A stretch of 64,000 bases of DNA from Naegleria gruberi (Eukaryota), in NCBI GenBank assembly GCA_000004985.1, contig GG738891.1; one strand, 5' to 3'. Of the stretch, positions 1 to 64,000 are shown piece by piece; position 1 is the stretch's first letter; every line of letters begins with the position of its first letter. The translations under genes and the position numbers were made by a program. Under the pieces are notes generated by a model. It was not told the origin of the DNA. It searched no databases and saw only the letters and a list, made by a program, of their open reading frames with translations.

Positions 1-2026
1 CTTTTGAGAGCTTTTGATTAGCTCTTAAACCCCAACCTCTATTCTTAGTTTTAAAAACACATAATTTAACATTACTTCCTTTTTGCACAACCCTGTTGGG
101 ACAAGTTTCAGAGCACCCACAATCTCTATTGCACTCTAAAATTACATATTTTGTATCAATATCTCTTAACTTTCCACTGTTGTCGTAGTAAACTTCATCA
201 CCTCTTCTAACAGGATTGAATTGACTTGGATCAAATATGTCTGTTCTGAATTCTTGTTGAAGTCTGAGACATTTACAACCCTTTCCACACTTATTTTTAC
301 AATCACATGCTTCAGAGTTTTTAAGAGCTGCCATTACTTCTCTTTGGTCTTCTGTGATTCCTTCACCGTACGTGTTACTTGTTGCATAAGCAAATGGCTC
401 AAATTCAGAAAAATCAACTGCATTTACAACAGGTACGGCTGTCCTAGATTTACCAAGAGAAATATCATCAAAGTAGTAGAAATGAGGAGATCCTTTCTTT
501 TTTCCTAACAGCTCTGGTAAGGTTTCACCATTAATAGTCTTACTAACCATAGATCTTATATAATTAAAGTGCCTACGAATAAATCTCTTCTTATGGTTGA
601 TCAAGTCATCAATTTTGTTGCAGGGATCACTAGGGTCCCTGTTTAAATCATCGTCGTCGTCTTCGCCCTCACTGTCACTTACAGTTATTTTACCCTTATT
701 TGAAAGGAATGACTTGGAGTAAGGATATGCTGATACAGTCTTAGAAATGGCCTTGTCAATCAGCTTGTCAACGTTTTCTAGTGCTTGGTTCAAAATATTT
801 AAATCCATGGTTTCTTCAACATGGAAATTGTTGAACTCTTTCCAATTTAAAGACTTTTCCAAATCACATGCATGTCTCTTTTTTGACTTGATATACTTTT
901 TAATAACCTCTGGATCTCTTCCAAATGAAAGACACACAACGGTCAACCAGTGGACAGGCAGTCTGTCAAATACTTCATTTTTGGACAGCTCATCCAAAAC
1001 ATCCTTTTCTCGTTGAATGAGGTGTGTAGACTTTACAAGGGAACTAAATATTATCCATCTAGTATCCGTTATCACACCGATCATTTGCGATTTAAAATTA
1101 TCATAAACAATTTGAGAAACATTTTCAACTTCAATTATGCCTTGTAAAAATGAATTCAGATAAGACATGATTTGGTCGTGAAGGGCATGCTTTTGATAGT
1201 CGTCCACAACCTCCAAAGCAATTTCACAAGGAGAAGTCATAGAGTCAACTTGAATTGTTCTTTCATCATTTTCCCAATGTGTAATTGACATGTTTTTCTC
1301 TGTAGGTATTCTATACTTCATTCTGAAACCAAAATCACACCTGCTCTCTGTTATAAGAACAGGATTATTTGTGAAATACCCAATGACTGCAAAGTATTTT
1401 TGACCATCATTTCTAGGAGTACAACTTCCAAGATAGATTCCTTTAAATTCCTCAATGTAAACCTCACACAAATATTCAGTAGGATTAAATTTGTGAATTT
1501 GTTCCTTTAGTTGAAGTTTAAATCCAGAGTCACCTTCCCACTCAAACATTTCATGAATCATTTCTTTTTTAATTTCAAAGACCTCTGAGCTTGCATCTGC
1601 ACAAATGTCATAAACAGATGGAGGAATACTATTGTCCACTATAATAATATTCATAAAACTAATCATTTCCAAATACTTTTCCTTGATTTTCATTTGTAAA
1701 GGAGGAGAAATCTTGTTGTTATTACATCGGAACCCATGTCTTGTTAGCCACTCAATCGCACCAGACTTGGTAGAAAAGTTTCTACCGCTCATGTGTTCGA
1801 TCTGACTCCACAGTACGTCAATAGAAATAGCATCACCCTCCAACACTTGTAGAATAAATTTTAAAAAAGATAAAAAGTCTGGGGAATATTGAATTTTCTG
1901 TAATGCTCCACAAACATTTATATCAAATGTTGTTCGGATTGTTTTTTGCTTTTTTGTTTTAGAACCTGTTACCACAACATCAGAATCATCATCCGAACCT
2001 GATGATTGTTTGTTCCGTTTAGACAT
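1..2026 (-). CDS. SET-domain histone-lysine N-methyltransferase, SUV39/Clr4-like (partial; 3' end lies beyond the window edge)
   Basis: Uninterrupted minus-strand frame from the ATG (plus 2026..2024) to position 1, confirmed by manual translation of several segments. It is absent from the ORF track because no stop codon falls inside the window. The translation shows a pre-SET Cys cluster (CDCKNKCGKGCKC ... ECNRDCGCSETCPNRVVQKG) followed by the start of a SET domain (FKTKNRGWGLRANQ) at nt 1..60. No chromodomain is evident in the N-terminal half. Confidence 0.7.
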   Translation of the reverse strand, partial: MSKRNKQSSGSDDDSDVVVTGSKTKKQKTIRTTFDINVCGALQKIQYSPDFLSFLKFILQVLEGDAISIDVLWSQIEHMSGRNFSTKSGAIEWLTRHGFRCNNNKISPPLQMKIKEKYLEMISFMNIIIVDNSIPPSVYDICADASSEVFEIKKEMIHEMFEWEGDSGFKLQLKEQIHKFNPTEYLCEVYIEEFKGIYLGSCTPRNDGQKYFAVIGYFTNNPVLITESRCDFGFRMKYRIPTEKNMSITHWENDERTIQVDSMTSPCEIALEVVDDYQKHALHDQIMSYLNSFLQGIIEVENVSQIVYDNFKSQMIGVITDTRWIIFSSLVKSTHLIQREKDVLDELSKNEVFDRLPVHWLTVVCLSFGRDPEVIKKYIKSKKRHACDLEKSLNWKEFNNFHVEETMDLNILNQALENVDKLIDKAISKTVSAYPYSKSFLSNKGKITVSDSEGEDDDDDLNRDPSDPCNKIDDLINHKKRFIRRHFNYIRSMVSKTINGETLPELLGKKKGSPHFYYFDDISLGKSRTAVPVVNAVDFSEFEPFAYATSNTYGEGITEDQREVMAALKNSEACDCKNKCGKGCKCLRLQQEFRTDIFDPSQFNPVRRGDEVYYDNSGKLRDIDTKYVILECNRDCGCSETCPNRVVQKGSNVKLCVFKTKNRGWGLRANQKLSK

Positions 2027-2372
2027 TTTTTTATCGTTAAAAATTTTAAAATTAAAAAATTTGGCGGGAATATCATGATCCTTAACAGTGAAACCATAAA
2101 AGAATTGTCGTATGCTGAATATTGAGAAATTGAAAAAATCACCATCATGTTGAAAAAATAAACTCCTCCAGTATCTTCATGAGAATACATTTCAACTTAT
2201 TGAAGATCGTTGAGTGGAGATTCTGAACTGTATCTTGTTGGAAATGTATTTTGTTTTAAACTATTTCTCCAAATAAAATTTTCACACCAATTAAGGATTG
2301 AAAAACACTTACCATTACAGTTTCCATATTAAACTCTATAAAGGGCGAGCTTTTCGACTCTACCTTAAAAAA
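2027..2372. promoter_or_regulatory. Divergent intergenic region shared by the SET gene (-) and the secreted-protein gene (+)
   Basis: 346 bp between two divergently oriented start codons. The track ORFs here (1969..2190 -, 2298..2543 +) are spurious or an upstream read-through of exon 1. Confidence 0.35.
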
Positions 2373-3910
2373 ATGTCTAGAGTTTTCTCTTGCTACTCGT
2401 TACTGTTGTTTCTAGTGATTTGTACCTTGTGGATGGCTCAGATGAGTACTTCCCTTGTTCCTGTTAAGCAACCGTATATTATATGGCCAGATTCCAAGAC
2501 AGGAAATGGTAAGTGTTGTGATTTGATGAATGGAAAATCCTAAGATCCAATGTGCAGCTGTTGTTTACTTTAAGAATTCAGGACCTTTCCAAACTGAAGT
2601 TTTGTGGGTTGGTGCTGCAGCATGGAATGATCAATATCAAGTAAGAAATAAGGTTGCTCAATTGGTAAGAGCTGGAATTGTGCCATTCATGTATGTTATT
2701 TAACAAATTGCATCATTAATGATATGATTTTTAAAGTAATTCTTATCAATTCGGAGACAATGGACTTAGAGGAAATTATGATTATGCTGTAAAGTTTGAT
2801 ACAGAAGTTGCCAAAGTAAGTTTATAACAGAGTCAATTGTTTTTAAAGTGAGGAAAGGCGATTGGAAATTCATTTGCTATTATTAATTTGGAAACTGAAT
2901 GGGATGTTGATGAAGTTTTAGGAATTTTCCAATCAAATGCTGGTAAACAATGCTTGTTGGACAGAATTCAAGCTTTCAGAACCTATGCTCCAAATGCTGT
3001 TATTGTGAGCTCACCTGGTCTTTGGAAGCCAGCTTCATCTTATTCATTCTTTGCACCAATTGATAAGAAACTGAATCAAAGAGCAATGTTGAATCATATT
3101 GTCAACTCTTATGATAGTAATTGTGCAAGAACTCCATATGGTGGATTCTGGCAATATGGAGCCAAGTCAGCTAGCTCTGCTATTGAGTTAATGCTTTCCA
3201 ATGTAAACTCTAATTTTCAAAAAATTCAAGATGCTTGGGGTGATGAAGATTATGAATGGATTATGAGTGATGTAGCAGTTACTTCTTGTGGATGGGGAGA
3301 TCAAAACCAAGCCCAAATTCTTCATGAAATTACCAATGTAAGTATTAAGAAAATGCCATACTTGTTATTTAATATCCATTCAATAATTAAGAACATTGAT
3401 TGTTTGTATGCTTCAGGCTTCCGTGGATACGTTTTGAGAAATTCTGGTCCAGATGTTAACGAAAGAGCTATGGGTATTCAAAATGAAGGAATGTTCAAAT
3501 TCACCAGTAATCAATACTCACCAGTTGTTCTTGGAAATGGTTTGAATAAGATGGTTTCATTCTTGAGAGGATCAAGTAAACCAGTTTGTTCTGGTGCTTC
3601 TAGCCCATCAAGTGGTGGAGGTAGTTCTGGAGGTTCTTCACCATCATCTTCCGATTTCACTATTAGAGGAGATCCAGGTATTAATGAATGGTGGGTTGAA
3701 TTATATGTTAATCCAGCTTCAAGTGTTAGATCCATAACTTTCAAATGCAATGGTCTAACAACCACATTGGACAAATCATCTTGGTCAGCAACTCAATTCT
3801 CTAAAGGACTTTCTTCAAGATGTCCAATTGGAACAAAAGCTGAAGTCACAGTTAATGGTCAAAAATACTCTATGGTTTATGGAATTGCTCAACCTGCAAA
3901 GAAAATGTAA
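2373..3910 (+). CDS. Secreted protein: signal peptide, possible glycoside-hydrolase-like domain, Ser/Gly linker, C-terminal beta-rich (carbohydrate-binding-like) domain; 4 exons
   Basis: Model join(2373..2508,2558..2690,2737..2815,2858..3910); introns of 49, 46 and 42 nt (gtaagt..cag, gtatgt..aag, gtaagt..aag), phases consistent, total 1401 nt = 467 codons. Exon 1 encodes a classic signal peptide (MSRVFSCYSLLLFLVICTLWMAQ). Exon 4 contains NLETEWDVDE, then an SSPSSGGGSSGGSSPSSS linker and a C-terminal module with conserved W/C residues. The family assignment is weak. Confidence 0.5.
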
Positions 3911-3982
3911 TTTCTCGAACGAAACCTTATTAAACTTGTATGTTTAAAATTATTATTATCGTAATTTTCTTACTTTAAAAAA

Positions 3983-4405
3983 ATGTCATCAAGAAAGCAA
4001 AGTGCCAAACCAAAAGCCAAATTCAACAAGCCAGAATATTGTTTGAATTTTAGTGCATCGGAAATGATAACAATAACATCAGAAGATGGTTTTCAATTTT
4101 ATATCGATAAGAGATGTGCTTCCTTTTGCAAAAGATTTAGAGAAGGTAAATAATCGTTATAATTTAATGGAGATAGGAAATACAAAAATATTATTACTAA
4201 TACAATAACAATAATCAAAACAGAAATTGATGAAGGAAAAACTGTAATTTGTGTAGACTATCCATCAAATATTGTTGAACAGGTTATTGAATACTTGTAC
4301 TATAAACAAAGATATGATAATGAAGCTGAGAATAGACCTGAATTTCCAATTGATTTATACAACGCTCTCGATTTGATGACTGCAAGTTATGCTTTGGGGT
4401 GTTAA
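3983..4405 (+). CDS. Elongin C (SKP1-fold transcription elongation / E3 ligase adaptor)
   Basis: join(3983..4145,4224..4405); 78-nt intron gtaaat..cag in phase 1. The spliced protein (114 aa) ends ...VICVDYPSNIVEQVIEYLYYKQRYDNEAENRPEFPIDLYNALDLMTASYALGC, closely matching the Elongin C C-terminus. The unspliced ORF is below the track threshold. Confidence 0.8.
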
Positions 4406-4409
4406 TTTC

Positions 4410-6578
4410 TTATTTCAAGAAGTTTTTATTGATTTCTGTAGCTATTTTAACCATTTCAATCTTTGAGTTATGTCTTCTATCGACAGGAAGTGATTTCTGT
4501 TGAACGAATCTAATAGCTATATTTGTAAATAATTTTGGAGCATTTGGAAGAACTTGTTTTCTCCAAAAATCTTCCATATCTGAAATGCTAATACTCTCAT
4601 TACCAAATGTCTCAAATACAATTGCAATTTCCTTAAATACCAATTCATTATATTTAGATGTGAAATTCTTTTCATTCATCTTAAGTTGTACGCTATCATT
4701 TCCACTGATTGGTGAATATCCTACACAAGCACATCTTCTAATATTTGAATACTTGTTGTAAAAGGCGTGTTCAATACAAGGTGGAGCTATCATGTGTTTT
4801 CTTTCATTTTCCAATGCAATATGGAACATGTGGCTCAATCTTCCACAATACCAAAGCATTTTGTTCTCGTCCATGTAGCCAATATCTCCTGTTTTGTGGT
4901 AAAGAATTCCATTTATCATCTCCTTACTTGTCTTCATTGCATTGTCGTCAAGCTCATATCTTGGACTAATGGCAGATCCACCAACCCAAATTTCACCAAT
5001 ATTGGATGTTGAAACATATTCTTGATTTCTAATCAAAATTGTAATGTTTGGACATTCCTTGCCAACACAATATCCCTTTGTAATACTGTATATTTCGCTA
5101 TCTGATGTGTAAATATTATCCAACTCATATGTATTAGTCAAACAAATGGGTAACCCCTCAGTAGCTCCATAAGTTGGGAAAATTGCTGGCTCACTTGATT
5201 CTTTTGAGGCCCATTTTCTTAATTTTTGATGAAGTGAATAAGGAGCTACAGAACCGCCACATAACAATACCTCCAGCGGTGGAGAGATAGTATTCTCTTC
5301 TTTGATTGACCCAGCAGCTTCATTCATTTTCTTGCAATAATCAATTACTTCCATCCATACAATAGGAGAGCAAAATCCCATTCTTGGATAAAATACATTC
5401 AAGGCGTTGATGTAGTGCTTGGAGTTAACACTAGCTGGGCTTGCCAAATTAAAAGGTGGAACAATTGCTGTCAATCCCATACAGTTTACACATAAAGTCA
5501 TTACTGTGTTGTGATTGATTACTCTGTCTTGTCTTCCTTTTATGAGATATGGCCTCATTAATTCGTTAAAGCTATATATTTGATTCTTTAACATTCCGTG
5601 AGTAATGTGAACAAGCTTTGGAATACCTGTAGTTCCAGTTGTATTGACAATAACTACAGTTTCGTCATCATCAAATTGGTAGAGATTTTCATCATTTTCC
5701 TCTGGTTCAATTTGTAGCTTTTCAACATTAACAATTTTTGTAATTTTCTTCCATTCTGGACGATTCTTGCTCAGTAAATTGAAAGCTCTATCAGAAGGTG
5801 TAAATAGCAAAACCTTTTTAGCAATATTGAGGAATTGTCTCTTTTTGAACAAGCTTGCGGCTTGAATCACTAAATAAATAAGTGGTGAAACAATTACAGC
5901 GTCAATATTCAATTTAGGAATCCACTCAAGGAAACTATCAATTCCACATTCATTAGGGTTCAATACAAGAATTTCTTGACCAGTTTGAATCAATGAAAAT
6001 ACCAATGGAACAAGTTGAATATCGTTTGGATCAACTAGAATAATGACTCTATTTTTGTTCTTATCCTTCAATTCATTTCCAATAACTCTATTATAAAATC
6101 TAATTGATTTTCTAACTTGATGAAAGGTCATTGAATTGTTTGTATCATTAATTTTGTAAAGATAATCAGCTGGATATAAATTGATTTTTCCAAGAGCAAA
6201 AAATATCAAAAAAGGTGTAAATAATAATGCCTTTTGATAACCTTCCAAATAATAAAACAGTAAAATGAAAATAGTCCACCCAGTCAAATAATAAATAAAT
6301 TTGTTAAATTTAACATTAGTTGGATAATGAAGAGCAGGTACTTCTGGATCTTTTTCCGCAACTTGTTCAAATAATTTTCCTAAAACATTATTAGGTTTGA
6401 TTTTTTGTTTAGATCGATCTCTTGGTGGAGGAAGAGGTGGTTGTTGAGCAATATTTTCTTGATCACTATCAATTGAAATTGTTGATTGTTCATAGCTTGC
6501 ATCTTCTTCATCGGAAAATTCAATTAAAGCTTCTTTTGTTTTACCAGAGGAAGCAATGCCTTCTCTTGAAATTGGCAT
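4410..6578 (-). CDS. AMP-dependent synthetase/ligase (long-chain acyl-CoA synthetase-like) with an acidic/Pro-rich, 2-TM N-terminal extension
   Basis: 722-aa single exon. AMP-binding P-loop motif NTTGTTGIPKLVHITHGML plus a downstream adenylate-forming core (YKTGDIGYMDENKMLWYCGR). The stop lies 4 bp from the Elongin C stop (convergent). Confidence 0.8.
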   Translation of the reverse strand: MPISREGIASSGKTKEALIEFSDEEDASYEQSTISIDSDQENIAQQPPLPPPRDRSKQKIKPNNVLGKLFEQVAEKDPEVPALHYPTNVKFNKFIYYLTGWTIFILLFYYLEGYQKALLFTPFLIFFALGKINLYPADYLYKINDTNNSMTFHQVRKSIRFYNRVIGNELKDKNKNRVIILVDPNDIQLVPLVFSLIQTGQEILVLNPNECGIDSFLEWIPKLNIDAVIVSPLIYLVIQAASLFKKRQFLNIAKKVLLFTPSDRAFNLLSKNRPEWKKITKIVNVEKLQIEPEENDENLYQFDDDETVVIVNTTGTTGIPKLVHITHGMLKNQIYSFNELMRPYLIKGRQDRVINHNTVMTLCVNCMGLTAIVPPFNLASPASVNSKHYINALNVFYPRMGFCSPIVWMEVIDYCKKMNEAAGSIKEENTISPPLEVLLCGGSVAPYSLHQKLRKWASKESSEPAIFPTYGATEGLPICLTNTYELDNIYTSDSEIYSITKGYCVGKECPNITILIRNQEYVSTSNIGEIWVGGSAISPRYELDDNAMKTSKEMINGILYHKTGDIGYMDENKMLWYCGRLSHMFHIALENERKHMIAPPCIEHAFYNKYSNIRRCACVGYSPISGNDSVQLKMNEKNFTSKYNELVFKEIAIVFETFGNESISISDMEDFWRKQVLPNAPKLFTNIAIRFVQQKSLPVDRRHNSKIEMVKIATEINKNFLK

Positions 6579-6747
6579 TTTTATTTTTAAATTATTTAAA
6601 TAAAAGATAATCCGAATTATTTAAGAAGAACTAATTGTTGACCACATGAGGCATTTCTACTTTTTATTTGGGTTTTTGATCTTTCTTTTATGGCTTATAG
6701 GGTTAAGTTCAAGTATACAACAGTTCCTCAATTATGGATCAAAGAAA

Positions 6748-8463
6748 TTATTGATCGTTTTGACCGTGTTCAACCAAAACTTTGACAGCTTCCTTAATCT
6801 TTTGATTGAGAGCATCAGTAGATTCAATCAATGTCAAAATATCAGAAACTTCCATATCCAAGAGCATACCAGTAATCTTTGGTGCATTCTTTGGTTCTCT
6901 CAAGTGAACGAGTGGGAAAAGTCTTTCACCCAACAATTGCTTTTGATCTTGTTCGCTAAGCTTAGCCAAGTATTCAGCAGTCAATTGATCGGATGGAGCT
7001 TGTGTAGTTTGAGCTTCTTGAGTGTTTGGAGTAGTTTGTTGTGGTTGTTCTCTTGGTTGATTACGAGCATTGTTGTTGTATTTAATACGACCAGCATTCT
7101 TGGCAGTATTAGCATTACCACCACGAGCACCTCTTTGTGATGAACCACCACGAGACATACCACCACGGTTTTGGTTGGATTGACGACCACCAGCAACTGG
7201 TTGCCAACGTGGCTTAATTTGACTTCCTGGAGGTGGGAAAGCACCTTGAGCAGGAATGAAGAATTGTGGCATCATTTGTGGGATCATTTGTGGTTGTTTT
7301 CTAGCATTGTATTGAGCCTCGAGTTGTGAACGACGGAGTTCCTTTGGTTGAGCAAAGTTAACGTAAAGTGGTTTAGATCCAATCATGTGACCAGACATTT
7401 CAGTCAAAGCCTTGTTGGCAGCTTCTGGAGTCTTGAAACAGACGAAACCAAATCCTCTACTTTGCTTGTTATCAGACATAACTTTAGCAGATGTAATATC
7501 ACCAAACTTAGAGAATTCTTGTCTCAATCTTTCATCATCAACAGAATCATCCAAATTTTTAACATAGAGATTCAAACCCTTATATTTGTTAACCTTTTCT
7601 TGCTTCAATTTTTGGAAATATTCCTTCAATTTAGCTCTTCTTTCGTTCTTCTTTTGTGCTCTTCCAACAAACAACTTCTTATTTTTGAAATCCTTTTCAT
7701 TCATCTCATCAATAGCGATAAGTGCTGAAGCGTGATCAGCAAAGTTAATAAAACCGAATTCCTTTGAAGCGCCGTTTTCTCCTCTCATAACGACAGCATT
7801 TTGAATTTCTCCAAACTTTGAGAAAACTTCTGAGAGTTCCTTTTCATCAACAGATGCATCAAGGTTCTTAACATAAATATTGGTGAATGAATCTTCATTG
7901 CTCAAAATCTTCAAACGTTCGGTCTTCTTTACAAATGGTCCAACGAAAACTTGTTTACCGTTTAACAACATTCCGTTAATTTTAGCAATAGCCTTTTCAG
8001 CAGCTTCTTGTGTTTCAAAGTGAACAAAACCATAGCCAGCTGATTCGACGTTATCGCCACCATTATCACCCTTCTTTGTTGCTTGACAAACCTTACAGGA
8101 CAAAATGTTACCAAAGGCAGAGAATGTATCATAAAGAGCCTTGTTATCAATTGATTTATCCAAGTTCTTGATGAAGATATTTCCAATACCACTTTTACGA
8201 ATTGATGGATCTCTTTGTGACCACATAATACGGATTGGAATACCCTTTACACTAGCATAATTCAAGGTATCGAGAGCTCTCTCGGCATCTTGTGGATTTT
8301 GGAAATTTACATAAGCATATCCAAGAGATTTACGAGTCATAGCATCTCTGCAGATACGGATGGAAATAATTGGACCAACTTCATGGAAAAGGTCAAACAA
8401 GAGAGCTTCAGAAATTTCTTCGTGCAAGTCTCCGACGTAAAGAGAAGCAGAACTATAGTTCAT
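6748..8463 (-). CDS. pabpc1: Polyadenylate-binding protein (PABP), cytoplasmic type
   Basis: 571-aa single exon. Four RRMs (RNP1 KGYGFVHF / RGFGFVCF-type motifs), a Gln/Pro/Gly-rich linker and a C-terminal PABC/MLLE domain (KITGMLLDMEVSDILTLIES). Confidence 0.9.
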   Translation of the reverse strand: MNYSSASLYVGDLHEEISEALLFDLFHEVGPIISIRICRDAMTRKSLGYAYVNFQNPQDAERALDTLNYASVKGIPIRIMWSQRDPSIRKSGIGNIFIKNLDKSIDNKALYDTFSAFGNILSCKVCQATKKGDNGGDNVESAGYGFVHFETQEAAEKAIAKINGMLLNGKQVFVGPFVKKTERLKILSNEDSFTNIYVKNLDASVDEKELSEVFSKFGEIQNAVVMRGENGASKEFGFINFADHASALIAIDEMNEKDFKNKKLFVGRAQKKNERRAKLKEYFQKLKQEKVNKYKGLNLYVKNLDDSVDDERLRQEFSKFGDITSAKVMSDNKQSRGFGFVCFKTPEAANKALTEMSGHMIGSKPLYVNFAQPKELRRSQLEAQYNARKQPQMIPQMMPQFFIPAQGAFPPPGSQIKPRWQPVAGGRQSNQNRGGMSRGGSSQRGARGGNANTAKNAGRIKYNNNARNQPREQPQQTTPNTQEAQTTQAPSDQLTAEYLAKLSEQDQKQLLGERLFPLVHLREPKNAPKITGMLLDMEVSDILTLIESTDALNQKIKEAVKVLVEHGQNDQ

Positions 8464-8916
8464 TGTGTAAATTTATAAGAGGTTTTAGAGGAAGAAACCG
8501 AAGCTGTTTGCGACGAGGTATTTTTTCGAAAGAAAAATCGCAATTATTTAGAGTCAACCTAGTCCTTGCCATTCTTACAACGTTGGCCGCTCTAAAAAAT
8601 GCCAACCACGTAAAATTTTTTAAGAACAAAAATTATTGGGCTTGATGGAAACGTGTTATGTGACAAGGCAATAAAGGCAAGTGGCAAACACATCAAAATT
8701 TACCTTCAAGTCTTTGGTTGAAGTAAGACAAAGGTGTTGTGAGAGTTTAGGTAGCAAAGAATAATTTGCAGAAAAACTGAAGGTCCTCATTAGTAACATT
8801 GGACGTAGACAGTATACTACTAGATCGATAGGCCATCTAACAGGAATCCAAATGGAGAACTGATTTTTATTCTTCTCCTCTTCCGATGAGAAAAGTAGTA
8901 ACATTGAACAAAAAAG
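8464..8916. promoter_or_regulatory. Bidirectional promoter and 5'UTR region between PABP (-) and an F-box-like gene (+)
   Basis: 453 bp between divergent ATGs. It is noticeably GC-richer and less repetitive than other spacers. The PABP-sense strand carries short A-runs (possible oligo(A) autoregulatory element, unproven). Overlapping track ORFs (8290..8478, 8370..8645, 8656..8904, 8820..9068) are judged spurious. Confidence 0.35.
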
Positions 8917-10044
8917 ATGGGCAATTCCTCATCATCAAAGTCGTCAATATCAACCTCTCTATTTAATGAAGCGGATGAAGAGGAATACGAGGAAGAACAT
9001 GAGGAAGTAAAAGAAAGACCAAGAAGATGGTTGTTGGATTCTAGTTTTGAAGAAGATAATGCCATCACAGAAAGTGAAATTAAATCGGGTGGAGGAGAGG
9101 AAACTTTCCATGCTTTGTTACAGAACGAGGAAATAATATCACGAATCTTGATGATGTATTGTATAGATTTGTTGGATAATCTACTGACCTTGAGATTAGT
9201 GAATCGATCTTTTATGAAAATTGTTGATCAATTTAATTTTATTTCATTTCATGTATTTGAAAATGCGTCAATCGAATATGTTGTTGATGATGAAGATGTA
9301 AAACAACAACAATTAACATGTAAGCGAATGAGACTTGTTAGGAAAATTCTTGAAAATATAACTAGCAATAAGAGGCAAGATCTACCATGCTTTTTATCAA
9401 ACATCAGTAATAAGAGAGATTTATTATTTACATTTAATTTAAAGGAACGAGAGAATATTACAAAAATTTCAAATCCTTTTTTACAAATTTCAAAATACTT
9501 GAGTACTGGAAAGATGGATCAATATTTTCTAATTCCTTCTATTGAAATTTATTTGGAAATTAATCAATCATCTGTTCCTGTTCACTTTAACATGCTTTTA
9601 ATATCAGAGGAAACATCAAGTTTTGAAGAATATTTATTTAGATATTCCATTTCAATATCAGAGGAAGATGAATGGGAGACTAAGGTTTTTCCAATGCATA
9701 AGAGACAATTCTTTTCGAGTCCAAAGAATAATGCTCATCAAGTTCAACCAATAATTAATCGATCCAATAATAGTATTAATAATACGCAGAAAATCAAAAA
9801 CAGAGGAAAATACAAGATTGTATTTTCATTTTCCAATAATTTTCAATTACACATTTCAACAATAGATATTCAACATAATTACTCCAAAAGCATAGATATA
9901 GTTCCTCTATTATCGGAGGATTATCAGAACAAACAATTGGCAACAATTCAAAATTTGATTAGAGATGTGAAAATTTCATGTTCCTCATCTGATTTGAACA
10001 TTTGCAAGAGGGTTTCTTTCAAAACAAGTTTTGGCATTTCCTGA
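8917..10044 (+). CDS. F-box-like protein with N-terminal myristoylation consensus (MGNSSSSK)
   Basis: 375-aa single exon. Begins with Met-Gly-x-x-x-Ser. Has an acidic stretch, then an F-box-like helix pattern (LQNEEIISRILMMYCIDLLDNLLTLRLVNRSFMKIV). No other recognisable domain. Confidence 0.5.
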   Translation: MGNSSSSKSSISTSLFNEADEEEYEEEHEEVKERPRRWLLDSSFEEDNAITESEIKSGGGEETFHALLQNEEIISRILMMYCIDLLDNLLTLRLVNRSFMKIVDQFNFISFHVFENASIEYVVDDEDVKQQQLTCKRMRLVRKILENITSNKRQDLPCFLSNISNKRDLLFTFNLKERENITKISNPFLQISKYLSTGKMDQYFLIPSIEIYLEINQSSVPVHFNMLLISEETSSFEEYLFRYSISISEEDEWETKVFPMHKRQFFSSPKNNAHQVQPIINRSNNSINNTQKIKNRGKYKIVFSFSNNFQLHISTIDIQHNYSKSIDIVPLLSEDYQNKQLATIQNLIRDVKISCSSSDLNICKRVSFKTSFGIS

Positions 10045-10266
10045 GGAATATCAGATTATTACAGGTTAACTTGTCCTATTTTCAATAAAAGCTTTCAAAG
10101 TTGTTTGTTCTTATGATAATTTATTAACAGGGTAAATTAAACTCACAGAATATCATTTTAAATTTAGCGCCATTTTTGCTTCCCGCCATTAAAAAATGAA
10201 AAATACTCTCGTTACAAGATTTAATAGCTTAACGAACAATGACTTGCCGCTCAGATTTGCTGGTGG

Positions 10267-12614
10267 ATGATGGGAACAATTTCCCTCCCAAGTTGTTTGG
10301 CGCCTCTCACCACTATGAAACAATCATTTAATAAAAAACAAATGAACAACACCACGACCACAAACCTGCTGACGACAAGCAACACTCCTGCTACAGCAAA
10401 TAGAAGTGAAGGAGTACAACAAATGAATACTTGTGGCCGAAGCAATACATCATCAACAATGCCAAGCAATATTCAACATGAATATACTATTGCTTCATCT
10501 CAAGTGCCAAATAATTATTCACGGGAATATACTTTTCTGAAAAACAATTCTAGGAGCAACTCTTCTGCACAGGAAATTAGTTCTTCTATTCAAGGACCAT
10601 TCTCTGAAACAATGTCAATTAAAACTGAGAAGATAGCAGCTGGGATATCAGAAAGAGCAAATGTTTCTCCATTTTCTGAAAGTAAGCCAATAATTGCTTC
10701 TTCATGTATTGAAACATTTACAAATCCATACCATACTCCTTTACTGGGTACGCAATCAATGATCGAGCCTTGTGTACCAATAAGAAAGCTTCCAAACCTT
10801 ACCATAAATGTAAACAATAATAGTAGCACTGCTGTCCTTGCATCAGCTGGTTCACATTCTGCTAAACCAAATCAAACTTCACCTCCTCCACCTTCCAATT
10901 TTCCAACAATTCCATTACTTCCAGCCAATTTCACAACAACTACCACTTTAAGTAGTGGTACTTGCACATCAGTGCTTGGCAACTGTGGACCAATTCCATT
11001 TTCCTTTTCAAAGCCAACTAGTTCATTTGCAGAATTAGGAGAAATCATTTCTCAAGGTAACTTTGGAATACCTAATTCCTCAACCTATTGTAATGATACC
11101 ATTAGTTGCAATTCTACTACTAGCTCTACTTTTGAAGAACCTAAGAAAGTCAAGAATAGAAAAGAAAAATCACTCACCATGATTTGCAGCAAGTTTATCC
11201 AATACTATGAAGAAAAGGCTAATAGCCCAACAACTAGCGCTCAATCAAAGGGTGACATTAAGATTGAAGAAGCTGTTAACACACTAGGTATTGAAAAGAG
11301 AAGAATTTATGATATTTTAAATGTCCTCGAAAGTATTTCTATTGTAACAAAAGTTGGTGTTTCATGCTATAAATTCAATGGAACAAAGTGCCTCAACGCT
11401 ACTCTTGAACAAATGAAAAACAGTGCTTTCGTAGATCCACTCCTTTTTGAAGGTATTCAATCACTCCCAAAAAATCCACAAAACGAACCAATTATTAAGA
11501 GTTTATCAAAGTTTAAACAATCATCTATGACTCATACTTCAAGATCGAACACATTGACATCATTGAGCAGGCTCTTGATTATGTGTTTCTTGGCAACTGA
11601 AGTTAAAGAAATTACACAAGATCAACTTTTGGCCATTGTGCTAAAAGATTCTACCGAAAAGAGTAAGTTGTCAAAGAAATTTTATTCTAATTATGATAAT
11701 TAATAGCGAGAACAAGAAGATTAAATGATATTGTAAACATTTTATCTGCCATTCACTTACTTGAAAAGAAAACTGAAAAGAGTGTTAATGTTTTCAAGTG
11801 GCTTGGTGGATCTTACGCAAATGAAAACAAACCAGTCAGTTCTATCATATCTCCTTCTAAAATGCCTCTGAAAAAGAGAAAGAGAGTTAAGGCTGGATCA
11901 CAAGGATCAGATAACGAAACATCTCCATTAACCATTGAAGGTGGTCCTTCTTTTTCTATTGTTGATATACCACAACCTGAAAATTCAAAGAACGAAATTT
12001 CTGAAATTAGTCCAGTGCCAATCTCTACAGTTTCTCCATCATTTTTCCAAAGCAGTACAACCACTTGTAAAACTCCAACATCTAGTGGTAGCAACAGCAG
12101 TGGTGGTCTTCATTTTCAATTCAGATCGCCACCAAGTAAGAAGAATAAGACCATTCCACTTTCTTCATTCACAACTGTTTTGGGAGGCGCACCAAAGATT
12201 TCTCCAAAGAACTTGAATGAAATCTTCAAGTCAAGCGAGCAACCAATTACGAATAATTCAAATATTCCTGTCCAAAGCCCAACCATTCCAAATGCTGGTA
12301 TTACCACAACATTTGGTAAATTGGGCTCTGGAAGCATTTTTTCACAAACTTCTGGTCAAGTTTCACCTCGAGTAATGCCTTCAGCTATTAAGGCAACCAT
12401 TTTCAACGAAAATAATAAGGAAAATGTCTGTAAGCCAACAGTTTCTCAAACTACAAAGAAACCATTATCACCTAACGACAATGCACAACAAGGTAAAATC
12501 ACTTTCAAGATTCGTGGTACCAATGAAACAACTTTAGCTCCAAGACAACCACTTGGTCTTAAAACAGACAATGGCGTTAATAATCAACAAAATATTAAAT
12601 CTCCAAGACCTTAA
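10267..12614 (+). CDS. Atypical E2F-family transcription factor (E2F7/E2F8/DEL-like) with two winged-helix DNA-binding domains
   Basis: join(10267..11662,11707..12614); 44-nt intron gtaagt..tag in phase 1 fuses track ORFs 10267..11703 and 11862..12614. DBD1 is KSLTMICSKFIQYYEE...IKIEEAVNTLGIEKRRIYDILNVLESISIVTKVG. DBD2 spans the intron: ...TRTRRLNDIVNILSAIHLLEKKTEKSVNVFKWLGG. The N-terminus and tail are long Ser/Thr/Asn-rich low-complexity regions. Confidence 0.65.
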
Positions 12615-12630
12615 ATTTTCTAAAATAGTT

Positions 12631-14906
12631 TTATTTATTCAACAGCTTCATTAATCGTTCAGAATCTACTACAGATGCATCTTTTTCAAGTTTCTTTTTA
12701 CAAGTAAGGTAGGCACGTTCAGCTTGTGCAACAATATTGTTCAGCTCTATGGCTCCAGAAAGATCAATGCATGCCTTCAAAATATCATCAAATCTATACT
12801 TTTGTGTGACAACCTCGTTTCTAATTTTTTGTAACATGGCGTAACAGATGAAAAGATGGAAGTGGTTTCCATATATTCCAGTCCATAACTTTTCCCACAT
12901 ATTTTTGCATGATTCAAAATCAAACTCTCTTTTCAACTCCACTAACACCCATCTGAAACAGAAATACAAGTTAAGTGCATCAACAGATTGTAAGTGACGG
13001 TAGAATTCAGGATCAAGTAATTTGATCAAAGAAACCAATGACACTAATTGATCTTCCATTCCTTGAGAATTCATCTCAAAGTTACTTTGTCTAGTTTCCA
13101 TTATACAAGCAAAACACCAGAATGATTCTACTTCATCTTTCATAATTTCTAACATAATACTGGCATAATCTCCCATTCCTTGTACATAACTCAAATCAAA
13201 ATTGTAGAAAGTGTATGTCAACAGGATGTCATGTAACATAACCAACCATTCACTATCATCACTAGCATACATTGGATGAGTTCTGTCTGTTCTAATAACA
13301 TCCTTTTCTATTCTGCTCTTTCTGTCTCTATAAAGAGCAAATCTAGATTCTTGAATGGTAGAAATTGTTGTCCATTGAGATTTATAACCATAGTATTCCT
13401 TTCTCTTTTCCTCGAGCAGAACTTCTCTTTCACTATAGGTCGAGTTATGAGGATAAAATCCTAACAAGAATTTCCAAACTTCCTTTCTTATACTATTTTC
13501 AACTCCTCCATAGTAAATTTTTTCCTTAAGAGCTTGGAAATCCTTAATTCTACCTTCCTCATCAAAGTATGTCTTCCAAGATTCAGCAGTGATTGGAGTA
13601 TCCATTCTTGGAGTCCAACCAATATCTTCTGGTGATTCAATTTTAGGCTTTTGTTGTTGTACATCTATAACTTTGACTGGTTCAATATCGTTGAAATAAT
13701 CATCTACTTCCTTGTTTTCCTCTGGCAAATAATTATCATATATTGATTCCTTAAGAGATTCTCTTATTATAGGTGGTGGAACTTTCTTCTTGTCCTCTAA
13801 TTAACGATTAAGATCAAATGATATAATTTAACAAAAAACATACCTTCCATCTTTTGCCTTACTTTGAGTAAACTCATAGCAAGATTTTCCGAGCCTCCAA
13901 CTTTGTTATCTACTGAAAGTTCATCTGATTGATTGAATAGTGCACTTGTTAAATCTCTAGCTCCTTTTGTAATTTTACTTCCCCACTCCAAGATTTGCCA
14001 GTATCCATCCTTCTCCTTATACATATCATCAAAATAGTCATCAAAATTAAATTGGTTGATGGTTTTTGATGCTTCTGATGACTCTGCAGAAATGTAGTAA
14101 ATATTCTGATCTTTACTACTCTTTTTCAATGTCACTTGTCTATTAAATTCTGAAATGAAATCTACCAATCCACCATCATGGAAAAACAATGGAGGATAAG
14201 TTGTTTCATCTCTCATTGTGATTAAAAGAAAATGATATCCTAATTTTGGAGTTTGTTTTTTGAAATGAGAAATATCTACTGTTCTCACAACCAATGCGTA
14301 TGCTGATTCATTTCTTTGAACAAATGGGCTATTATTTTGACTTATATCTACAATACTTCCTTGTGATGGACTACTTGCTAAATTTGAGTTTGGAACTCTA
14401 TGAGAATATCTATCAGGTGTTACAATTTCTCCATTAGATCTTTCATGTAAAACTAAATCGCTATTAAAAGTACAAAGTGTTGAATATGGACACCAAACTA
14501 CATAATAACAAGATCTTAAAACTGGTTGTACATTAGATGTTTCAACAATAAGAGATTTAGCTGTCATTACACTTCTACCAGTATTTTCTGTAGTTTTTTC
14601 AGTCAAATCCCTCACTAAAAACATAGCACCAGGAATTTGGTCAACAATATCCGAACCTTTTTGATTTGTTGTTTGAATAGAAGTGTGGATATAGATATCA
14701 TCCTTTCTCACTACAATTGAATACTTTGAAGATGCTAAATTTTGAGAAGAAAGCAATTCCCTAATATTGGGAGTATCTCCTCTCACATAGAATGAACTTC
14801 CGAATGTTGAATCTGAATTAAAAACTACTTGTGGTGATCCTTCTTCACTTTCATCATCTGATGATTCATGATGATAAATCAAAACACTATTATTTAAATC
14901 ATCCAT
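12631..14906 (-). CDS. TBC-domain Rab GTPase-activating protein (TBC1D15/TBC1D17/Gyp7-like)
   Basis: join(complement 13844..14906, 12631..13796); 47-nt intron (gtatgt..ttag) in phase 1 joins track ORFs 13797..14924 and 12631..13728. The N-terminal exon resembles the TBC1D15 N-terminal domain. The C-terminal exon has the Arg-finger IRTDRTHP and Gln-finger YVQGMGDY of the TBC domain. The real ATG is at 14906; the track start is a TTG. Confidence 0.75.
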
Positions 14907-15241
14907 TCTAAATATAATATACAATTACAATCAATATACAACTCCAATTATTCTTCTAAAGTTAGCCTTTATAATCGGAAGAGTTTCTATTCGTTGAAAT
15001 TTGGAGTAACTTTTAGCAACAACACACGTGATGATGATTGTTGTTCGTTATTTTTTTTTAGTATTAAGTGATGAGCTGTTTTTATATTGTGTTACCGCGA
15101 AGAACAATTGAAACACGTTTGATTGAGAGAGAGATGAAGATTTATTAATAACTTTCTAATTGAAGATTTGTTAATATTTCAAAGATCAATGAATAATTTT
15201 ACTCTTTTACAAATGGTTTGAGTTTTTGGTTGACAAAAAAA

Positions 15242-17146
15242 ATGGGCAAACGAAAACATTCAAAAATTGCTAAAGAAAATCATCAAGTTGATAATGATGA
15301 CCAAATAGAAGAAGAGAAAATAGTGGTTTTACCTCCTAAGGTATCAACAAAAAAGAAGAAGAAAAAGAAGAGAAAGAAAACTTCTCATGCATCTATCTCT
15401 TCATCATCAGTCTCGACAATTAATTCTGGTAATTCTATTGGATCGGAAATGATTAAAAAATGGAATCAAATTATTAGTTTGCAAGATACACTTCAATTAA
15501 TATTGGGTTTCATTCCCGATTATTTATTGGAAAGAACGATGAGATTTGTGAATAGGGATTTTTATTTGGCTTCTTCTGTGGTTTTTAGAGAATTGAAAAC
15601 TTGTTTGAAACTTTCTAAATTTAATGGTGACGAGAAAATATTGGAGAGTTGGAAAAAGTTTAAAAATCTGAAGAGTATTGACTTGGAATTTAAATTAGGG
15701 CATGAGGAGTTTAATGCTTCTGGTATGACAGATTTTGGAATTGAAACATGTATAATTAACTTTACAAATTCAGTATTTTCAAAGCCTCTTGTGGGAACTA
15801 AATGGGCTGATACTTTGAGATACTTAGATATTTGTATCCAGCATCAACAGTTTTGTCTATTATTTGAGTTGAGTTTACATACCTTAATAGTAGAACTCCA
15901 AGAAGATAGTGAAATAGATCTAAAGATAGGAAAAGAAGAAAAACCTCTATTCAACAGTTTGACATATTTTAATTATTCTTTATCAACATTCAATAATATG
16001 GAGGAATTCATCAATAGACTTGTTAACCTTACAACGTTAAGGAGTGATGATGAAATGAATATTGAGTTACTGAAACTACCAAAAATTAAGATGTATGACT
16101 GCGCACAGTTTGAACTAGAAGGAATACCAAAGGCATTCCCAAGGTTGGAACACCTCAAATCTTCCTCCTTTCTTTCAACAGCAGATATATTACAAGCACT
16201 AACTCTAAAAACCTTAAAAACTTTATCACTTAACGTAAACACAAGTTCATTTGATTTACTATCAGACGCAATTTTTAGCCTACCACTCCTAGAAAAACTA
16301 TCATTGTTTATCAACTTTAGTAGCTCAGAAAATAATGATGTCATTGCATCAAAGCCATTACCTTATTTGAAAAAGGTCAAATTGGTTCTTATTGATTATG
16401 ATGATGAAATACCTCCAGTATCTATTAGTCATTTCAATCAATGTGAAAATATTGAGAAAATTAGTTTTTTAGATGAAGCGCGACAAATATCAGTAGATCT
16501 TAATGATTTTTCTCCTTTTTCCAAGCTGAAAAGTATTCTAATAACGTGTAAATCTGTTTCTAATTGGAAAAATCCTGTATCTACATTAGAAATTTTGTCC
16601 ATTACTACAGAAAAAGCAAGTAATATAACCCTGATAGGACTCGATAAATTGAGAGAGATAGATTTTGTGTCAGAAAATACGAGTAGTTTAGTTAAATACT
16701 TTAATCATCATGCACCTTGTGATGGCCTTAAAAAATTGAACATTTCTGGAAAAGACATTTTGAAATACCCATTCCCATCAAATCTGGAAAGTCTCACCAT
16801 TAGTAATTTGGAACTCAAAGAAACTGATGATAATTTTACCAACATTTTAAAGAAACAAACTAATCTTAGAAAAATAGTAATTGAAGAATCCAAACTTGAC
16901 CTTCTCTCAATACTAGAAACATTAACATGCCTCATTCATCAAGTTACGAAAATATCCATTGCTGGTAAATCATCCCCAACCCATTCAGAATCCAAATACA
17001 TCACCAATCTACTCAGAGTCCTCTCCATTTTCGATTCAAAGAGAATAATATTGGAATTAACTGAATTCAGTTTAACATTCTCTCATCAAGGAACAAGATA
17101 TCTCCGTTCTCAAATCAAGTCTCGTTTATTTGAATATTGGAAGTGA
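15242..17146 (+). CDS. F-box-like / leucine-rich-repeat protein
   Basis: The track ORF 15218..17146 begins at a TTG; the first ATG (MGKRKHSK) is at 15242. Lys-rich N-terminus, F-box-like segment (LQLILGFIPDYLLERTMRFVNRDF), then degenerate LRRs. See findings: a start-less coding exon in the +1 frame overlaps its 3' end. Confidence 0.5.
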   Translation: MGKRKHSKIAKENHQVDNDDQIEEEKIVVLPPKVSTKKKKKKKRKKTSHASISSSSVSTINSGNSIGSEMIKKWNQIISLQDTLQLILGFIPDYLLERTMRFVNRDFYLASSVVFRELKTCLKLSKFNGDEKILESWKKFKNLKSIDLEFKLGHEEFNASGMTDFGIETCIINFTNSVFSKPLVGTKWADTLRYLDICIQHQQFCLLFELSLHTLIVELQEDSEIDLKIGKEEKPLFNSLTYFNYSLSTFNNMEEFINRLVNLTTLRSDDEMNIELLKLPKIKMYDCAQFELEGIPKAFPRLEHLKSSSFLSTADILQALTLKTLKTLSLNVNTSSFDLLSDAIFSLPLLEKLSLFINFSSSENNDVIASKPLPYLKKVKLVLIDYDDEIPPVSISHFNQCENIEKISFLDEARQISVDLNDFSPFSKLKSILITCKSVSNWKNPVSTLEILSITTEKASNITLIGLDKLREIDFVSENTSSLVKYFNHHAPCDGLKKLNISGKDILKYPFPSNLESLTISNLELKETDDNFTNILKKQTNLRKIVIEESKLDLLSILETLTCLIHQVTKISIAGKSSPTHSESKYITNLLRVLSIFDSKRIILELTEFSLTFSHQGTRYLRSQIKSRLFEYWK

Positions 17147-17895
17147 GGATCAATTAAATGGAACTCAATTCTGTAATTCAATAACAAAGAATATTTGTGA
17201 CAAATTTTGTGATCTATTCAGAAAGGACATTCAAAATACATCAGTTAGAAAGGCATTCAAAGCATTCAAACCTCACTTGAATGTAATTTATAGAGATGTT
17301 ATTCTTTCAATAGGTAAACAATTGATTTATGATTGTACATGTTGTGATGCAAAGGTTGGATGGTTACACATATTTAACATTAAAAATTGCCCCAATATCT
17401 TTACTCCAATAGAGGTTCAAATAGTGGAACAGAAACCAACCAAGAAAAATTCCAAGAGGTAAGTGCATACTAAAAATTAGAGATCTAATACTAGATAGTA
17501 AGAATACAGTACAAAATATTGAAATGGCAAACACCTTTACCAAAGAACTTTCCCATTTTCAATGGATAATTGAATTAGAGAATGATCAACCACAAGTAGT
17601 TATTCTAGTCAATGATTTTCTAAATGCCTTTGTAAAAATTTGTAAAATATTCCCAGAAATACCCAACTTTACCAAAGTACGAGCCAAAACAGCTCCATCA
17701 AACACTTTTCAAGAGTGTTACATAATGAAATTTAACAATACTTTTGCCTGTCTACCAATAACAATAGATGCAGGAAATATTGATATAGAATCAGATATCC
17801 AATCAATTGTAAATATTCACTTGGAACGAATTGATAAATTTTTGGAAACTATACAAACAGAACTATCCCCACAAATAACCAATATTAAACTATAG
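17076..17895 (+). CDS. Cys-rich hypothetical protein segment: start-less exon plus a downstream exon (possibly the C-terminal part of the preceding LRR gene)
   Basis: Frame open from 17076; the track starts it at a TTG (17130). There is no ATG or internal Met in the 128 codons before a canonical 40-nt intron (17459..17498, gtaagt..atag), which splices in phase into track ORF 17524..17895 (MANTFTKELSHFQWIIELEND...). Contains a CxxC-rich segment (CNSITKNICDKFCDLF ... DCTCCDAKVGW). Confidence 0.4.
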
Positions 17896-17935
17896 ATCTG
17901 TCATGATAAGAAGATCAGTAATGATATATATAGTT

Positions 17936-18505
17936 TTACATCTTTGAATCAAAAGGTCCATTATGAATTCTAAGTCCAGTCTTTAGACAATTCAAATAAT
18001 ATCCATAAAATAAATCTTTACAGTTTTCATGTGTAAGCATGACATTTGCTGGATTAAACTCTTTAGCTCCCAAATTCATTAATTTGAAACATTTTTCATA
18101 CAATTTATAATGTAAATTGCATTTTCTAGTATTTGAAGCTGTTGCTGCTGCAAGATAATGCCTCCTATAAATACAATCACCATAATCCTTTGATATCTTT
18201 AAACAATCTTTATCATAATTAATTTCTTGATTATTCTGAAAACAATTTTTTAATTCATTATGTTCTAGAGAACAAACTAATCCACTAAATTTAAATGCAA
18301 ATGTATCCAATGTATCAAGTTGAACTCTGTAGAGTATTTCTCTCGGAATTTGTTTTTCATCTACTGGTCCAGCAGAGAATAATTCTCCCGATTCATAGTT
18401 GGGCATTTTTTTATTTGGTTTTTTAATTATTTGTTTTATTACTTTATTTTCACAACAAGTGAAAGTACTATAATATAATTCATTGAAAAAGTTACTGTAT
18501 TGCAT
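17936..18505 (-). CDS. Hypothetical Cys-containing protein (189 aa)
   Basis: ATG-initiated single ORF with no recognisable domain. The composition is not low-complexity. Confidence 0.4.
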   Translation of the reverse strand: MQYSNFFNELYYSTFTCCENKVIKQIIKKPNKKMPNYESGELFSAGPVDEKQIPREILYRVQLDTLDTFAFKFSGLVCSLEHNELKNCFQNNQEINYDKDCLKISKDYGDCIYRRHYLAAATASNTRKCNLHYKLYEKCFKLMNLGAKEFNPANVMLTHENCKDLFYGYYLNCLKTGLRIHNGPFDSKM

Positions 18506-18593
18506 TCATAACATTGATAATTGTAAGAGTATTTAATTATTCAATTATTCGGCTATAATTGAATTTTTATTTTTTTCATCAAGAAGGAAAAAA

Positions 18594-18797
18594 ATGGCTT
18601 TGTCCACTGTTCACGGAAAAGATTTAAAGATTTTAGGCGCCATCGTATTCGCTAGGTAAGTTGATGATGATGTTTAGTAGTGGAGATTAATTGATGATGA
18701 TTATAGAGTGTTGGTTAAAGCATACAGGGAATACACTAGACCAGATTATGCTGAAGTCACAAAGGCTGCCATTGGAAACGCACCAGCAAGCAATTAA
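18594..18797 (+). CDS. Small two-exon protein (50 aa), likely small membrane/mitochondrial subunit-like
   Basis: join(18594..18655,18707..18797); 51-nt intron gtaagt..tatag in phase 2, aaaaATG context. The product is MALSTVHGKDLKILGAIVFARVLVKAYREYTRPDYAEVTKAAIGNAPASN. It is invisible to the ORF track (too short, spliced). Confidence 0.4.
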
Positions 18798-18851
18798 ATT
18801 TTCGGATGTTTGATAGTTTTAAAGTGATTGTACAATTTAAAATATATATAT

Positions 18852-21633
18852 TTAAATAATAGGATTTTCTTTTAGAAATTTTCTGATAGAATCATATTCT
18901 CCTTTCGGGTGGGGTAAAACATCATCAAACTGATCAAAACTTAGGGTATATATAGTTCTTGGACCAGTTTGTTCAAGTGTTATTTCCTTCTCCCAATCTT
19001 CTTTTACATACAAATCCATAATTGATGGTCTTTGTTTTATCTCCTTCAAATGCTTCTTGCTAACTTGCTTTTTCAATTTCGTTTCAACAATATCATAATT
19101 CTTTTCGGCAACATCTTGTTTTTCTACTATATTTCCAAACATTGATTCACCAGGTGTATAGTTGAGTACCTTCTCTGCATCATTCTTGTTGAATAGACTG
19201 TTCTCTTTCAGTACTTGTCTAGCAGTTTGTTCATTAAATTCTTCGGATTGTTTTTGATGAAGTTTATACTCAATTCTTCTCGATGAATTGGGTATTATTG
19301 CTGGTGTATGTTGTGGAATGTCATACTCTGGTTCTGTATTCTGGGTTGGTTCAGTTTCAGCATCAGAGAAATGGTTGACTATCTTTACCTGATTAGAGGA
19401 TGATGATTTCTTCAGTGAGCTAGGTTTTGGCTTCTTTGGCACTAGAACCTCAATTTGAAGATTGGAACCTGAGTTGACTCTTGTTGTTTCTGGTTTGATA
19501 CGTTTTCTGAGTGGCTTACTAGCGTTAACTGGGGATTGAGATGCAATGACATCATCAATGATAACAGGCTTGGGGATTTCTTTCTCTCTTCGTATGACTG
19601 GCTTTGGAAGACTCTCAGTTATCTGTGGAGTTTGAATAAGCTCTTCATCTAGGGAAGGAGATTGTTTGTTAAATTCTGGAAGGGAATGAGTTTTGAGAAT
19701 GGGAGATGATTGTTTGGGCGGGGATTTCGTTTTTCTAATTTTGATAACCTGTGGCTCAGGAGTTAACATGTCTCTGTTTCTATCAATATCATTAAGGTCA
19801 ATACGATCGTCTTGAGGTTTGTTTGGAGTAAATTCTTGGCTCCATAGCATTTGGTCCATCGTTTGTGGTATTGTGGGATCCATATTGTCAGTAGATGGAC
19901 TTTTAGTTGGCTTTGGTACATTTCTAATCTCCCTTGGTAACGATATTGAGGATAAACTACTCATTACTGAGGTAACATCAGACAGCAGATCTTCATCAGA
20001 TGAATAATCGATAGTGTTAGGTTGTTGTTCTTCTTCTGTTAGCTCCTGTGCATGATCCTTCTCTTCGTGAGGGGAATAATATGACTGCATTTGTTTTGGA
20101 ACACTTTGTGGCCTAGGAGTTTCCAATGAAAAGCTCATGTTTTGATAAGACTCTTCTGGTTGCTCTGGTTGTTCGAGAGGGTATTCATCATAGTGATTTT
20201 CTTGTTGGTCTTTCTTGATAATTTGACTTATTATTTCATCAATCAGCCAAACATGACCCCTTCCATCCTTATCACAAGCTACCAAATGAGATCCTGGAAG
20301 TGGAATGGAGCTTTTTACATTAATACGATTGTCTTTCTTCATGCTAAATACTGTACAAAATAAAATAGGAGTTTCAAAACTATACTCCATTACCAAGAGT
20401 TGACCAATATAGAATTGCATTGAATTTGAAATAATCCTGTTATTCTTATCCCTGAATGAAACGGAAAACACGTTTACCATATCATTATTCATGAAAAAGC
20501 AAGTTACTGAATTCACAGTTATATTCTTTTAAAAGTCAATAAGTGAAATGAGAGTTTACATACAGGTTGATCTGAAATAATATAGTATGCTATTTGTAAA
20601 TTTAGTACTGTCTTTGAGTAAACGTCTTCAGACTCCTCATACAGATAAACTGTTCCTAGTTGATTACAAGCAATTAAAGATGACGAAGGCAAGAAGTCCC
20701 TCATTAGAGATAATGGACTCGATTCTAAAATGATTTGTTGAAGTAATTGTTGGTTTTCTATGTCGTGTCTGATTTACAATTAGATGAAAATTATTCCTTA
20801 ATTAAAACCTACATTAATAAAATTCCATCTTGTCCACCTCCACTCACTATAAATGGGTTCTTTGAGTAGCCACTTGTTGGTATTACAATGGCCACTTTTT
20901 GAAGAAATTGTTTTTTGTGTACACCTTTCAAAGACCAGGCCAATTCAAAAGACTCGTCTTGATTCATTTCAACACTCTCCTCTCTATGAATCCATACTTT
21001 TAAATCTCCATTAATTGATCCAGTTACTAAATAATTATTCTCCATGTCAAAACAAGTGATTTGATCTTGATGTTGAGCACATCCAAATACATGGGTCGAT
21101 CTGGCAAATAAACTATCATTCTCATAATATGTTTTTCCAAAGTGTACCACAGAGTAGAACATTTTGTTTGAATTTTGCTGTAAAAAGCAAATTTTGTATG
21201 CTGGACATCCATGATAGCATGGAGGCTCATCTTCCTCATTCTCAAATAAAATCCTTGATTTATAAGTCCTAGGTGTTGATAATTGATTATTAGAAATGAA
21301 TTTGAACTGTTTCCATGGTGTATTCAGAGGAATGATATCACCTTCTGATTCTACAAACAATTTGTAAATTGCATATTCATTTTGTTGTATGTTGAAAAGT
21401 CTAATTATTAGACAAGGTCACTCTCTACAACTGCAAACAAATACTCACTTTAAATAACCCTTATTATCCGATATACCAATAACTTCATCTTCAGTATGAA
21501 GAGATGGTACTTGATAGATTGTTGTAGTATAATCCTTAGTTGATGCATCCTCTGCATACCGATCCAGATAAAAATCCTCATCAATCCTTGCCAATCTAAA
21601 GCCAACCTGTTGTTCACTGCTTGTTTTCTGCAT
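18852..21633 (-). CDS. WD40-repeat protein with a long acidic/Pro/Ser-rich C-terminal tail; 4 exons
   Basis: join(complement 21449..21633, 20813..21400, 20564..20768, 18852..20525); introns of 48, 44 and 38 nt (gtgagt..ttag, gtaggt..tcag, gtatgt..aaag), all phase-consistent. They join track ORFs 21445..21666, 20809..21360, 20519..20704 and 18852..20516, whose track starts are GTG/TTG. WD-like blocks include ITCFDMENNYLVTGSINGDLKVWI, FIVSGGGQDGILLIHD, IACNQLGTVYLYE and LVACDKDGRGHVWLID. Confidence 0.6.
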
Positions 21634-21658
21634 TTTTTCTTTTTTTAAACTTAAAAAT
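21634..21658. promoter_or_regulatory. 25-bp spacer between the divergent start codons of the WD40 gene (-) and the GET1/WRB-like gene (+)
   Basis: ATG of the minus-strand gene is at 21633..21631; ATG of the plus-strand gene is at 21659..21661. 5'UTRs and promoters must overlap. Confidence 0.4.
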
Positions 21659-22204
21659 ATGAGCACAACATTATCTGCTTCGGAACTGAATCAAAAGAAT
21701 GAAACATTAATATTGAATATAATAATAGTAATATTGATTGCTAAAATTTTGAATATTATTTGGAAAAAGCTTATTCATGATAGATTAATTAATGGAACGG
21801 CTCGGAAATTGGAAAGGGAAATTGCTCTCCTTCAAAAGAGTAGCATTGCTCTTAACACACCTTCAAAGTTTGTAGAATATTCCAAGACTCAAAGAAGATG
21901 GAAAAAGAGAGAAAAGTTATTATCGGAAATTAAGAATACGTCATCTTATCGAGTTAAGATTGTTATTTCCTATGTCATACAATATGCACTTTCTCTAGGA
22001 GCACCTATTTGTTGCACTTTGTTGTGGTATGGGGAGAAGATTTCCACACTGGCCAGACCAGACTTTTGTTGTTTATCCAGAGGAGAATCATTGTGTTTGC
22101 CACAATTAATTTGTAGTGAGAGTGGATTTCAAATTGTTACTACATCATTTGTAATACTCACAATGAAGAGTTTGGATTATCTCAGTTCCATTCTGTTCAA
22201 ATAA
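21659..22204 (+). CDS. GET1/WRB-like tail-anchored protein insertion receptor subunit
   Basis: 181 aa. N-terminal TM (LILNIIIVILIAKILNII), a coiled-coil segment (ARKLEREIALLQKSSIALNTPSKFVEYSKTQRRWKKREKLLSE), then two further hydrophobic helices (RVKIVISYVIQYALSLGAPICCTLLWYG). This architecture matches Get1/WRB. Confidence 0.5.
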   Translation: MSTTLSASELNQKNETLILNIIIVILIAKILNIIWKKLIHDRLINGTARKLEREIALLQKSSIALNTPSKFVEYSKTQRRWKKREKLLSEIKNTSSYRVKIVISYVIQYALSLGAPICCTLLWYGEKISTLARPDFCCLSRGESLCLPQLICSESGFQIVTTSFVILTMKSLDYLSSILFK

Positions 22205-22293
22205 ATTCATGATTTAAAATGCTATCACTGTTTGCAACATCATTGGATTCAAGGAATTGATTTAAATAATTTTTGGAGTTTTATTCAACAAAT

Positions 22294-22575
22294 TTAGTTT
22301 TGCTTGTTGTTAACGGCAGCCTTTGGGGTGCTTCCGACCTTCCATCCGTTTCTTTCTCTTCTCAAAGCGAGCTTCAAATAACGACATCTACCAGTACCAG
22401 TGGTGTTTCTTCTAATAGCCTTATAAGCCCATTGGTACTTTCTGATCTTTGGTGATGGGAATCCGCAAGAAGCACAAGTCTTCTTTTGAATATGGTAAGA
22501 TCTTCTATCACATCTTGGACACATACCGTGTGTCTTGGTGTGTCTCAAACCGAATGATTGGGTACCCTTGGTCAT
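22294..22575 (-). CDS. rpl37: 60S ribosomal protein L37 (eL37)
   Basis: [68 protein letters not shown]... with the C4 zinc-ribbon motif. A probable 42-nt 5'UTR intron (plus 22579..22620, gtaagt..ttag) ends 2 nt before the ATG. Confidence 0.85.
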
Positions 22576-23001
22576 TTCTAATTTATTGATGAATAATGCA
22601 ACTACGAGGGCAATACTTACTTTTCTAGTGACGTTTTTTTTTTCAACAAATTTTCAGGTTGATAGAAATTTTGGGTTGGTATTCTTTACAATGAAACTTT
22701 TTTGCTGGTAAAATGTAACTGGAAAAAATGTTGATGCTTTGCTAGCGTTAGTGCACGGAGTATCAATCATCAATTATTCATACTCATATTAGTACATAGA
22801 TGATTATTATATAGAGATTGAATCATCATTATTGAACAAAATATATTAAATAAATATAATTTTTCTCATCAAACTTATAATATTCGGAAGATGGTAATCT
22901 AGGAAGACCATCACTGAACAGAATTTATTCTCAAGACTTGGTAATGAACATTATCATTGAAGAAGAAGTAATTGATAATTTAATAATAAAACAATTAAAA
23001 A

Positions 23002-24135
23002 ATGAGTCATCTCGATCAAAGGAAGAGGAAATACAATGATGATGAGGACGATAATTCTCCATCCACAGACACACAACTCATGATCAGAGCAGACAGTCAT
23101 GAACAAGATGAAAAGAGGAGAAAATTAACATCTTTAATGGAATTACCTCCACGTTCGTCATCGCTTTCAGCACCAATTTTAAAACTTGATGGACACAAAT
23201 CCGAAGTATTTACTTGTAAATTTTCGAATAGTGGAAATTTTCTTGCTACAGGTTCAGCAGATAAATCAGTTTTATTGTGGGATGTTTTCGGAGAGAGTGC
23301 CAAGAGTGAAGATGATGACTTATCATCAACCACTGTGAATTATGGTAGCTTATTGGGACATAAGAATGCTGTATTGGATTTGGATTGGTTTACATCAGAG
23401 GATCGTATTTGTACAGCTTCAGCTGATAATACTGTCATCTTGTGGGATATTATCAAATGTCTTAAAGTGAGACAATTTAAACAACATTCATCAATTGTAA
23501 ATTCTTGTTCAACATCAAAATATTCAAAACAATCGGATCTATTTGTATCAGCAGGTGATGATAGAGCCATCAATATTTATGACCAAAGAGAAAGAAAATG
23601 TATAAAAACAATCAAGAGCAAATATCCAGTCTTCTCGGCATGCTTTTCAGAAAATAATGATAGATTATTCACATGTGGAATTGATAGTGTCATTACTACA
23701 TGGGATTTGAAAACTGATAAATTCATTTACAACCTAGGCAGTGGGCACACTGATTCAATTACAGATATCAAGCTTTCACCTGATGGTAATTTCCTCCTAA
23801 GTAATTCTATGGATGGCACATGTCGTGTTTGGGATTGTAGACATTATGCCGAATCTGCCAATAGATGTGTAAAATTATTTAATGGAGCTAAACATTCAAT
23901 GGATAAGAATCTAGTTCGTGTTGCATGGTATAAGGATAGCTCATTGATTTCAACAGGTGCCGAAAATGATGTCATGATTTGGAATACCACTACAAGAAAG
24001 ATTGAATATCAATTACCTGGACATCATGGTTCTGTAAATTGTGTTCATTTCCATCCTCAACAACCAATTATTGCCTCAGCTTCAAGTGACAAGACTGTTT
24101 ATTTGGGTGAAATTGATTCAAAATCTATTTATTAA
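23002..24135 (+). CDS. snrnp40: U5 snRNP 40 kDa WD40 protein (SNRNP40/PRP8-binding protein)
   Basis: 377-aa single exon. Collinear similarity to SNRNP40 throughout (LDGHKSEVFTCKFSNSGNFLATGSADKSVLLWDVFG ... LPGHHGSVNCVHFHPQQPIIASASSDKTVYLGEI). Seven WD repeats. Confidence 0.85.
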   Translation: MSHLDQRKRKYNDDEDDNSPSTDTQLMIRADSHEQDEKRRKLTSLMELPPRSSSLSAPILKLDGHKSEVFTCKFSNSGNFLATGSADKSVLLWDVFGESAKSEDDDLSSTTVNYGSLLGHKNAVLDLDWFTSEDRICTASADNTVILWDIIKCLKVRQFKQHSSIVNSCSTSKYSKQSDLFVSAGDDRAINIYDQRERKCIKTIKSKYPVFSACFSENNDRLFTCGIDSVITTWDLKTDKFIYNLGSGHTDSITDIKLSPDGNFLLSNSMDGTCRVWDCRHYAESANRCVKLFNGAKHSMDKNLVRVAWYKDSSLISTGAENDVMIWNTTTRKIEYQLPGHHGSVNCVHFHPQQPIIASASSDKTVYLGEIDSKSIY

Positions 24136-25597
24136 ATAATAATTTTTCAATTTTGGCCAATCTTGCTTCTAAAACAGCTTTATCCTTATACAGATAAAGT
24201 TCATTAAAATCTTCAGCCTTCTTCTTTACCAGAGTTGACTTCTTGGGTGTTGCCTGTTGTAATTTGTTGCTGACATTGTTCACAATTTCACTTTCAGCAA
24301 GACTTTGACTCTTTTTCAACAATATTTGTTCCTCTCTTTTCACATTTTCCTTAAAGGTCTCTCTTGGAACCATCATAATATTATTGACAATAAAATCAAC
24401 CATTACATCCATCTTTAAAAAGTTTTCACTATTAATCCATTCATAATTTGTTTCATCTTTTCTGAACCATGTATTTTGATGTTTGGAATATCTTCTGGTG
24501 GAAACTTTGAATTCTCTCAAAAATCTCAAGAAGGATTTCTTTAAAGCTGATTTGAAAAAGTGATCCCTCCTATCAACAGTTTTCATATAATTAATGAAAT
24601 CATAAGCTTCCTTATAACCAATTGATCTGAATGGAACTGTATGATCTAGTAATATTCCTCGATCCATTAAACTGTATACTTCTTCTAAAAGTCCAGCTTC
24701 CACTAAATTTTCACATCTCCTTTCCAAACTTGCATAGAGTTTATATCTGTCTAAATAGAGAACAATTCCACGAACATCTAAATTATTTTCAGATACTTTA
24801 TCCATAAATCCATTCTTATACTTGAATTCTTTCATTGTTTTTCCAGATTCAGTCACAATAGTATAAGCTCTATTCAATCTATATAAATCATTTCTGTGAA
24901 TTTTTGATGCATATTCTGGATCTTTTTCTTGTAAAACTTTATATCTTCTATCCCATTCATCAGTTGAAACTCGTGTTAAATCATCCATTTTTTGAACAGA
25001 AAGAGTAGTTGGTTGTGGAATTTCCAAATTAGTTCCATCAATGAATGTATTCAAGTAAAAAGCACTTCCTCCAACGAGTATTGGCAATTTTCCTCTCGCC
25101 AGAATTTCCAAACACTTTTCATGAGCATCAACATAAAATTGTTGAACTGTATATTGATGAGTTTTATCGTGTGCACATTTTTCCAATGAAACATTATTAA
25201 CTAAATGATGAGAAATTCCTTGCATTTCCTCTTCTTTAATTTTGTTACTTCCGATAGAACATTCCTTATACATTTGAACAGAATCTACATTAATAATTTC
25301 TCCATTCAATCTTTTAGCAATTTCAATAGAAATTGGTGTTTTACCTGTACCTGTTGCTCCTGTTATTATAAAAACTTGATTTTTCAATTCTTTTGCAATA
25401 TTATTAGTATGATTATTGTTACTATCCATTGTTGTTGTATTATTAATAGTTGTTGTTGTTGATGAATAATTAAATTTAATAATAGGAGCAACATTTTGAA
25501 TCAGTAGTGATTTGATAAATCCTCTTCGGAGCATTGCATTATTACATGATGGTGGACCACCAAACAACAATTTCAATCCTTGTTGTTGTTTGAACAT
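24125..25597 (-). CDS. tRNA dimethylallyltransferase (tRNA isopentenyltransferase, MiaA/Mod5/TRIT1 family), probable organellar presequence
   Basis: 490 aa. P-loop IITGATGTGKTPISIEIAKRLNGEIINVDSVQMYKECSIGSNKI and downstream IPT core (LPILVGGSAFYLNTFIDG). The 3' end overlaps the SNRNP40 CDS by 11 bp (24125..24135, convergent). Confidence 0.85.
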   Translation of the reverse strand: MFKQQQGLKLLFGGPPSCNNAMLRRGFIKSLLIQNVAPIIKFNYSSTTTTINNTTTMDSNNNHTNNIAKELKNQVFIITGATGTGKTPISIEIAKRLNGEIINVDSVQMYKECSIGSNKIKEEEMQGISHHLVNNVSLEKCAHDKTHQYTVQQFYVDAHEKCLEILARGKLPILVGGSAFYLNTFIDGTNLEIPQPTTLSVQKMDDLTRVSTDEWDRRYKVLQEKDPEYASKIHRNDLYRLNRAYTIVTESGKTMKEFKYKNGFMDKVSENNLDVRGIVLYLDRYKLYASLERRCENLVEAGLLEEVYSLMDRGILLDHTVPFRSIGYKEAYDFINYMKTVDRRDHFFKSALKKSFLRFLREFKVSTRRYSKHQNTWFRKDETNYEWINSENFLKMDVMVDFIVNNIMMVPRETFKENVKREEQILLKKSQSLAESEIVNNVSNKLQQATPKKSTLVKKKAEDFNELYLYKDKAVLEARLAKIEKLLFNK

Positions 25598-25724
25598 TTT
25601 TTTTAAATTTCAATTTTTACATTAAAATTCAATAATCGATTGAAATCTCAATTTTTAAAGAAATTTGTTATTTATTTACACAAATGATTGAATACTAAGT
25701 AGTATATATATTTGATGATAATGA

Positions 25725-27341
25725 TTACCATTGAGCAAGAGCATCATAATCAGAATCAATATTATCCAATTCACCTAATTCTTCCATTACCAATCTCATA
25801 AATTCATCAGTTTTAGAGAAAACTCTCAATGCAGATAAATTATCACATGGTGTCTTTTGTAAATTTACAATACACATAATAGATCCCTTATTTTTCAATG
25901 CCATTTTTGGAAGTTGAGCAGCTGGATTAACCATCATTGAAGTTCCCAATACAAGTGATAAATCAGACTTTTTAGAATGGTCAATTGCATTGTCTAATTC
26001 CTTTTCAGGTAAAGATTCAGAAAAGTGAATAATTGTATCTTTGAGTTTTCCACCACATTCACAAAATCTTCCTGTCAAGTGAGTAGTATGACGTTGAACT
26101 GTCTTTAAAACATCAAATCCTCTCAAATATTCCTTTCCACAATCAGCACAAACTTCACGATAACAATTTCCATGTAATTCAGATAATTCATCTGGAGTCA
26201 ACCCACTTCTACGATGTAATCCATCAACATTGGTAGAAACTACATATTTCACAAAACCTAATTTGATTAAATGCTTAATAGCATAATGTGTAAATGTTGG
26301 TAATGCTTGTTCAATATCAATTTTGGCAATTTCATTTTCCTTTCCTGAACTTTTCAATGTCCAAACTCCCTTAGGTCCACGATAATCTGGAATTTTAGCA
26401 CTTGTTGAAATACCTGCACCTGTATAAACAGTACAATGTTTACAATTCTTTAAAACTTGTGCCAATTGACTTGCTTTTTCTTTAAGAGTCATTTCATCTT
26501 CCATAAATTCACGAATATCTTCTGGAACACCTGTAATTGAATTAATCATATCAGAGTGGTCATTATTCTTTGGAAGAATTCTATTACCAAAATCAATTTG
26601 ATCATTATCACCAACAAAATCCAATAATGAAGATTCCTTAGTTTCTGATTGAGTTAATGAGGAAGAATTGAACTTTCTAATTTGATCGAGGAAATTACCA
26701 GAAGTAGTACTAGATGATTGTTCTCTCTTTGCTTTGAGTTTTTCTTGAATTTCTTTTGATTTCTTAATTGATTTTTCCTTTTTTGCTAACAATTCTTGTG
26801 GATCTTGACCTGAGAGAACTTTTTCATTGATGAATTTTTCCATTCTTCTTTCAAATTCTTGTTGAATTCTATCTTTGAAAGCCTTTTCTGATTTGGTGGA
26901 GACATATCCACAACCTTCACGAACTGCAACTTCTGTACTCATAATAATTCCATTTTTGGAATTTACAAATCTGGAAACAAATTGAATGGAACTTCTATTA
27001 TCTTGTAAAATTGATTCATCAACTGATTGATAGACAAGAGATGAATCTAAAAGAATAATTCCACTTTCAGTTTCTAATCTAAATTTAACATTTTGACAAT
27101 CAATATTCGAAACTATTGCCAATTGATTACAGAAACTATTCAATAAATCATTAGTTAAAGCCAATTGATCAGTTACAATAAATACAATTTCACAATTATT
27201 CAAAGTATCTAATTGTAAAGTCTTAATCTTATTTGAACAATTAGAGTTCAATAAAATTGTGGAATTTTCACACTTGATAATTTCAACAAAACCAGTTGTA
27301 ATTGAGTTGACTTTTGTAATAATAATAATTCCTTTTAGCAA
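25725..27341 (-). CDS. NAD-dependent protein deacylase, class IV sirtuin (SIRT7/SIRT6-like), with an uncertain N-terminal boundary
   Basis: Catalytic core CTVYTGAGISTSAKIPDYRGPKGVWTL ... VVSTNVDGLHRRSGL ... Zn-binding CADCGKEYLRGF...CECGGKLKDTIIHFSESLP ... GTSMMVNPAAQLP. The first in-frame ATG is at 26942 (MSTEVAVREG..., giving 405 aa). The frame stays open for about 150 further codons upstream, to roughly 27400, without an ATG (the track start 27341 is a TTG). Confidence 0.8.
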   Translation of the reverse strand: MLKGIIIITKVNSITTGFVEIIKCENSTILLNSNCSNKIKTLQLDTLNNCEIVFIVTDQLALTNDLLNSFCNQLAIVSNIDCQNVKFRLETESGIILLDSSLVYQSVDESILQDNRSSIQFVSRFVNSKNGIIMSTEVAVREGCGYVSTKSEKAFKDRIQQEFERRMEKFINEKVLSGQDPQELLAKKEKSIKKSKEIQEKLKAKREQSSSTTSGNFLDQIRKFNSSSLTQSETKESSLLDFVGDNDQIDFGNRILPKNNDHSDMINSITGVPEDIREFMEDEMTLKEKASQLAQVLKNCKHCTVYTGAGISTSAKIPDYRGPKGVWTLKSSGKENEIAKIDIEQALPTFTHYAIKHLIKLGFVKYVVSTNVDGLHRRSGLTPDELSELHGNCYREVCADCGKEYLRGFDVLKTVQRHTTHLTGRFCECGGKLKDTIIHFSESLPEKELDNAIDHSKKSDLSLVLGTSMMVNPAAQLPKMALKNKGSIMCIVNLQKTPCDNLSALRVFSKTDEFMRLVMEELGELDNIDSDYDALAQW

Positions 27342-27804
27342 ATGGTGATTGAATGAGTGCTGACATTTTTTGTTGATTGGAAAATCTCTTTCAAAGGTTG
27401 AATAAGCGTTTTATTGAAAATAGCAGAGTTCCAATTTCATTGATTGTTGTTGAGGTTTCTAATAGAATTATCGGAAATGATGAACTATGCTGGTGGTAGT
27501 ATTGCACAATACAAAGTTCCGACTTCATTGCAATAGCTGAAAAGTAATTTCCGCTTATCCATCAAAATGAAACATTTCTATTGGTTGATTCTGCACCAAT
27601 CTTTCAAACTTGTTACATTTCATCGACTAATTTATGATGGAAGCACATTACAACAACATTTTAGTTGAGGAATGGTTTCGCCTAGACATTAATCATATCT
27701 ATCATGGTCCTGTGCTGTTAAGTTTAACAAAATAATTCTATCTAATAAACTATCAACACTATTTCTATTATTTCAATAAGTCCATAATTGGTTTTTTTAT
27801 ATAA

Positions 27805-30057
27805 TTATTGTTTGCATTGACTTTTGTGAATTGGCCAATCAATACTTTGACAATCTTGTCCACAATATTTAACTTTTTTACAATAACCACAAAGTAAATT
27901 CTTTTTCTTCTCCTTCTTTCCACAACAATCACATCTGTTCTTATCAAACTCAACTATTTCTCTATTAATATCAATATCAGTATCAGCCTTAGCATACGAA
28001 AAGCCAATTGGAGGTTTTGCACCTTTTAAAATTGCTCCACGTATTGATAACAGGTTCATACAATTTGGAGAAAGATAAGGATCTCCAGACTTGACAGTTT
28101 CTTGAGCCCAATTTAAATACCTGGTAAATGACGTTGAATTTCCAATTTGTGGGTCTACAATAAGTCTGGGATATGATACAATTAGAGAAACTATAAAACT
28201 TGTAAGGTTTGATAATATGTGTGATTGACTTAAATTAGCAATGTCAATGAAATATAAAAATCCTCCCTTTGTTTTGTCTAATATGTAGTGCAAAATTGAC
28301 TTGTTTTCATGATCTTTGATATTCGCAAGATACATCACCAAAGCTGCTGAATATTTCACTAATCCTTGTTCTTCCTCTTTTATAATCTTGACAGGTGGTG
28401 GTAAACGAAACTGTAAATTAGCTATACAAGTAAATGCAAGCTCTTTAGCTTTTTCGAAAGGAATTCTAGATTGAAATGATTGAAAGACGAAACAATTATT
28501 GAAAATATCCATACACGCTTTTGTAACTGCGATTGACTCATTCTTGTAATTGTTAAATATTGGATATAGCTTGTCTAAAATTTGATATTGTTTCTCCAAC
28601 ATGTTTCTAAAGCTTCCTGTTTGATTTTTGTAACACCATGAAAGCGTACTTAGAGCCATTTCCAAATTTTGGTGATGTGAATCTAATGTAATAAAGGGCA
28701 TGCAAACATCTACGACTCCAAGATCATGCATTTTGTATGCAAAATCAACAGAAATATCCAACAATATTTGGAAATATTTTTGAAAATCTGAAATAACTCT
28801 TTCTTCAACAGTATTTGGACCATATTCCTTTAAATGTGAATCTATCCTTTTGATTACATCAGGTACAATACTGAGCCCTTTCTTTAATACATACATTATT
28901 CAAATCAATGTTGGGTTAAAACTTACATGAGTCATTAAAACAATTTTGTCTACATCTTCGTCTTCAACTAATAATAACTTAGAATAAAGATAACAGGAAG
29001 CACTGTGAAATTCAGTATCCTTTTTTGAAAATCTGATTGCCTGTAAGAATATATTACATAATTTACCAATATGGAAATCCTGTAGCTGTTTGATAACTGG
29101 CCAAAACTTGTTTTGAAATACTGCATAAAATAGTCTAAAACCTAATACAGAAATTGTATAATATTTCTTGCTTTTGTTTCTCACAAACATTAAATCGTTG
29201 AGTAATTCCTTAACCTTTTGTGATACTTCAAATCTATGTCTTGTAATTGGATCCATAAGAAAGAAAATGTTACCAAACATGATGAGCAGAGGTTTCAAAT
29301 TTTCATCGCAAAGATCATCGCTGTAGGAAAGGCAAGTAACAAAAAACTGATCTAAATTTGAAACATTCATCGCTTTTCTTGAAAAACATTCTCTATTACA
29401 AACCATTAGTGTTATGGCCTCAGATTCTTCCTTTGTTGGCTGATTGTTCTTACATTTTGACATTAATCCGTCAAGTAATTCATTACACTTTTGACGAAGG
29501 TCTCTTTCATTCAAACATCCATATGTCTTTACCCAATTAAAACTGTTGTAATTACTTGGTAACATCAAAGAAGATTCAGTGATGGAAAATAACTTATCAG
29601 CTGGTTCGTCAATAGGAAGGGATGAAACACTATCAACAAATGCATCTATTCCATTTTTAGGTTTGGTTTCAAGTGCTTTCTTAACTTCTTCCTTTAAAGA
29701 TTTCAATATTTTTCTTCCTTCATCATCATTAACTCTTTTACAATTTTGTAATCCCAATATACAAACAGTATTAGCTTCTTCAAATCTAGTCAATAATAAA
29801 AGAATTTTAGCTTTTCTTGAATAAGCCTTGTACCACTTGTTATCTAATGAAAGTGATTTGTTTGCGTCTTCCAAGGCTTCGCGATATTTTCCCATCTGAA
29901 TATACGTTTGTGCTCTATTTCCTAAATAAACAGAATTGTTGGGATCCAATTCAATAGCCTTGGAATAGTGAGTAAGGGCCTGAAGAAAATTCTTATCTCG
30001 GAAAAAATCATTCCCCAATTTCTTTTCCTCTTCAGCTTGAACAATATTGTTGTTCAT
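27805..30057 (-). CDS. TPR-repeat protein with a C-terminal MYND zinc finger
   Basis: join(complement 28927..30057, 27805..28881); 45-nt intron (gtaagt..ttaaag) in phase 0 joins track ORFs 28900..30177 and 27805..28896. N-terminal TPRs (KKLGNDFFRDKNFLQALTHYSKAIELDPNNSVYLGNRAQTYIQMGKYREALEDANKSLSLDNKWYKAYSRKA). C-terminal MYND is CDCCGKKEKKKNLLCGYCKKVKYCGQDCQSIDWPIHKSQC. The start is taken as the A-rich-context ATG at 30057 (MNNNIVQAEEEKK); an upstream in-frame ATG near 30141 is possible. Confidence 0.6.
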
Positions 30058-30453
30058 TTTTTTTGTGCACGAGAGCTTAATGTAAATGTTAAGGCAGTGT
30101 AGGCAACAAAACACTTGAAACCAGAAAGCGGTTCGAGGAAAATTCATGTGATGGAGTGAGACAGAGAGAAAGTCCAATCACAGTGTGTATCTATTTGTTG
30201 AATGCTTAATGTGGCAGAAGGTAACCCCACTTCAAGAAATGCAGTTGTACGACATTTACGTACTAGAGATTAGAGATGGGGAATAAAACTAGCTTTATGT
30301 TTCGAGGCTAATTGGAATTTGGATAGAAGACAACTTTACACAAGATGCCATGTTTGCTAATGTTGGATAGAATCTAATTGGAAGAATCGAAATGATCATC
30401 GAATGTTTATTTAAAAATACGCGCAAAAACTGGTCTTTCAAAAACAAAACAAA

Positions 30454-30984
30454 ATGCAATCAAATCCTATTGAAACTCACCAAAATACTTCATCAAATAT
30501 TAAACAATACTTTGAAAATTGGAGGAAATTAATCAAATCTAATCCAGTTGTTACCGCTCAAGTAATAATCATTGCTATCATGTTGATACTTTTTATAATA
30601 TCAACATTCGGACAAAGTGAAAGAGATATCAGTTCTGCTACATGTTTATTGGCTGTCAAGTTTGTTTTACCATTCTTTTCGTGTATATTTTGTTTGGCTA
30701 GGAGTAAGCTCTTGGTAGGAGTGATGGCCTTCCTTTCATTAATCTCACTCACTGCAGGAAGTTTATGTGCATTCTTGATCATGTATCCATTCCATGGTAA
30801 GGTTGTGGAAGACCCATTAATTAGTGGTCCTGCTTGGGGAATTATGGGATTTGAAGTCGTTTCATTTTCTTGTCAAATTGTAATGATTTTCTGGATTAGG
30901 TCCATTGAAAAGACACCTAGTGAAACAATGAGTATTCCACAACAAGAACAAGTACAACTTAATGACGAAGAAGATCAAGTTTAA
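30454..30984 (+). CDS. Small polytopic membrane protein (about 4 TM), hypothetical
   Basis: 176 aa with four hydrophobic helices and an acidic C-terminus. Its stop is 1 bp from the stop of the convergent gene at 30986. Confidence 0.45.
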   Translation: MQSNPIETHQNTSSNIKQYFENWRKLIKSNPVVTAQVIIIAIMLILFIISTFGQSERDISSATCLLAVKFVLPFFSCIFCLARSKLLVGVMAFLSLISLTAGSLCAFLIMYPFHGKVVEDPLISGPAWGIMGFEVVSFSCQIVMIFWIRSIEKTPSETMSIPQQEQVQLNDEEDQV

Positions 30985-30985
30985 T

Positions 30986-32887
30986 TTACTTTTTAGGTTT
31001 TTCTTTTCTAATAAACTCAATAGTATTTTCACTATCCTCACAATTTGAATAAGTTTCTAAATATTTCAGAGAGGGCATTAGTTTCTTAAGAGAAGGTAGA
31101 TTTAAATCATTAGACCTCCAAAAGAATGTTTTTAAACATAAATATTCCACATTACTGAATACACCAGAATTAGGAACATCGATCATAAATAATTTCTTGG
31201 AATCAATAATTCCAACTAATTGAACTGAACGAAGTTCCAATTCTTCTACATGATCTGGAATATTCATTTCAATGGAAGTGTTTTTAGCAGCCTGTAAGGC
31301 CAAATTGTTAATAGATTTCATTCGCTTTAACATTTTCTCAACCTGAGCTGACTTTAGGGATGTTTTTGTAAAATTGTTAATTTTTAAAATGTGAAGATTT
31401 GGAAATGTTGAAGGATCTAAAATATCTAATAATGTTTTTGATAAGTTAATTTTTGTAAAAGTTATTCCTCTAACACACTCAGAAAGTGAATTCAAGATGG
31501 TGGCGACGAAATCTGGACTACAATCTTCTAATGTTACGTATTCAACAACTTTCAAAACCTGATCAAGAATTTTCTTATCTGGAAGACCTTCATTCTTTTT
31601 AAAGTTTTTGCATGTGATTTCTTTCAAGCATTGATTTGTTGAAGGCAATTTCTTAAGGCAGTCATAACCAATTGATTCTCCATTCACAATCATAGAAACC
31701 AAGTTTGGTACATATTTGATCATTGAGTCATGATTAACATAGGCCCTCTTTACAAATGGGCAATCTAATTTTACAATTACTGTAACATGCTCTAAATCTA
31801 TTAAATCCCAAGCCATAGTAGGTTCCTTTACATTCAGTACAGCAATATCATTTAGACCTAAACTTGAAAGTTGTTTAGAATCAATGCTTAAATTTTCTGA
31901 TCTAAAAACAGTACATTTCTCCAAAGTTGGGCACTGAATCACTATATTGGAAAAGTCACTTATATGTAAGCTTGTGATAGTTGGGTGGGATATTGTAATC
32001 TCTTTGGTTTTTTTGTGATGGGATGTTATACAAAGATGTGTAAGGGTTGGAAACTGCTTCAAAGCACTTGATGCCTTGGAGAATACATTGAGTATGAAAG
32101 GACTTGAATGACAGCTCAATGATTTTAACTTGTCAAAAACAGTATCTGTTCTCTCGAATATCGTACAGTAAGCCGAAATGTCATCCTTTTCTGGGGCAGC
32201 ATTTTTTGAGTGATCAAGGGGTATGGCCTTTGCCTTAATGTTATGCTTGTTTACCATATTTTCAATACCTGGAATTCTGGTATAAGTTTTGATTGCATCA
32301 ATTCTAAATGTAATGTACTTTTCAAAAAAAATCATTTCACTTTTAACATCAATTGGATATTCATAATGAACAAGTGCTTGTGGCAATTCACTCGCTTGTT
32401 TCCACAATTTGCAAACTCTATTAATTTGAACAAATTCCTTAACTGGAAGGTATGAAAATATGATAGCCCATATTTCTGGAATATCAAGTTTAAAAAGAAA
32501 GTAACTATCCTGAGAGGGATTAATTGTTCGAATAGAATTGGACGTCATGAACATGTCTGCTTGCATTACAGAAACCAAAAACTCATCAGTCACTTGTTTC
32601 AAATGTTTAACAATATTAATTGACAATTCTTTTTGTTTCAAATTAGTTTCATCAGAAAAGAGCCTTCGGAGAGAGTCTTCATCCTTTAATTTCTTGACTG
32701 TCTGTGCCATCCATTGAACAAAATCATCCGATGATGTCTCACACTCAATCAAAACTTGATCACTATTCTTCTCTTTAATTTCTTCATCAGTACTTGATGA
32801 TTGTTTCACCTTTTTTACTTCTACTTCACAAGCAGAATCTGCTTCCGTAATCTTTCTCTTACTGGCCACTTTTTTGTGTGGTGGCAT
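30986..32887 (-). CDS. F-box / leucine-rich-repeat protein
   Basis: 633 aa. F-box LDIPEIWAIIFSYLPVKEFVQINRVCKLWKQASELP, followed by degenerate LRRs. Confidence 0.6.
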   Translation of the reverse strand: MPPHKKVASKRKITEADSACEVEVKKVKQSSSTDEEIKEKNSDQVLIECETSSDDFVQWMAQTVKKLKDEDSLRRLFSDETNLKQKELSINIVKHLKQVTDEFLVSVMQADMFMTSNSIRTINPSQDSYFLFKLDIPEIWAIIFSYLPVKEFVQINRVCKLWKQASELPQALVHYEYPIDVKSEMIFFEKYITFRIDAIKTYTRIPGIENMVNKHNIKAKAIPLDHSKNAAPEKDDISAYCTIFERTDTVFDKLKSLSCHSSPFILNVFSKASSALKQFPTLTHLCITSHHKKTKEITISHPTITSLHISDFSNIVIQCPTLEKCTVFRSENLSIDSKQLSSLGLNDIAVLNVKEPTMAWDLIDLEHVTVIVKLDCPFVKRAYVNHDSMIKYVPNLVSMIVNGESIGYDCLKKLPSTNQCLKEITCKNFKKNEGLPDKKILDQVLKVVEYVTLEDCSPDFVATILNSLSECVRGITFTKINLSKTLLDILDPSTFPNLHILKINNFTKTSLKSAQVEKMLKRMKSINNLALQAAKNTSIEMNIPDHVEELELRSVQLVGIIDSKKLFMIDVPNSGVFSNVEYLCLKTFFWRSNDLNLPSLKKLMPSLKYLETYSNCEDSENTIEFIRKEKPKK

Positions 32888-33019
32888 TTTTTAGTTTCAC
32901 CGATTAGCAACAAACATCTCGATTTTGTAATCGAATAATGTTGATTGATTCTTGTTCGAAAAATACAAATTTACGAATGTTGTTTTGGCGCCATTTTTGT
33001 TTTTCAATTTTAAAAAAAA

Positions 33020-34714
33020 ATGTACAGTAATGATCCTTTTGATGATGGGGAAAGAGTGAATCGTTTCTCTTCATTTGAACAGTCGGAGCCAGCGTTTGAT
33101 GAGAGGATGATGGAAGATAGACAACAATCATTTGGTGGTCCTTCTTCAAACTCAGCCTTGGATCCAGCCCTTAGAGCTCTTATTAAATATAGAAGAAGAA
33201 AATTTACAGAGTCTGTGGATGCTTGTAATCAGTTATTATCCAAAAATTATAAGGATATGTCCATGTGGTATATAAAATGTAGGGCGTTGACTGCTAAAAT
33301 GTGGATTGATGATACAGAAATGGAAGATGAAGGTATTGCTGATATTTTACTTGATGAAACATCGGTAACAACAGCTCCTCGTCCTGGAACTTCTCTTAAA
33401 AGACCACACACTAATTCATCAGGCAAAAGAAGTGCCAATCCGAGTGTCAGACCTCAAACTAAGGATGGAAGACCAATCACTGGTTTTTCAAGACCTGGTA
33501 CCAATAGCGGAAGAAACACTGCAAGTAGAGGTGGGACAGGAACACAAAGTAGAGGTGGAACTTCAAGTATTGAAAATATATTTAAAGGTGCAAGACCTGG
33601 AACAACAAGACCAGTTACTACAACAGGTAGATTTGTTCGTTTGGGTACTGCCTCAATGAAAATATCTGGACTTGATCAAGAATATGCAATTTCAACAGAA
33701 CATATTGATTTGAAAAAGTATGCTGCTATTCCTCCTCTTGCTAAAGCATTGTATGACTATTTTATAGTTGTGGAACATGATGTAAAAAAAGCATTAGAAT
33801 TGGCTTCTTATGCTACAATTGAGGCTGAATTTAAGGATTGGTGGTGGAAGGCTCGTCTCGGAAAATGTTACTACCAATTGGGTTTATTGAGAGAAGCTGA
33901 AAAACAATATAGATCTGCAATCAAGAGCCAGCACATGATTGCAACATGCTTGGAATTAGGCAAAGTTTTCCTACGATTGGATCAGCCTAATAAGGCTTTA
34001 GAAGAATACGAGTCAGCATGTTTGAAATTCCCAAATGATACACATTTGATACTAGGTATTGCAAGAGTTTATGATAGTATGAACGATCTGGACAAGGCCA
34101 TTCAATATTATGAAAAAGTGCTGCATCTTAACAGTAGTAACGTTGAAAGTATTGCTTGTTTGGCAGGTAACTATTTCTATGAAGATCAACCTGAAGTAGC
34201 TATCAGACTGTACAGAAGATTGATTCAAATGGGTGTTAATAATTCAGAATTGTGGAACAATTTGGGACTTTGTTGTTTCTACGCTTCTCAATATGATATG
34301 GTATTCTCATGTTTTGATAGAGCTCTCCAATTAGCTGAAGATAATAATGAAGCAGAAGTGTGGTACAATATTGGTCAAGTTGCCATTGGTATTGGTGATG
34401 TTGGTCTTGCATATCAGTGTTTCAAGATTGCCACAAGTATTGACAATGAACATGCAGAAAGCTTTAACAATTTGGGTGTTTTAGAATTGAGAATGGGCAA
34501 TACAGAAGAAAGTAAGAATTACTTTGCTCAATCAATGGCTCTTGGACCAAGTCAACACGAACAAATATTCAACAATGCCTTATTATCATTCAAGAGAGGC
34601 AATCACCAACAAGCTCACGAACTTGTATTGAAGATTCTGAAAGATATTTATCCTGAACATGCTGATTCTCAGGAATTGAGGAAGAAATTAGAAGCCAAAT
34701 ATTTAATGCTCTAA
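33020..34714 (+). CDS. bbs8: Bardet-Biedl syndrome 8 protein homologue (TTC8/BBS8, BBSome subunit)
   Basis: 564-aa single exon. Collinear with TTC8: YRRRKF...PRPGTSLKRP...GRPITGFSRPGT...GRFVRLGTASM...KDWWWKARLGKCYYQLGLLREAEKQYRSA...IARVYDSMND...VESIACLAGNYFYEDQPEVAIRLYRRLIQMG...LWNNLGLCCFYASQYDM...AEVWYNIGQVAIGIGD...FNNLGVLELRMGN, with a C-terminus ending ...KYLML. Confidence 0.85.
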   Translation: MYSNDPFDDGERVNRFSSFEQSEPAFDERMMEDRQQSFGGPSSNSALDPALRALIKYRRRKFTESVDACNQLLSKNYKDMSMWYIKCRALTAKMWIDDTEMEDEGIADILLDETSVTTAPRPGTSLKRPHTNSSGKRSANPSVRPQTKDGRPITGFSRPGTNSGRNTASRGGTGTQSRGGTSSIENIFKGARPGTTRPVTTTGRFVRLGTASMKISGLDQEYAISTEHIDLKKYAAIPPLAKALYDYFIVVEHDVKKALELASYATIEAEFKDWWWKARLGKCYYQLGLLREAEKQYRSAIKSQHMIATCLELGKVFLRLDQPNKALEEYESACLKFPNDTHLILGIARVYDSMNDLDKAIQYYEKVLHLNSSNVESIACLAGNYFYEDQPEVAIRLYRRLIQMGVNNSELWNNLGLCCFYASQYDMVFSCFDRALQLAEDNNEAEVWYNIGQVAIGIGDVGLAYQCFKIATSIDNEHAESFNNLGVLELRMGNTEESKNYFAQSMALGPSQHEQIFNNALLSFKRGNHQQAHELVLKILKDIYPEHADSQELRKKLEAKYLML

Positions 34715-34744
34715 ATAAATTGTCAATAAACCAATATTTAAAAA

Positions 34745-36508
34745 ATGCAACAATCTAGTCGGAGATTAATCTCCAAATTACGAGCATCACCTTCACTACT
34801 TCGGAGGAAAACAAATAATATTTCTTTATCATCAAATTATTCTTCTTCTTTTCATCGATCCATTATTAAACAAAATACTAATAATAATAGCAATAATACT
34901 GTGGAAATAATTAATGAAGAAAAGGCTAAAGAACCTATTAAACTTCTTCAAAGAACAATTTCCTATCCAATTTATGAATCATTAGAATTTAATGATAAAA
35001 CTCATCTAGTCTATCAAAAGGAATTTAAATTATTGGAATCAAAATCTTTAAATTTAGAAATTAATACACGTAATATGAATGTAGAAATTTGTAATTATCA
35101 AGATGATGATAGTGATTCTATTAAAATTGAAATATATACACATAATTGTAATCCATATTCATGGTATGATTTAAATAATACACCACAAGGCTTCTTCTCC
35201 GATTATAAAATTGAACATTTATTTAGAGATTTAACAAATACATTGAGAATTAATGTTCATCAAGCACCAGTTCCTTCTCTTTTCTATAGACATAAATTAT
35301 TTAATCAAACTATTGATAATGTATTTCTTCCTAATGAAGTTTCTAAATTTATTGAAAGTAGAACTAAATTTACAACAATGAAAGTTTATTTACCTAAAGA
35401 AAATAATTCAATTAAAGTTGAAACTGATATTGGAAATATTATATTTAGAAATTTGAAAAATTTAAATGAATGTTTTGTAAAATCATCATTTGGATCATTA
35501 TATATTGATAAAGATGGCATTGATAATGTAAAAAAATTTAATTTGGAAATGTTATATGGATCTTGCTTTATTAAGAAAGTATCTAATGTGGAAAATTTGA
35601 AAATTAATCATTTATTTTCACTTATAGATCATTTTGGACGTGGAGCTGGAATTTTAGCATCAAATTCAATTACATTAGATAATATTGATTCAAATTCTAA
35701 TGTAAATATTCATACAATAGATCCAATAGATATATTTGTTAATCAGATTAGTCTTACAAATAATAATACTCTATCAATTTCATGTAGAACTAAAGATGGT
35801 ACTTTATTTACGTATACTTCAAATGGAATTCAAGTTTTTGTATCTGATGAAGTCAATTCAGGCACAAATTCAAAACTTAAAATATTCTCAGATTCTAATC
35901 CAATTACTTGCTATTTTGATAAGAATTCTGTTGTAAATTATAAAGTACAGGCTGTTTCACAAAGAAGTGATGTCTCAGTAGATTACAACAATATAATATT
36001 TGATGGAAGTGATGTTGTGAATAGTGTGAATGGAACAATTGTTAGTAGAAAAGATACTAAACGATTACATCTTCTCAATCAATCAATAATTGATTCTCCT
36101 CAAGAAGAAAATATTGATACTACTGCTACTGATTTATCCTCATTAACTGAATGCCCAATTGGTGGTGATGTATCAATGACTTGTAGACATTCACAAATTC
36201 ACATTAAACAATATGAATATCTTTTATTGGGTGATGGTGAACAAGGTGCTGATTCTGATTTGAGTACAAGACGATTACTCTATCAGAAACAAAGTACCTC
36301 AGAGTATTATATTGAACTTTTGGATTATAGAATTGCAAAGAGAGATGCTTTTGTTTACGTTTCCATAGCTGTTTTATTGATAATTTATGTTTCCATTATC
36401 AAATTTTATTCAATTCCAACATTTGAAAAGCAAGCTTGGTTGAACAATAGTGGAATGGCTTCAACGATGGGAAATCCAACTGAGGCTTTAAGACCAAACA
36501 CTAAATAA
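34745..36508 (+). CDS. Hypothetical protein with an Arg/Ser-rich N-terminus (possible organellar presequence) and a C-terminal transmembrane anchor
   Basis: 587-aa ATG-initiated ORF with Asn-rich low complexity near the N-terminus and a hydrophobic segment AFVYVSIAVLLIIYVSIIKFY near the C-terminus. No recognised domain. Confidence 0.45.
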   Translation: MQQSSRRLISKLRASPSLLRRKTNNISLSSNYSSSFHRSIIKQNTNNNSNNTVEIINEEKAKEPIKLLQRTISYPIYESLEFNDKTHLVYQKEFKLLESKSLNLEINTRNMNVEICNYQDDDSDSIKIEIYTHNCNPYSWYDLNNTPQGFFSDYKIEHLFRDLTNTLRINVHQAPVPSLFYRHKLFNQTIDNVFLPNEVSKFIESRTKFTTMKVYLPKENNSIKVETDIGNIIFRNLKNLNECFVKSSFGSLYIDKDGIDNVKKFNLEMLYGSCFIKKVSNVENLKINHLFSLIDHFGRGAGILASNSITLDNIDSNSNVNIHTIDPIDIFVNQISLTNNNTLSISCRTKDGTLFTYTSNGIQVFVSDEVNSGTNSKLKIFSDSNPITCYFDKNSVVNYKVQAVSQRSDVSVDYNNIIFDGSDVVNSVNGTIVSRKDTKRLHLLNQSIIDSPQEENIDTTATDLSSLTECPIGGDVSMTCRHSQIHIKQYEYLLLGDGEQGADSDLSTRRLLYQKQSTSEYYIELLDYRIAKRDAFVYVSIAVLLIIYVSIIKFYSIPTFEKQAWLNNSGMASTMGNPTEALRPNTK

Positions 36509-36525
36509 ATTAAATATTTAATTTC

Positions 36526-37176
36526 CTACTTGTTGAATAATGAATAGTAACAAATAATAATACATGTAAATACTGTAATAGAAAGTGTTACTAATTTAAC
36601 AATTTCAAAATCTTGTAAGTTTCCAACTGGTATATCTACTGATATTATTTGAGTATTTTCTGAATTGATAATATTAAATTCCTTTCCATCAATATAGAAA
36701 ATTGTTGGGATATTAATTTGCACAGTTGTGAAAGATTCAGTTGAGCTTGGAAATTGATATCTAAAATGTATTGGATATTTAAAAGTAACAGTGAATTCAT
36801 TTCCACTTTGTTTTACAATCTTTGACAATGTGACATTATGTTCAGTACTAGAATATGATGGTGCCTCAACATTGATATAATATTGATGTTTGGGTAAGAG
36901 AATTTCTTTCATATTATTAATTTCATAAATATCAATATAAATATCCTTTGATAATTTTTCCACATAGGAAATATTCATCAATTTACCAACAGCACTGTTC
37001 TCGGAATTATTTAATTTAATTCTAAATGTGCTAATTAATTCTCTGTGAAATCCTTGTTTTGTTAATTCCCTAGATATTAAAGATACTTCTTGTGTAGTAA
37101 CAAATTCTAGTTGTTGAATAAATAAAAGAGTGCCAATAATTAACATAATAGTGTTCCGAATAATCTTATTGTACAT
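36526..37176 (-). CDS. Type I membrane protein, possibly PIG-X/PBN1-like (GPI mannosyltransferase I accessory subunit)
   Basis: 216 aa. N-terminal signal/anchor (MLIIGTLLFIQQLEF), a C-terminal TM (IVKLVTLSITVFTCIIICYY) and a KYPIHFRYQFP segment resembling the PIG-X HxRY motif. Weak assignment. Confidence 0.35.
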   Translation of the reverse strand: MYNKIIRNTIMLIIGTLLFIQQLEFVTTQEVSLISRELTKQGFHRELISTFRIKLNNSENSAVGKLMNISYVEKLSKDIYIDIYEINNMKEILLPKHQYYINVEAPSYSSTEHNVTLSKIVKQSGNEFTVTFKYPIHFRYQFPSSTESFTTVQINIPTIFYIDGKEFNIINSENTQIISVDIPVGNLQDFEIVKLVTLSITVFTCIIICYYSLFNK

Positions 37177-37193
37177 TTTTTTAATTTAGTTTT

Positions 37194-40100
37194 TTACATT
37201 TGATTATTTTCTCTTACAATCTTTTGGATCAACTCTAATTTGGATTGTTCCATTTCTTGAATCTTATTAACAATGAAAAACATTTGATCTTTGGTTGTTT
37301 GTGCAACACTATCACATTGTAATCCTATTGAATTAATCTTTGAGAAACATGTTGAAATCTTTTCAAACATATTCTTTGAAATCTCTGATTGATCATTAGC
37401 TGAACTTTCTTGTTCATTCTTCATTTCTTCAACTTGTTTGGAAACATTTTGAATAGTTTCTGTCAATTCTTTAGAAACTTTATCCAAATTCTTCTTTTCT
37501 TCCTCTAATTTTTGGAGAACATCTTGTTTCACCTCATCTTCTAATAATTTAATACATTCTATCAAATCATCCTTTCCATTATTCAACCCCATTTCTGTTA
37601 TCTTGGCTTCAATTTGTGTAATTTGTTCTACATTCTTTGAAATCTTTCCAAGTACTTCATCGTCAATGGTTTTTCTTAAACTGGAGAGAGTTTCAGATTG
37701 TTCTTTGATTTGAGAAAGAGTTGGAGCTATTTCCTTATCGAGTTGTACCTTGATTTCATTTTCTTGGTTTTGTTTAAATGTAGATATAATATTTTCTTTC
37801 AATTCCACTTCTCTCTTTTCCAAACTTTCAATATCCAGTTTTTTCTTATCTAATTCTTGTAATTGGGTTTGAATTTGTTGAACCATTTCAGAATATTTCT
37901 TGAGATTTTCATCTTGAACGGATTGATTTTCTTTAGATATTAAGCTTTCCACTTGTGTTTTAAGATCTGAGAGTGTTTGAATTGTTATCTTATCTATAAC
38001 TTCCTTCAATCCAGTTATGGCTGTTTGATTTTCCTCGATTTGCTTCTTCATAGCGTCATTATCTCGTTTTTCTTTAAGGTTAGACAAAATATCTGAAGTT
38101 TCTGTCTTGAACTTTTGCAAATCCTCAAGAATCATATTGTTACACTTGGAATCTAATTCATAAACATCAAAGTGTGATTTAATATCACCCTTGATCTTAG
38201 TATTATCTTCTTGTAAAGCAGTAATAATATTGGAATCAACAGTTAAAATATTTTCACTCGAATTCTTTAAATCTTGTACAAGTTTATCTGACTCGGCAAA
38301 CTTTTCTTTCATTTCTTCAACTGATTTAGAGGTTTCATTCAATTTGTTTTGAATTTCTTCTTGATTTTCATTTAACTTCTTCAACGCTTCCTTAGTGTTT
38401 TGATCATCCTTTTCATTTTCCTCCAGCTCGTTTCTTAGATCCTCAATTGAAACTTCAATTGTTGCAAGTCTATCTATTGGAAGAGAATTCTTGATATCTA
38501 AAACAGAATTAACAATATCAGATGCTGTAGCTCTAACTTCTGAAATAGATTCATTCATATTTTGAATGGATGTTGTCATGGTATCTTTAACATTTTCAAT
38601 GGATGATTTGAGGGAAGATATACTTTCATCCATTTCAGTCTTGTTGATATCATTAACTTTTTTGATATTTTCGTCTAACTTGTTTTGAATATCTTTCAAT
38701 TCATTCTTTGTCTCATTGTCATCTTTTTCATTCTCCTGTATATCCTTTCGTATTTGATCCAAAGATTCTTCAATCTTTCCAATTTTTTCTAAAGGTAATT
38801 TTGATTTAATATCAACAACTTCATTAGAAAGTTCGTTTTGCTTTTCTTGAATATTGATTACGCTGTTTTGTAATTCATTGATCTTATTTTCACTATTTGT
38901 GATTGCTTTTACGCCATCCTTTGCAGATTTGATTTCCTCTTTGTGTGATTCGAGTAATTTTTCTTGGGATTCTACTTGAGTTGTTAAACTAGAAATTCTT
39001 TCATCATGGGATTTGACTTTTTCCTCGGTGGATGTAATTTGATCTTCAACCTTTTTGATTTCCTCTGCTACTACTTGTTGGACTTTTTCACCAAGCGATG
39101 TTTCTGAAACTACATTGTCCATCTTCTTGCTGACTTCTTGCAATTGGTTTTGGGATTCTTCTTGATTCGCCTTAATATTAATGTTCTCATTTTCCATTGT
39201 ACTAACAGATGATACGACATTTTCAATCTTTCGTAGAATGTCTGATTGAGATTTCTTGAGTTGATCCACTTCATCTTTTCCTTTGATTACCTCACCTTCC
39301 AAATTGGTTACCTTTACAGCAACATCAGAAACTGTACCATTAACAATAGTTTCCATTTCATCAAGTTTTGTTTTGAGCTTGTTATAATTTTCAGTGTCAA
39401 GTTTAGAGATTCTTTCAGCAATCTTGTCTTCAAATTGGTCTGCCAACTTTTTAACAGAATCATGTGATTCTTTCAAATCATTCAAGTTTGTATTCAATTC
39501 CTGAACCTTGTTTGAACTTTCAGTTAATTTTTGATGAATTTCCTGTTGATCTTCATTCAATTTCTTCAAGAGTTCCTTTGTATTTTGGTCATCCTTTTCA
39601 TTTTCTTCAAGTTCATTTCTTATTTCTTCCATAGAAACTTCCATGTTTGAAATTGTATCGATTGGTATTGAATTCTTGAATAAATCGACAGAGTTAACAA
39701 TCTCTGTTGCTGTATTTCTCACATCAGAAATAGATTGATTCATTTGTTGAATTGATGTTGTTAAAGATTGATTGATATTATCGACATCGTTCTTTACACC
39801 ATTAATCTTGTCTTCCAATAAAAGCTCTTCCTTTCTAATTTCTTCAATGGAAACTTCCATTTTTGAAATTGTATCAATAGGTAAGGTTTGTTTAACGCTT
39901 TCCACAGACTCTATAATTTCGCTGGCTGTGTTTCTAACATCTAATATTGAGCTGTTCATTTGTTGAACAGATGTCATCATGGTATCCTTAACATTTTCAA
40001 TGTCATTTTTAAGTGATAATATCTTTTCATCAAATTGTTGTTCAGTAGAAGTATTATTGGTTTCTATCAATCCCTTTAATTCTTCTCTAGATGTAGTAGT

Positions 40101-43100
40101 ATCATTTTTCAAAGTTGCAACATCCATTTCTAAAGTGGTAACAGATTTCTCCAATGATTGTGTTGATATCTTTACATGTTCATCAATAGTATTTGATAAT
40201 TGTTCTTGGGCAGATTTCAATTTTTCTTCAACGATAGCATTTACATCCAAACTAGAAGCAATCTTTTCGTTCAACTCTGCTTTGGTTTCATTGACATTTT
40301 CATGTAGACTATTCACATTCTCACTAATTCTTTCTATTTTATCTGAACTATCTTTCTCAACTCTTACTAATATTTCAGAACTATTTGCAATTTGTTTAAC
40401 AATTTCTTGAGTCTTATTATTCAAAATTTCAATCTTGGAAATGGTTTCAGTATTACTACCTTCTAATTTCTTTATGGATTCAAGAGCTGGTTGTAAATTA
40501 GTCTCAATCTTCTTGATTTGTTGTTTAGCATCTTCTATTCCTTTAGAATTTTCTTTAGAGTCATTCTTAACAGTTTCCAAATCTGTCTTTGTTGCTACAG
40601 TCTTGGTGGCTTCAGCTTGCTCCTCTTTGAACTTGAGTAATTTTTCAATCTTGTCATTCACAGTACTAAACTTTTCCAAAGAATTATCTCTAATATTTTC
40701 AAACTCCTTTTTCAAAGCATCAACCCTTTCAGTTGTTAATGTTAATTGTTGTGGTCTAACAGATTCTAATCTGATTTTATCATAAATATCTGAAATCTTC
40801 TCTTTAATTTCAAGTTTAACGCTCTTCTCTAGAGTTTCAATTTCATCTTTGAGTTTTTGTTTTTGATTGTCGTTGAGAGAATTCATTAGATCATTAATCT
40901 TTTTCAAAGATGTATCAATCTCTGACTTGGTATCTTGAATAAGCTTTTCAAATCTATTAATAACAGATTTCGTGTCTTGCTTAAGAGAATCTGTAATTCC
41001 AATAATGTTTTCAATTTTAGAATCAGAAGATTGAGAGTGTTCCTTGAGTGCTGTTGAAACTGTATCAATCTTATGATGTGCGCTCTTGGATTGTTCTTGC
41101 AAGGTTTCTGTTGTTGAAACGACTGAAGAAATTTTCTTGTTGATTGATTCTTCCATATTAGATACGTCTGTTTTTTTAACATGTTCAGTGATTTGTTTCT
41201 TGATTGCTTCAATCTTTTCATTCAATTCCTCTTCTGCTTTTTTAATCTTTGTAATTGTATCTTCTTGCTTTTTAGATGTATCACTTGTCGATTGTTCCAA
41301 ATCTCGTTGAATATCGCCAAGATCCTTGTTGGTTTGAATTTTCATGTCATCCAAAAGAACCTTGAAATCATCTAATCCTTTTCTAAGTTTTTCTGCTGAT
41401 TCTTTAAGCAAGGAATTCTCCTCCTTGAGTCTTTCTAATCTAAAGGTTGTATCGGAAATAGAGTTCTTTAATCCAATTTCTACATCAGATACTGAATCCT
41501 TCAACTTTCTGATACCTTCACTATTTTCATTATATTGTTGTTGCGATGTTGTACTATTGTTTTCAATCTTCTTATTAATTTGTTGAGTCTCTGATTCAAT
41601 GGAGGATTTCAAGTCTTTAACCTCATTATTTAGTGACTTCTTTACAGAGGTAATAGCTTCATCAGAATTTTCCTTATTCTTATTGATTAAATCCTTTGAT
41701 TCCTTCTTAAATGATTCCAAATCATTTTGTAAGGTATTGGATTTATCTTCAATAGTTTTCTCTAGAGTTTGACTTGTTTGGGTAATGTTCTTCTTGAGCT
41801 CTTCTTTTTGTTTTGTCATTGACGTTTCCAAATCAGTTTTAGATGTATTGATCATACTCTTAAGATCAATAAACTTTTTATCAATCTTGGAGTTTGTATC
41901 CTTTTCTCTATTAATAATATCTGACTTGACTGAAGAAATGTCCGAGTCGAGTTTCTTAGAAACTGTTCTGACTTGTTCTTCTGCTGAAGTTTTGTTGGCA
42001 TTAATTTCCTTCATCAAACTTTGCTCTAGCTTATTAGTCTTTTCATTCAAGTTTGTGTTGGCTTCAACCAACTTCTTAGAGACGTTTTCAAAGCGTGCAT
42101 CATTCAATTTTTGCTTTGAATTAACATCTTGCTCTAATTTTACAATATGTTGCTGCTGTGTTTGTATCTTTGTATCCATTTCCTTCTTGAGATTATCACT
42201 CTTTGTTAATAATTCTTCCTTATTTACGGTTAAAATTCTATTAACTTCAACTTCATGCTTTGAAAGGTTTGTTTTCATTTCATTCCTAGCATTTTCCAAA
42301 TTATCAGACAATGTTAAAGTTTCAGAATCGAATTTAACATTAAGGGCTGATATTTCAGAAATTAATTCCATTTCACTTTCGTTTAAAATCTTTTGAACAT
42401 CACTAACCTTTTCTTGAACGTCATTTTGAAGTCTACTATGTGATGCGATCATATCTTGTTTCAAGTTGTGTATAATCTTTTCTGTACTGGATTTTGTAGC
42501 TTGAACTCCTTCCTTTAGGTTTGAAGCTTCGTCCTTGAGATGAACGTTTGTCTTTTGAAGATCATGTTCCAGCTTTTCTACTTTTAAATCCATATATTGT
42601 CTAGCTACTTCTGAGGCACTTTTCAATACAAACTCATCACCTCTATTCATGGTTTTAATTAATTCTTCTCTCAGAGTAGTATTCATATAATCAAATAATT
42701 CTCTCTTCAAATTTGAAAGAGAAGAATTAAATTCTTTTTGAACTCCTGTTGCTGTTTCAAGAGCTTTAGCCAAATCCTTTTTGTGTTCTTCAATTTCTGT
42801 AAAGGCTTTTTCATTGCTTAATGTGAGAGAATCAACTGATAAATCAATTTTCTTATTCAATAGCTCTAAAATTTCGTGTTTTGCTTCGTTTTGTTGCTGT
42901 TTATGTTCTAAAAAGTCTTGTTTCACCTGAATGATACTCTTATCTATATATTCTTTGGTATTTTCCATAAAGCCTCGTATTCTCTTATCAATGTTATCAA
43001 ACTTTGATAATAATTCAACTTTGATTTCATCCAATGAATCACTTGTTACATGAAGAGAACCAGAATCTCTATCCTGAGTATCTATTGAAGAGTATGAAGT

Positions 43101-43484
43101 ATTACTTAAAGATGGAGTGATAAGATTTGTAGAGCTGATCAATGAATTTACGAAGAGTTTCTGTTTTTCTTCCGAGATGGAAATTTGTTCATTCATATTA
43201 GATTGAAGTCTTTTCCAATCCTTAGTTCTTAGTTGATTAAAGTCTTGTTGTACGGATATGATGGTGTTTCTAAAATTTACTGCCTGTTCTTCTAACAATT
43301 TCTTAAATAATGTAAATTGTTCTTCTATTAATTCATGTTGAGCAACGGCTGTTTCCTCCTTCTTTTCATTCAACAATACTTCCTTCACAATATTTCTTCG
43401 TTGTTCATCATACTCCTCCGAAGATATAAAACCCTGATTTAATAATTCCTTGAGAAGGAATAAGGTTTGTAAATGTTCCTTCAT
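37194..43484 (-). CDS. Giant (2096 aa) coiled-coil protein with internal tandem repeats
   Basis: Single 6.3-kb ORF, ATG at 43484..43482. Heptad-rich with E/K/L/N/Q/S/I-dominated composition throughout. Overlapping plus-strand track ORFs (39246.., 39772.., 39979.., 40435.., 41086.., 41181.., 41344.., 41785..) are low-complexity antisense artefacts. Confidence 0.75.
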   Translation of the reverse strand: MKEHLQTLFLLKELLNQGFISSEEYDEQRRNIVKEVLLNEKKEETAVAQHELIEEQFTLFKKLLEEQAVNFRNTIISVQQDFNQLRTKDWKRLQSNMNEQISISEEKQKLFVNSLISSTNLITPSLSNTSYSSIDTQDRDSGSLHVTSDSLDEIKVELLSKFDNIDKRIRGFMENTKEYIDKSIIQVKQDFLEHKQQQNEAKHEILELLNKKIDLSVDSLTLSNEKAFTEIEEHKKDLAKALETATGVQKEFNSSLSNLKRELFDYMNTTLREELIKTMNRGDEFVLKSASEVARQYMDLKVEKLEHDLQKTNVHLKDEASNLKEGVQATKSSTEKIIHNLKQDMIASHSRLQNDVQEKVSDVQKILNESEMELISEISALNVKFDSETLTLSDNLENARNEMKTNLSKHEVEVNRILTVNKEELLTKSDNLKKEMDTKIQTQQQHIVKLEQDVNSKQKLNDARFENVSKKLVEANTNLNEKTNKLEQSLMKEINANKTSAEEQVRTVSKKLDSDISSVKSDIINREKDTNSKIDKKFIDLKSMINTSKTDLETSMTKQKEELKKNITQTSQTLEKTIEDKSNTLQNDLESFKKESKDLINKNKENSDEAITSVKKSLNNEVKDLKSSIESETQQINKKIENNSTTSQQQYNENSEGIRKLKDSVSDVEIGLKNSISDTTFRLERLKEENSLLKESAEKLRKGLDDFKVLLDDMKIQTNKDLGDIQRDLEQSTSDTSKKQEDTITKIKKAEEELNEKIEAIKKQITEHVKKTDVSNMEESINKKISSVVSTTETLQEQSKSAHHKIDTVSTALKEHSQSSDSKIENIIGITDSLKQDTKSVINRFEKLIQDTKSEIDTSLKKINDLMNSLNDNQKQKLKDEIETLEKSVKLEIKEKISDIYDKIRLESVRPQQLTLTTERVDALKKEFENIRDNSLEKFSTVNDKIEKLLKFKEEQAEATKTVATKTDLETVKNDSKENSKGIEDAKQQIKKIETNLQPALESIKKLEGSNTETISKIEILNNKTQEIVKQIANSSEILVRVEKDSSDKIERISENVNSLHENVNETKAELNEKIASSLDVNAIVEEKLKSAQEQLSNTIDEHVKISTQSLEKSVTTLEMDVATLKNDTTTSREELKGLIETNNTSTEQQFDEKILSLKNDIENVKDTMMTSVQQMNSSILDVRNTASEIIESVESVKQTLPIDTISKMEVSIEEIRKEELLLEDKINGVKNDVDNINQSLTTSIQQMNQSISDVRNTATEIVNSVDLFKNSIPIDTISNMEVSMEEIRNELEENEKDDQNTKELLKKLNEDQQEIHQKLTESSNKVQELNTNLNDLKESHDSVKKLADQFEDKIAERISKLDTENYNKLKTKLDEMETIVNGTVSDVAVKVTNLEGEVIKGKDEVDQLKKSQSDILRKIENVVSSVSTMENENINIKANQEESQNQLQEVSKKMDNVVSETSLGEKVQQVVAEEIKKVEDQITSTEEKVKSHDERISSLTTQVESQEKLLESHKEEIKSAKDGVKAITNSENKINELQNSVINIQEKQNELSNEVVDIKSKLPLEKIGKIEESLDQIRKDIQENEKDDNETKNELKDIQNKLDENIKKVNDINKTEMDESISSLKSSIENVKDTMTTSIQNMNESISEVRATASDIVNSVLDIKNSLPIDRLATIEVSIEDLRNELEENEKDDQNTKEALKKLNENQEEIQNKLNETSKSVEEMKEKFAESDKLVQDLKNSSENILTVDSNIITALQEDNTKIKGDIKSHFDVYELDSKCNNMILEDLQKFKTETSDILSNLKEKRDNDAMKKQIEENQTAITGLKEVIDKITIQTLSDLKTQVESLISKENQSVQDENLKKYSEMVQQIQTQLQELDKKKLDIESLEKREVELKENIISTFKQNQENEIKVQLDKEIAPTLSQIKEQSETLSSLRKTIDDEVLGKISKNVEQITQIEAKITEMGLNNGKDDLIECIKLLEDEVKQDVLQKLEEEKKNLDKVSKELTETIQNVSKQVEEMKNEQESSANDQSEISKNMFEKISTCFSKINSIGLQCDSVAQTTKDQMFFIVNKIQEMEQSKLELIQKIVRENNQM
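38290..40010 (-). repeat. Intragenic tandem duplications (about 300-nt units, roughly 75-85% identical) inside the coiled-coil gene
   Basis: Three copies of the module IENVKDTM(M/T)TS(V/I)QxMNxSIxxVRxTAxxIVxSV...LPIDxxxxxEVS(I/M)E(E/D)(I/L)RxE (about 39800..40010, 39490..39790, 38290..38600). Two to three copies of LEENEKDDQNTKE(L/A)LKKLNExQxEIxxKL (about 39540..39620, 38360..38450, variant 38700..38800). Confidence 0.6.
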
Positions 43485-43767
43485 GATTTAATCACAATGT
43501 AAAAAGGCCTTAAAAAAAACTCTGTAGGCTTCGAGCTATTTTACCGTTGAGGATTTTGGCTTAATTTTTTAAAAAATAACTGAAAGTTTTCCCTCTCTTT
43601 TTGGATTTGGTTCAAATCTGGTTATGATCGGAACCTTATTATCTTATTGTTATCATAATATCATTCCGTTCATTTACAATAATAATTAATAGAGTAGCAG
43701 TGTTAGTATCAATATATCAATATTATTCATTAATACTACTATTATCATCCGTATATGTAATAATTTT

Positions 43768-45135
43768 CTAATCATAAATATTCAATGATTGTTTAAGAGA
43801 ATATCCAATGAGTTTAGAAATGGGATTTAAGGTTTTGGATTGATAAGCTACACCACTCTTCAATGCTCTCTCACAATGACTCACAATTTCAGCACATGAT
43901 ATTCTCTGAGATGACTTTCTTCTTGTCATTCCAATAATTAGATCCAACATTTCTGGAGATGCTTTCTCATTCAGAGTCCATGTTATCTTCCTTCTGAAAT
44001 GTGAATCTGGATGAGTATTTTCACATGCCATTTGTTGTCCCATTCCCATTTTACAATCAGATAAGCAAGTAGATGCAATTAAATTAATCATTGTAACACC
44101 CAATGAGAAAACATCAGAGGATGGAGTAATTTCTCTGTGAAAAGTAAATTGCTCAGGAGCCATATACAGTAAACTACCTGCTCCTAAGGGATTTGAGCTA
44201 AGTGTTTCTAATGATCTAGTTAATCCAAAATCTGACAAGACAACATCAATAATTCCATTTTCCAAATCAATACTACGAATTAAAATATTCTCTGGTTTTA
44301 CATCTCTATGAATAAATAATGATTTATGCATATAATCAAGTGCAGATGCAATTTGATGTAAAACTTGCCAACACATTTCTGGTTTTAATTTTCCCTTATA
44401 TTTCGTCAATGAACCATCTTTCATATATTCACTTTCTACAAGTGCATAATTGAAACAATATTTCATTTCTGGGTTGATTTTCAAAATATGAGGATGTATC
44501 AAATTTCTTGAACATTCTCTTTGAATTTCTGTTAGTAAATGTTCTTCATTCTTAATTTCAATCATTTTAACAGCTAATGAATTTGGAAAAGTGCTACGAA
44601 TATGATAGACAATTCCATATCCACCCTCTCCAATCACTTCACCAACAAGTCCAGGATATAAATTTTCCAAAATTAGTCTTCTAGGATCATCAGTACTTGG
44701 ATTATTATTGACTATTAAATCATATCCAAATGAATTGTAATAATTATTTATAAAACATTGTTTTGATTCCATTCCTCCTCCTACTCCAACTACTGATGGT
44801 GATACTAATGGAAGAAGAGGTTGTTGTTGATGTAAATTGGTCAGTGATGATGATAATGTTGTCATGTCATTATGTTGAGGTTGAGTTTCTTCTTGTGAAT
44901 TATAATACATATTAGAATTAATTGCAAATGTTATTGAATTCCGTAAATGATTCATTGCTGTGGAGTCAATTGCCATCATCATTGAAGAGTAGTCATCAGT
45001 GTAATTGTCACTGTTGTTTGATGTAATTATCGGAAGTGATTGATAAGTGTTGTTAGTGGTGGTATTGGAAATTGGTTGTTGTTGTGGTTGAGTATTTTCA
45101 TTAGAATCGTTAAAGTAATAGTTAGTGGGAATCAT
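43768..45135 (-). CDS. Ser/Thr protein kinase with an Asn/Gln-rich N-terminal region
   Basis: 455 aa. Kinase subdomains GEGGYGIVYH, AVKMI, HRDVKPENILI, DFGLTRS, YMAPEQF. Confidence 0.8.
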   Translation of the reverse strand: MIPTNYYFNDSNENTQPQQQPISNTTTNNTYQSLPIITSNNSDNYTDDYSSMMMAIDSTAMNHLRNSITFAINSNMYYNSQEETQPQHNDMTTLSSSLTNLHQQQPLLPLVSPSVVGVGGGMESKQCFINNYYNSFGYDLIVNNNPSTDDPRRLILENLYPGLVGEVIGEGGYGIVYHIRSTFPNSLAVKMIEIKNEEHLLTEIQRECSRNLIHPHILKINPEMKYCFNYALVESEYMKDGSLTKYKGKLKPEMCWQVLHQIASALDYMHKSLFIHRDVKPENILIRSIDLENGIIDVVLSDFGLTRSLETLSSNPLGAGSLLYMAPEQFTFHREITPSSDVFSLGVTMINLIASTCLSDCKMGMGQQMACENTHPDSHFRRKITWTLNEKASPEMLDLIIGMTRRKSSQRISCAEIVSHCERALKSGVAYQSKTLNPISKLIGYSLKQSLNIYD

Positions 45136-45457
45136 TTAGAAGAAGGTTAATTATTTGTTTTTTTTTACATTTACAATTTCAAAGTCAATTAGGATAGTAA
45201 TTTACCTAATTGAATCAAGTCTTTGATAACATAATATTTCAATGTATTACAATCATAATAGAATAGTGCTTGCTCACTCTTAGATTCTTAGTCCTCACAC
45301 ACTTGTATTTTGAATAAATAATATCAGGCTTATGGCTATGTCTCCATAGCCTGTAGAGTTATTTGAATAAGAATGGAATCCATTCTTAAAATAAAATTTT
45401 CAATTTAAAAAAAAAGCCTAGCTTGTGTATTATTTGATTGATCAATCATTTTAAAAA

Positions 45458-47182
45458 ATGTTCATCACAAGCAAATTGACTCGTATGAATCGCTTGATTG
45501 CTTCCAATCAAAATGCAACCAATGTACTTTTAAAATCTTCACAACAACGTTTATTTTCTACCTTAAATAATCAAATTCGTAATTCCCAATTTGAAGATGA
45601 AGAAACTAGTGAAACCAAGACTGAAGAAGAAAAATCAATTGAAGAAATTTTGAGAACTAAAACATCATTAACACCAAGTGAAATTGTTTCTCAATTGGAT
45701 AGGAATATTGTCGGACAAGCTGATGCTAAGCGTGCTGTAGCTGTTGCTTTAAGAAATCGTTGGAGAAGACAACAATTGGATTCCTCTATCAAGGATGAAA
45801 TTATTCCTAAGAATATTCTCATGGTTGGTCCAACAGGGTATGTTTTTTAATGCTAGTTATTATTATATATTTTAATATTTAAATCATATGATGGTTGTAT
45901 TGTCAATAATAATTATTAATCTTTCTATTTTACATATTATTCGACACATAATAATACTAATAATAACAATACTATTTACATGAAATATCAAATTCTAATA
46001 ACAATAATACATCCGATTTTAATAATATTATTAATCCTATATAGTGTTGGTAAGACTGAAATTGCCAGACGTTTAAGTAAATTAGCCAATGCCCCATTTA
46101 TTAAAACAGAAGCAACTAAATACACTGAAGTTGGATTCCACGGAAGTGATGTAGATAGTATTATTCGTGATTTGGTTGAAGTTGGTATTCAACACACAAA
46201 GGATAGATTGAGAGCAGCATATAAAACTAAAGCTCGTGAATTTGCCGAAAATAAGATTATTGAAACATTGACTGGTAAAAAGAAGAATAGTGATGAATCT
46301 CTTTTCAATGAGTGGAGAAAACAATTGAGGAGTGGAGTATTGGATGATAAAGAAATTGAAGTTGAACTTCCAGTTGAAAAACCAAGAGGATTACCTGGAG
46401 CAGGAAATATGCAAGGAAGAATGCCACCACAAGTTGATATTCAAGATTTATTATCTCCATTGTTTGGTGGAAGTGGAAGTAAAACTAAGAAACGTAGAAT
46501 GAAAATCAAGGAATGTCTTCCAAAATTAGAAGAAAGTGAAGTTGACAAATTATTACAAACTGATGTTGTTATCAAGGAAGCTATTCGTTCTGTTGAAGAA
46601 GATGGTATTGTTTTCATTGATGAAATTGATAAGATTTGTAGTTCTTATAAGGATAGACATGATGCTTCATCGGAAGGTGTTCAACGTGATTTACTTCCAA
46701 TTATTGAAGGAACCACTGTTAGTACAAAATATGGTAATGTAAAGACTGATCACATTTTGTTCATTGCATGTGGTGCTTTCCATAGTGTTAAACCAAGTGA
46801 TATGTTGGCTGAATTACAAGGTAGATTGCCAATTCGTGTTGAATTGAAGGGATTGACTGAAAAGGATTTCAATAGAGTTTTGACTGAACCTGAAACAAAT
46901 ATTTTAAGACAAAATATTGAATTACTCAAGACTGAAGGTGTTGATTTGGAATTCACTCCTAGTGGTGTTAATGAAATTGCTAAGGTTGCCTTTGAAGTTA
47001 ATACAACAATTGAAAATATTGGTGCTCGTCGATTGATTACCATTGTAGAAAAGATTTTGGAAGAAATTTCATTCAATGCTCCAAGTATGAGTGGTCAAAA
47101 GGTTGTCATAACAGATAAGGAAGTTCAACAACATGTTGGTGCATTGTTGAAGAAGTCAGATTTGAAGAAATTCATTTTGTAA
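45458..47182 (+). CDS. hslU: ATP-dependent protease ATPase subunit HslU (mitochondrial-type, with N-terminal presequence)
   Basis: join(45458..45837,46045..47182); 207-nt intron gtatgt..atatag in phase 2 splits the Walker A motif (MVGPTG|[10 protein letters not shown]). Collinear with bacterial HslU ([30 protein letters not shown] ... [11 protein letters not shown] ... [38 protein letters not shown] ... [11 protein letters not shown] ... NIGARRL) and ends ...KKFIL like E. coli HslU. The track start 45980 is an artefact. Confidence 0.85.
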
Positions 47183-47220
47183 ATTTAATTAAAAATTGTA
47201 AAAAAACTTTGAGGTAATCT

Positions 47221-47952
47221 TTACATTGAATAAGCAATGATATTTTGAGCAATGAAATAAGTTGGTAATCCAATCATTGAATTATATGGAGATTGAATTA
47301 AAAATTGTTGACGAGCTACAAAAATATCTGATAAACAAAATAGAGAAGCTCCAATAACTCTCAAATAGGCAAGTTCTAAAGATGAAAATCCTTCTCCTCT
47401 AAAAATTAATTTGTAAAATAAATTCTTGAAAAAAACAAAATAATTCTTTGTCAATAAATTTTCACCTGCACCTGAAATGGCAGTCATTGTTGAAATAACT
47501 CCTAAATATGGATAAACAAGAACATCATAACTTCTATCTTGAATTTTTGCAACAACAAATAAATAACCATATCCATAACAAATAATAAAGGATGCAACAA
47601 TTGGAATGATTAAACTAATATAATGTTCTCTGGTTGACTTGAATTTTGATTTAAAAATTGTAAGAAAAGTCAAAGCATAAAAAACATGACATAATAAGAA
47701 TGAAAAACCACCCATCATGAAACCATTTGGAAGGGCTAATAAAACATCACCAATAATTGCAAATATTAAAGCAATAAAAGTGAGTACATTCTCTGAATTC
47801 AATCTCATATATCCAATATAAACAAATAACAAGGCACAACTTGCTTTAGTATATACATTCGGACCCAAACCTATAAAGTGATTCAATAACAAGACAATTA
47901 ATAATGTCCATTCATAGATACGATTGTAATTATTTGATCCTAAGAATACCAT
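47221..47952 (-). CDS. YhhN-family membrane protein (TMEM86/lysoplasmalogenase-like)
   Basis: 243 aa, about 7 TM, with the family motif IFAIIGDVLLAL and a second conserved region. Confidence 0.6.
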   Translation of the reverse strand: MVFLGSNNYNRIYEWTLLIVLLLNHFIGLGPNVYTKASCALLFVYIGYMRLNSENVLTFIALIFAIIGDVLLALPNGFMMGGFSFLLCHVFYALTFLTIFKSKFKSTREHYISLIIPIVASFIICYGYGYLFVVAKIQDRSYDVLVYPYLGVISTMTAISGAGENLLTKNYFVFFKNLFYKLIFRGEGFSSLELAYLRVIGASLFCLSDIFVARQQFLIQSPYNSMIGLPTYFIAQNIIAYSM

Positions 47953-48284
47953 ATCTTTCTTTTTTATCTATTATTATTATGATATTGAATATTGATGAAG
48001 GAGTGATTCTATTTTTTATGTGGTGAATCTCTCTCGTTGTTCTGAATGATTCTAAAATGATGATTTTTAAATTTAATCTTTTATTGTCGGTTTTCAATCC
48101 GATCAACAACATTCCTCAAATTTAATTTAGCCTGTTTAGATCGGTAAGCTGTACGATCAAGTAAATTCTGTTCAGTCAAATCCTTATTAGAAAGCCTTTT
48201 TAGAAAATAATTTGAAAATAATTTCAATTACAAAAAACTATTTATTATTTTATTAAGCATTGGTTATAATATTATTGTAAAATA

Positions 48285-49634
48285 TTACAAAATTGGAACA
48301 TTTTTCTGTACAAATAATTTAGAAAGTGAATCTCTTGATTTTAAAATAAATCTTTCAAGTAAAATTTGTAAATCTTGTAAAACAAAATTACATAAAGTTG
48401 TATGTAAAATTAATGAAATTCTTTCAAATCTTTCTAAAATTAATTTTAATTCTTCAATTTCTCTAATTTTACTTGTTGATGAAAATTCTTTTAATAAATC
48501 TTCATAAATTGTAATCCAATCATCAATAAAATGAATATTATTAAATACTTGTATTAACCATGGTACATATGGTCTTTCTGATGTTTCTTCTTTAGCATTT
48601 CCTTTTATAGTATTTGATATTGTTTTAAACATTGATTTACCAAATCCAAATACTTTACTTGATAAGGAAATTGATGAATCAATATTATAATTTTCATTTT
48701 CATTATTTCCTGTTGTTACTCCTGCTATTGTTGTTGCTCCTGTTGTTGCTGTTGTTGTTGTTGCTGATGATGAAGAAGATGATAAATTATCATTTTCATC
48801 ATTTTCATCATCTAAAAATAAATTAAACATATTTGGATCTTGAATTGATAAAGGTTGATTTGATTGTTGTAATTGAATATTTAAATTAATATATTTAGAT
48901 AAATCTTTTTGTAAAATTAACATGTTATTTAATAATTTATCTTGAATATTAATAACAATTCCAAAATCAATTAATTTAATATCCTTTCCATTTTTAGAAT
49001 GTATTAACATGTCAGTTTTAAAATCAGAAATATTTTCTGATAATTTTTGACAAAAATTAATTTTATGAGATTGACCAAATAATTTTGCACCTTGTTGAAA
49101 CCAAACTTTCTTACTTATATACAAATTTGGAAATAAATGTCCTCCATTTAACATTGTTTGTGATAATCTTTTAATTAACCAATATGTACGATGTCTATAT
49201 TTAGTAGGTATATCAAATTCATTTGAATATTTTGGTATTTCTTCTTCAATATATTGAAATTTATCATTAAATATTATTAACTGTTGATGATTTTCTATAT
49301 TTGTTACAATTTCATTTGGATATAAATAGTCATGTAATTCTGAATTTAATTCTTTAACACTTTTTTTAATTTTTTTATGATTTGATAAAATATTTGAAAG
49401 TGTTGAATGATTTGTATTATTATTATTATTATTAGATGTATTATTATTGGATGTAGAATTGGATGTATTATTGGATAATGTAGAATTTAAATTGGATGTA
49501 GAATTGGATATAGCAGAATTATTCAAGACTGTTGAAATAGTTTGATTATTTCCATTAGTATTATTATTATTAGATACATTTTGATTATTATTTTCAATTA
49601 CAATAAAATTATCTTCTGTTGTAATACCTTCCAC
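48285..49634 (-). CDS. Asn-rich hypothetical protein; 5' end unresolved
   Basis: The track start is a GTG. The frame is open upstream to about 49761 through an AAT-microsatellite-encoded poly-Asn region with no ATG; the first in-frame ATG is far downstream (...SQTMLNG). A folded-looking region (YPNEIVTNIENHQQLIIFNDKFQYIEEEIPKY ... PYVPWLIQVFNNIHFIDDWITIYEDLLKEF) supports coding. Confidence 0.4.
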   Translation of the reverse strand: MEGITTEDNFIVIENNNQNVSNNNNTNGNNQTISTVLNNSAISNSTSNLNSTLSNNTSNSTSNNNTSNNNNNNTNHSTLSNILSNHKKIKKSVKELNSELHDYLYPNEIVTNIENHQQLIIFNDKFQYIEEEIPKYSNEFDIPTKYRHRTYWLIKRLSQTMLNGGHLFPNLYISKKVWFQQGAKLFGQSHKINFCQKLSENISDFKTDMLIHSKNGKDIKLIDFGIVINIQDKLLNNMLILQKDLSKYINLNIQLQQSNQPLSIQDPNMFNLFLDDENDENDNLSSSSSSATTTTATTGATTIAGVTTGNNENENYNIDSSISLSSKVFGFGKSMFKTISNTIKGNAKEETSERPYVPWLIQVFNNIHFIDDWITIYEDLLKEFSSTSKIREIEELKLILERFERISLILHTTLCNFVLQDLQILLERFILKSRDSLSKLFVQKNVPIL

Positions 49635-49700
49635 TATATTACCATTATTATTATTATTATTATTAATATTATTATTAACATTCTTATTATTATTAAATTG
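49410..49700. repeat. AAT/ATT (Asn-codon) microsatellite-rich segment
   Basis: Runs of (att)n/(aat)n at about 49415..49445, 49561..49572 and 49645..49700 within and upstream of the coding frame. Confidence 0.6.
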
Positions 49701-49857
49701 TTCTTGTTGATTTAATTTAGATAAATGATTAGCTCTATCTGAATATAATTTTGAATATTTAATACTTTTTTAAATATTTGAGAAAGATATTATAACAATA
49801 AATTACATTTCTGATAAAATTGTTTTTTACAAAAAAGAAAATTAAAATAGTTTATTG

Positions 49858-50778
49858 TTAATTTGATTTTGTAATAATTGGTGAATATTGAATAGGTTGA
49901 TTATTGAGTTCAAAATTTAAATCATTTTGTTTTTGTTTAAATTCAAATCTAATAAATAATATAATTACTATAAATGTAAATAAAAATAAAATTGATAAAA
50001 TTATTAAATTAAAATTTTGATTAAAATAAAATAATAATTGATTATCATCCATATTCATAATACTACATTTATTTTTAATACAAATAGGTTTTAATTTTAA
50101 ATTACCATATATATACATATTACTATATAAATTTAAATATTCTTTTTTACAATTATTATTATTGGAATCATTTTTACATTTATAAATATCATAATTACAA
50201 ATAATATTTTTTCTATTATTATACCAATTTAAATTTAAACTTGTAAAATCATTTAAATTATTAAAATTATTTTTTAAATTATTTAATAAATAACAATATT
50301 GTTCATTACAACAATCCCATCTAAAATTTAAATTATTAACAATTAAACAATCATTATCATAATTGCAATTAAATTTATCATTTTCATATTTTTTTAATTC
50401 ATAATCAGATGGATCTCCTTTTATAGTATTTATTGTAATATCATTATATATATTTAAATCAAATGGTAATGGTTCATTAAATATTTTAGGTAATTGTGAT
50501 ATAACTGTACATTTCATTGGATATACATTTTTATTAATTAAACAATCTTTAATTGATATACATTTATAGAAATTATTAATTTGATTCGAATTTTTATAAC
50601 ATTCACTTTTTAATAATTCATTATTATTAATTAATTCCGATTGTTGTTGTTTAGATTTATTTATTAATAATAAAAATGTTATTGTTATGATGATGAATAA
50701 TAATAATAGATTTGATGATGATTTGATGATTGTTGTTGTTGGTGTAGAGTGATTTGTTCTTTGGTGGCGTGATTGCAT
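49858..50778 (-). CDS. Cys-rich type I membrane protein, hypothetical
   Basis: The first ATG (50778) gives MQSRHQRTNHSTP..., followed by a hydrophobic signal/anchor (LLLLFIIITITFLLLI), about 27 Cys in an Asn/Tyr-rich ectodomain, a C-terminal TM (LIILSILFLFTFIVIILFI) and a short tail. The track start 50832 is a TTG. Very AT-rich coding, so moderate confidence only. Confidence 0.4.
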   Translation of the reverse strand: MQSRHQRTNHSTPTTTIIKSSSNLLLLFIIITITFLLLINKSKQQQSELINNNELLKSECYKNSNQINNFYKCISIKDCLINKNVYPMKCTVISQLPKIFNEPLPFDLNIYNDITINTIKGDPSDYELKKYENDKFNCNYDNDCLIVNNLNFRWDCCNEQYCYLLNNLKNNFNNLNDFTSLNLNWYNNRKNIICNYDIYKCKNDSNNNNCKKEYLNLYSNMYIYGNLKLKPICIKNKCSIMNMDDNQLLFYFNQNFNLIILSILFLFTFIVIILFIRFEFKQKQNDLNFELNNQPIQYSPIITKSN

Positions 50779-50852
50779 TTTTTTTGTAGTGAAATGTGAC
50801 AGGAGTAAATAATTATCAAAGTAAAAAGTCAATTAAAACAGATGGGGAGGGC

Positions 50853-50857
50853 AAAAG
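50853..50857 (-). terminator. RNA polymerase III terminator T-run immediately 3' of the tRNA
   Basis: Minus-strand ...TGACTCCA|CTTTTG: a TTTT run begins 1 nt after the discriminator base. Confidence 0.45.
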
Positions 50858-50893
50858 TGGAGTCATAGGGAATCGAACCCTAGACCTTCTGCA

Positions 50894-50924
<31 letters not shown>

Positions 50925-50930
50925 AACCCC
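50858..50930 (-). tRNA. tRNA-Ala (anticodon UGC)
   Basis: Minus-strand sequence GGGGTTATAGCTCAGTTGGTAGAGCGTCTGCTTTGCATGCAGAAGGTCTAGGGTTCGATTCCCTATGACTCCA folds as a cloverleaf: 7-bp acceptor stem with the G3:U70 Ala identity pair, D arm GCTC/GAGC, anticodon stem TCTGC/GCAGA, loop TTTGCAT (anticodon TGC), T arm TAGGG/CCCTA with TTCGATT loop, discriminator A. A and B boxes are present. Confidence 0.9.
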
Positions 50931-51183
50931 TTATGTTCATTGTCCCAAAAATTCAGTATTTGACACGAAACAGAATGTGAACTAAGGAGACATTGTTGTT
51001 CGATCTTAACTGCAGTCAAGTGATCCTTTGGTTGGATCCTTCATCAAGTGTTGCTCTCTTGATATTTTTTTGGATCTTCACTGCAATATTTTTCAGCCTC
51101 TTTTCTTATTAAACGACAAGTTGCTGTAATGGTTGCCGTACAACCAACTTGAACCATTTTGAAAAAAATGAATAAATACAACA

Positions 51184-53163
51184 ATGCGTTTGTTCATACC
51201 AAATTCAACTCAAAACAAATTTCATAATACATCAACAACACTAACAATGAACAACCATGAAACTGTACTCTGTGAAGGAACTTTAGACATGTTTGATGCT
51301 CCATCTTTTACTAGCATCAATATTAGTAGTAATTCTTCATCTTCTCCGTCATCTAATTCTCCATCACTTGTTTTTCATCTTTCAACATCATCCGACTTTC
51401 AAACATCTGAACAAACCAAACAAAGTTCAAGTGGAAAAAGATCTAAATCAAAGGCAAAGAAGAGGAAAGTTATTTTGGATGAGGATGATGAACGTGATTA
51501 TGAGGAGTGTGATTTTATTTTGGAAATNNNNNNNNNNNNNNNNNNNNNNNNNNNNNNNNNNNNNNNNNNNNNNNNNNATGCTGATAGTCAGATTCCAACA
51601 ACCATTGTTCAGGCTATTTTGGATGTTGTAGCTGCTTCTATAAATCCACCACCTCAACAACCTCAACCAACACAAGAAGAACAAGCCTCCACAACTAATT
51701 CTAATGAACAAATTTCATCATCCGAAGGTATAGCTGAATCAATAACAACTAGTGATGATAATACACTTCAATCAGAACCAGCCATGCCAAAGCCTATTGA
51801 GGCTACTCAAACACCACCAACTGCAGCATCCACCATTGAAGCAAAACTTTCAAGCCAATCAACAAATAAGATTCTTGATGAACTTTATCGTGGATTGAAT
51901 ATATTCTATGATGAAGGTGCAAATGGACAATATGTACCTAGAACAATAATGGCAGATTTAGATCATTCATCACTTGATTCAATAATGTCTAATCAAGAAA
52001 TTGGTAAATGGTTTAGACCAGATTATTCATTAGGTAGTACAGGTAGTAGTGGTAATAATTGGGCTAAAGGTTATTATACAGAAGGACCTGAATTGGCAGA
52101 ATTAGTTATGGATGTTGTTAGAAAATCAGCAGAAAGTTGTGATTGTATTCAAGGATTTCAAATATTTCATTCAATTGGAGGTGGATGTGGTTCAGGAATG
52201 GGATGTTTCATAACAAATAGACTTCAAGATGAATATGGTGGTGCAATGATTATGACAAATTCTGTATTTCCATCTACAAAAACTGTTGATAGTGTTCTTG
52301 CACCTTATAACTCTGTTTTAACTTTACATCACTTGATTGAAAATGTTCAAATGGTTAATTGTTTTGATAATCATGCTCTTAATCAAATTAGTCAAAAATT
52401 ATTTAGAATTGAATCACCTGAAATGGTTGATTTGAATGAAATTGTTGCACAATCTGTTACAGGTATGTTGTTTTATAGAATGATTATGATGACATTTAAA
52501 TCATTATTAATATACTATTAAGGTATTACAAGTTCATTTAGATTTTCAGGTATTATAAATTCAGATTTACGTAAAATGGCAACCAATTTAGTTCCATTTC
52601 CAAGAGCTCACTTTTTCATGAATTCATTATCACCATTAGGAAGTTCATTTGATAATTCAGATCTTAAAGTTGAACAAATTACAAGTCAATTATTTAATCC
52701 AAATCATTTCCTAGTTGATGCCAATCCAAAGAATGGTAAATATTTAACAGCAAGTGTTATATTTAGAGGAGATGTTAGTTCATCATCAGCAGAAGAACAA
52801 GTTAATGGTATTCTTCAAAGAGATTCTTCTTACTTTTACAAATCAATTCCAAATAATTTACAAACTTCTATATGTAAAGTTGCACCACCTGGTATTAAGA
52901 GAACAGGAACTTTAATTGCTAATTCTACTTCTATTTTAACTATATTTAGACAATTATCATCTTCATTCTCAATGTTATTTAAGAGAAAGGCTTTTATGAA
53001 ATCATTTGAAATTGAAGGAATGGATGAATTGGAATTTTCAGAAGCAATTTCAAATCTTAATGATTTAATAGCTGAATATGAATTACAAGAATATGAACAA
53101 GATAATCATATTAATGTTGATGATGAAGAATTGGGAGGAGGAGAATCTGAACATGTTGAATAA
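51184..53163 (+). CDS. Divergent beta-tubulin-like protein with a Ser/Thr/Pro/Gln-rich N-terminal extension, interrupted by a scaffold gap
   Basis: Model join(51184..51527, gap, 51578..52462, 52523..53163); 60-nt intron gtatgt..ttaag in phase 1 gives ...SVTG|ITSSFRFSGIINSDLRKMATNLVPFPRAHFF, collinear with beta-tubulin [32 protein letters not shown]. The tubulin body is recognisable from about beta residue 45 (LNIFYDEGANGQYVPRTIMADLD...GSSGNNWAKGYYTEGPELAELVMDVVRKSAESCDCIQGFQIFHSIGGGCGSGMG ... RKAFMKSFEIEGMDELEFSEAISNLNDLIAEYELQEYEQD). The N-terminal GQCGNQ T1-loop region is absent. The GGGTGSG signature reads GGGCGSG. Confidence 0.7.
51528..51577. other. Assembly gap (50 N) inside the tubulin-like gene
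   Basis: Run of n characters. The true length is unknown, so the N-terminal exon structure cannot be fixed. Confidence 0.95.
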
Positions 53164-53419
53164 AATAGTTTAATAGGTGTAATTATATAATATGTTAATA
53201 TGATTGATATTTGTAATTTGGAAGATTTCATGAATTAAACACATTTTGATTGAATTTTTTGGCAAAGTTATCTGTCAAACCCCAATCAACAAATTCGAAA
53301 CAAAAGTTCGCACCAAGAACGATAACTTCATAGTCAGAACCGTGCCGGTTCTAACTACCAAATAAACAAACACTATTTTGATTGAATTTTTATTTGAACA
53401 AAATTAAAAAATTAAAAAC

Positions 53420-54061
53420 ATGACATCTTCGACTACAAGTAATAATAATAACACAAGTAATGATCATTCAACATCAACAACAACAAATAATGAAGAATAT
53501 GATTTATATAAACATTCAATTGTTAGATATTTAGGATATACTAATGAAGTTGGTGAAGCCTTTAGAAGTTTTCTACCAAAATCAATTGTTAATTTTACAT
53601 ATATTGTTGCATCGGGATATGCTCTAGCTGATGCTGTTGATAAAGGTTATAAACAATATAAATTACAATCTAATAATAATATTACATCAAATATTGATAA
53701 TAATAATATTGACAATATTAATAATATTAATAATATTGATACTAATAATTTAACAAAATCATCAACAACAATTAATTATAAACCAATTATTCATCATACA
53801 AGTGATACATTAATATGGCAATTTTTTGCATCAGTAACAATTCCAGCCTTTTTTGTAAATAGAACATGTTCAATAGTTAAATATTCAATGAATAGAATGA
53901 ATTTAAGTGAAGGCTTTAAAAGATCAATTTATTTCAAATCAATTCCAACATTGAGTGGATTAGCAATCATTCCATTCCTACCACTATTATTAGATCATCC
54001 AATTGATTTAATTTTAGATAAAACCACTAGACCTTTATTAAATAAATATTTAAAAGATTAA
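53420..54061 (+). CDS. mtfp1: Mitochondrial fission process protein 1 (MTFP1/MTP18 family)
   Basis: 213 aa. IVRYLGYTNEVGEAFRSFLPKSIVNFTYIVASGYALADAVDKGYK ... TLIWQFFASVTIPAFFVNRTCSIV ... LAIIPFLPLLLDHPIDLILDKT is collinear with MTP18. An Asn-rich insertion (NIDNNNIDNINNINNIDTNN) splits the two conserved halves. Confidence 0.75.
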   Translation: MTSSTTSNNNNTSNDHSTSTTTNNEEYDLYKHSIVRYLGYTNEVGEAFRSFLPKSIVNFTYIVASGYALADAVDKGYKQYKLQSNNNITSNIDNNNIDNINNINNIDTNNLTKSSTTINYKPIIHHTSDTLIWQFFASVTIPAFFVNRTCSIVKYSMNRMNLSEGFKRSIYFKSIPTLSGLAIIPFLPLLLDHPIDLILDKTTRPLLNKYLKD

Positions 54062-54441
54062 ACCATAATTAATTATTTTAATTTATTTTTTTATATTTAT
54101 TAAATTTAATATTCTAATGTAAATAGATGGGAATATCAATATTCTTTATGAGATGTGAAAATCATCTCTCTATGGCGCTCAATGGTGTCTTTAATATATT
54201 TGTTTAACATAAATAAAATTATTGAAGACTTATGAGGTCAGGCTTACTGAAAGGTTGGCAATGTTACGTTCAAGGATGAGAGGACATTGGTATTCTTTTT
54301 ATATTATTATTTATTTTTCTTATTATTGTTTATTAAGGAAGATTAAAATGCTATACGTAACTTGAACCATAACTTGTTTTATAAATTTATTAAAAATAAT
54401 TTCATGTTCATTTTGAACATTGATTAGGTTATGGAGATATT

Positions 54442-54666
54442 TCATTTATTAGTGAAATCTATAAACTCATTAATGTATGTCTGCATTGAGTGGAATACTG
54501 AGGCTATATTAAATAGCAATGTGTTAAGATGTGTAGAGGTAATTAATTCATGAAATGTCTCTTTTTTTAACATCAAATCATAAAAGATTACATCTACATG
54601 AGTCATGCCCACTATTCTCTTTATTTCTTTTGAAATAAAATGTGAAATTGTAAAGTCAAAGTCCAT
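54442..54666 (-). CDS. Small hypothetical protein (74 aa)
   Basis: ATG-initiated ORF of non-low-complexity sequence in an otherwise empty 700-bp spacer. No confident homology; a faint TFB5/p8-like D-THxxV pattern only. Confidence 0.2.
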   Translation of the reverse strand: MDFDFTISHFISKEIKRIVGMTHVDVIFYDLMLKKETFHELITSTHLNTLLFNIASVFHSMQTYINEFIDFTNK

Positions 54667-54748
54667 GTAAAATCAGCCAATGGATAATAATCAACCAAAT
54701 CAAAACCAATCAACGTCACTTGTCAATATAAAAAATAATAATTAAAAA

Positions 54749-56859
54749 ATGCCACCATCAACATCCACCACTAATGGACCTATTGTAACCATATCATTCC
54801 AAGGAGGTGAATATACAGGTACAATTAATGAACAAAATGAACCTCATGGTAAAGGTACAATAATTTATCCCTACACTAAACATAAATATGAAGGTGAATT
54901 TATTAATGGTAAAGCTCATGGTAAAGGTATTGCAAGTGGTTTAATTACCAATGAAATGAGTTTTATTATTAATAATGAATTACGTGATATTGGTGATAAA
55001 TATGTTATTCCAATCAATTCTTATACTTCTACTACTACTAATAATACTGGTGATAATTCTAATACTACTAATAATACTCCATCCATCAAATAATCATAAT
55101 TAATAATTGGAGTTATGATGGACAATGGAATGAAGGAGTAATGAATGGTCAAGGTACATTTGTATTTTGTAATGGTGATATGTATAGTGGTGAATGGAAG
55201 GATGGAGTAGCTAATGGTAAAGGACTCTATACATGGAAAGTAACAGATGATAGATATATGGGTGAATTTTTAAATATGAAAAGACATGGTTCAGGTACAA
55301 TGTTATTTCAGAATGGACATAAATATGATGGTCTATTTTATAATGATTATAGATATGGTCATGGTGTTGAAACATTTGCCAATGGTAATAGATATGAAGG
55401 TTATTGGATTATGGATAAAAGACATGGTTATGGTTTAGCATATATTAAATTTGATAATTTAGATAAGAAATTACAAAAAAAGAGAAAACAATTAGTTAAA
55501 GGTCAATCTTTTAATGGTAGTAGTAATAGTTCTAATAATTCTAATTCTAATAATAGCAGTACAACTACTAATAATGGTAATACTATTAATAATTTATATA
55601 TTAATAATTTACATTCAATTGATAATTATGTAATATATTTACAAGAATATCAAATTGGTAAATTATTAAATGAAAAGGAATTATTTCCAACTGATTATAA
55701 TCAATATTTACCATCAAATCCAAATCAAGAACAACATTTAAAACCACCAAAAGAATTATTTAATGAAGAAATTAATGAAATTTTATTTAAAATTGATGAA
55801 GAAATTCAATTACTTGTTGAAGATTCAAATGGTCAATTAAAATTATCAAATCATCATCATGATAATCATTCTAATAATAATAATAATAATGATAATAATA
55901 ATACTAGTCCATCTATGGATGATATAAATGGTAATAATAATACAAATATAGAAGATGTATCACCACTTTCTAGAAATTCACATTTAAGTGAAATAGTTCA
56001 ACCAATTCTATGTACAGATAATGTTTTTGTTCAGGGAGTTGTTTGTTGGGAAGATAAATATTGGGATATGATTCAACAATTATTTGTTCAACAATATACA
56101 TTTAAATGTGAATTAAATCATTCTAAAAAATTATTACAACAATTAGATCAATTAACATATTTAGAACAACGTAGAATGGAAATTTTAGAAAAGATTGAAA
56201 TGTGTAATAATGCAAAAACTAAAACTAAATGGGAAATGAAACGTGTTATTGTTGAAGAATTAAATAGTGAAGCACCAAATGATTATAGTGGTGTTGATTT
56301 ATTCCAAGATAGATTAGATGAATTAATTTCTGAAATGAAATTAGAATTGACCGAAATTTTACAATTAAAAAATAATGCAAGTCAAGAAAGAGATGAAAAG
56401 AAAATTCAACAAACTTCACAACAAGTTTCAGATATTGAAAAAAAGATTTTCAGATTAGAATCAGCTTTACAAACTGCAAAGAATACTTCCATTCAAAATC
56501 CAAAATTGAAACAAGTTAGAGAACATGCTTTATATTCACAATTATTAGAAACTGTTGCAATTCATTTACAACGTTTAAGAGTTTTATTACGTCGTTTAAT
56601 GTCATTTAAATATGGTTTAGGTGCTGTTATTTTCACTCCAAATCAATTGGATATTGTTATTAATAATAATAATGGTGGTGCAAATGAAGAAGAATTGAAC
56701 AATACTAAGAATTTAATCATGTTAGTTCAAGGCTTGTTTGAATCTAATATTGTACGTTCAAGAGATCAAATTGCTCAACACTTAAAGATTGCTGGTATTG
56801 ATGCTGATAACATTTTGAAACGTACCAGATCTATCAGTGATGATTTACAAAAACAATAA
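54749..56859 (+). CDS. MORN-repeat protein with a long Asn-rich/coiled-coil C-terminal region; exon junction near 55060..55115 unresolved
   Basis: Segment 1 (54749..55093) carries MORN units YTGTINEQNEPHGKGTIIYPYTKHK / YEGEFINGKAHGKG. Segment 2 continues in another frame from the AG at 55113..55114 with YDGQWNEGVMNGQGTFVFCNGDM / YSGEWKDGVANGKGLYTW / YMGEFLNMKRHGSGTMLF / YDGLFYNDYRYGHGVETF / YEGYWIMDKRHGYGLAYI (track ORF 55141..56859). A phase-compatible GT donor for this acceptor was not found. Confidence 0.55.
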
Positions 56860-57075
56860 TTATTATTGATGAAGATTAATTATTCTTGTAATACTTACAT
56901 CATCATTATGATTAATAAACAATTTGTTTTTGTTTACTTCCGATGAGCCTTACAAGTCAAAATCACCCATCATAATTATTAAATTCAATAATTGATGATA
57001 TCTTCTTCATCTTCATCAAATAATAAATAAATATATAATAAATATATAATAAATAACAAAAATTTAAAACATGAT

Positions 57076-57546
57076 TTAATTCTTTCTCATTAATAAATAC
57101 AAATGTGTATCAGGTTCAATGTGTTGAATATCTCTAGCTTCACCTTTTAATTTCATTAATAAACCACCAAATGACACATAAATAGAAACGACAGAATAAT
57201 TCTTTTCAGGTTGATATTTATAAACTCTTCCGTACATGACATAATCATAATTGTCCATTAAAGATGGTTTGTCATCAGTTCCTAGGGTTGGATCATATGT
57301 ATCTTTAGTTTTCTTTGAATCTACTTGTTTTGATGGTTTAATTTCCAGGCTTGTTGCCAATGAAATTGTTAATTTATCATTAATTTCTACTGGGAATATA
57401 TCAGTGTTAATATCAATAATTAATTCCATTTCATCTTCACTTTCACAATAAAGACGTGATACTTTATCAAACTTCTTTCCTTCTGGATCAATGTTTTTGA
57501 CTTCAAAGAATTTATCTTCAAGAACAACAGGTCCCGATGATGACAT
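57076..57546 (-). CDS. rpb8: DNA-directed RNA polymerases I/II/III subunit RPB8 (RPABC3)
   Basis: 156 aa. VLEDKFFEVKNIDPEGKKFDKVSRLYCESE ... YDYVMYGRVYKYQP ... VSIYVSFGGLLMKLKG is collinear with Rpb8. Confidence 0.85.
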   Translation of the reverse strand: MSSSGPVVLEDKFFEVKNIDPEGKKFDKVSRLYCESEDEMELIIDINTDIFPVEINDKLTISLATSLEIKPSKQVDSKKTKDTYDPTLGTDDKPSLMDNYDYVMYGRVYKYQPEKNYSVVSIYVSFGGLLMKLKGEARDIQHIEPDTHLYLLMRKN

Positions 57547-58769
57547 TTTTTTTTAAATACAAATTTTATTATTTTTATTTTTATCGCAACGGAAGAAGTA
57601 AAAGCTTTGGAGAGGCTTGAAAGTTGGAATTTTTTTTTGAAGTTTTTTCATCATCTTCACCTCCAGAATTCGCTTTGATTATTAATACTGTAGTAAGTAG
57701 GAGCCAATTTCATTAATAACCACAGCTTTCAATACATTTGTTGTTCACAGTATGAAATAAAGTGCAATTATTAGTTAGAATTATAATGTCAACTCTCAAT
57801 CATTAATGAATTCATAACGAGCTCATTAACTTTGGATTCAATTCTTAAGAGAAACAAAACAGTCAAAATATTATATAAATAAATATTCAATATTGTAACA
57901 ATCTGTTTCTACAGTTTCTATTTGATTTTATACAACAACATCTTCTTAATGGAGCTTTCAATATAATATCATTTGAGGTATGTACTCAATTCGTGTTGTT
58001 GGTTGGTTGGCTACTGTTGATTGTTGTGTTGTTTGTGATATAATATCTGTGTGAATTGTTGACATAGTTTTTTGATCAATTTCACTAGTCCGCATTTGAG
58101 TTTGATCAGCTGGAATGTTGAGCATTGTGTGAAATTTTGTTGTGTTTTCCAACAACAACAAGGCTAGGCACTCTGTGTTATAGTGTTACTGCTGTAATAA
58201 TAATCCTCACAAATTTAATAAGGTAATCTAACTGATATCTGTTATTCTTCCAAATGAGAAAACGTTCACTCCTTAAATTCTTAAATATTCCATTCATTTT
58301 GATTAAAATTTCATTGTTTTTGAAAAGAATCAATAAACTCCTACACCACTAGAAAATTGTAATAGCCTCCAAACAAGTGCAAATGGCCTAAAAAGAACAA
58401 ACCATGGAAACGCGAGATTCGTTCCAACTGTTTTTCAATGTTCGTTTTTCGCGTTTTTACTATGGACCTTAATGGAAGCAACATTAAAGAAACTTCAACA
58501 ACAGCAACAAAGCGAAAGGGCGGTTAACTCAAAAAGGTCCGTCCAAGGTATTTCTGAAGCCTATTTCATGTCTGGCCACACTCTCCATTTGAAAATTACA
58601 AAAGCGAAAAAAACAATTTAACACAATTAAGCTAAATAGCTGCAGTCATTATTGTACAATTTATTAATATTATTAATCACATTCACTCTCAATAGACAGA
58701 AGATCACATCCAATAACACATATCATCCACAATAATACCAATAATAATACTACTACTTCCAAATATATA

Positions 58770-60470
58770 ATGAGTGATCCAGTATTATTATCATCCAATC
58801 ATCATCAACATCATCAAGATGATGATACTAGTGCGTCACATGAAATGGTTGAATTCACATTATCTCATCCAAACAGTTCAACTACATCACTTCCTAATCA
58901 TCAACATCATCGTGCCATGATGACATCACAATCATCATTCCAATCCACAAGTACCTCAAATCATGATGATTTAGAATTGGGTCATCGACCACAATTAAGA
59001 GTTGCAGAGAGTGAAATATTTGATCAACATTTATATCCACCCAATGATGATTCATCCTCTGCTGATCATTCACCTACTCCGACTACCTTAGTGGATGGTG
59101 ATGATCAACCTACAAGATTATTAAATGGTACATCTATTAATACTACTAATACTACTAATACTGCCACTGGTGGTGGTTGTGCTTCTACTACTATAAAGTC
59201 ATCAACAAATAATTATGGTAGTACTACTAATAGTACTTCTAATGTTATTAAGAATGTTAATAATACCAATACTACCAATGGTAACTCTACTACTCTTACT
59301 ACAAAGGGACGTTCATCATCCATTGCTAAACAACAACCAGCAACACCACTCACTAGAAAAGCAGCTATTAAACAATATTTCCAAAGAAAATATTTAAGTT
59401 TTGAACATCATTTAGTTTCACGTTCAGCTAAACATAGAGATTCTGAATATAGATCTCAATTAGAATTAATTACTGCCATTGATGAACATTGTGATAGTGT
59501 ACTACATACTTATAGTAGTTTTAGAATGTTTATATTATCATTGATGGGTGGTATTTATGTTTCTATTGCAACCTTATTGACAGGTTTAATTTCATCTGAT
59601 ATATCAAGTAAGGCTATGCAAAAATTCATGACTGGTATTGCATTTGTTGGTGGTTTTACAATGATTATATTTAGTAAGAGTATTCTATTTACAGAAGTTA
59701 ATATATCTGTTAGTGTTCATTTATTTAAAAATGATTTAATTGGTATTATTAGAAGAAGTGTCTATTGGGTTATTAAGGGAATATTCAGTTGTTTTAAAAA
59801 TCATTTACATATTAAAATTAGAAGACCACATAAGAGTATTAAATTAATTACACTTTTAAATTCTATTAAATTATGGAGTATTTCCATAGTTGGGAATATA
59901 TTAGGTACAGTGATGATGTCAGCAGTATTAGGAGCATGTTTCTCATGGTATGACAGTCAATCTATGGTACAATATTTGAGTGCATTAACTAAACACAAAT
60001 TAGATATTTTCATTGAAAGAGGTGCAAGTGGATGGTTTAGTTGTTTATTAAGTGGAATGGTTGCTAATTTCATGATTGGTGTTGCTTCTTTATTATGTAC
60101 TGCTGGTACTACTATTATTGGAAAGATTTTAGCTTTATTCTTCCCTATTATTGCTTTTGCTGTATGTTTTATTTATTATTAATATTAATTATTTATATAA
60201 TCTTTTTATGGTAATATTTCAATACTATTTATTTAGGCATTGGGTGTACAACATGCACCTGCTAATGTTGGATATTTCTCACATATTTTCATTTGGGATT
60301 CCATGTATGGTAATACTACTAATTTAACAATTACACCTGAAATTAATTATGTTATGAATTCAGTTGAATGGTATGATGGTTTAGCATGGAATTTAATTCC
60401 AGCTGCAATTGGTAATGCTTTGGGTGGTTTCTTCTTGGCATTTGTTTTTGTTTTTGTTTTTATTAAATAA
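58770..60470 (+). CDS. Formate/nitrite transporter family protein (FNT), copy 1, with a 270-aa low-complexity N-terminal extension
   Basis: join(58770..60161,60237..60470); 75-nt intron gtatgt..tttag in phase 0 joins track ORFs 58770..60182 and 60240..60470 (FFPIIAFA|ALGVQHAPANVGYFSHIF, corresponding to the FNT signature around the second half-helix). Six TM helices. The N-terminus is Ser/Thr/Asn/His-rich and contains the motif SEIFDQHLYPP. Confidence 0.75.
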
Positions 60471-60959
60471 TATTTAAATATAAAAGGAATTATTTAAAAA
60501 TAATACTCTCCTCTCATATATTATAAATGTTAAAAATAAAGTTTTATATTTTTAAAAATTACTTGATTAATTACAATCTTATCAAGAAAACATCAATACA
60601 TATAAGAGTTTTAAACATAAATATTTAAATGACCTTATTAGAAACCAATCTCATTCCATCAAATACTAAAATGATATTTACTCTAATCAAAATTATTAAT
60701 CAACAACTCAACACTATTCTCTCACTCAAGTAGTAAAATTCAATACCAAGTAGTAAATTACATCAATAACAACAGATAGATAATATCTAGGTTACAATAG
60801 CTTTCAATTAAACATCAATAAGTAGTGAAATGGATAATAATAAATGGATAATTAACCCAATTTGTAATTTAATGTTCCCAAAGGTCTGACTTTAAATTCT
60901 AAAGCGAAAAATAATCTGAAATAAAAAACAAAACAATAACATCAATATTGAATATCAAT

Positions 60960-62777
60960 ATGACAAGTGACAGTGGTGCATTGAGTACTTCATCTGTTTC
61001 TTCAACAATAGTTGATACAAATAATATTAATAATACAGTTAATACAAGACAACAACAATTAAATAATAATAATACTAATCCATATGGATCATCACAAAGA
61101 TTAGCACATTCACATCATCCACGTGTTCATCATCCTCATAATATTCATCATCATAATAATAATAATATACGTAAAGTTATGAGTCAATTAAGTATTAATA
61201 GTCAACAACAACAACAACAACAATATAATAGTAATGAACAATTATCATCTCTATATAGTATTGATAATAATAATATTATTAACATGTCTTCTAATAATAA
61301 TTTAAATAATTTGAATAATAATAATTTGAATAATAATAGAATTCATTCAGCACAATCATTTAGTTCACTTTCATCTTATTATAGAGATGATGAACATCCA
61401 CAACAACGTCATGTTCATTATTTTGATAGTGATGAATTTGATCAACATTTATATCCACCACCAATAATAATAATAATAATAATATACTTACTAAGAATGG
61501 TAAAAATAATGTTCATTTTGATACTAATGAAGATGATGAACAAGGACATTATCATGGTCATCATCATGAACATGAATTAGATGATAATCATCATCATCAT
61601 ATTATTGATCATCACCATGACCATCATCACCATCATCATCATGAAGATGATCATTGTGCTCATACTACTACCAATAATAATAATACTATTAAAAGTAGTA
61701 ATACTTGTTGTGGTGGTGAAGAAAATCCAATTATTGTTGGTAAATATCATCCAACAACAATGAACAAATCACCTCAATTAATTGAACATGAAGCGCAACT
61801 ACATGAACAACATGAACAATCCATCAATAATAGAAAAGAAAGAAATCCCTTAAACAATATTTCAACAAGAATATTAGGATTGAAGTGNNNNNNNNNNNNN
61901 NNNNNNNNNNNNNNNNNNNNNNNNNNNNNNNNNNNNNTTTGTATCAATTGGTACTTTATTATCTGCTCTAATTTCATCTGATATTACTACTAAATCATTA
62001 CAAAAATTTATGATTGGTATTGCATTTGTTGGTGCATTTACAATGATTATATTTAGTAAGAGTATTCTATTTACAGAAGTTAACATATCTGTTAGTGTAC
62101 ATTTATTTAAAAATGATTTAATTGGTATTTTTAGAAGAAGTATATATTGGTTATTTAATAATATATTTACTTGTTTTAAAAATCATTTACATATTAAAAT
62201 TAGAAGACCACATAAGAGTATTAAATTAATGACATTATTAAATTCTATTAAATTATGGAGTATAGCTATATTTGGTAATATATTAGGTACAATATTAATG
62301 TCAGCAATATTATCAGGTAGTTATGTATGGTATGATAATCAAAGTGTTATTCAATTTTTAAGTTCAACAACTAAACATAAAATTCATACATTTGAAGAGA
62401 GAGGTGTTAATGGATGGTTTAGTTGTTTATTAAGTGGAATGGTTGCTAATTTCATGATTGGTGTTGCTACTTTATTATGTTCTTCTGGTACTACTATTAT
62501 TGGTAAAATTATTGCTTTATTCTTTCCAATTATAGCATTTGCTGCATTAGGTGTACAACATGCACCTGCTAATGTTGGTTATTTTTCTCATATTTTCATT
62601 TGGGATTCTTTATATGGTTCAACTAGTAATATTACAATGACAAGTGAAATTAATTTTGTAATGAATGAAATTCAATGGTATGAATCTATTTATTGGAATT
62701 TAATTCCAGCTGCACTTGGTAATGCTTTGGGTGCTGTCTTTTTAGCTTTTATATTTGTTTTTATTTTTGTTAAATAA
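60960..62777 (+). CDS. Formate/nitrite transporter family protein (FNT), copy 2 (tandem paralogue): intronless, interrupted by a frameshift and a scaffold gap; possibly a pseudogene or an assembly error
   Basis: ATG at 60960 (track start 60948 is a TTG). Frame 0 up to about 61465, including the motif DEFDQHLYPP. The reading frame then shifts into a His-rich stretch (HYHGHHHEHELDDNHHHHIIDHHHDHHHHHHHEDDH) that runs to the N gap (61888..61937). After the gap the FNT body (62010..62777 in the track) is 80-90% identical to copy 1 and reads through FFPIIAFAALGVQHAPANVGYF without an intron. Confidence 0.55.
61540..61665 (+). repeat. CAT/CAC (His-codon) microsatellite-like tract
   Basis: catcatcatgaacatgaa...catcatcatcatattattgatcatcaccatgaccatcatcaccatcatcatcatgaagat, encoding a poly-His/Asp tract in FNT copy 2. 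Confidence 0.6.
61888..61937. other. Assembly gap (50 N) inside FNT copy 2
   Basis: Run of n characters. The frame changes across it, as expected for an arbitrary-length gap. Confidence 0.95.
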
Positions 62778-62799
62778 ATATTTTAATTATTAGGAATAT

Positions 62800-64000
62800 A
62801 TTATTTTTAATTTTTAAAGAAAAGAGAGCTATTCAACTTTGTCCATTAGTTTAATAATCAAGTTTACACATCAATGAAAAGCACAATATTAACTTGAATA
62901 GGAGTTCATTGAGTTATCTTTAAACATGGAATGCAAATGGATAGGAATCTAAGGATGATAATAATTTAATCATTTCTTCATTCTCAGTTGGAAGTGTAAC
63001 TTCGAGTGGTGATAAGAAATCATTCACATTCACTAACGTTGCTGGAAATGTTGGCACTCAAACATTTACCTATGTAAGCTAATGCCAATTATTACATTAT
63101 CTCACAAATTGATATCAGAATCAGTGGTTTCATTCTTGAACAGTAAAACAAGATCAATTTAGTTAATTTAGTTGATTCAAGGCCTGCAACATAATAGAGG
63201 ATCCAATGCTCTTATTCTTGAAACTGCATTCTTGTCAGCTTTAATACTAGAATCACACACGCGTTCCTGCAAGTTTGTTCGCTACTACAACACTGCAGTA
63301 AATATAGCAGTTTTACTTGGAAGAATATTAGACAACATAATGTAATAATAAGATAAGTATATAACAATAGCTAGTCTATGAACAACCGGGTATGAAGTAA
63401 TAAACTTATTAATAAAACATCTTACCATTAGAGTAATATGTGAAATACTATTCTAATTGGCAAACCGTAATAGTACACCAATATATATATGTTCTTTGCA
63501 AATCCAACATTGTGTGACAATCGTTTAGTATAACGAATAGCATTCCTTGTATTTGCTTATTAACGGTAGCTTAATGTAATTCGCATGGTGTTGTGGTTTG
63601 AGGAATGTTATTAATATGTATTATTGTTCTAAATCTTGAGCAGTTGATATGTATTGTTGTTAGATGAGTGTTGAACTATCCTTTTGACAGTATGCAAACG
63701 ATATCGGGTCTAAAGTTTTAGCCTAAGTTTATCTCTTGTCATTATTTACTTTTATTTGAGACAACAGGCTCCTATCTGGATGCTCCATGTTCCACTATGC
63801 GGCTTTAAACACTTGTCTAGAAATATGTGCGAGTGGTGGAAAGGCCAGATTAATCTCCATCTCTGTAAAATTATCATTTTTGATCACATGACCCTTTATT
63901 GTCTCAATTTTATTGAACCAATTTTTTAGATAATGAACCAAATCCTAAAATAATTCATCCATTGGAAATTCGCTCCATAAATTTTCTTGACAAAATTCAC
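62800..64000. other. Compositionally distinct terminal region with no long ORF (possible multi-exon gene fragment, degenerate mobile element or ncRNA locus)
   Basis: No ORF of 60 aa or more on either strand over 1.2 kb, in a window where genes otherwise occur every 1.6 kb. GC is higher and GC-rich codons (ggc, ctg, cgc, acg) appear in short open segments, e.g. 62988..63073 flanked by tctcag| and |gtaagc, and 63180..63350 (LIQGLQHNRGSNALILETAFLSALILESHTRSCKFVRYYNTAVNIAVLLGRILDNIM). Confidence 0.3.

Follow-up and report, generated by a model that had tools for sequence, protein, structure and literature searches.

Naegleria gruberi has nine genes for beta-tubulin, and a number of these are highly divergent (PMC9036621). 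Five "bonus" beta-tubulins of this organism, as summarised from the genome paper by Fulton in 2022 (PMC9081340), share at best ~60% with the flagellar genes and contain "gaps and additions"; that summary judges them unlikely to assemble microtubules and poses their role as an open question. Ciliates also have divergent beta-like tubulins, formerly called theta and iota, which cluster basally in beta-tubulin together with sequences from N. gruberi (PMC4202323). The H1-S2 loop of tubulin projects from the inner face of the microtubule and accommodates engineered inserts; full-length folded GFP placed at the same site is not tolerated (PMC11361732). Natural inserts in apicomplexan alpha-tubulins measure 2-7 residues (PMC10056924).

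Here we examine a beta-tubulin gene in a 64,000-nucleotide stretch of N. gruberi contig GG738891.1 (assembly GCA_000004985.1), hereafter the window. An initial annotation, made from the sequence alone, saw in it a beta-tubulin paralogue that had lost its GTP-binding N-terminus. Comparison with a syntenic relative indicates that the locus is very probably a full-length, highly diverged N. gruberi beta-tubulin paralogue (XP_002673357.1), the first 31 codons of which lie in an assembly gap.

Results

A beta-tubulin gene that adjoins an assembly gap

Translation of the window yields a beta-tubulin-like coding sequence on the plus strand that runs from the edge of a gap (51578) to a TAA at 53161..53163. 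Its product is 100% identical to the NCBI entry "beta-tubulin [Naegleria gruberi]" (EFC40613.1 / XP_002673357.1 / D2VRJ5), which is placed on a 339-kb scaffold. The public model XP_002673357.1 (P0001) has 439 aa and begins MPKPIEATQ, at the first Met after the gap; this start is artificial, and the database entry is cut short by the 50-N gap. The features of the locus are as follows, L001 being the metagenome contig described below.

50857..50930, minus strand: tRNA-Ala(TGC), neighbouring gene and synteny anchor with L001 (ARAGORN; Rfam tRNA, 72 bits)
51079..51527, plus strand: 449 bp left of the gap, without counterpart in L001, holding an orphan ORF
51184..51527, plus strand: the orphan ORF, 114 codons, Ser/Thr-rich, with a KRSKSKAKKRK (NLS-like) patch
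51528..51577, no strand: assembly gap of 50 N, in which the promoter and 91 nt or more of coding sequence would lie
51578..52462, plus strand: sequenced part of exon 1, comprising the last two bases of codon 31 and the GTPase domain to ...AQSVT(G) (translation, PDB alignment)
51580..51888, plus strand: H1-S2 loop insertion, 103 residues, ADSQIPTT...ILDELY (alignment of P0002, the product of L001; AlphaFold2; open frame)
52463..52522, plus strand: intron, 60 nt, GT..AG (GTATGT...TTAAG)
52523..53163, plus strand: exon 2, with a beta-type T7 loop (NSDLRK), a short M-loop, the C-terminal domain and a weakly acidic tail before the TAA (Pfam Tubulin_C, alignments)

The product of exon 1 is identical to P0001 from the first Met of that model onward. 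Removal of the intron joins ...AQSVTG to ITSSFRFSGIINSDLRK..., giving a sequence that aligns collinearly with beta-tubulin and agrees exactly with the NCBI model, and the intron is kept in L001 with three substitutions. Both the GTPase domain and the C-terminal domain of the tubulin superfamily were recognised by Pfam, above the gathering score in each case (Tubulin, PF00091, 2e-44, over profile positions 19-189 only; Tubulin_C, PF03953, 3e-26), and Foldseek agrees with this membership. The best 60 matches among solved structures are all beta-tubulin chains (E ~1e-121 to 1e-117), with alignments that span chain residue 45 to the C-terminus, and nearly all of the named proteins among the best database matches are beta-tubulins. 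Judged from its sequence, the gene resembles beta-tubulins more than it does alpha- or gamma-tubulins along its full length. The assignment to the beta family in the initial annotation was correct, and the motifs it quoted (GGGCGSGMG, NNWAKGYYTEGPEL, RKMATNLVPFPRAHFF and RKAFMKSFEIEGMDELEFSEA) are all present. A tblastn search of the window's sequenced part found no second tubulin gene. An annotation of this gene already exists, and its class has already been remarked on in the literature.

Downstream on the plus strand (53420..54061) is an ORF of 213 aa for an MTP18/MTFP1-like mitochondrial fission protein (Pfam PF10558, 1e-23) that carries an Asn-rich low-complexity insert. Two long Asn-rich ORFs of 449 and 324 aa occupy the minus strand at 48285..49634 and 49858..50832, and neither has a Pfam match.

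The N-terminus is present in a syntenic relative

A search of 5.8 billion proteins returned only one other close relative, P0002, which is encoded by a 1,944-bp contig of an ENA metagenome assembly (ERZ929261 k127_448219; L001). At the DNA level L001 606..1944 is 98.2% identical to window 51578..52904, and L001 1..308 is 90% identical to window 50774..51078, including the minus-strand tRNA-Ala(TGC). Since L001 matches both the gene and the tRNA-Ala flank, it comes from a closely related strain and represents this very locus. The L001 ORF starts at position 515, and 515..605 encodes 30 residues plus the first base of codon 31 (D); position 606, the second base of that codon, aligns to window 51578. 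The encoded start reads MREI..., with a T1 loop of GNCGNQ (vs GQCGNQ) and helix H1. Strand S1, the T1 loop and H1 are thus contiguous with the first post-gap codon, uninterrupted by an intron and within 91 nt upstream of it.

Within the window, the apparent 5' loss of the gene coincides with the assembly gap, and a tblastn search of all sequenced parts detected nothing that would encode tubulin residues 1-31. Neither the MREI start nor the T1 motif GQCGNQ is therefore seen in the window; the 98%-identical syntenic relative has the latter as a Q-to-N variant. By comparison with L001, the gap would hide the ATG, codons 1-30 and the first base of codon 31, that is, S1, the T1 loop and H1. Because 91 nt of coding sequence are missing upstream of 51578, the gap cannot literally be 50 nt long. 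A second assembly gap in the window (61888..61937) likewise consists of exactly 50 N, which shows that this length was not measured but stands as a placeholder. Genes that adjoin this second gap may be mis-modelled too.

The apparent loss of the GTP-binding N-terminus is therefore, with high probability, an artefact of the assembly gap; some doubt is left because the N-terminus is seen only in the relative and because the two strains do not match on the left side of the gap. The claim that the paralogue has no T1 loop and could not bind GTP conventionally is not supported, given the T1-bearing start directly upstream of the first post-gap codon in L001. Another suggestion of the initial annotation, that a missing exon lies in the 50-N gap, comes closer: placement of the missing part in the gap is supported, although the start in L001 is contiguous coding sequence rather than a separate exon. 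The sequence that it expected to overturn its own claim, a GQCGNQ-type motif within the gap, was found indirectly, through L001 and not in this strain.

Sequence left of the gap

Homology to L001 is ~90% along the tRNA-Ala flank out to 51078 and breaks sharply at 51078/51079, a point ~150 bp away from the tRNA-Ala gene's 5' end. The 449 bp beyond this point have no other copy within the window, and the orphan ORF they contain has no homologue at E<=1e-3 among the 5.8 billion proteins; from the lack of a protein match it follows that this is neither a known gene nor an annotated repeat family. A scan of 49500..54500 with Rfam returned the tRNA only. The segment 51079..51527 is not part of the tubulin; it is probably a strain-specific insertion, or an indel that runs into the gap, and it may be what caused the assembly to break here. 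The single 640-codon ORF that had been read from 51184 arises only by translating through the 50 Ns, as the frames on either side coincide by chance. What had been described as an N-terminal extension of ~200 aa is thereby divided: its left piece is the unrelated orphan ORF, and its right ~103 residues are an insertion in an internal loop and not a replacement of the N-terminus.

A long insertion in the H1-S2 loop

In P0002, residues 1-32 align to beta-tubulin residues 1-32 and residues 140-331 to beta-tubulin residues 46-236. Between these blocks, 103-107 residues replace ~13 of canonical beta-tubulin, a net gain of ~90 aa that includes the segments IPTTIVQAILDVVAASINPPPQQPQPTQEEQ... and LSSQSTNK. 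The length differences between the window and L001 amount to two indels of 6 nt each, both in frame.

An AlphaFold2 model of P0002, computed with 44 other aligned sequences, has a mean pLDDT of 72 and normal S1, H1 and GTPase core. Foldseek searches with this model gave beta-tubulin chains for all of the top 50 hits (probability 1.00). Within the insertion, an extra helix is predicted at residues 38-52 (pLDDT ~80), and further helices span 117-124 and 130-144 and lead on to S2; between them is a Pro/Gln/Ser/Thr-rich stretch in which pLDDT falls below 50 over residues 69-115, with ~65 residues predicted to be disordered. The insertion is probably translated because the frame is open in two strains, the 6-nt indels are in frame and no candidate in-frame donor resembles that of the gene's real intron. 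It is a modest but real curiosity of this gene.

Alternative explanations of the locus

The difference between the strains on the left side of the gap could mean that the NEG-M gene is truly 5'-truncated or chimeric. An insertion or rearrangement with its left edge at 51079 would then have displaced the promoter and the first 31 codons and left a T1-less fragment, either non-functional or neofunctionalised, with or without a fusion to the upstream ORF. In keeping with this, window 51079..51527 has no counterpart in L001, L001 309..605 has none in the window, and a gap of literally 50 nt could not hold the missing 91 nt. Yet the match to L001 extends to the very edge of the gap, which cuts through a codon just as a contig that ends at an arbitrary point would, and the identical size of both window gaps takes the force from the argument about length. 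The left ORF has neither homologue nor annotation, whereas the ORF downstream of the gap is intact and 99% conserved. We consider a true truncation quite unlikely.

Two further possibilities concern the gene on the right side of the gap, and both appear very improbable. If the ~300-nt low-complexity segment were an unrecognised intron, the mature beta-tubulin would be of normal length, and in-frame GT..AG pairs do exist (for example, L001 635..910). However, no candidate donor matches the GTATGT of the gene's clear intron, both indels are multiples of three, and the 103-107 codons are free of in-frame stops in two strains where the other two frames contain 5 and 15. The real 60-nt intron, by comparison, has an in-frame stop, and the read-through ending of P0002 terminates inside it. 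The second possibility, also raised in the initial annotation, is a beta-tubulin copy in decay as a pseudogene. Its extreme divergence, with 60/192 near-invariant positions changed (see below), would fit decay, as would the failure to find an orthologue outside the N. gruberi lineage and the excess or parity of nonsynonymous over synonymous changes between strains; the seven codons that differ between window and L001 (four nonsynonymous, three synonymous) are too few for a selection test. Against this, ~55% amino-acid divergence has accumulated with no stop or frameshift in ~610 codons, the ORF is intact in both strains, where the only indels leave the frame undisturbed, the splice sites are intact and loops T1-T7 are still recognisable. 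Coding DNA of L001 and the window is also ~99% identical, where the intron reaches 95% and the 5' flank ~90%. The full-length, diverged paralogue with its start in the gap remains our preferred reading, and the failure to find an orthologue beyond the lineage would fit a gene that evolves fast and has a marginal function.

One difference between the strains is clustered: four nucleotides differ between L001 1597..1602 and window 52597..52602 (TTTCCA vs TTCTGG), and the near-invariant PFPR becomes PFWR in the metagenome relative. Either an error in the assembly or a genuine change of several nucleotides could account for it.

Divergence from canonical beta-tubulin

Local alignment of the reconstructed protein gave identities of 44.6% to pig beta-tubulin, 45.5% to the yeast protein, 45.9% to the N. 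gruberi flagellar protein and 42-45% to the two mitotic beta-tubulins. We also defined 192 near-invariant alignment columns, conserved at >=95% in 43 diverse beta-tubulins. The gene has changed 60 of these positions; the mitotic betas have changed 13-20, and the pig, yeast and Naegleria flagellar proteins none.

The strongest changes fall outside the nucleotide-binding elements. The loops that contact nucleotide are recognisable (T1 GNCGNQ, from the relative; T3 GNNWAKG; T4 GGGCGSG; T6 PYN; T7 NSDLRK), and T1-T6 are kept with the conservative changes Q11N and T145C. The latter turns the T4 signature GGGTGSG into GGGCGSG, a Thr-to-Cys replacement at a position that is >=95% conserved in the 43 canonical beta-tubulins. 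T7 is of the beta type, with Lys in place of the catalytic Glu254 of alpha-tubulin (NSDLRKMATNLVPFPR in the alignment), and the S9-S10 region has no insert relative to beta-tubulin, the alpha-type 8-residue insert being absent. In H7 the base-stacking Tyr is replaced by Met. The M-loop is two residues shorter and unconserved, HWYTGEGMDE has become KSFEIEGMDE (HWY to KSF before EGMDE), and the C-terminal tail is mildly acidic. Taken over the near-invariant residues, the usually short H1-S2 loop and the M-loop, the protein does not have the character of a canonical lattice isotype, with 60/192 positions changed and ~90 extra residues.

Relatives within and beyond Naegleria

Neither word-indexed nor exhaustive HMMER searches found an orthologue outside the N. 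gruberi lineage, in N. fowleri or in other heteroloboseans; after P0001 and P0002, both return canonical beta-tubulins at ~45% identity. The entries that seemed to score better are mis-assemblies: in P0121 a segment of a canonical beta-tubulin has been duplicated, while P0122 and P0137 each combine alpha- and beta-tubulin as chimeras. Membership of the mitotic beta-tubulin clade was likewise rejected, given the 42-45% identity and the absence of any orthologue scoring above canonical beta-tubulin.

A scan of JGI metagenomes with the N-terminus and the insertion recovered only one contig, L002, an unrelated sequence that matched through its QIGNCGNQ pattern. L002 (Ga0100380_10097878, positions 1..1806) is a single-gene contig of 1.8 kb with CCCCAAT-type end repeats, like a gene-sized chromosome. 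It encodes a divergent 454-aa beta-tubulin of an unrelated organism that also has a GNCGNQ T1 loop, has 43/192 near-invariant positions changed and carries a 13-residue insert aligned just after PPRGLK.

The gene is most probably a member of the "bonus" tubulin set. The papers PMC9036621 and PMC9081340 and their supplements do not describe its accession, N-terminus or insertion, and no link from the gene to a JGI identifier, a tree position or expression data was found in them; the Velle 2022 supplements and papers contain no match to the accession or to the sequence motifs.

Discussion

The predicted fold and the retained loops suggest that the protein folds as a tubulin and would bind GTP at an exchangeable site of the beta type. 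Its lateral contacts appear to be remodelled, through the H1-S2 insertion and the unconserved M-loop, and part of the longitudinal surface may be as well, through the change of HWY to KSF. Most likely the protein does not act as a bulk lattice subunit. Our best guess is a low-abundance, fast-evolving, lineage-specific accessory isotype, which could have one of the genome's equally divergent alpha-tubulins as its partner. Were it incorporated into a microtubule, the insertion would project into the lumen. More specific proposals are unlikely to be right: that the gene is an expressed, lineage-restricted beta-tubulin built into a subset of microtubules, such as basal-body or axonemal ones, in which the insertion acts as a luminal "inner protein", or that its product is a GTP-binding, non-polymerising partner or regulator of a divergent alpha-tubulin.

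The case has a practical side in that XP_002673357.1 / D2VRJ5 taken at face value, or the raw scaffold, would lead to a P-loop-less tubulin being wrongly inferred. The gene also counts among the extremely divergent, uncharacterised tubulins of Naegleria, which are of relevance to the multi-tubulin hypothesis. Should its product be made and assemble, the limits of what the H1-S2 loop can accommodate would become apparent, as a natural insertion of ~90 residues far exceeds both the 2-7-residue apicomplexan inserts and the engineered inserts tested so far.

Canonical beta-tubulins (pig TBB, yeast Tub2 and N. gruberi flagellar JGI 83350) share with the protein the same two-domain fold and, when the start is taken from the L001 relative, are collinear with it from residue 1 to the C-terminus. 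So reconstructed, it is like them in its MREI start, its recognisable T1-T6 loops, its T7 Lys and the absence of the alpha-specific S9-S10 insert, and unlike them in its identity of only ~45%, the 60/192 changed positions, Q11N and T145C, the ~90-aa insertion, the shorter M-loop, KSF and the weakly acidic tail. The Naegleria mitotic beta-tubulins (JGI 55748 and 55900) are also divergent beta paralogues of the same organism, but they are 62-66% identical to canonical beta-tubulin, whereas the gene reaches 42-45% with the mitotic pair itself, and they have orthologues in N. fowleri and Acrasis and lack the H1-S2 insertion (PMC9036621). The highly divergent "bonus" alpha- and beta-tubulins (Fritz-Laylin 2010, as relayed in PMC9081340; PMC9036621) belong to the same genome, and the gene, itself annotated as beta-tubulin, resembles them in its "gaps and additions" and in being far more divergent than the flagellar or mitotic sets.

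Outside Naegleria, the ciliate beta-like tubulins resemble the gene in their long branches, and some have been proposed to be structural rather than polymerising (PMC4202323). Four of them, in Paramecium, have truly lost the P-loop (PMC4202323), whereas L001, the relative of the Naegleria gene, retains it. The engineered H1-S2 inserts (His tags, and GFP11 with linkers; PMC11361732) occupy the same site, a variable loop of the luminal face; these are artificial and 17-48 residues long, whereas the Naegleria insert is natural, runs to ~90 residues and is predicted to be disordered for the most part.

What the first reader, a model, noticed from the sequence alone, without database searches (positions are those of the whole stretch)
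58770..62777. Tandem FNT transporter paralogues: one with an intron, one intronless and frameshifted, sharing a conserved short motif in divergent N-terminal tails
Two formate/nitrite-transporter genes lie head-to-tail. Their membrane domains are 80-90% identical at the DNA level (e.g. tttgttggtg(g/c)ttttacaatgattatatttagtaagagtattctatttacagaagttaa...). Copy 1 has a 75-nt phase-0 intron between FFPIIAFA and ALGVQHAPANVGYF; copy 2 reads straight through. This indicates intron loss or gain, or retro-duplication, after the duplication. Both carry long, mutually unrelated low-complexity N-terminal extensions, yet share the identical 23-nt block tttgatcaacatttatatccacc (FDQHLYPP). That looks like a conserved short linear motif, possibly for trafficking or regulation. 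Copy 2 then frameshifts inside a cca/aat microsatellite into a His-rich tract (possible metal-binding) and crosses an N gap.
Basis: seen in the sequence. Interest (0 to 1): 0.6.

Follow-up and report, generated by a model that had tools for sequence, protein, structure and literature searches.

The report
Tandem Naegleria FNT genes, one intron
Two neighbouring copies of an anion-channel (FNT) gene in the amoeba Naegleria gruberi differ by one small intron that probably arose recently in the first copy. The "frameshifts" in the second copy are most likely sequencing errors beside an assembly gap, so this is an ordinary gene duplication with a modestly interesting intron history.

Summary
The window is Naegleria gruberi. 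In detail: two head-to-tail FNT genes (PF01226) lie here.

- **Membrane domains:** they align over 840 nt without indels, at 83.6% nt and 77% aa identity.
- **Intron:** copy 1 (NAEGRDRAFT_71612) has a 75-nt GT-AG phase-0 intron at 60162-60236. Copy 2 lacks exactly those 75 nt.
- **Shared block:** a 24-nt exact block (FDQHLYPP) is shared by the two tails.
- **Age of the duplication:** it is specific to the N. gruberi lineage. dS between the copies is 0.40, against about 1.1 to the single-copy N. lovaniensis and N. fowleri orthologues.
- **Intron history:** no other homologue examined has an intron at copy 1's site; other lineages have introns elsewhere. This favours intron gain in the N. gruberi lineage.
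- **Which copy is conservative:** copy 2 has 7 private amino-acid changes and copy 1 has 24.
- **Copy 2 frame breaks:** there are about five, not one. All are 1-nt homopolymer contractions, and four lie within 65 nt of the 50-N gap. They are probably contig-end errors, not decay.
- **Tails:** they are colinear homologues, not unrelated. The His/acidic tract recurs in orthologue tails. FDQHLYPP is only weakly conserved outside N. gruberi.

Retro-duplication is not supported. Interest is modest.

The parts
58770..60161 (+). FNT copy 1 (NAEGRDRAFT_71612 / XP_002673361), exon 1. It encodes a 262-codon low-complexity N-terminal tail, the pre-TM1 segment and most of the membrane domain.
   Evidence: It is 100% identical to P0001. 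The public model starts at Met26 (58845), but the ORF is open from 58770, and an independent gene call on L008 also starts there.
59018..59041 (+). 24-nt block ATTTGATCAACATTTATATCCACC (FDQHLYPP), copy 1 instance.
60162..60236 (+). 75-nt spliceosomal-type intron private to copy 1 (GTATGT...TAG, phase 0, 11% GC). It contains a 13-nt tandem repeat at 60170-60198.
   Evidence: Copy 2 lacks exactly these 75 nt. Retention gives a stop after 7 codons. The public model P0001 splices it out. The 5' splice-site type matches the N. lovaniensis and N. fowleri introns. The tandem repeat comes from Tandem Repeats Finder.
60237..60470 (+). Copy 1 exon 2 (ALGVQHAPANVGYF...FIK, stop TAA). It holds the central His.
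60471..60959 (.). 489-nt spacer between the copies. It shows no significant similarity to the region upstream of copy 1.
60960..61462 (+). Copy 2 N-terminal tail, frame 0 (MTSDSG...FDQHLYPP).
   Evidence: There are no stops for 206 codons in frame 0. The segment is colinear with the N. lovaniensis and N. fowleri A-type tails.
61436..61459 (+). 24-nt FDQHLYPP block, copy 2 instance.
61455..61484 (+). (CCA)3(AAT)7 microsatellite where the coding frame changes from 0 to +2. A one-base contraction (CCC->CC or AAA->AA) explains the change.
   Evidence: Copy 1 reads CCACCCAAT here.
61463..61840 (+). Copy 2 tail continued in frame +2: N-run, then the His/Asp/Glu-rich tract (21% His, 17% D+E; the (ATC)n array is at 61587-61642).
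   Evidence: Frame +2 has 47 stops, all upstream of 61442; it is open for 148 codons from 61442 to the gap. His/acidic tracts are present in the tails of N. lovaniensis A, N. fowleri A, both Willaertia genes and P0003.
61822..61887 (+). Contig end with further frame breaks. LKQYF lies in frame +1. 'aagaatattaggattgaag' becomes K-K-Y-L-G-F-E (the family consensus) only after three 1-nt insertions in homopolymers.
   Evidence: (14-nt island 59368-59381 = 61850-61863). The final step is a manual alignment, so it is inference.
61888..61937 (.). 50-N assembly gap. By comparison with copy 1, about 147 nt (about 49 codons of the conserved pre-TM1 segment and the start of TM1) are missing.
   Evidence: A second 50-N run at 51528-51577 suggests a placeholder length.
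61938..62777 (+). Copy 2 membrane domain (279 codons plus stop). It is intronless and open. The site equivalent to copy 1's intron is 62543|62544.

Best explanation
The locus holds a tandem duplication, specific to the Naegleria gruberi lineage, of a heterolobosean formate/nitrite-transporter (FNT) gene.

**What the proteins are.** Both copies encode FNT-type anion/weak-acid channels. Each consists of:
- a long, low-complexity N-terminal tail, presumed cytosolic and disordered;
- a conserved pre-TM1 segment (KYLxFE(Q/H)HL...);
- a membrane domain that keeps the family's catalytic Thr (LFT), Lys (TKHK) and central His (GVQHAPAN).

**How the copies differ.** The downstream copy 2 is the conservative copy and resembles the orthologues: it keeps the His/acidic tract and has few private substitutions. 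The upstream copy 1 has evolved about three times faster at the protein level and has replaced most of its tail.

**The intron.** Copy 1 carries a 75-nt spliceosomal intron at a position that is intron-free in every other homologue examined. The intron therefore arose in the N. gruberi lineage, most simply by gain in copy 1 after the duplication.

**The frame breaks.** The frame breaks in copy 2 are most likely base-calling or assembly errors (1-nt homopolymer contractions) in a thinly covered contig end that runs into a 50-N gap. That gap hides about 49 codons. In the organism copy 2 is probably an intact gene, and it has gone unannotated because of these errors.

**Status of each step.**
- Shown: family membership, the duplication, the private intron, the distribution of frame breaks, and the asymmetry of evolutionary rates.
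- Inferred: the direction of the intron change, the artefactual nature of the frame breaks, the substrate, and the role of the tails.
For: **Identity and family**
- P0001 is 100% identical to spliced copy 1 and is named N. gruberi NAEGRDRAFT_71612.
- Both copies hit PF01226, at 126 and 110 bits.
- The alignment to V. cholerae FocA (3KLY) and C. difficile HSC (3TDP) places LFT, HK and G-x-x-H-x-x-AN correctly.
- T283, K385 and H445 are invariant in the eight-sequence family alignment.

**A recent, lineage-specific duplication**
- dS between copy 1 and copy 2 is 0.40. dS to N. lovaniensis A and N. fowleri A is 1.05-1.21, and dS between those two species is 0.42.
- The orthologous loci in those species hold a single FNT gene.
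- The 24-nt and 14-nt exact tail islands are shared only by the two N. gruberi copies.

**Rate asymmetry**
- There are 24 private amino-acid changes in copy 1 and 7 in copy 2 at sites where N. lovaniensis and N. fowleri agree (binomial p = 0.003).
- Overall dN/dS is 0.35.

**The intron is private to copy 1**
- N. lovaniensis A and N. fowleri A share three introns (after GNVLGT, after SS(S/A)T, after PANLG). None is at the AFA|ALG site.
- N. lovaniensis B, N. fowleri B and the metagenomic ORF P0003 are continuous across the site.
- Willaertia B has three introns elsewhere.
- Copy 2 lacks exactly the 75 nt.

**The frame breaks look artefactual**
- The coding signal switches cleanly from frame 0 to frame +2, which stays open for 148 codons.
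- The two frames together reproduce the tail architecture that N. lovaniensis A has in a single ORF: the SSSFNSLSS island, then HVHY, then the His/acidic tract.
- All the breaks are 1-nt homopolymer contractions. About four of them lie within 65 nt of the N run.
- There are none in the 500-nt 5' tail or in the 840-nt membrane domain.
Against: - No reads, quality values or RNA data could be examined, so real frameshifts cannot be excluded. This applies especially to the first break, which lies 425 nt from the gap and inside a microsatellite.
- Protein NJ bootstraps do not recover (copy 1, copy 2): 27%, against 50% for (copy 2, N. lovaniensis A, N. fowleri A). This could reflect an older duplication homogenised by gene conversion rather than long-branch attraction of the fast copy 1.
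- Precise intron loss, which is RT-mediated and 3'-biased, is generally commoner than gain. Copy 1's intron lies near the 3' end.
- Both N. gruberi copies lack the three introns of N. lovaniensis and N. fowleri, so intron loss may have acted on this gene.
- Willaertia A, the best outgroup, could not be retrieved.
- No donor sequence or mechanism for a gain was found.
- Splicing of the intron rests on sequence signals and on the public gene model only.
Confidence: 0.55

Rival explanations
1. The intron predates the duplication. It was either gained earlier in the N. gruberi lineage or is older still. It was then deleted precisely from copy 2, for example by recombination with a reverse-transcribed spliced mRNA.
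For: - The deletion in copy 2 is exact to the base.
- The intron lies only 234 nt from the stop codon, which fits 3'-biased RT-mediated loss.
- Both N. gruberi copies lack the three 3'-half introns present in N. lovaniensis A and N. fowleri A. Intron loss may therefore have operated on this gene.
Against: - It needs at least two events where post-duplication gain needs one.
- Every other homologue is intron-free at this site.
- The exon sequence flanking the site in copy 2 shows ordinary synonymous divergence from copy 1. There is no recently converted patch there.
Confidence: 0.25
2. Copy 2 is truly frameshifted. It would then be either a young pseudogene, or a gene whose product starts at a downstream Met and lacks the long tail.
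For: - The assembly shows frame changes at 61455-61484 and near 61825-61887.
- No protein matching copy 2's tail or its simple ORFs exists in the large protein collection.
- Homopolymers and microsatellites are also hot spots for real indels.
Against: - Copy 2's membrane domain is open over 279 codons and has fewer private substitutions than copy 1 (7 against 24).
- Frame +2 is stop-free for 148 codons and encodes the His/acidic tract seen in the orthologue tails.
- The breaks are clustered against the N gap rather than spread along the 1.8-kb gene.
Confidence: 0.15
3. The duplication is ancient, predating the split from N. lovaniensis and N. fowleri, which later lost the copy 1 type. Gene conversion between the tandem copies keeps synonymous divergence low.
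For: - Protein NJ bootstraps favour (copy 2, N. lovaniensis A, N. fowleri A) at 50%, against 27% for (copy 1, copy 2).
- Eleven sites support that grouping and seven support (copy 1, copy 2).
- There are long exact runs of 47-60 nt between the copies.
- dS is heterogeneous along the gene, from 0.2 to 0.8.
Against: - dS is below 0.85 in every 40-codon window, against about 1.1 to the orthologues.
- The long exact runs coincide with invariant protein segments. Only 35 of 215 conserved codons carry a silent change, so such runs are roughly what that rate predicts.
- A fast-evolving copy 1 is expected to be pulled toward outgroups in a distance tree.
- The scenario needs an extra gene loss.
- The tails share islands that are absent from the orthologues.
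Confidence: 0.15
4. Copy 2 is a processed retrocopy of copy 1 (retro-duplication).
For: Copy 2 lacks the only intron of copy 1.
Against: - The arrangement is head-to-tail tandem, 489 nt apart.
- There is no poly(A) remnant after the stop codon.
- Copy 2's tail differs from copy 1's and resembles the orthologues' more closely.
- Copy 2 is the slower-evolving copy.
Confidence: 0.03

Closest known systems
Formate/nitrite transporter family (Pfam PF01226; bacterial FocA, NirC and HSC; solved structures 3KLY and 3TDP)
   Same: - The Pfam domain scores well above its threshold.
- The Thr of LFT, the Lys of 'HK' and the central His of G-x-x-H-x-x-AN align with FocA and HSC and are invariant in the clade.
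- The expected mode of action is therefore that of a pentameric anion/weak-acid channel (established knowledge about FNTs, not tested here).
   Different: - The clade is very divergent. It scores only E of about 0.008 against PDB sequences.
- It falls far below the NCBIfam FocA and fnt cut-offs (65-88 bits against 232-290).
- It has an insertion of about 38 residues, rich in basic residues, between TM2b and TM3.
- It has a conserved pre-TM1 segment of about 50 residues.
- It has low-complexity N-terminal tails of 200-300 residues.
- Its substrate is unknown.
N. lovaniensis C9374_010429 (P0002) and its N. fowleri counterpart (L005): the single-copy A-type orthologues
   Same: - Membrane-domain identity is 76% to copy 2 and 69-72% to copy 1.
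- The tail architecture is the same as copy 2's: the SSSFNSLSS island, HVHY, the His/acidic tract, and KYLSFE.
   Different: - They are single genes, not tandem pairs.
- They carry three introns at other positions and none at copy 1's site.
- They have no FDQHLYPP motif.
Eukaryotic FNTs such as the Plasmodium falciparum lactate/H+ transporter PfFNT
   Same: Both are FNT-family members of a protist. FNT genes occur as single or multiple copies in several protists (PMC5881087).
   Different: - No close sequence relationship was seen.
- The nearest relatives outside Naegleria and Willaertia are a Pharyngomonas transcript (41% identity) and unnamed metagenomic proteins.
- No functional data exist for any heterolobosean FNT in the library searched.
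Intron presence/absence differences between recent paralogues (recent spliceosomal intron gain or precise loss)
   Same: One copy has a short canonical GT-AG intron. The other copy is exactly colinear without it.
   Different: - No donor was identified.
- There is no target-site duplication beyond a 1-nt boundary ambiguity.
- There is no second copy of the intron in the 64-kb window, so nothing here marks it as an introner-type element.

Membership tests
FNT family (PF01226 / TC 1.A.16) | Profile HMM match above the curated threshold | tested here: met
   Copy 1 scores 126.4 bits and the copy 2 membrane domain 110.2 bits, against a 34.6-bit cut-off.
FNT family (PF01226 / TC 1.A.16) | Central pore His (FocA His209 position) in the motif G-x-x-H-x-x-A-N | tested here: met
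   GVQHAPAN aligns to GFEHCIAN of 3KLY and GFEHSVAN of 3TDP. H445 is invariant in the clade. The residue number in FocA comes from my own knowledge.
FNT family (PF01226 / TC 1.A.16) | Conserved Thr at the start of TM2b (L-F-T) and vestibule Lys | tested here: met
   ILFTE aligns to ELFT(S/G) and TKHK aligns to QHKL. T283 and K385 are invariant.
FNT family (PF01226 / TC 1.A.16) | Six-TM aquaporin-like fold forming pentamers | tested here: inconclusive
   AlphaFold2 on the eight-sequence alignment gave a mean pLDDT of 40.6 and pTM of 0.32. The model is all-helical but unusable.
FNT family (PF01226 / TC 1.A.16) | Transport of formate, nitrite, lactate or hydrosulfide | not testable with these tools
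   This needs heterologous expression and transport assays.
FocA equivalog (NCBIfam TIGR04060 / NF008069) | Score above the equivalog cut-off | tested here: not met
   The scores are 64.9 and 55.7 bits against 290, and 23.6 and 31.7 bits against 440. These are FNT members but not FocA orthologues.
U2-type spliceosomal intron | GT...AG boundaries with the genus-typical GTAWGT 5' splice site | tested here: met
   The boundaries are GTATGTTT...TTATTTAG. The N. lovaniensis and N. fowleri FNT introns start GTAAGT or GTATGT and end NAG.
U2-type spliceosomal intron | Removal restores an open frame colinear with intronless homologues; retention truncates the protein | tested here: met
   Copy 2 and all homologues read AFA-ALGVQH without interruption. 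Read-through gives a stop after 7 codons.
U2-type spliceosomal intron | Observed removal from mRNA | not testable with these tools
   No transcript data are available. Only the public gene model P0001 splices it.
Processed retrocopy | Poly(A) remnant, dispersed location and a parent-like full transcript sequence | tested here: not met
   Copy 2 is in tandem 489 nt downstream with no A-tract after the stop. Its tail differs from copy 1's and resembles the orthologues'.
Pseudogene (copy 2) | Relaxed constraint, with disabling mutations spread along the gene | tested here: not met
   Copy 2 has 7 private changes and copy 1 has 24. The 279 membrane-domain codons are intact. The frame breaks are confined to the 430 nt before the N gap, and about four lie within 65 nt of it.
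Short linear motif (FDQHLYPP) | Conserved island in a disordered, fast-evolving region, retained in orthologues | tested here: inconclusive
   The two paralogues are identical at 8/8 aa and 24/24 nt. The aligned orthologue segments are only QHHHW (N. lovaniensis) and NHHPY (N. fowleri). Disorder was not reliably assessed.
Introner-like element | Many near-identical intron copies in the genome | tested here: inconclusive
   There is no other copy in the 64-kb window or in the fetched loci.

The most novel reading that the evidence does not exclude
Copy 1's 75-nt intron may be a de novo spliceosomal intron gain that happened after a duplication only about dS 0.4 old. It would be one instance of continuing intron gain in Heterolobosea. 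In this single gene family, seven intron positions were found in three gene lineages: N. gruberi copy 1, the N. lovaniensis/N. fowleri A type, and Willaertia B. None is shared between lineages, and several family members are intronless. The intronless tandem paralogue preserves the empty insertion site, so the gain could be dissected at base resolution.
Probability: 0.45. Interest if true: 0.45.

Novelty: new member of a known kind. Interest (0 to 1): 0.3.

Why it matters
- **Annotation:** N. gruberi almost certainly has a second FNT gene, the conservative and orthologue-like one, that is missing from public protein sets because of a gap and contig-end errors. The annotated copy probably starts 25 codons further upstream than the public model.
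- **Intron evolution:** a pair of young tandem paralogues that differ by exactly one intron is a clean natural experiment on intron gain versus loss. The other Naegleria lineages have different private introns in the same gene, and the phylum has been little studied for intron dynamics.
- **Physiology:** heterolobosean FNTs, including two in the pathogen N. fowleri, form a small, divergent and uncharacterised clade. Only 8 representatives reach E<=1e-30 among 1.84 billion. The clade has unusual cytosolic additions. FNTs are absent from humans and are drug targets in Plasmodium (PMC5881087).

None of this overturns current understanding.

Tried and rejected
- **An intron to reconcile copy 2's frames.** The only GT...AG pairs between 61459 and 61580 give introns of 22-45 nt, and those are either multiples of three or too short. 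Rejected from reading the sequence.
- **Programmed frameshifting.** There is no canonical slippery heptamer, and the additional breaks near the gap make errors the simpler explanation.
- **Synteny between the window and the N. lovaniensis locus.** Only the FNT gene matches. The flanks of the two N. gruberi copies are not alignable with each other, apart from a marginal AAAGCGAAAAA element.
- **A donor or second copy of the intron.** Only AT-rich low-complexity matches were found.
- **Gene conversion as a necessary explanation of the 24-nt block and the long exact runs.** At the observed silent-change rate (35 of 215 conserved codons), such runs and an unchanged 8-codon island (p about 0.12) are not exceptional.
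- **Independent sequence for copy 2.** Exact look-ups of P0001, the exon 1 ORF and copy 2's ORF pieces found nothing. A protein search with copy 2's tail found nothing. A search with the membrane domain returned only 3 known hits, which shows that this tool is not exhaustive.
- **An ENA metagenome contig of a near-identical strain.** It was found through the neighbouring Rpb8 gene, but it stops at 59057.
- **Structure prediction.** pLDDT was 40.6, so no fold search was run.
- **Rfam scan of 57000-64000.** No hits.
- **Literature.** The held library contains no paper on Naegleria FNTs or on intron gain in this gene.

Full report
**Source and identity.** The spliced product of the upstream gene is 100% identical to the NCBI protein XP_002673361 / EFC40617 (NAEGRDRAFT_71612, UniProt D2VRK0), annotated 'predicted protein [Naegleria gruberi]'. 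The window is therefore N. gruberi nuclear DNA. Composition is about 30% G+C.

**Checking the observation.**

- **Copy 1.** The ORF opens at ATG 58770. Exon 1 runs to 60161 and the intron is 60162-60236. The intron is 75 nt, GTATGTTT...TTATTTAG, phase 0 and 11% G+C; if it is retained, a stop follows after 7 codons. Exon 2 is 60237-60470.
- **Copy 2.** It opens at ATG 60960. There is a run of 50 N at 61888-61937, and the membrane domain runs from 61938 to 62777.
- **The intron difference.** A MAFFT alignment shows that copy 2 lacks exactly the 75 intron bases and nothing else. The equivalent junction in copy 2 is 62543|62544.
- **Membrane-domain identity.** Over 840 nt the copies align without a single indel, at 83.6% nucleotide and 77.1% amino-acid identity.
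- **Family.** Both copies match Pfam PF01226 far above threshold.
- **The shared tail block.** It is 24 nt, ATTTGATCAACATTTATATCCACC, at 59018-59041 and 61436-61459. It occurs nowhere else in the window, even with 3 mismatches allowed. It exceeds every one of 100 shuffles and the longest common substring in 200 codon shuffles, which was at most 15 nt.
- **The frame change.** The switch at (CCA)3(AAT)7 into a His-rich tract is present in the assembly.

Two corrections follow in later sections: there are more frame breaks than one, and the tails are not unrelated.

**What the proteins are.**

- Against PDB sequences the best matches are V. cholerae FocA (3KLY) and the C. difficile hydrosulfide channel (3TDP). 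Scores are weak (E about 0.008), but the hallmark positions line up: ILFT-E with ELFT-S/G, TKHK with QHKL, and GVQHAPAN with GFEH(C/S)xAN.
- These Thr, Lys and His residues are invariant in the eight-sequence family alignment.
- NCBIfam's FocA and fnt models are matched only far below their cut-offs. These proteins are therefore FNT-family members but not orthologues of any characterised bacterial subfamily.
- An exhaustive HMMER scan of 1.84 billion representatives found only 348 proteins at E<=1e-3 and 8 at E<=1e-30.
- The close set consists of Naegleria, Willaertia and two metagenomic sequences. The next hit is a Pharyngomonas kirbyi transcript at 41% identity. This is a small, divergent clade spread across Heterolobosea.
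- Compared with FocA, the Naegleria and Willaertia proteins have three additions. One is a basic insertion of about 38 residues between TM2b and TM3. Another is a conserved pre-TM1 segment, (K/R)YLxFE(Q/H)HL(L)RRS..RSQLELITAIDEHCD. The third is a low-complexity N-terminal tail of 170-310 residues.
- An AlphaFold2 run on the shallow alignment failed (pLDDT 40.6), so the fold was not verified structurally.
- The held library contains no paper that treats Naegleria FNTs.

**Age and polarity of the duplication.**

- The orthologous A-type genes of N. lovaniensis (P0002, locus L001) and N. fowleri (locus L005) are single genes, flanked by an RCC1-like gene and a PRK-domain gene.
- Synonymous divergence between the two N. 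gruberi copies is 0.40. It is 1.05-1.21 to either orthologue and 0.42 between N. lovaniensis and N. fowleri. The duplication, or the last homogenisation, is thus about as old as the split of those two species and much younger than the split of N. gruberi from them.
- Protein distance trees do not resolve this. Bootstrap support is 27% for (copy 1, copy 2) and 50% for (copy 2, N. lovaniensis A, N. fowleri A). This is the expected behaviour when one copy evolves fast.
- At sites where the two orthologues agree, copy 1 has 24 private changes and copy 2 has 7 (p = 0.003).
- I therefore read copy 2 as the conservative descendant that resembles the parent gene, and copy 1 as the derived one.
- An ancient duplication masked by gene conversion remains a minority alternative. 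dS varies from 0.2 to 0.8 along the gene, but it never approaches the interspecific value.
- The long exact runs (47-60 nt) sit in invariant protein segments. Only 35 of 215 conserved codons carry a silent change, so runs of this length there are not exceptional.

**The intron.**

- I reconstructed the exon structure of every retrievable homologue.
- N. lovaniensis A and N. fowleri A share three introns. One follows GNVLGT (phase 1), one follows SS(S/A)T (phase 2) and one follows PANLG (phase 1). Their lengths are 238/133/93 nt and 136/58/117 nt. None lies at AFA|ALG, although the third is only 8 codons downstream.
- N. lovaniensis B is intronless.
- N. fowleri B and the metagenomic P0003 ORF are continuous across the site.
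- Willaertia B has three introns at yet other places.
- Copy 1's intron is therefore private. On parsimony it arose in the N. gruberi lineage. One event (gain in copy 1 after the duplication) beats two events (earlier gain, then precise loss from copy 2).
- The caveats are real. Precise, 3'-biased, RT-mediated loss is a well-known process, and the intron sits 234 nt from the stop.
- Both N. gruberi copies lack the three N. lovaniensis/N. fowleri introns. The intron-free outgroups suggest those were gains in the other lineage, but they could instead be losses here.
- Willaertia A could not be fetched.
- No donor was found. The intron is AT-rich, contains a 13-nt tandem repeat and has no other copy in the window or in the fetched loci.
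- Its splice signals match those of the congeneric introns, and the public model removes it. I had no transcript evidence.

**The 'frameshift'.**

- Stop-codon counts show a clean switch. Frame 0 has no stop for 206 codons from 60960. Frame +2 has 47 stops, all upstream of 61442; from there it is open for 148 codons up to the gap.
- The switch point is CCACCACC|AATAAT, where copy 1 reads CCACCCAAT. A single missing base in a C or A run explains it.
- The frame +2 segment encodes an N-run and a tract with 21% His and 17% Asp+Glu.
- Comparable His/acidic tracts precede the pre-TM1 segment in N. lovaniensis A (HEDHHHYEDDHHHHDD), N. fowleri A, both Willaertia genes and P0003.
- In N. lovaniensis A, the homologues of copy 2's frame 0 part (the SSSFNSLSS island and HVHY) and of its frame +2 part lie in a single ORF.
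- A second shift is needed about 40-60 nt before the gap. The 14-nt island TTAAACAATATTTC, shared with copy 1, encodes LKQYF only in frame +1.
- The last 20 nt, aagaatattaggattgaag, become K-K-Y-L-G-F-E only if one base is restored in each of three homopolymers. That sequence matches the family consensus, and Willaertia has RYLGFE. This step is a manual alignment, an inference on top.
- In total, about five 1-nt contractions lie in the 430 nt upstream of the N run, four of them within about 65 nt. There are none in the 500 nt before that or in the 840 nt after the gap.
- Together with copy 2's conservative evolution, this is the signature of a poorly covered contig end, not of a decaying gene.
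- By comparison with copy 1, the 50-N placeholder hides about 147 nt (49 codons). A second gap in the window is also exactly 50 N.
- From my own knowledge, the N. gruberi NEG-M assembly is a roughly 8x Sanger draft (Fritz-Laylin et al. 2010), where such ends are common.
- I could not inspect reads, so a real frameshift keeps about 15% probability.
- Copy 2 appears to be unannotated. Neither its simple ORFs nor its tail match any protein in the collections searched.

**The tails and FDQHLYPP.**

- The two tails are colinear homologues that have been reshaped by microsatellite turnover. The shared islands, in order, are MSD..LS; S(Q/A)(S/Q)SF(Q/S)S(T/L)S, which is also present in N. lovaniensis and N. 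fowleri; (E/D)S(E/D)xFDQHLYPP; and (I/L)KQYF..KYLxFE.
- FDQHLYPP is identical at all 24 nucleotides. Given 77% third-position identity between the copies, eight unchanged codons have p of about 0.12. That is compatible with simple purifying selection on a short island.
- In N. lovaniensis and N. fowleri the aligned residues are only QHHHW and NHHPY. If the motif is functional, it is young or fast-evolving.
- F-D-Q-H-L-Y resembles the family-wide pre-TM1 motif F-E-Q-H-L-L. An internal echo of that segment is possible, but I did not test it.

**Rejected readings.**

- Retro-duplication does not fit. Copy 2 is in tandem 489 nt downstream, has no A-tract after the stop, has a tail like the orthologues' and evolves more slowly.
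- No plausible intron or slippery site can reconcile copy 2's frames.

**An independent data lead.** The neighbouring Rpb8 gene (57076-57546, minus strand) occurs exactly on a 2,024-nt contig of ENA metagenome assembly ERZ929261 (run ERR1078381). That contig equals window 57047-59057. The coding parts are identical, including copy 1's first 96 codons and the FDQHLYPP block. The intergenic DNA differs at 42 alignment columns. Reads of that run could settle the copy 2 region.

**Verdict.** This is a correct and careful observation of an ordinary phenomenon, a young tandem duplicate pair of a known transporter family in a published genome. It has three useful by-products:

- a probably intact but unannotated second gene;
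- a clean candidate for recent intron gain, or less likely precise loss;
- a description of an uncharacterised heterolobosean FNT clade.

Interest is modest, at 0.3.

Noticed in passing
L003 about 6120-6140 (N. fowleri GCA_008403515.1) and L004 (Logan SRR29240419): The N. fowleri B-type FNT gene changes reading frame near its 3' end (..ILVWRS | AFVTQNATLVTQEMKYVM.. continues in another frame). The public protein FDP41_004907 (P0007) therefore has an aberrant C-terminus that lacks the last transmembrane helix. The same product is called in two assemblies, so this may be a real frameshift or an unrecognised feature.
   Followed up: partly
window 58770-58844: The public model of copy 1 starts at Met26 (MVEFTL, 58845). 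The ORF is open from ATG 58770, and MSDPVLLS aligns with copy 2's MTSDSGALS. An independent gene call on the ENA contig L008 also starts at 58770. The true start is probably 25 codons upstream of the public model.
   Followed up: partly
L008 (= window 57047-59057), ENA ERZ929261 / ERR1078381 / PRJEB11402: A metagenome assembly contains a near-identical N. gruberi strain. The Rpb8 CDS and the first 288 nt of copy 1 are 100% identical. The 1.1-kb intergenic stretch differs at 42 alignment columns, many of them small indels.
   Followed up: partly
window 57600-58769 and 62778-64000: The FNT pair is flanked by ORF-free stretches of about 1.1-1.2 kb that are less AT-rich than the coding sequence. 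This is unusual for this gene-dense window. There are no Rfam matches. The upstream stretch varies between strains, as expected for unconstrained DNA.
   Followed up: partly
window 58593-58611 and 60894-60911: A short shared element, AAATT(A)C(A/T)AAAGCGAAAAA, lies upstream of both FNT start codons, about 160 nt and about 50 nt away respectively. It is the only similarity between the two 5' flanks. The E-value is marginal (0.057).
   Followed up: no
window 51528-51577: There is a second run of exactly 50 N, inside or next to ORF 51184-52521. This suggests that 50 N is a placeholder for gaps of unknown size in this assembly.
   Followed up: no
L007 5001-6746 (Willaertia magna B-type FNT) and window 60162-60236: All three Willaertia B introns keep the frame, because their lengths are multiples of three and the whole gene reads in one frame apart from intron stops. 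Copy 1's intron is also 3n (75 nt). Two of the six N. lovaniensis/N. fowleri introns are 3n.
   Followed up: no
window 59021-59038 / 61439-61456 compared with the pre-TM1 motif (copy 1 59397-59414): F-D-Q-H-L-Y in the tails resembles the family-wide pre-TM1 motif F-E-(Q/H)-H-L-(L/V), which is found in all nine homologues. It may be an internal echo of that segment.
   Followed up: no
window 57076-57546 (-) and 55141-56859 (+): The neighbouring genes are an Rpb8 RNA-polymerase subunit (PF03870) and a 572-aa ORF that looks like a MORN-repeat protein (untested). The RCC1-like and PRK-domain genes that flank the orthologue in N. lovaniensis and N. fowleri are not found in this window. Local synteny is therefore not conserved.
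   Followed up: partly
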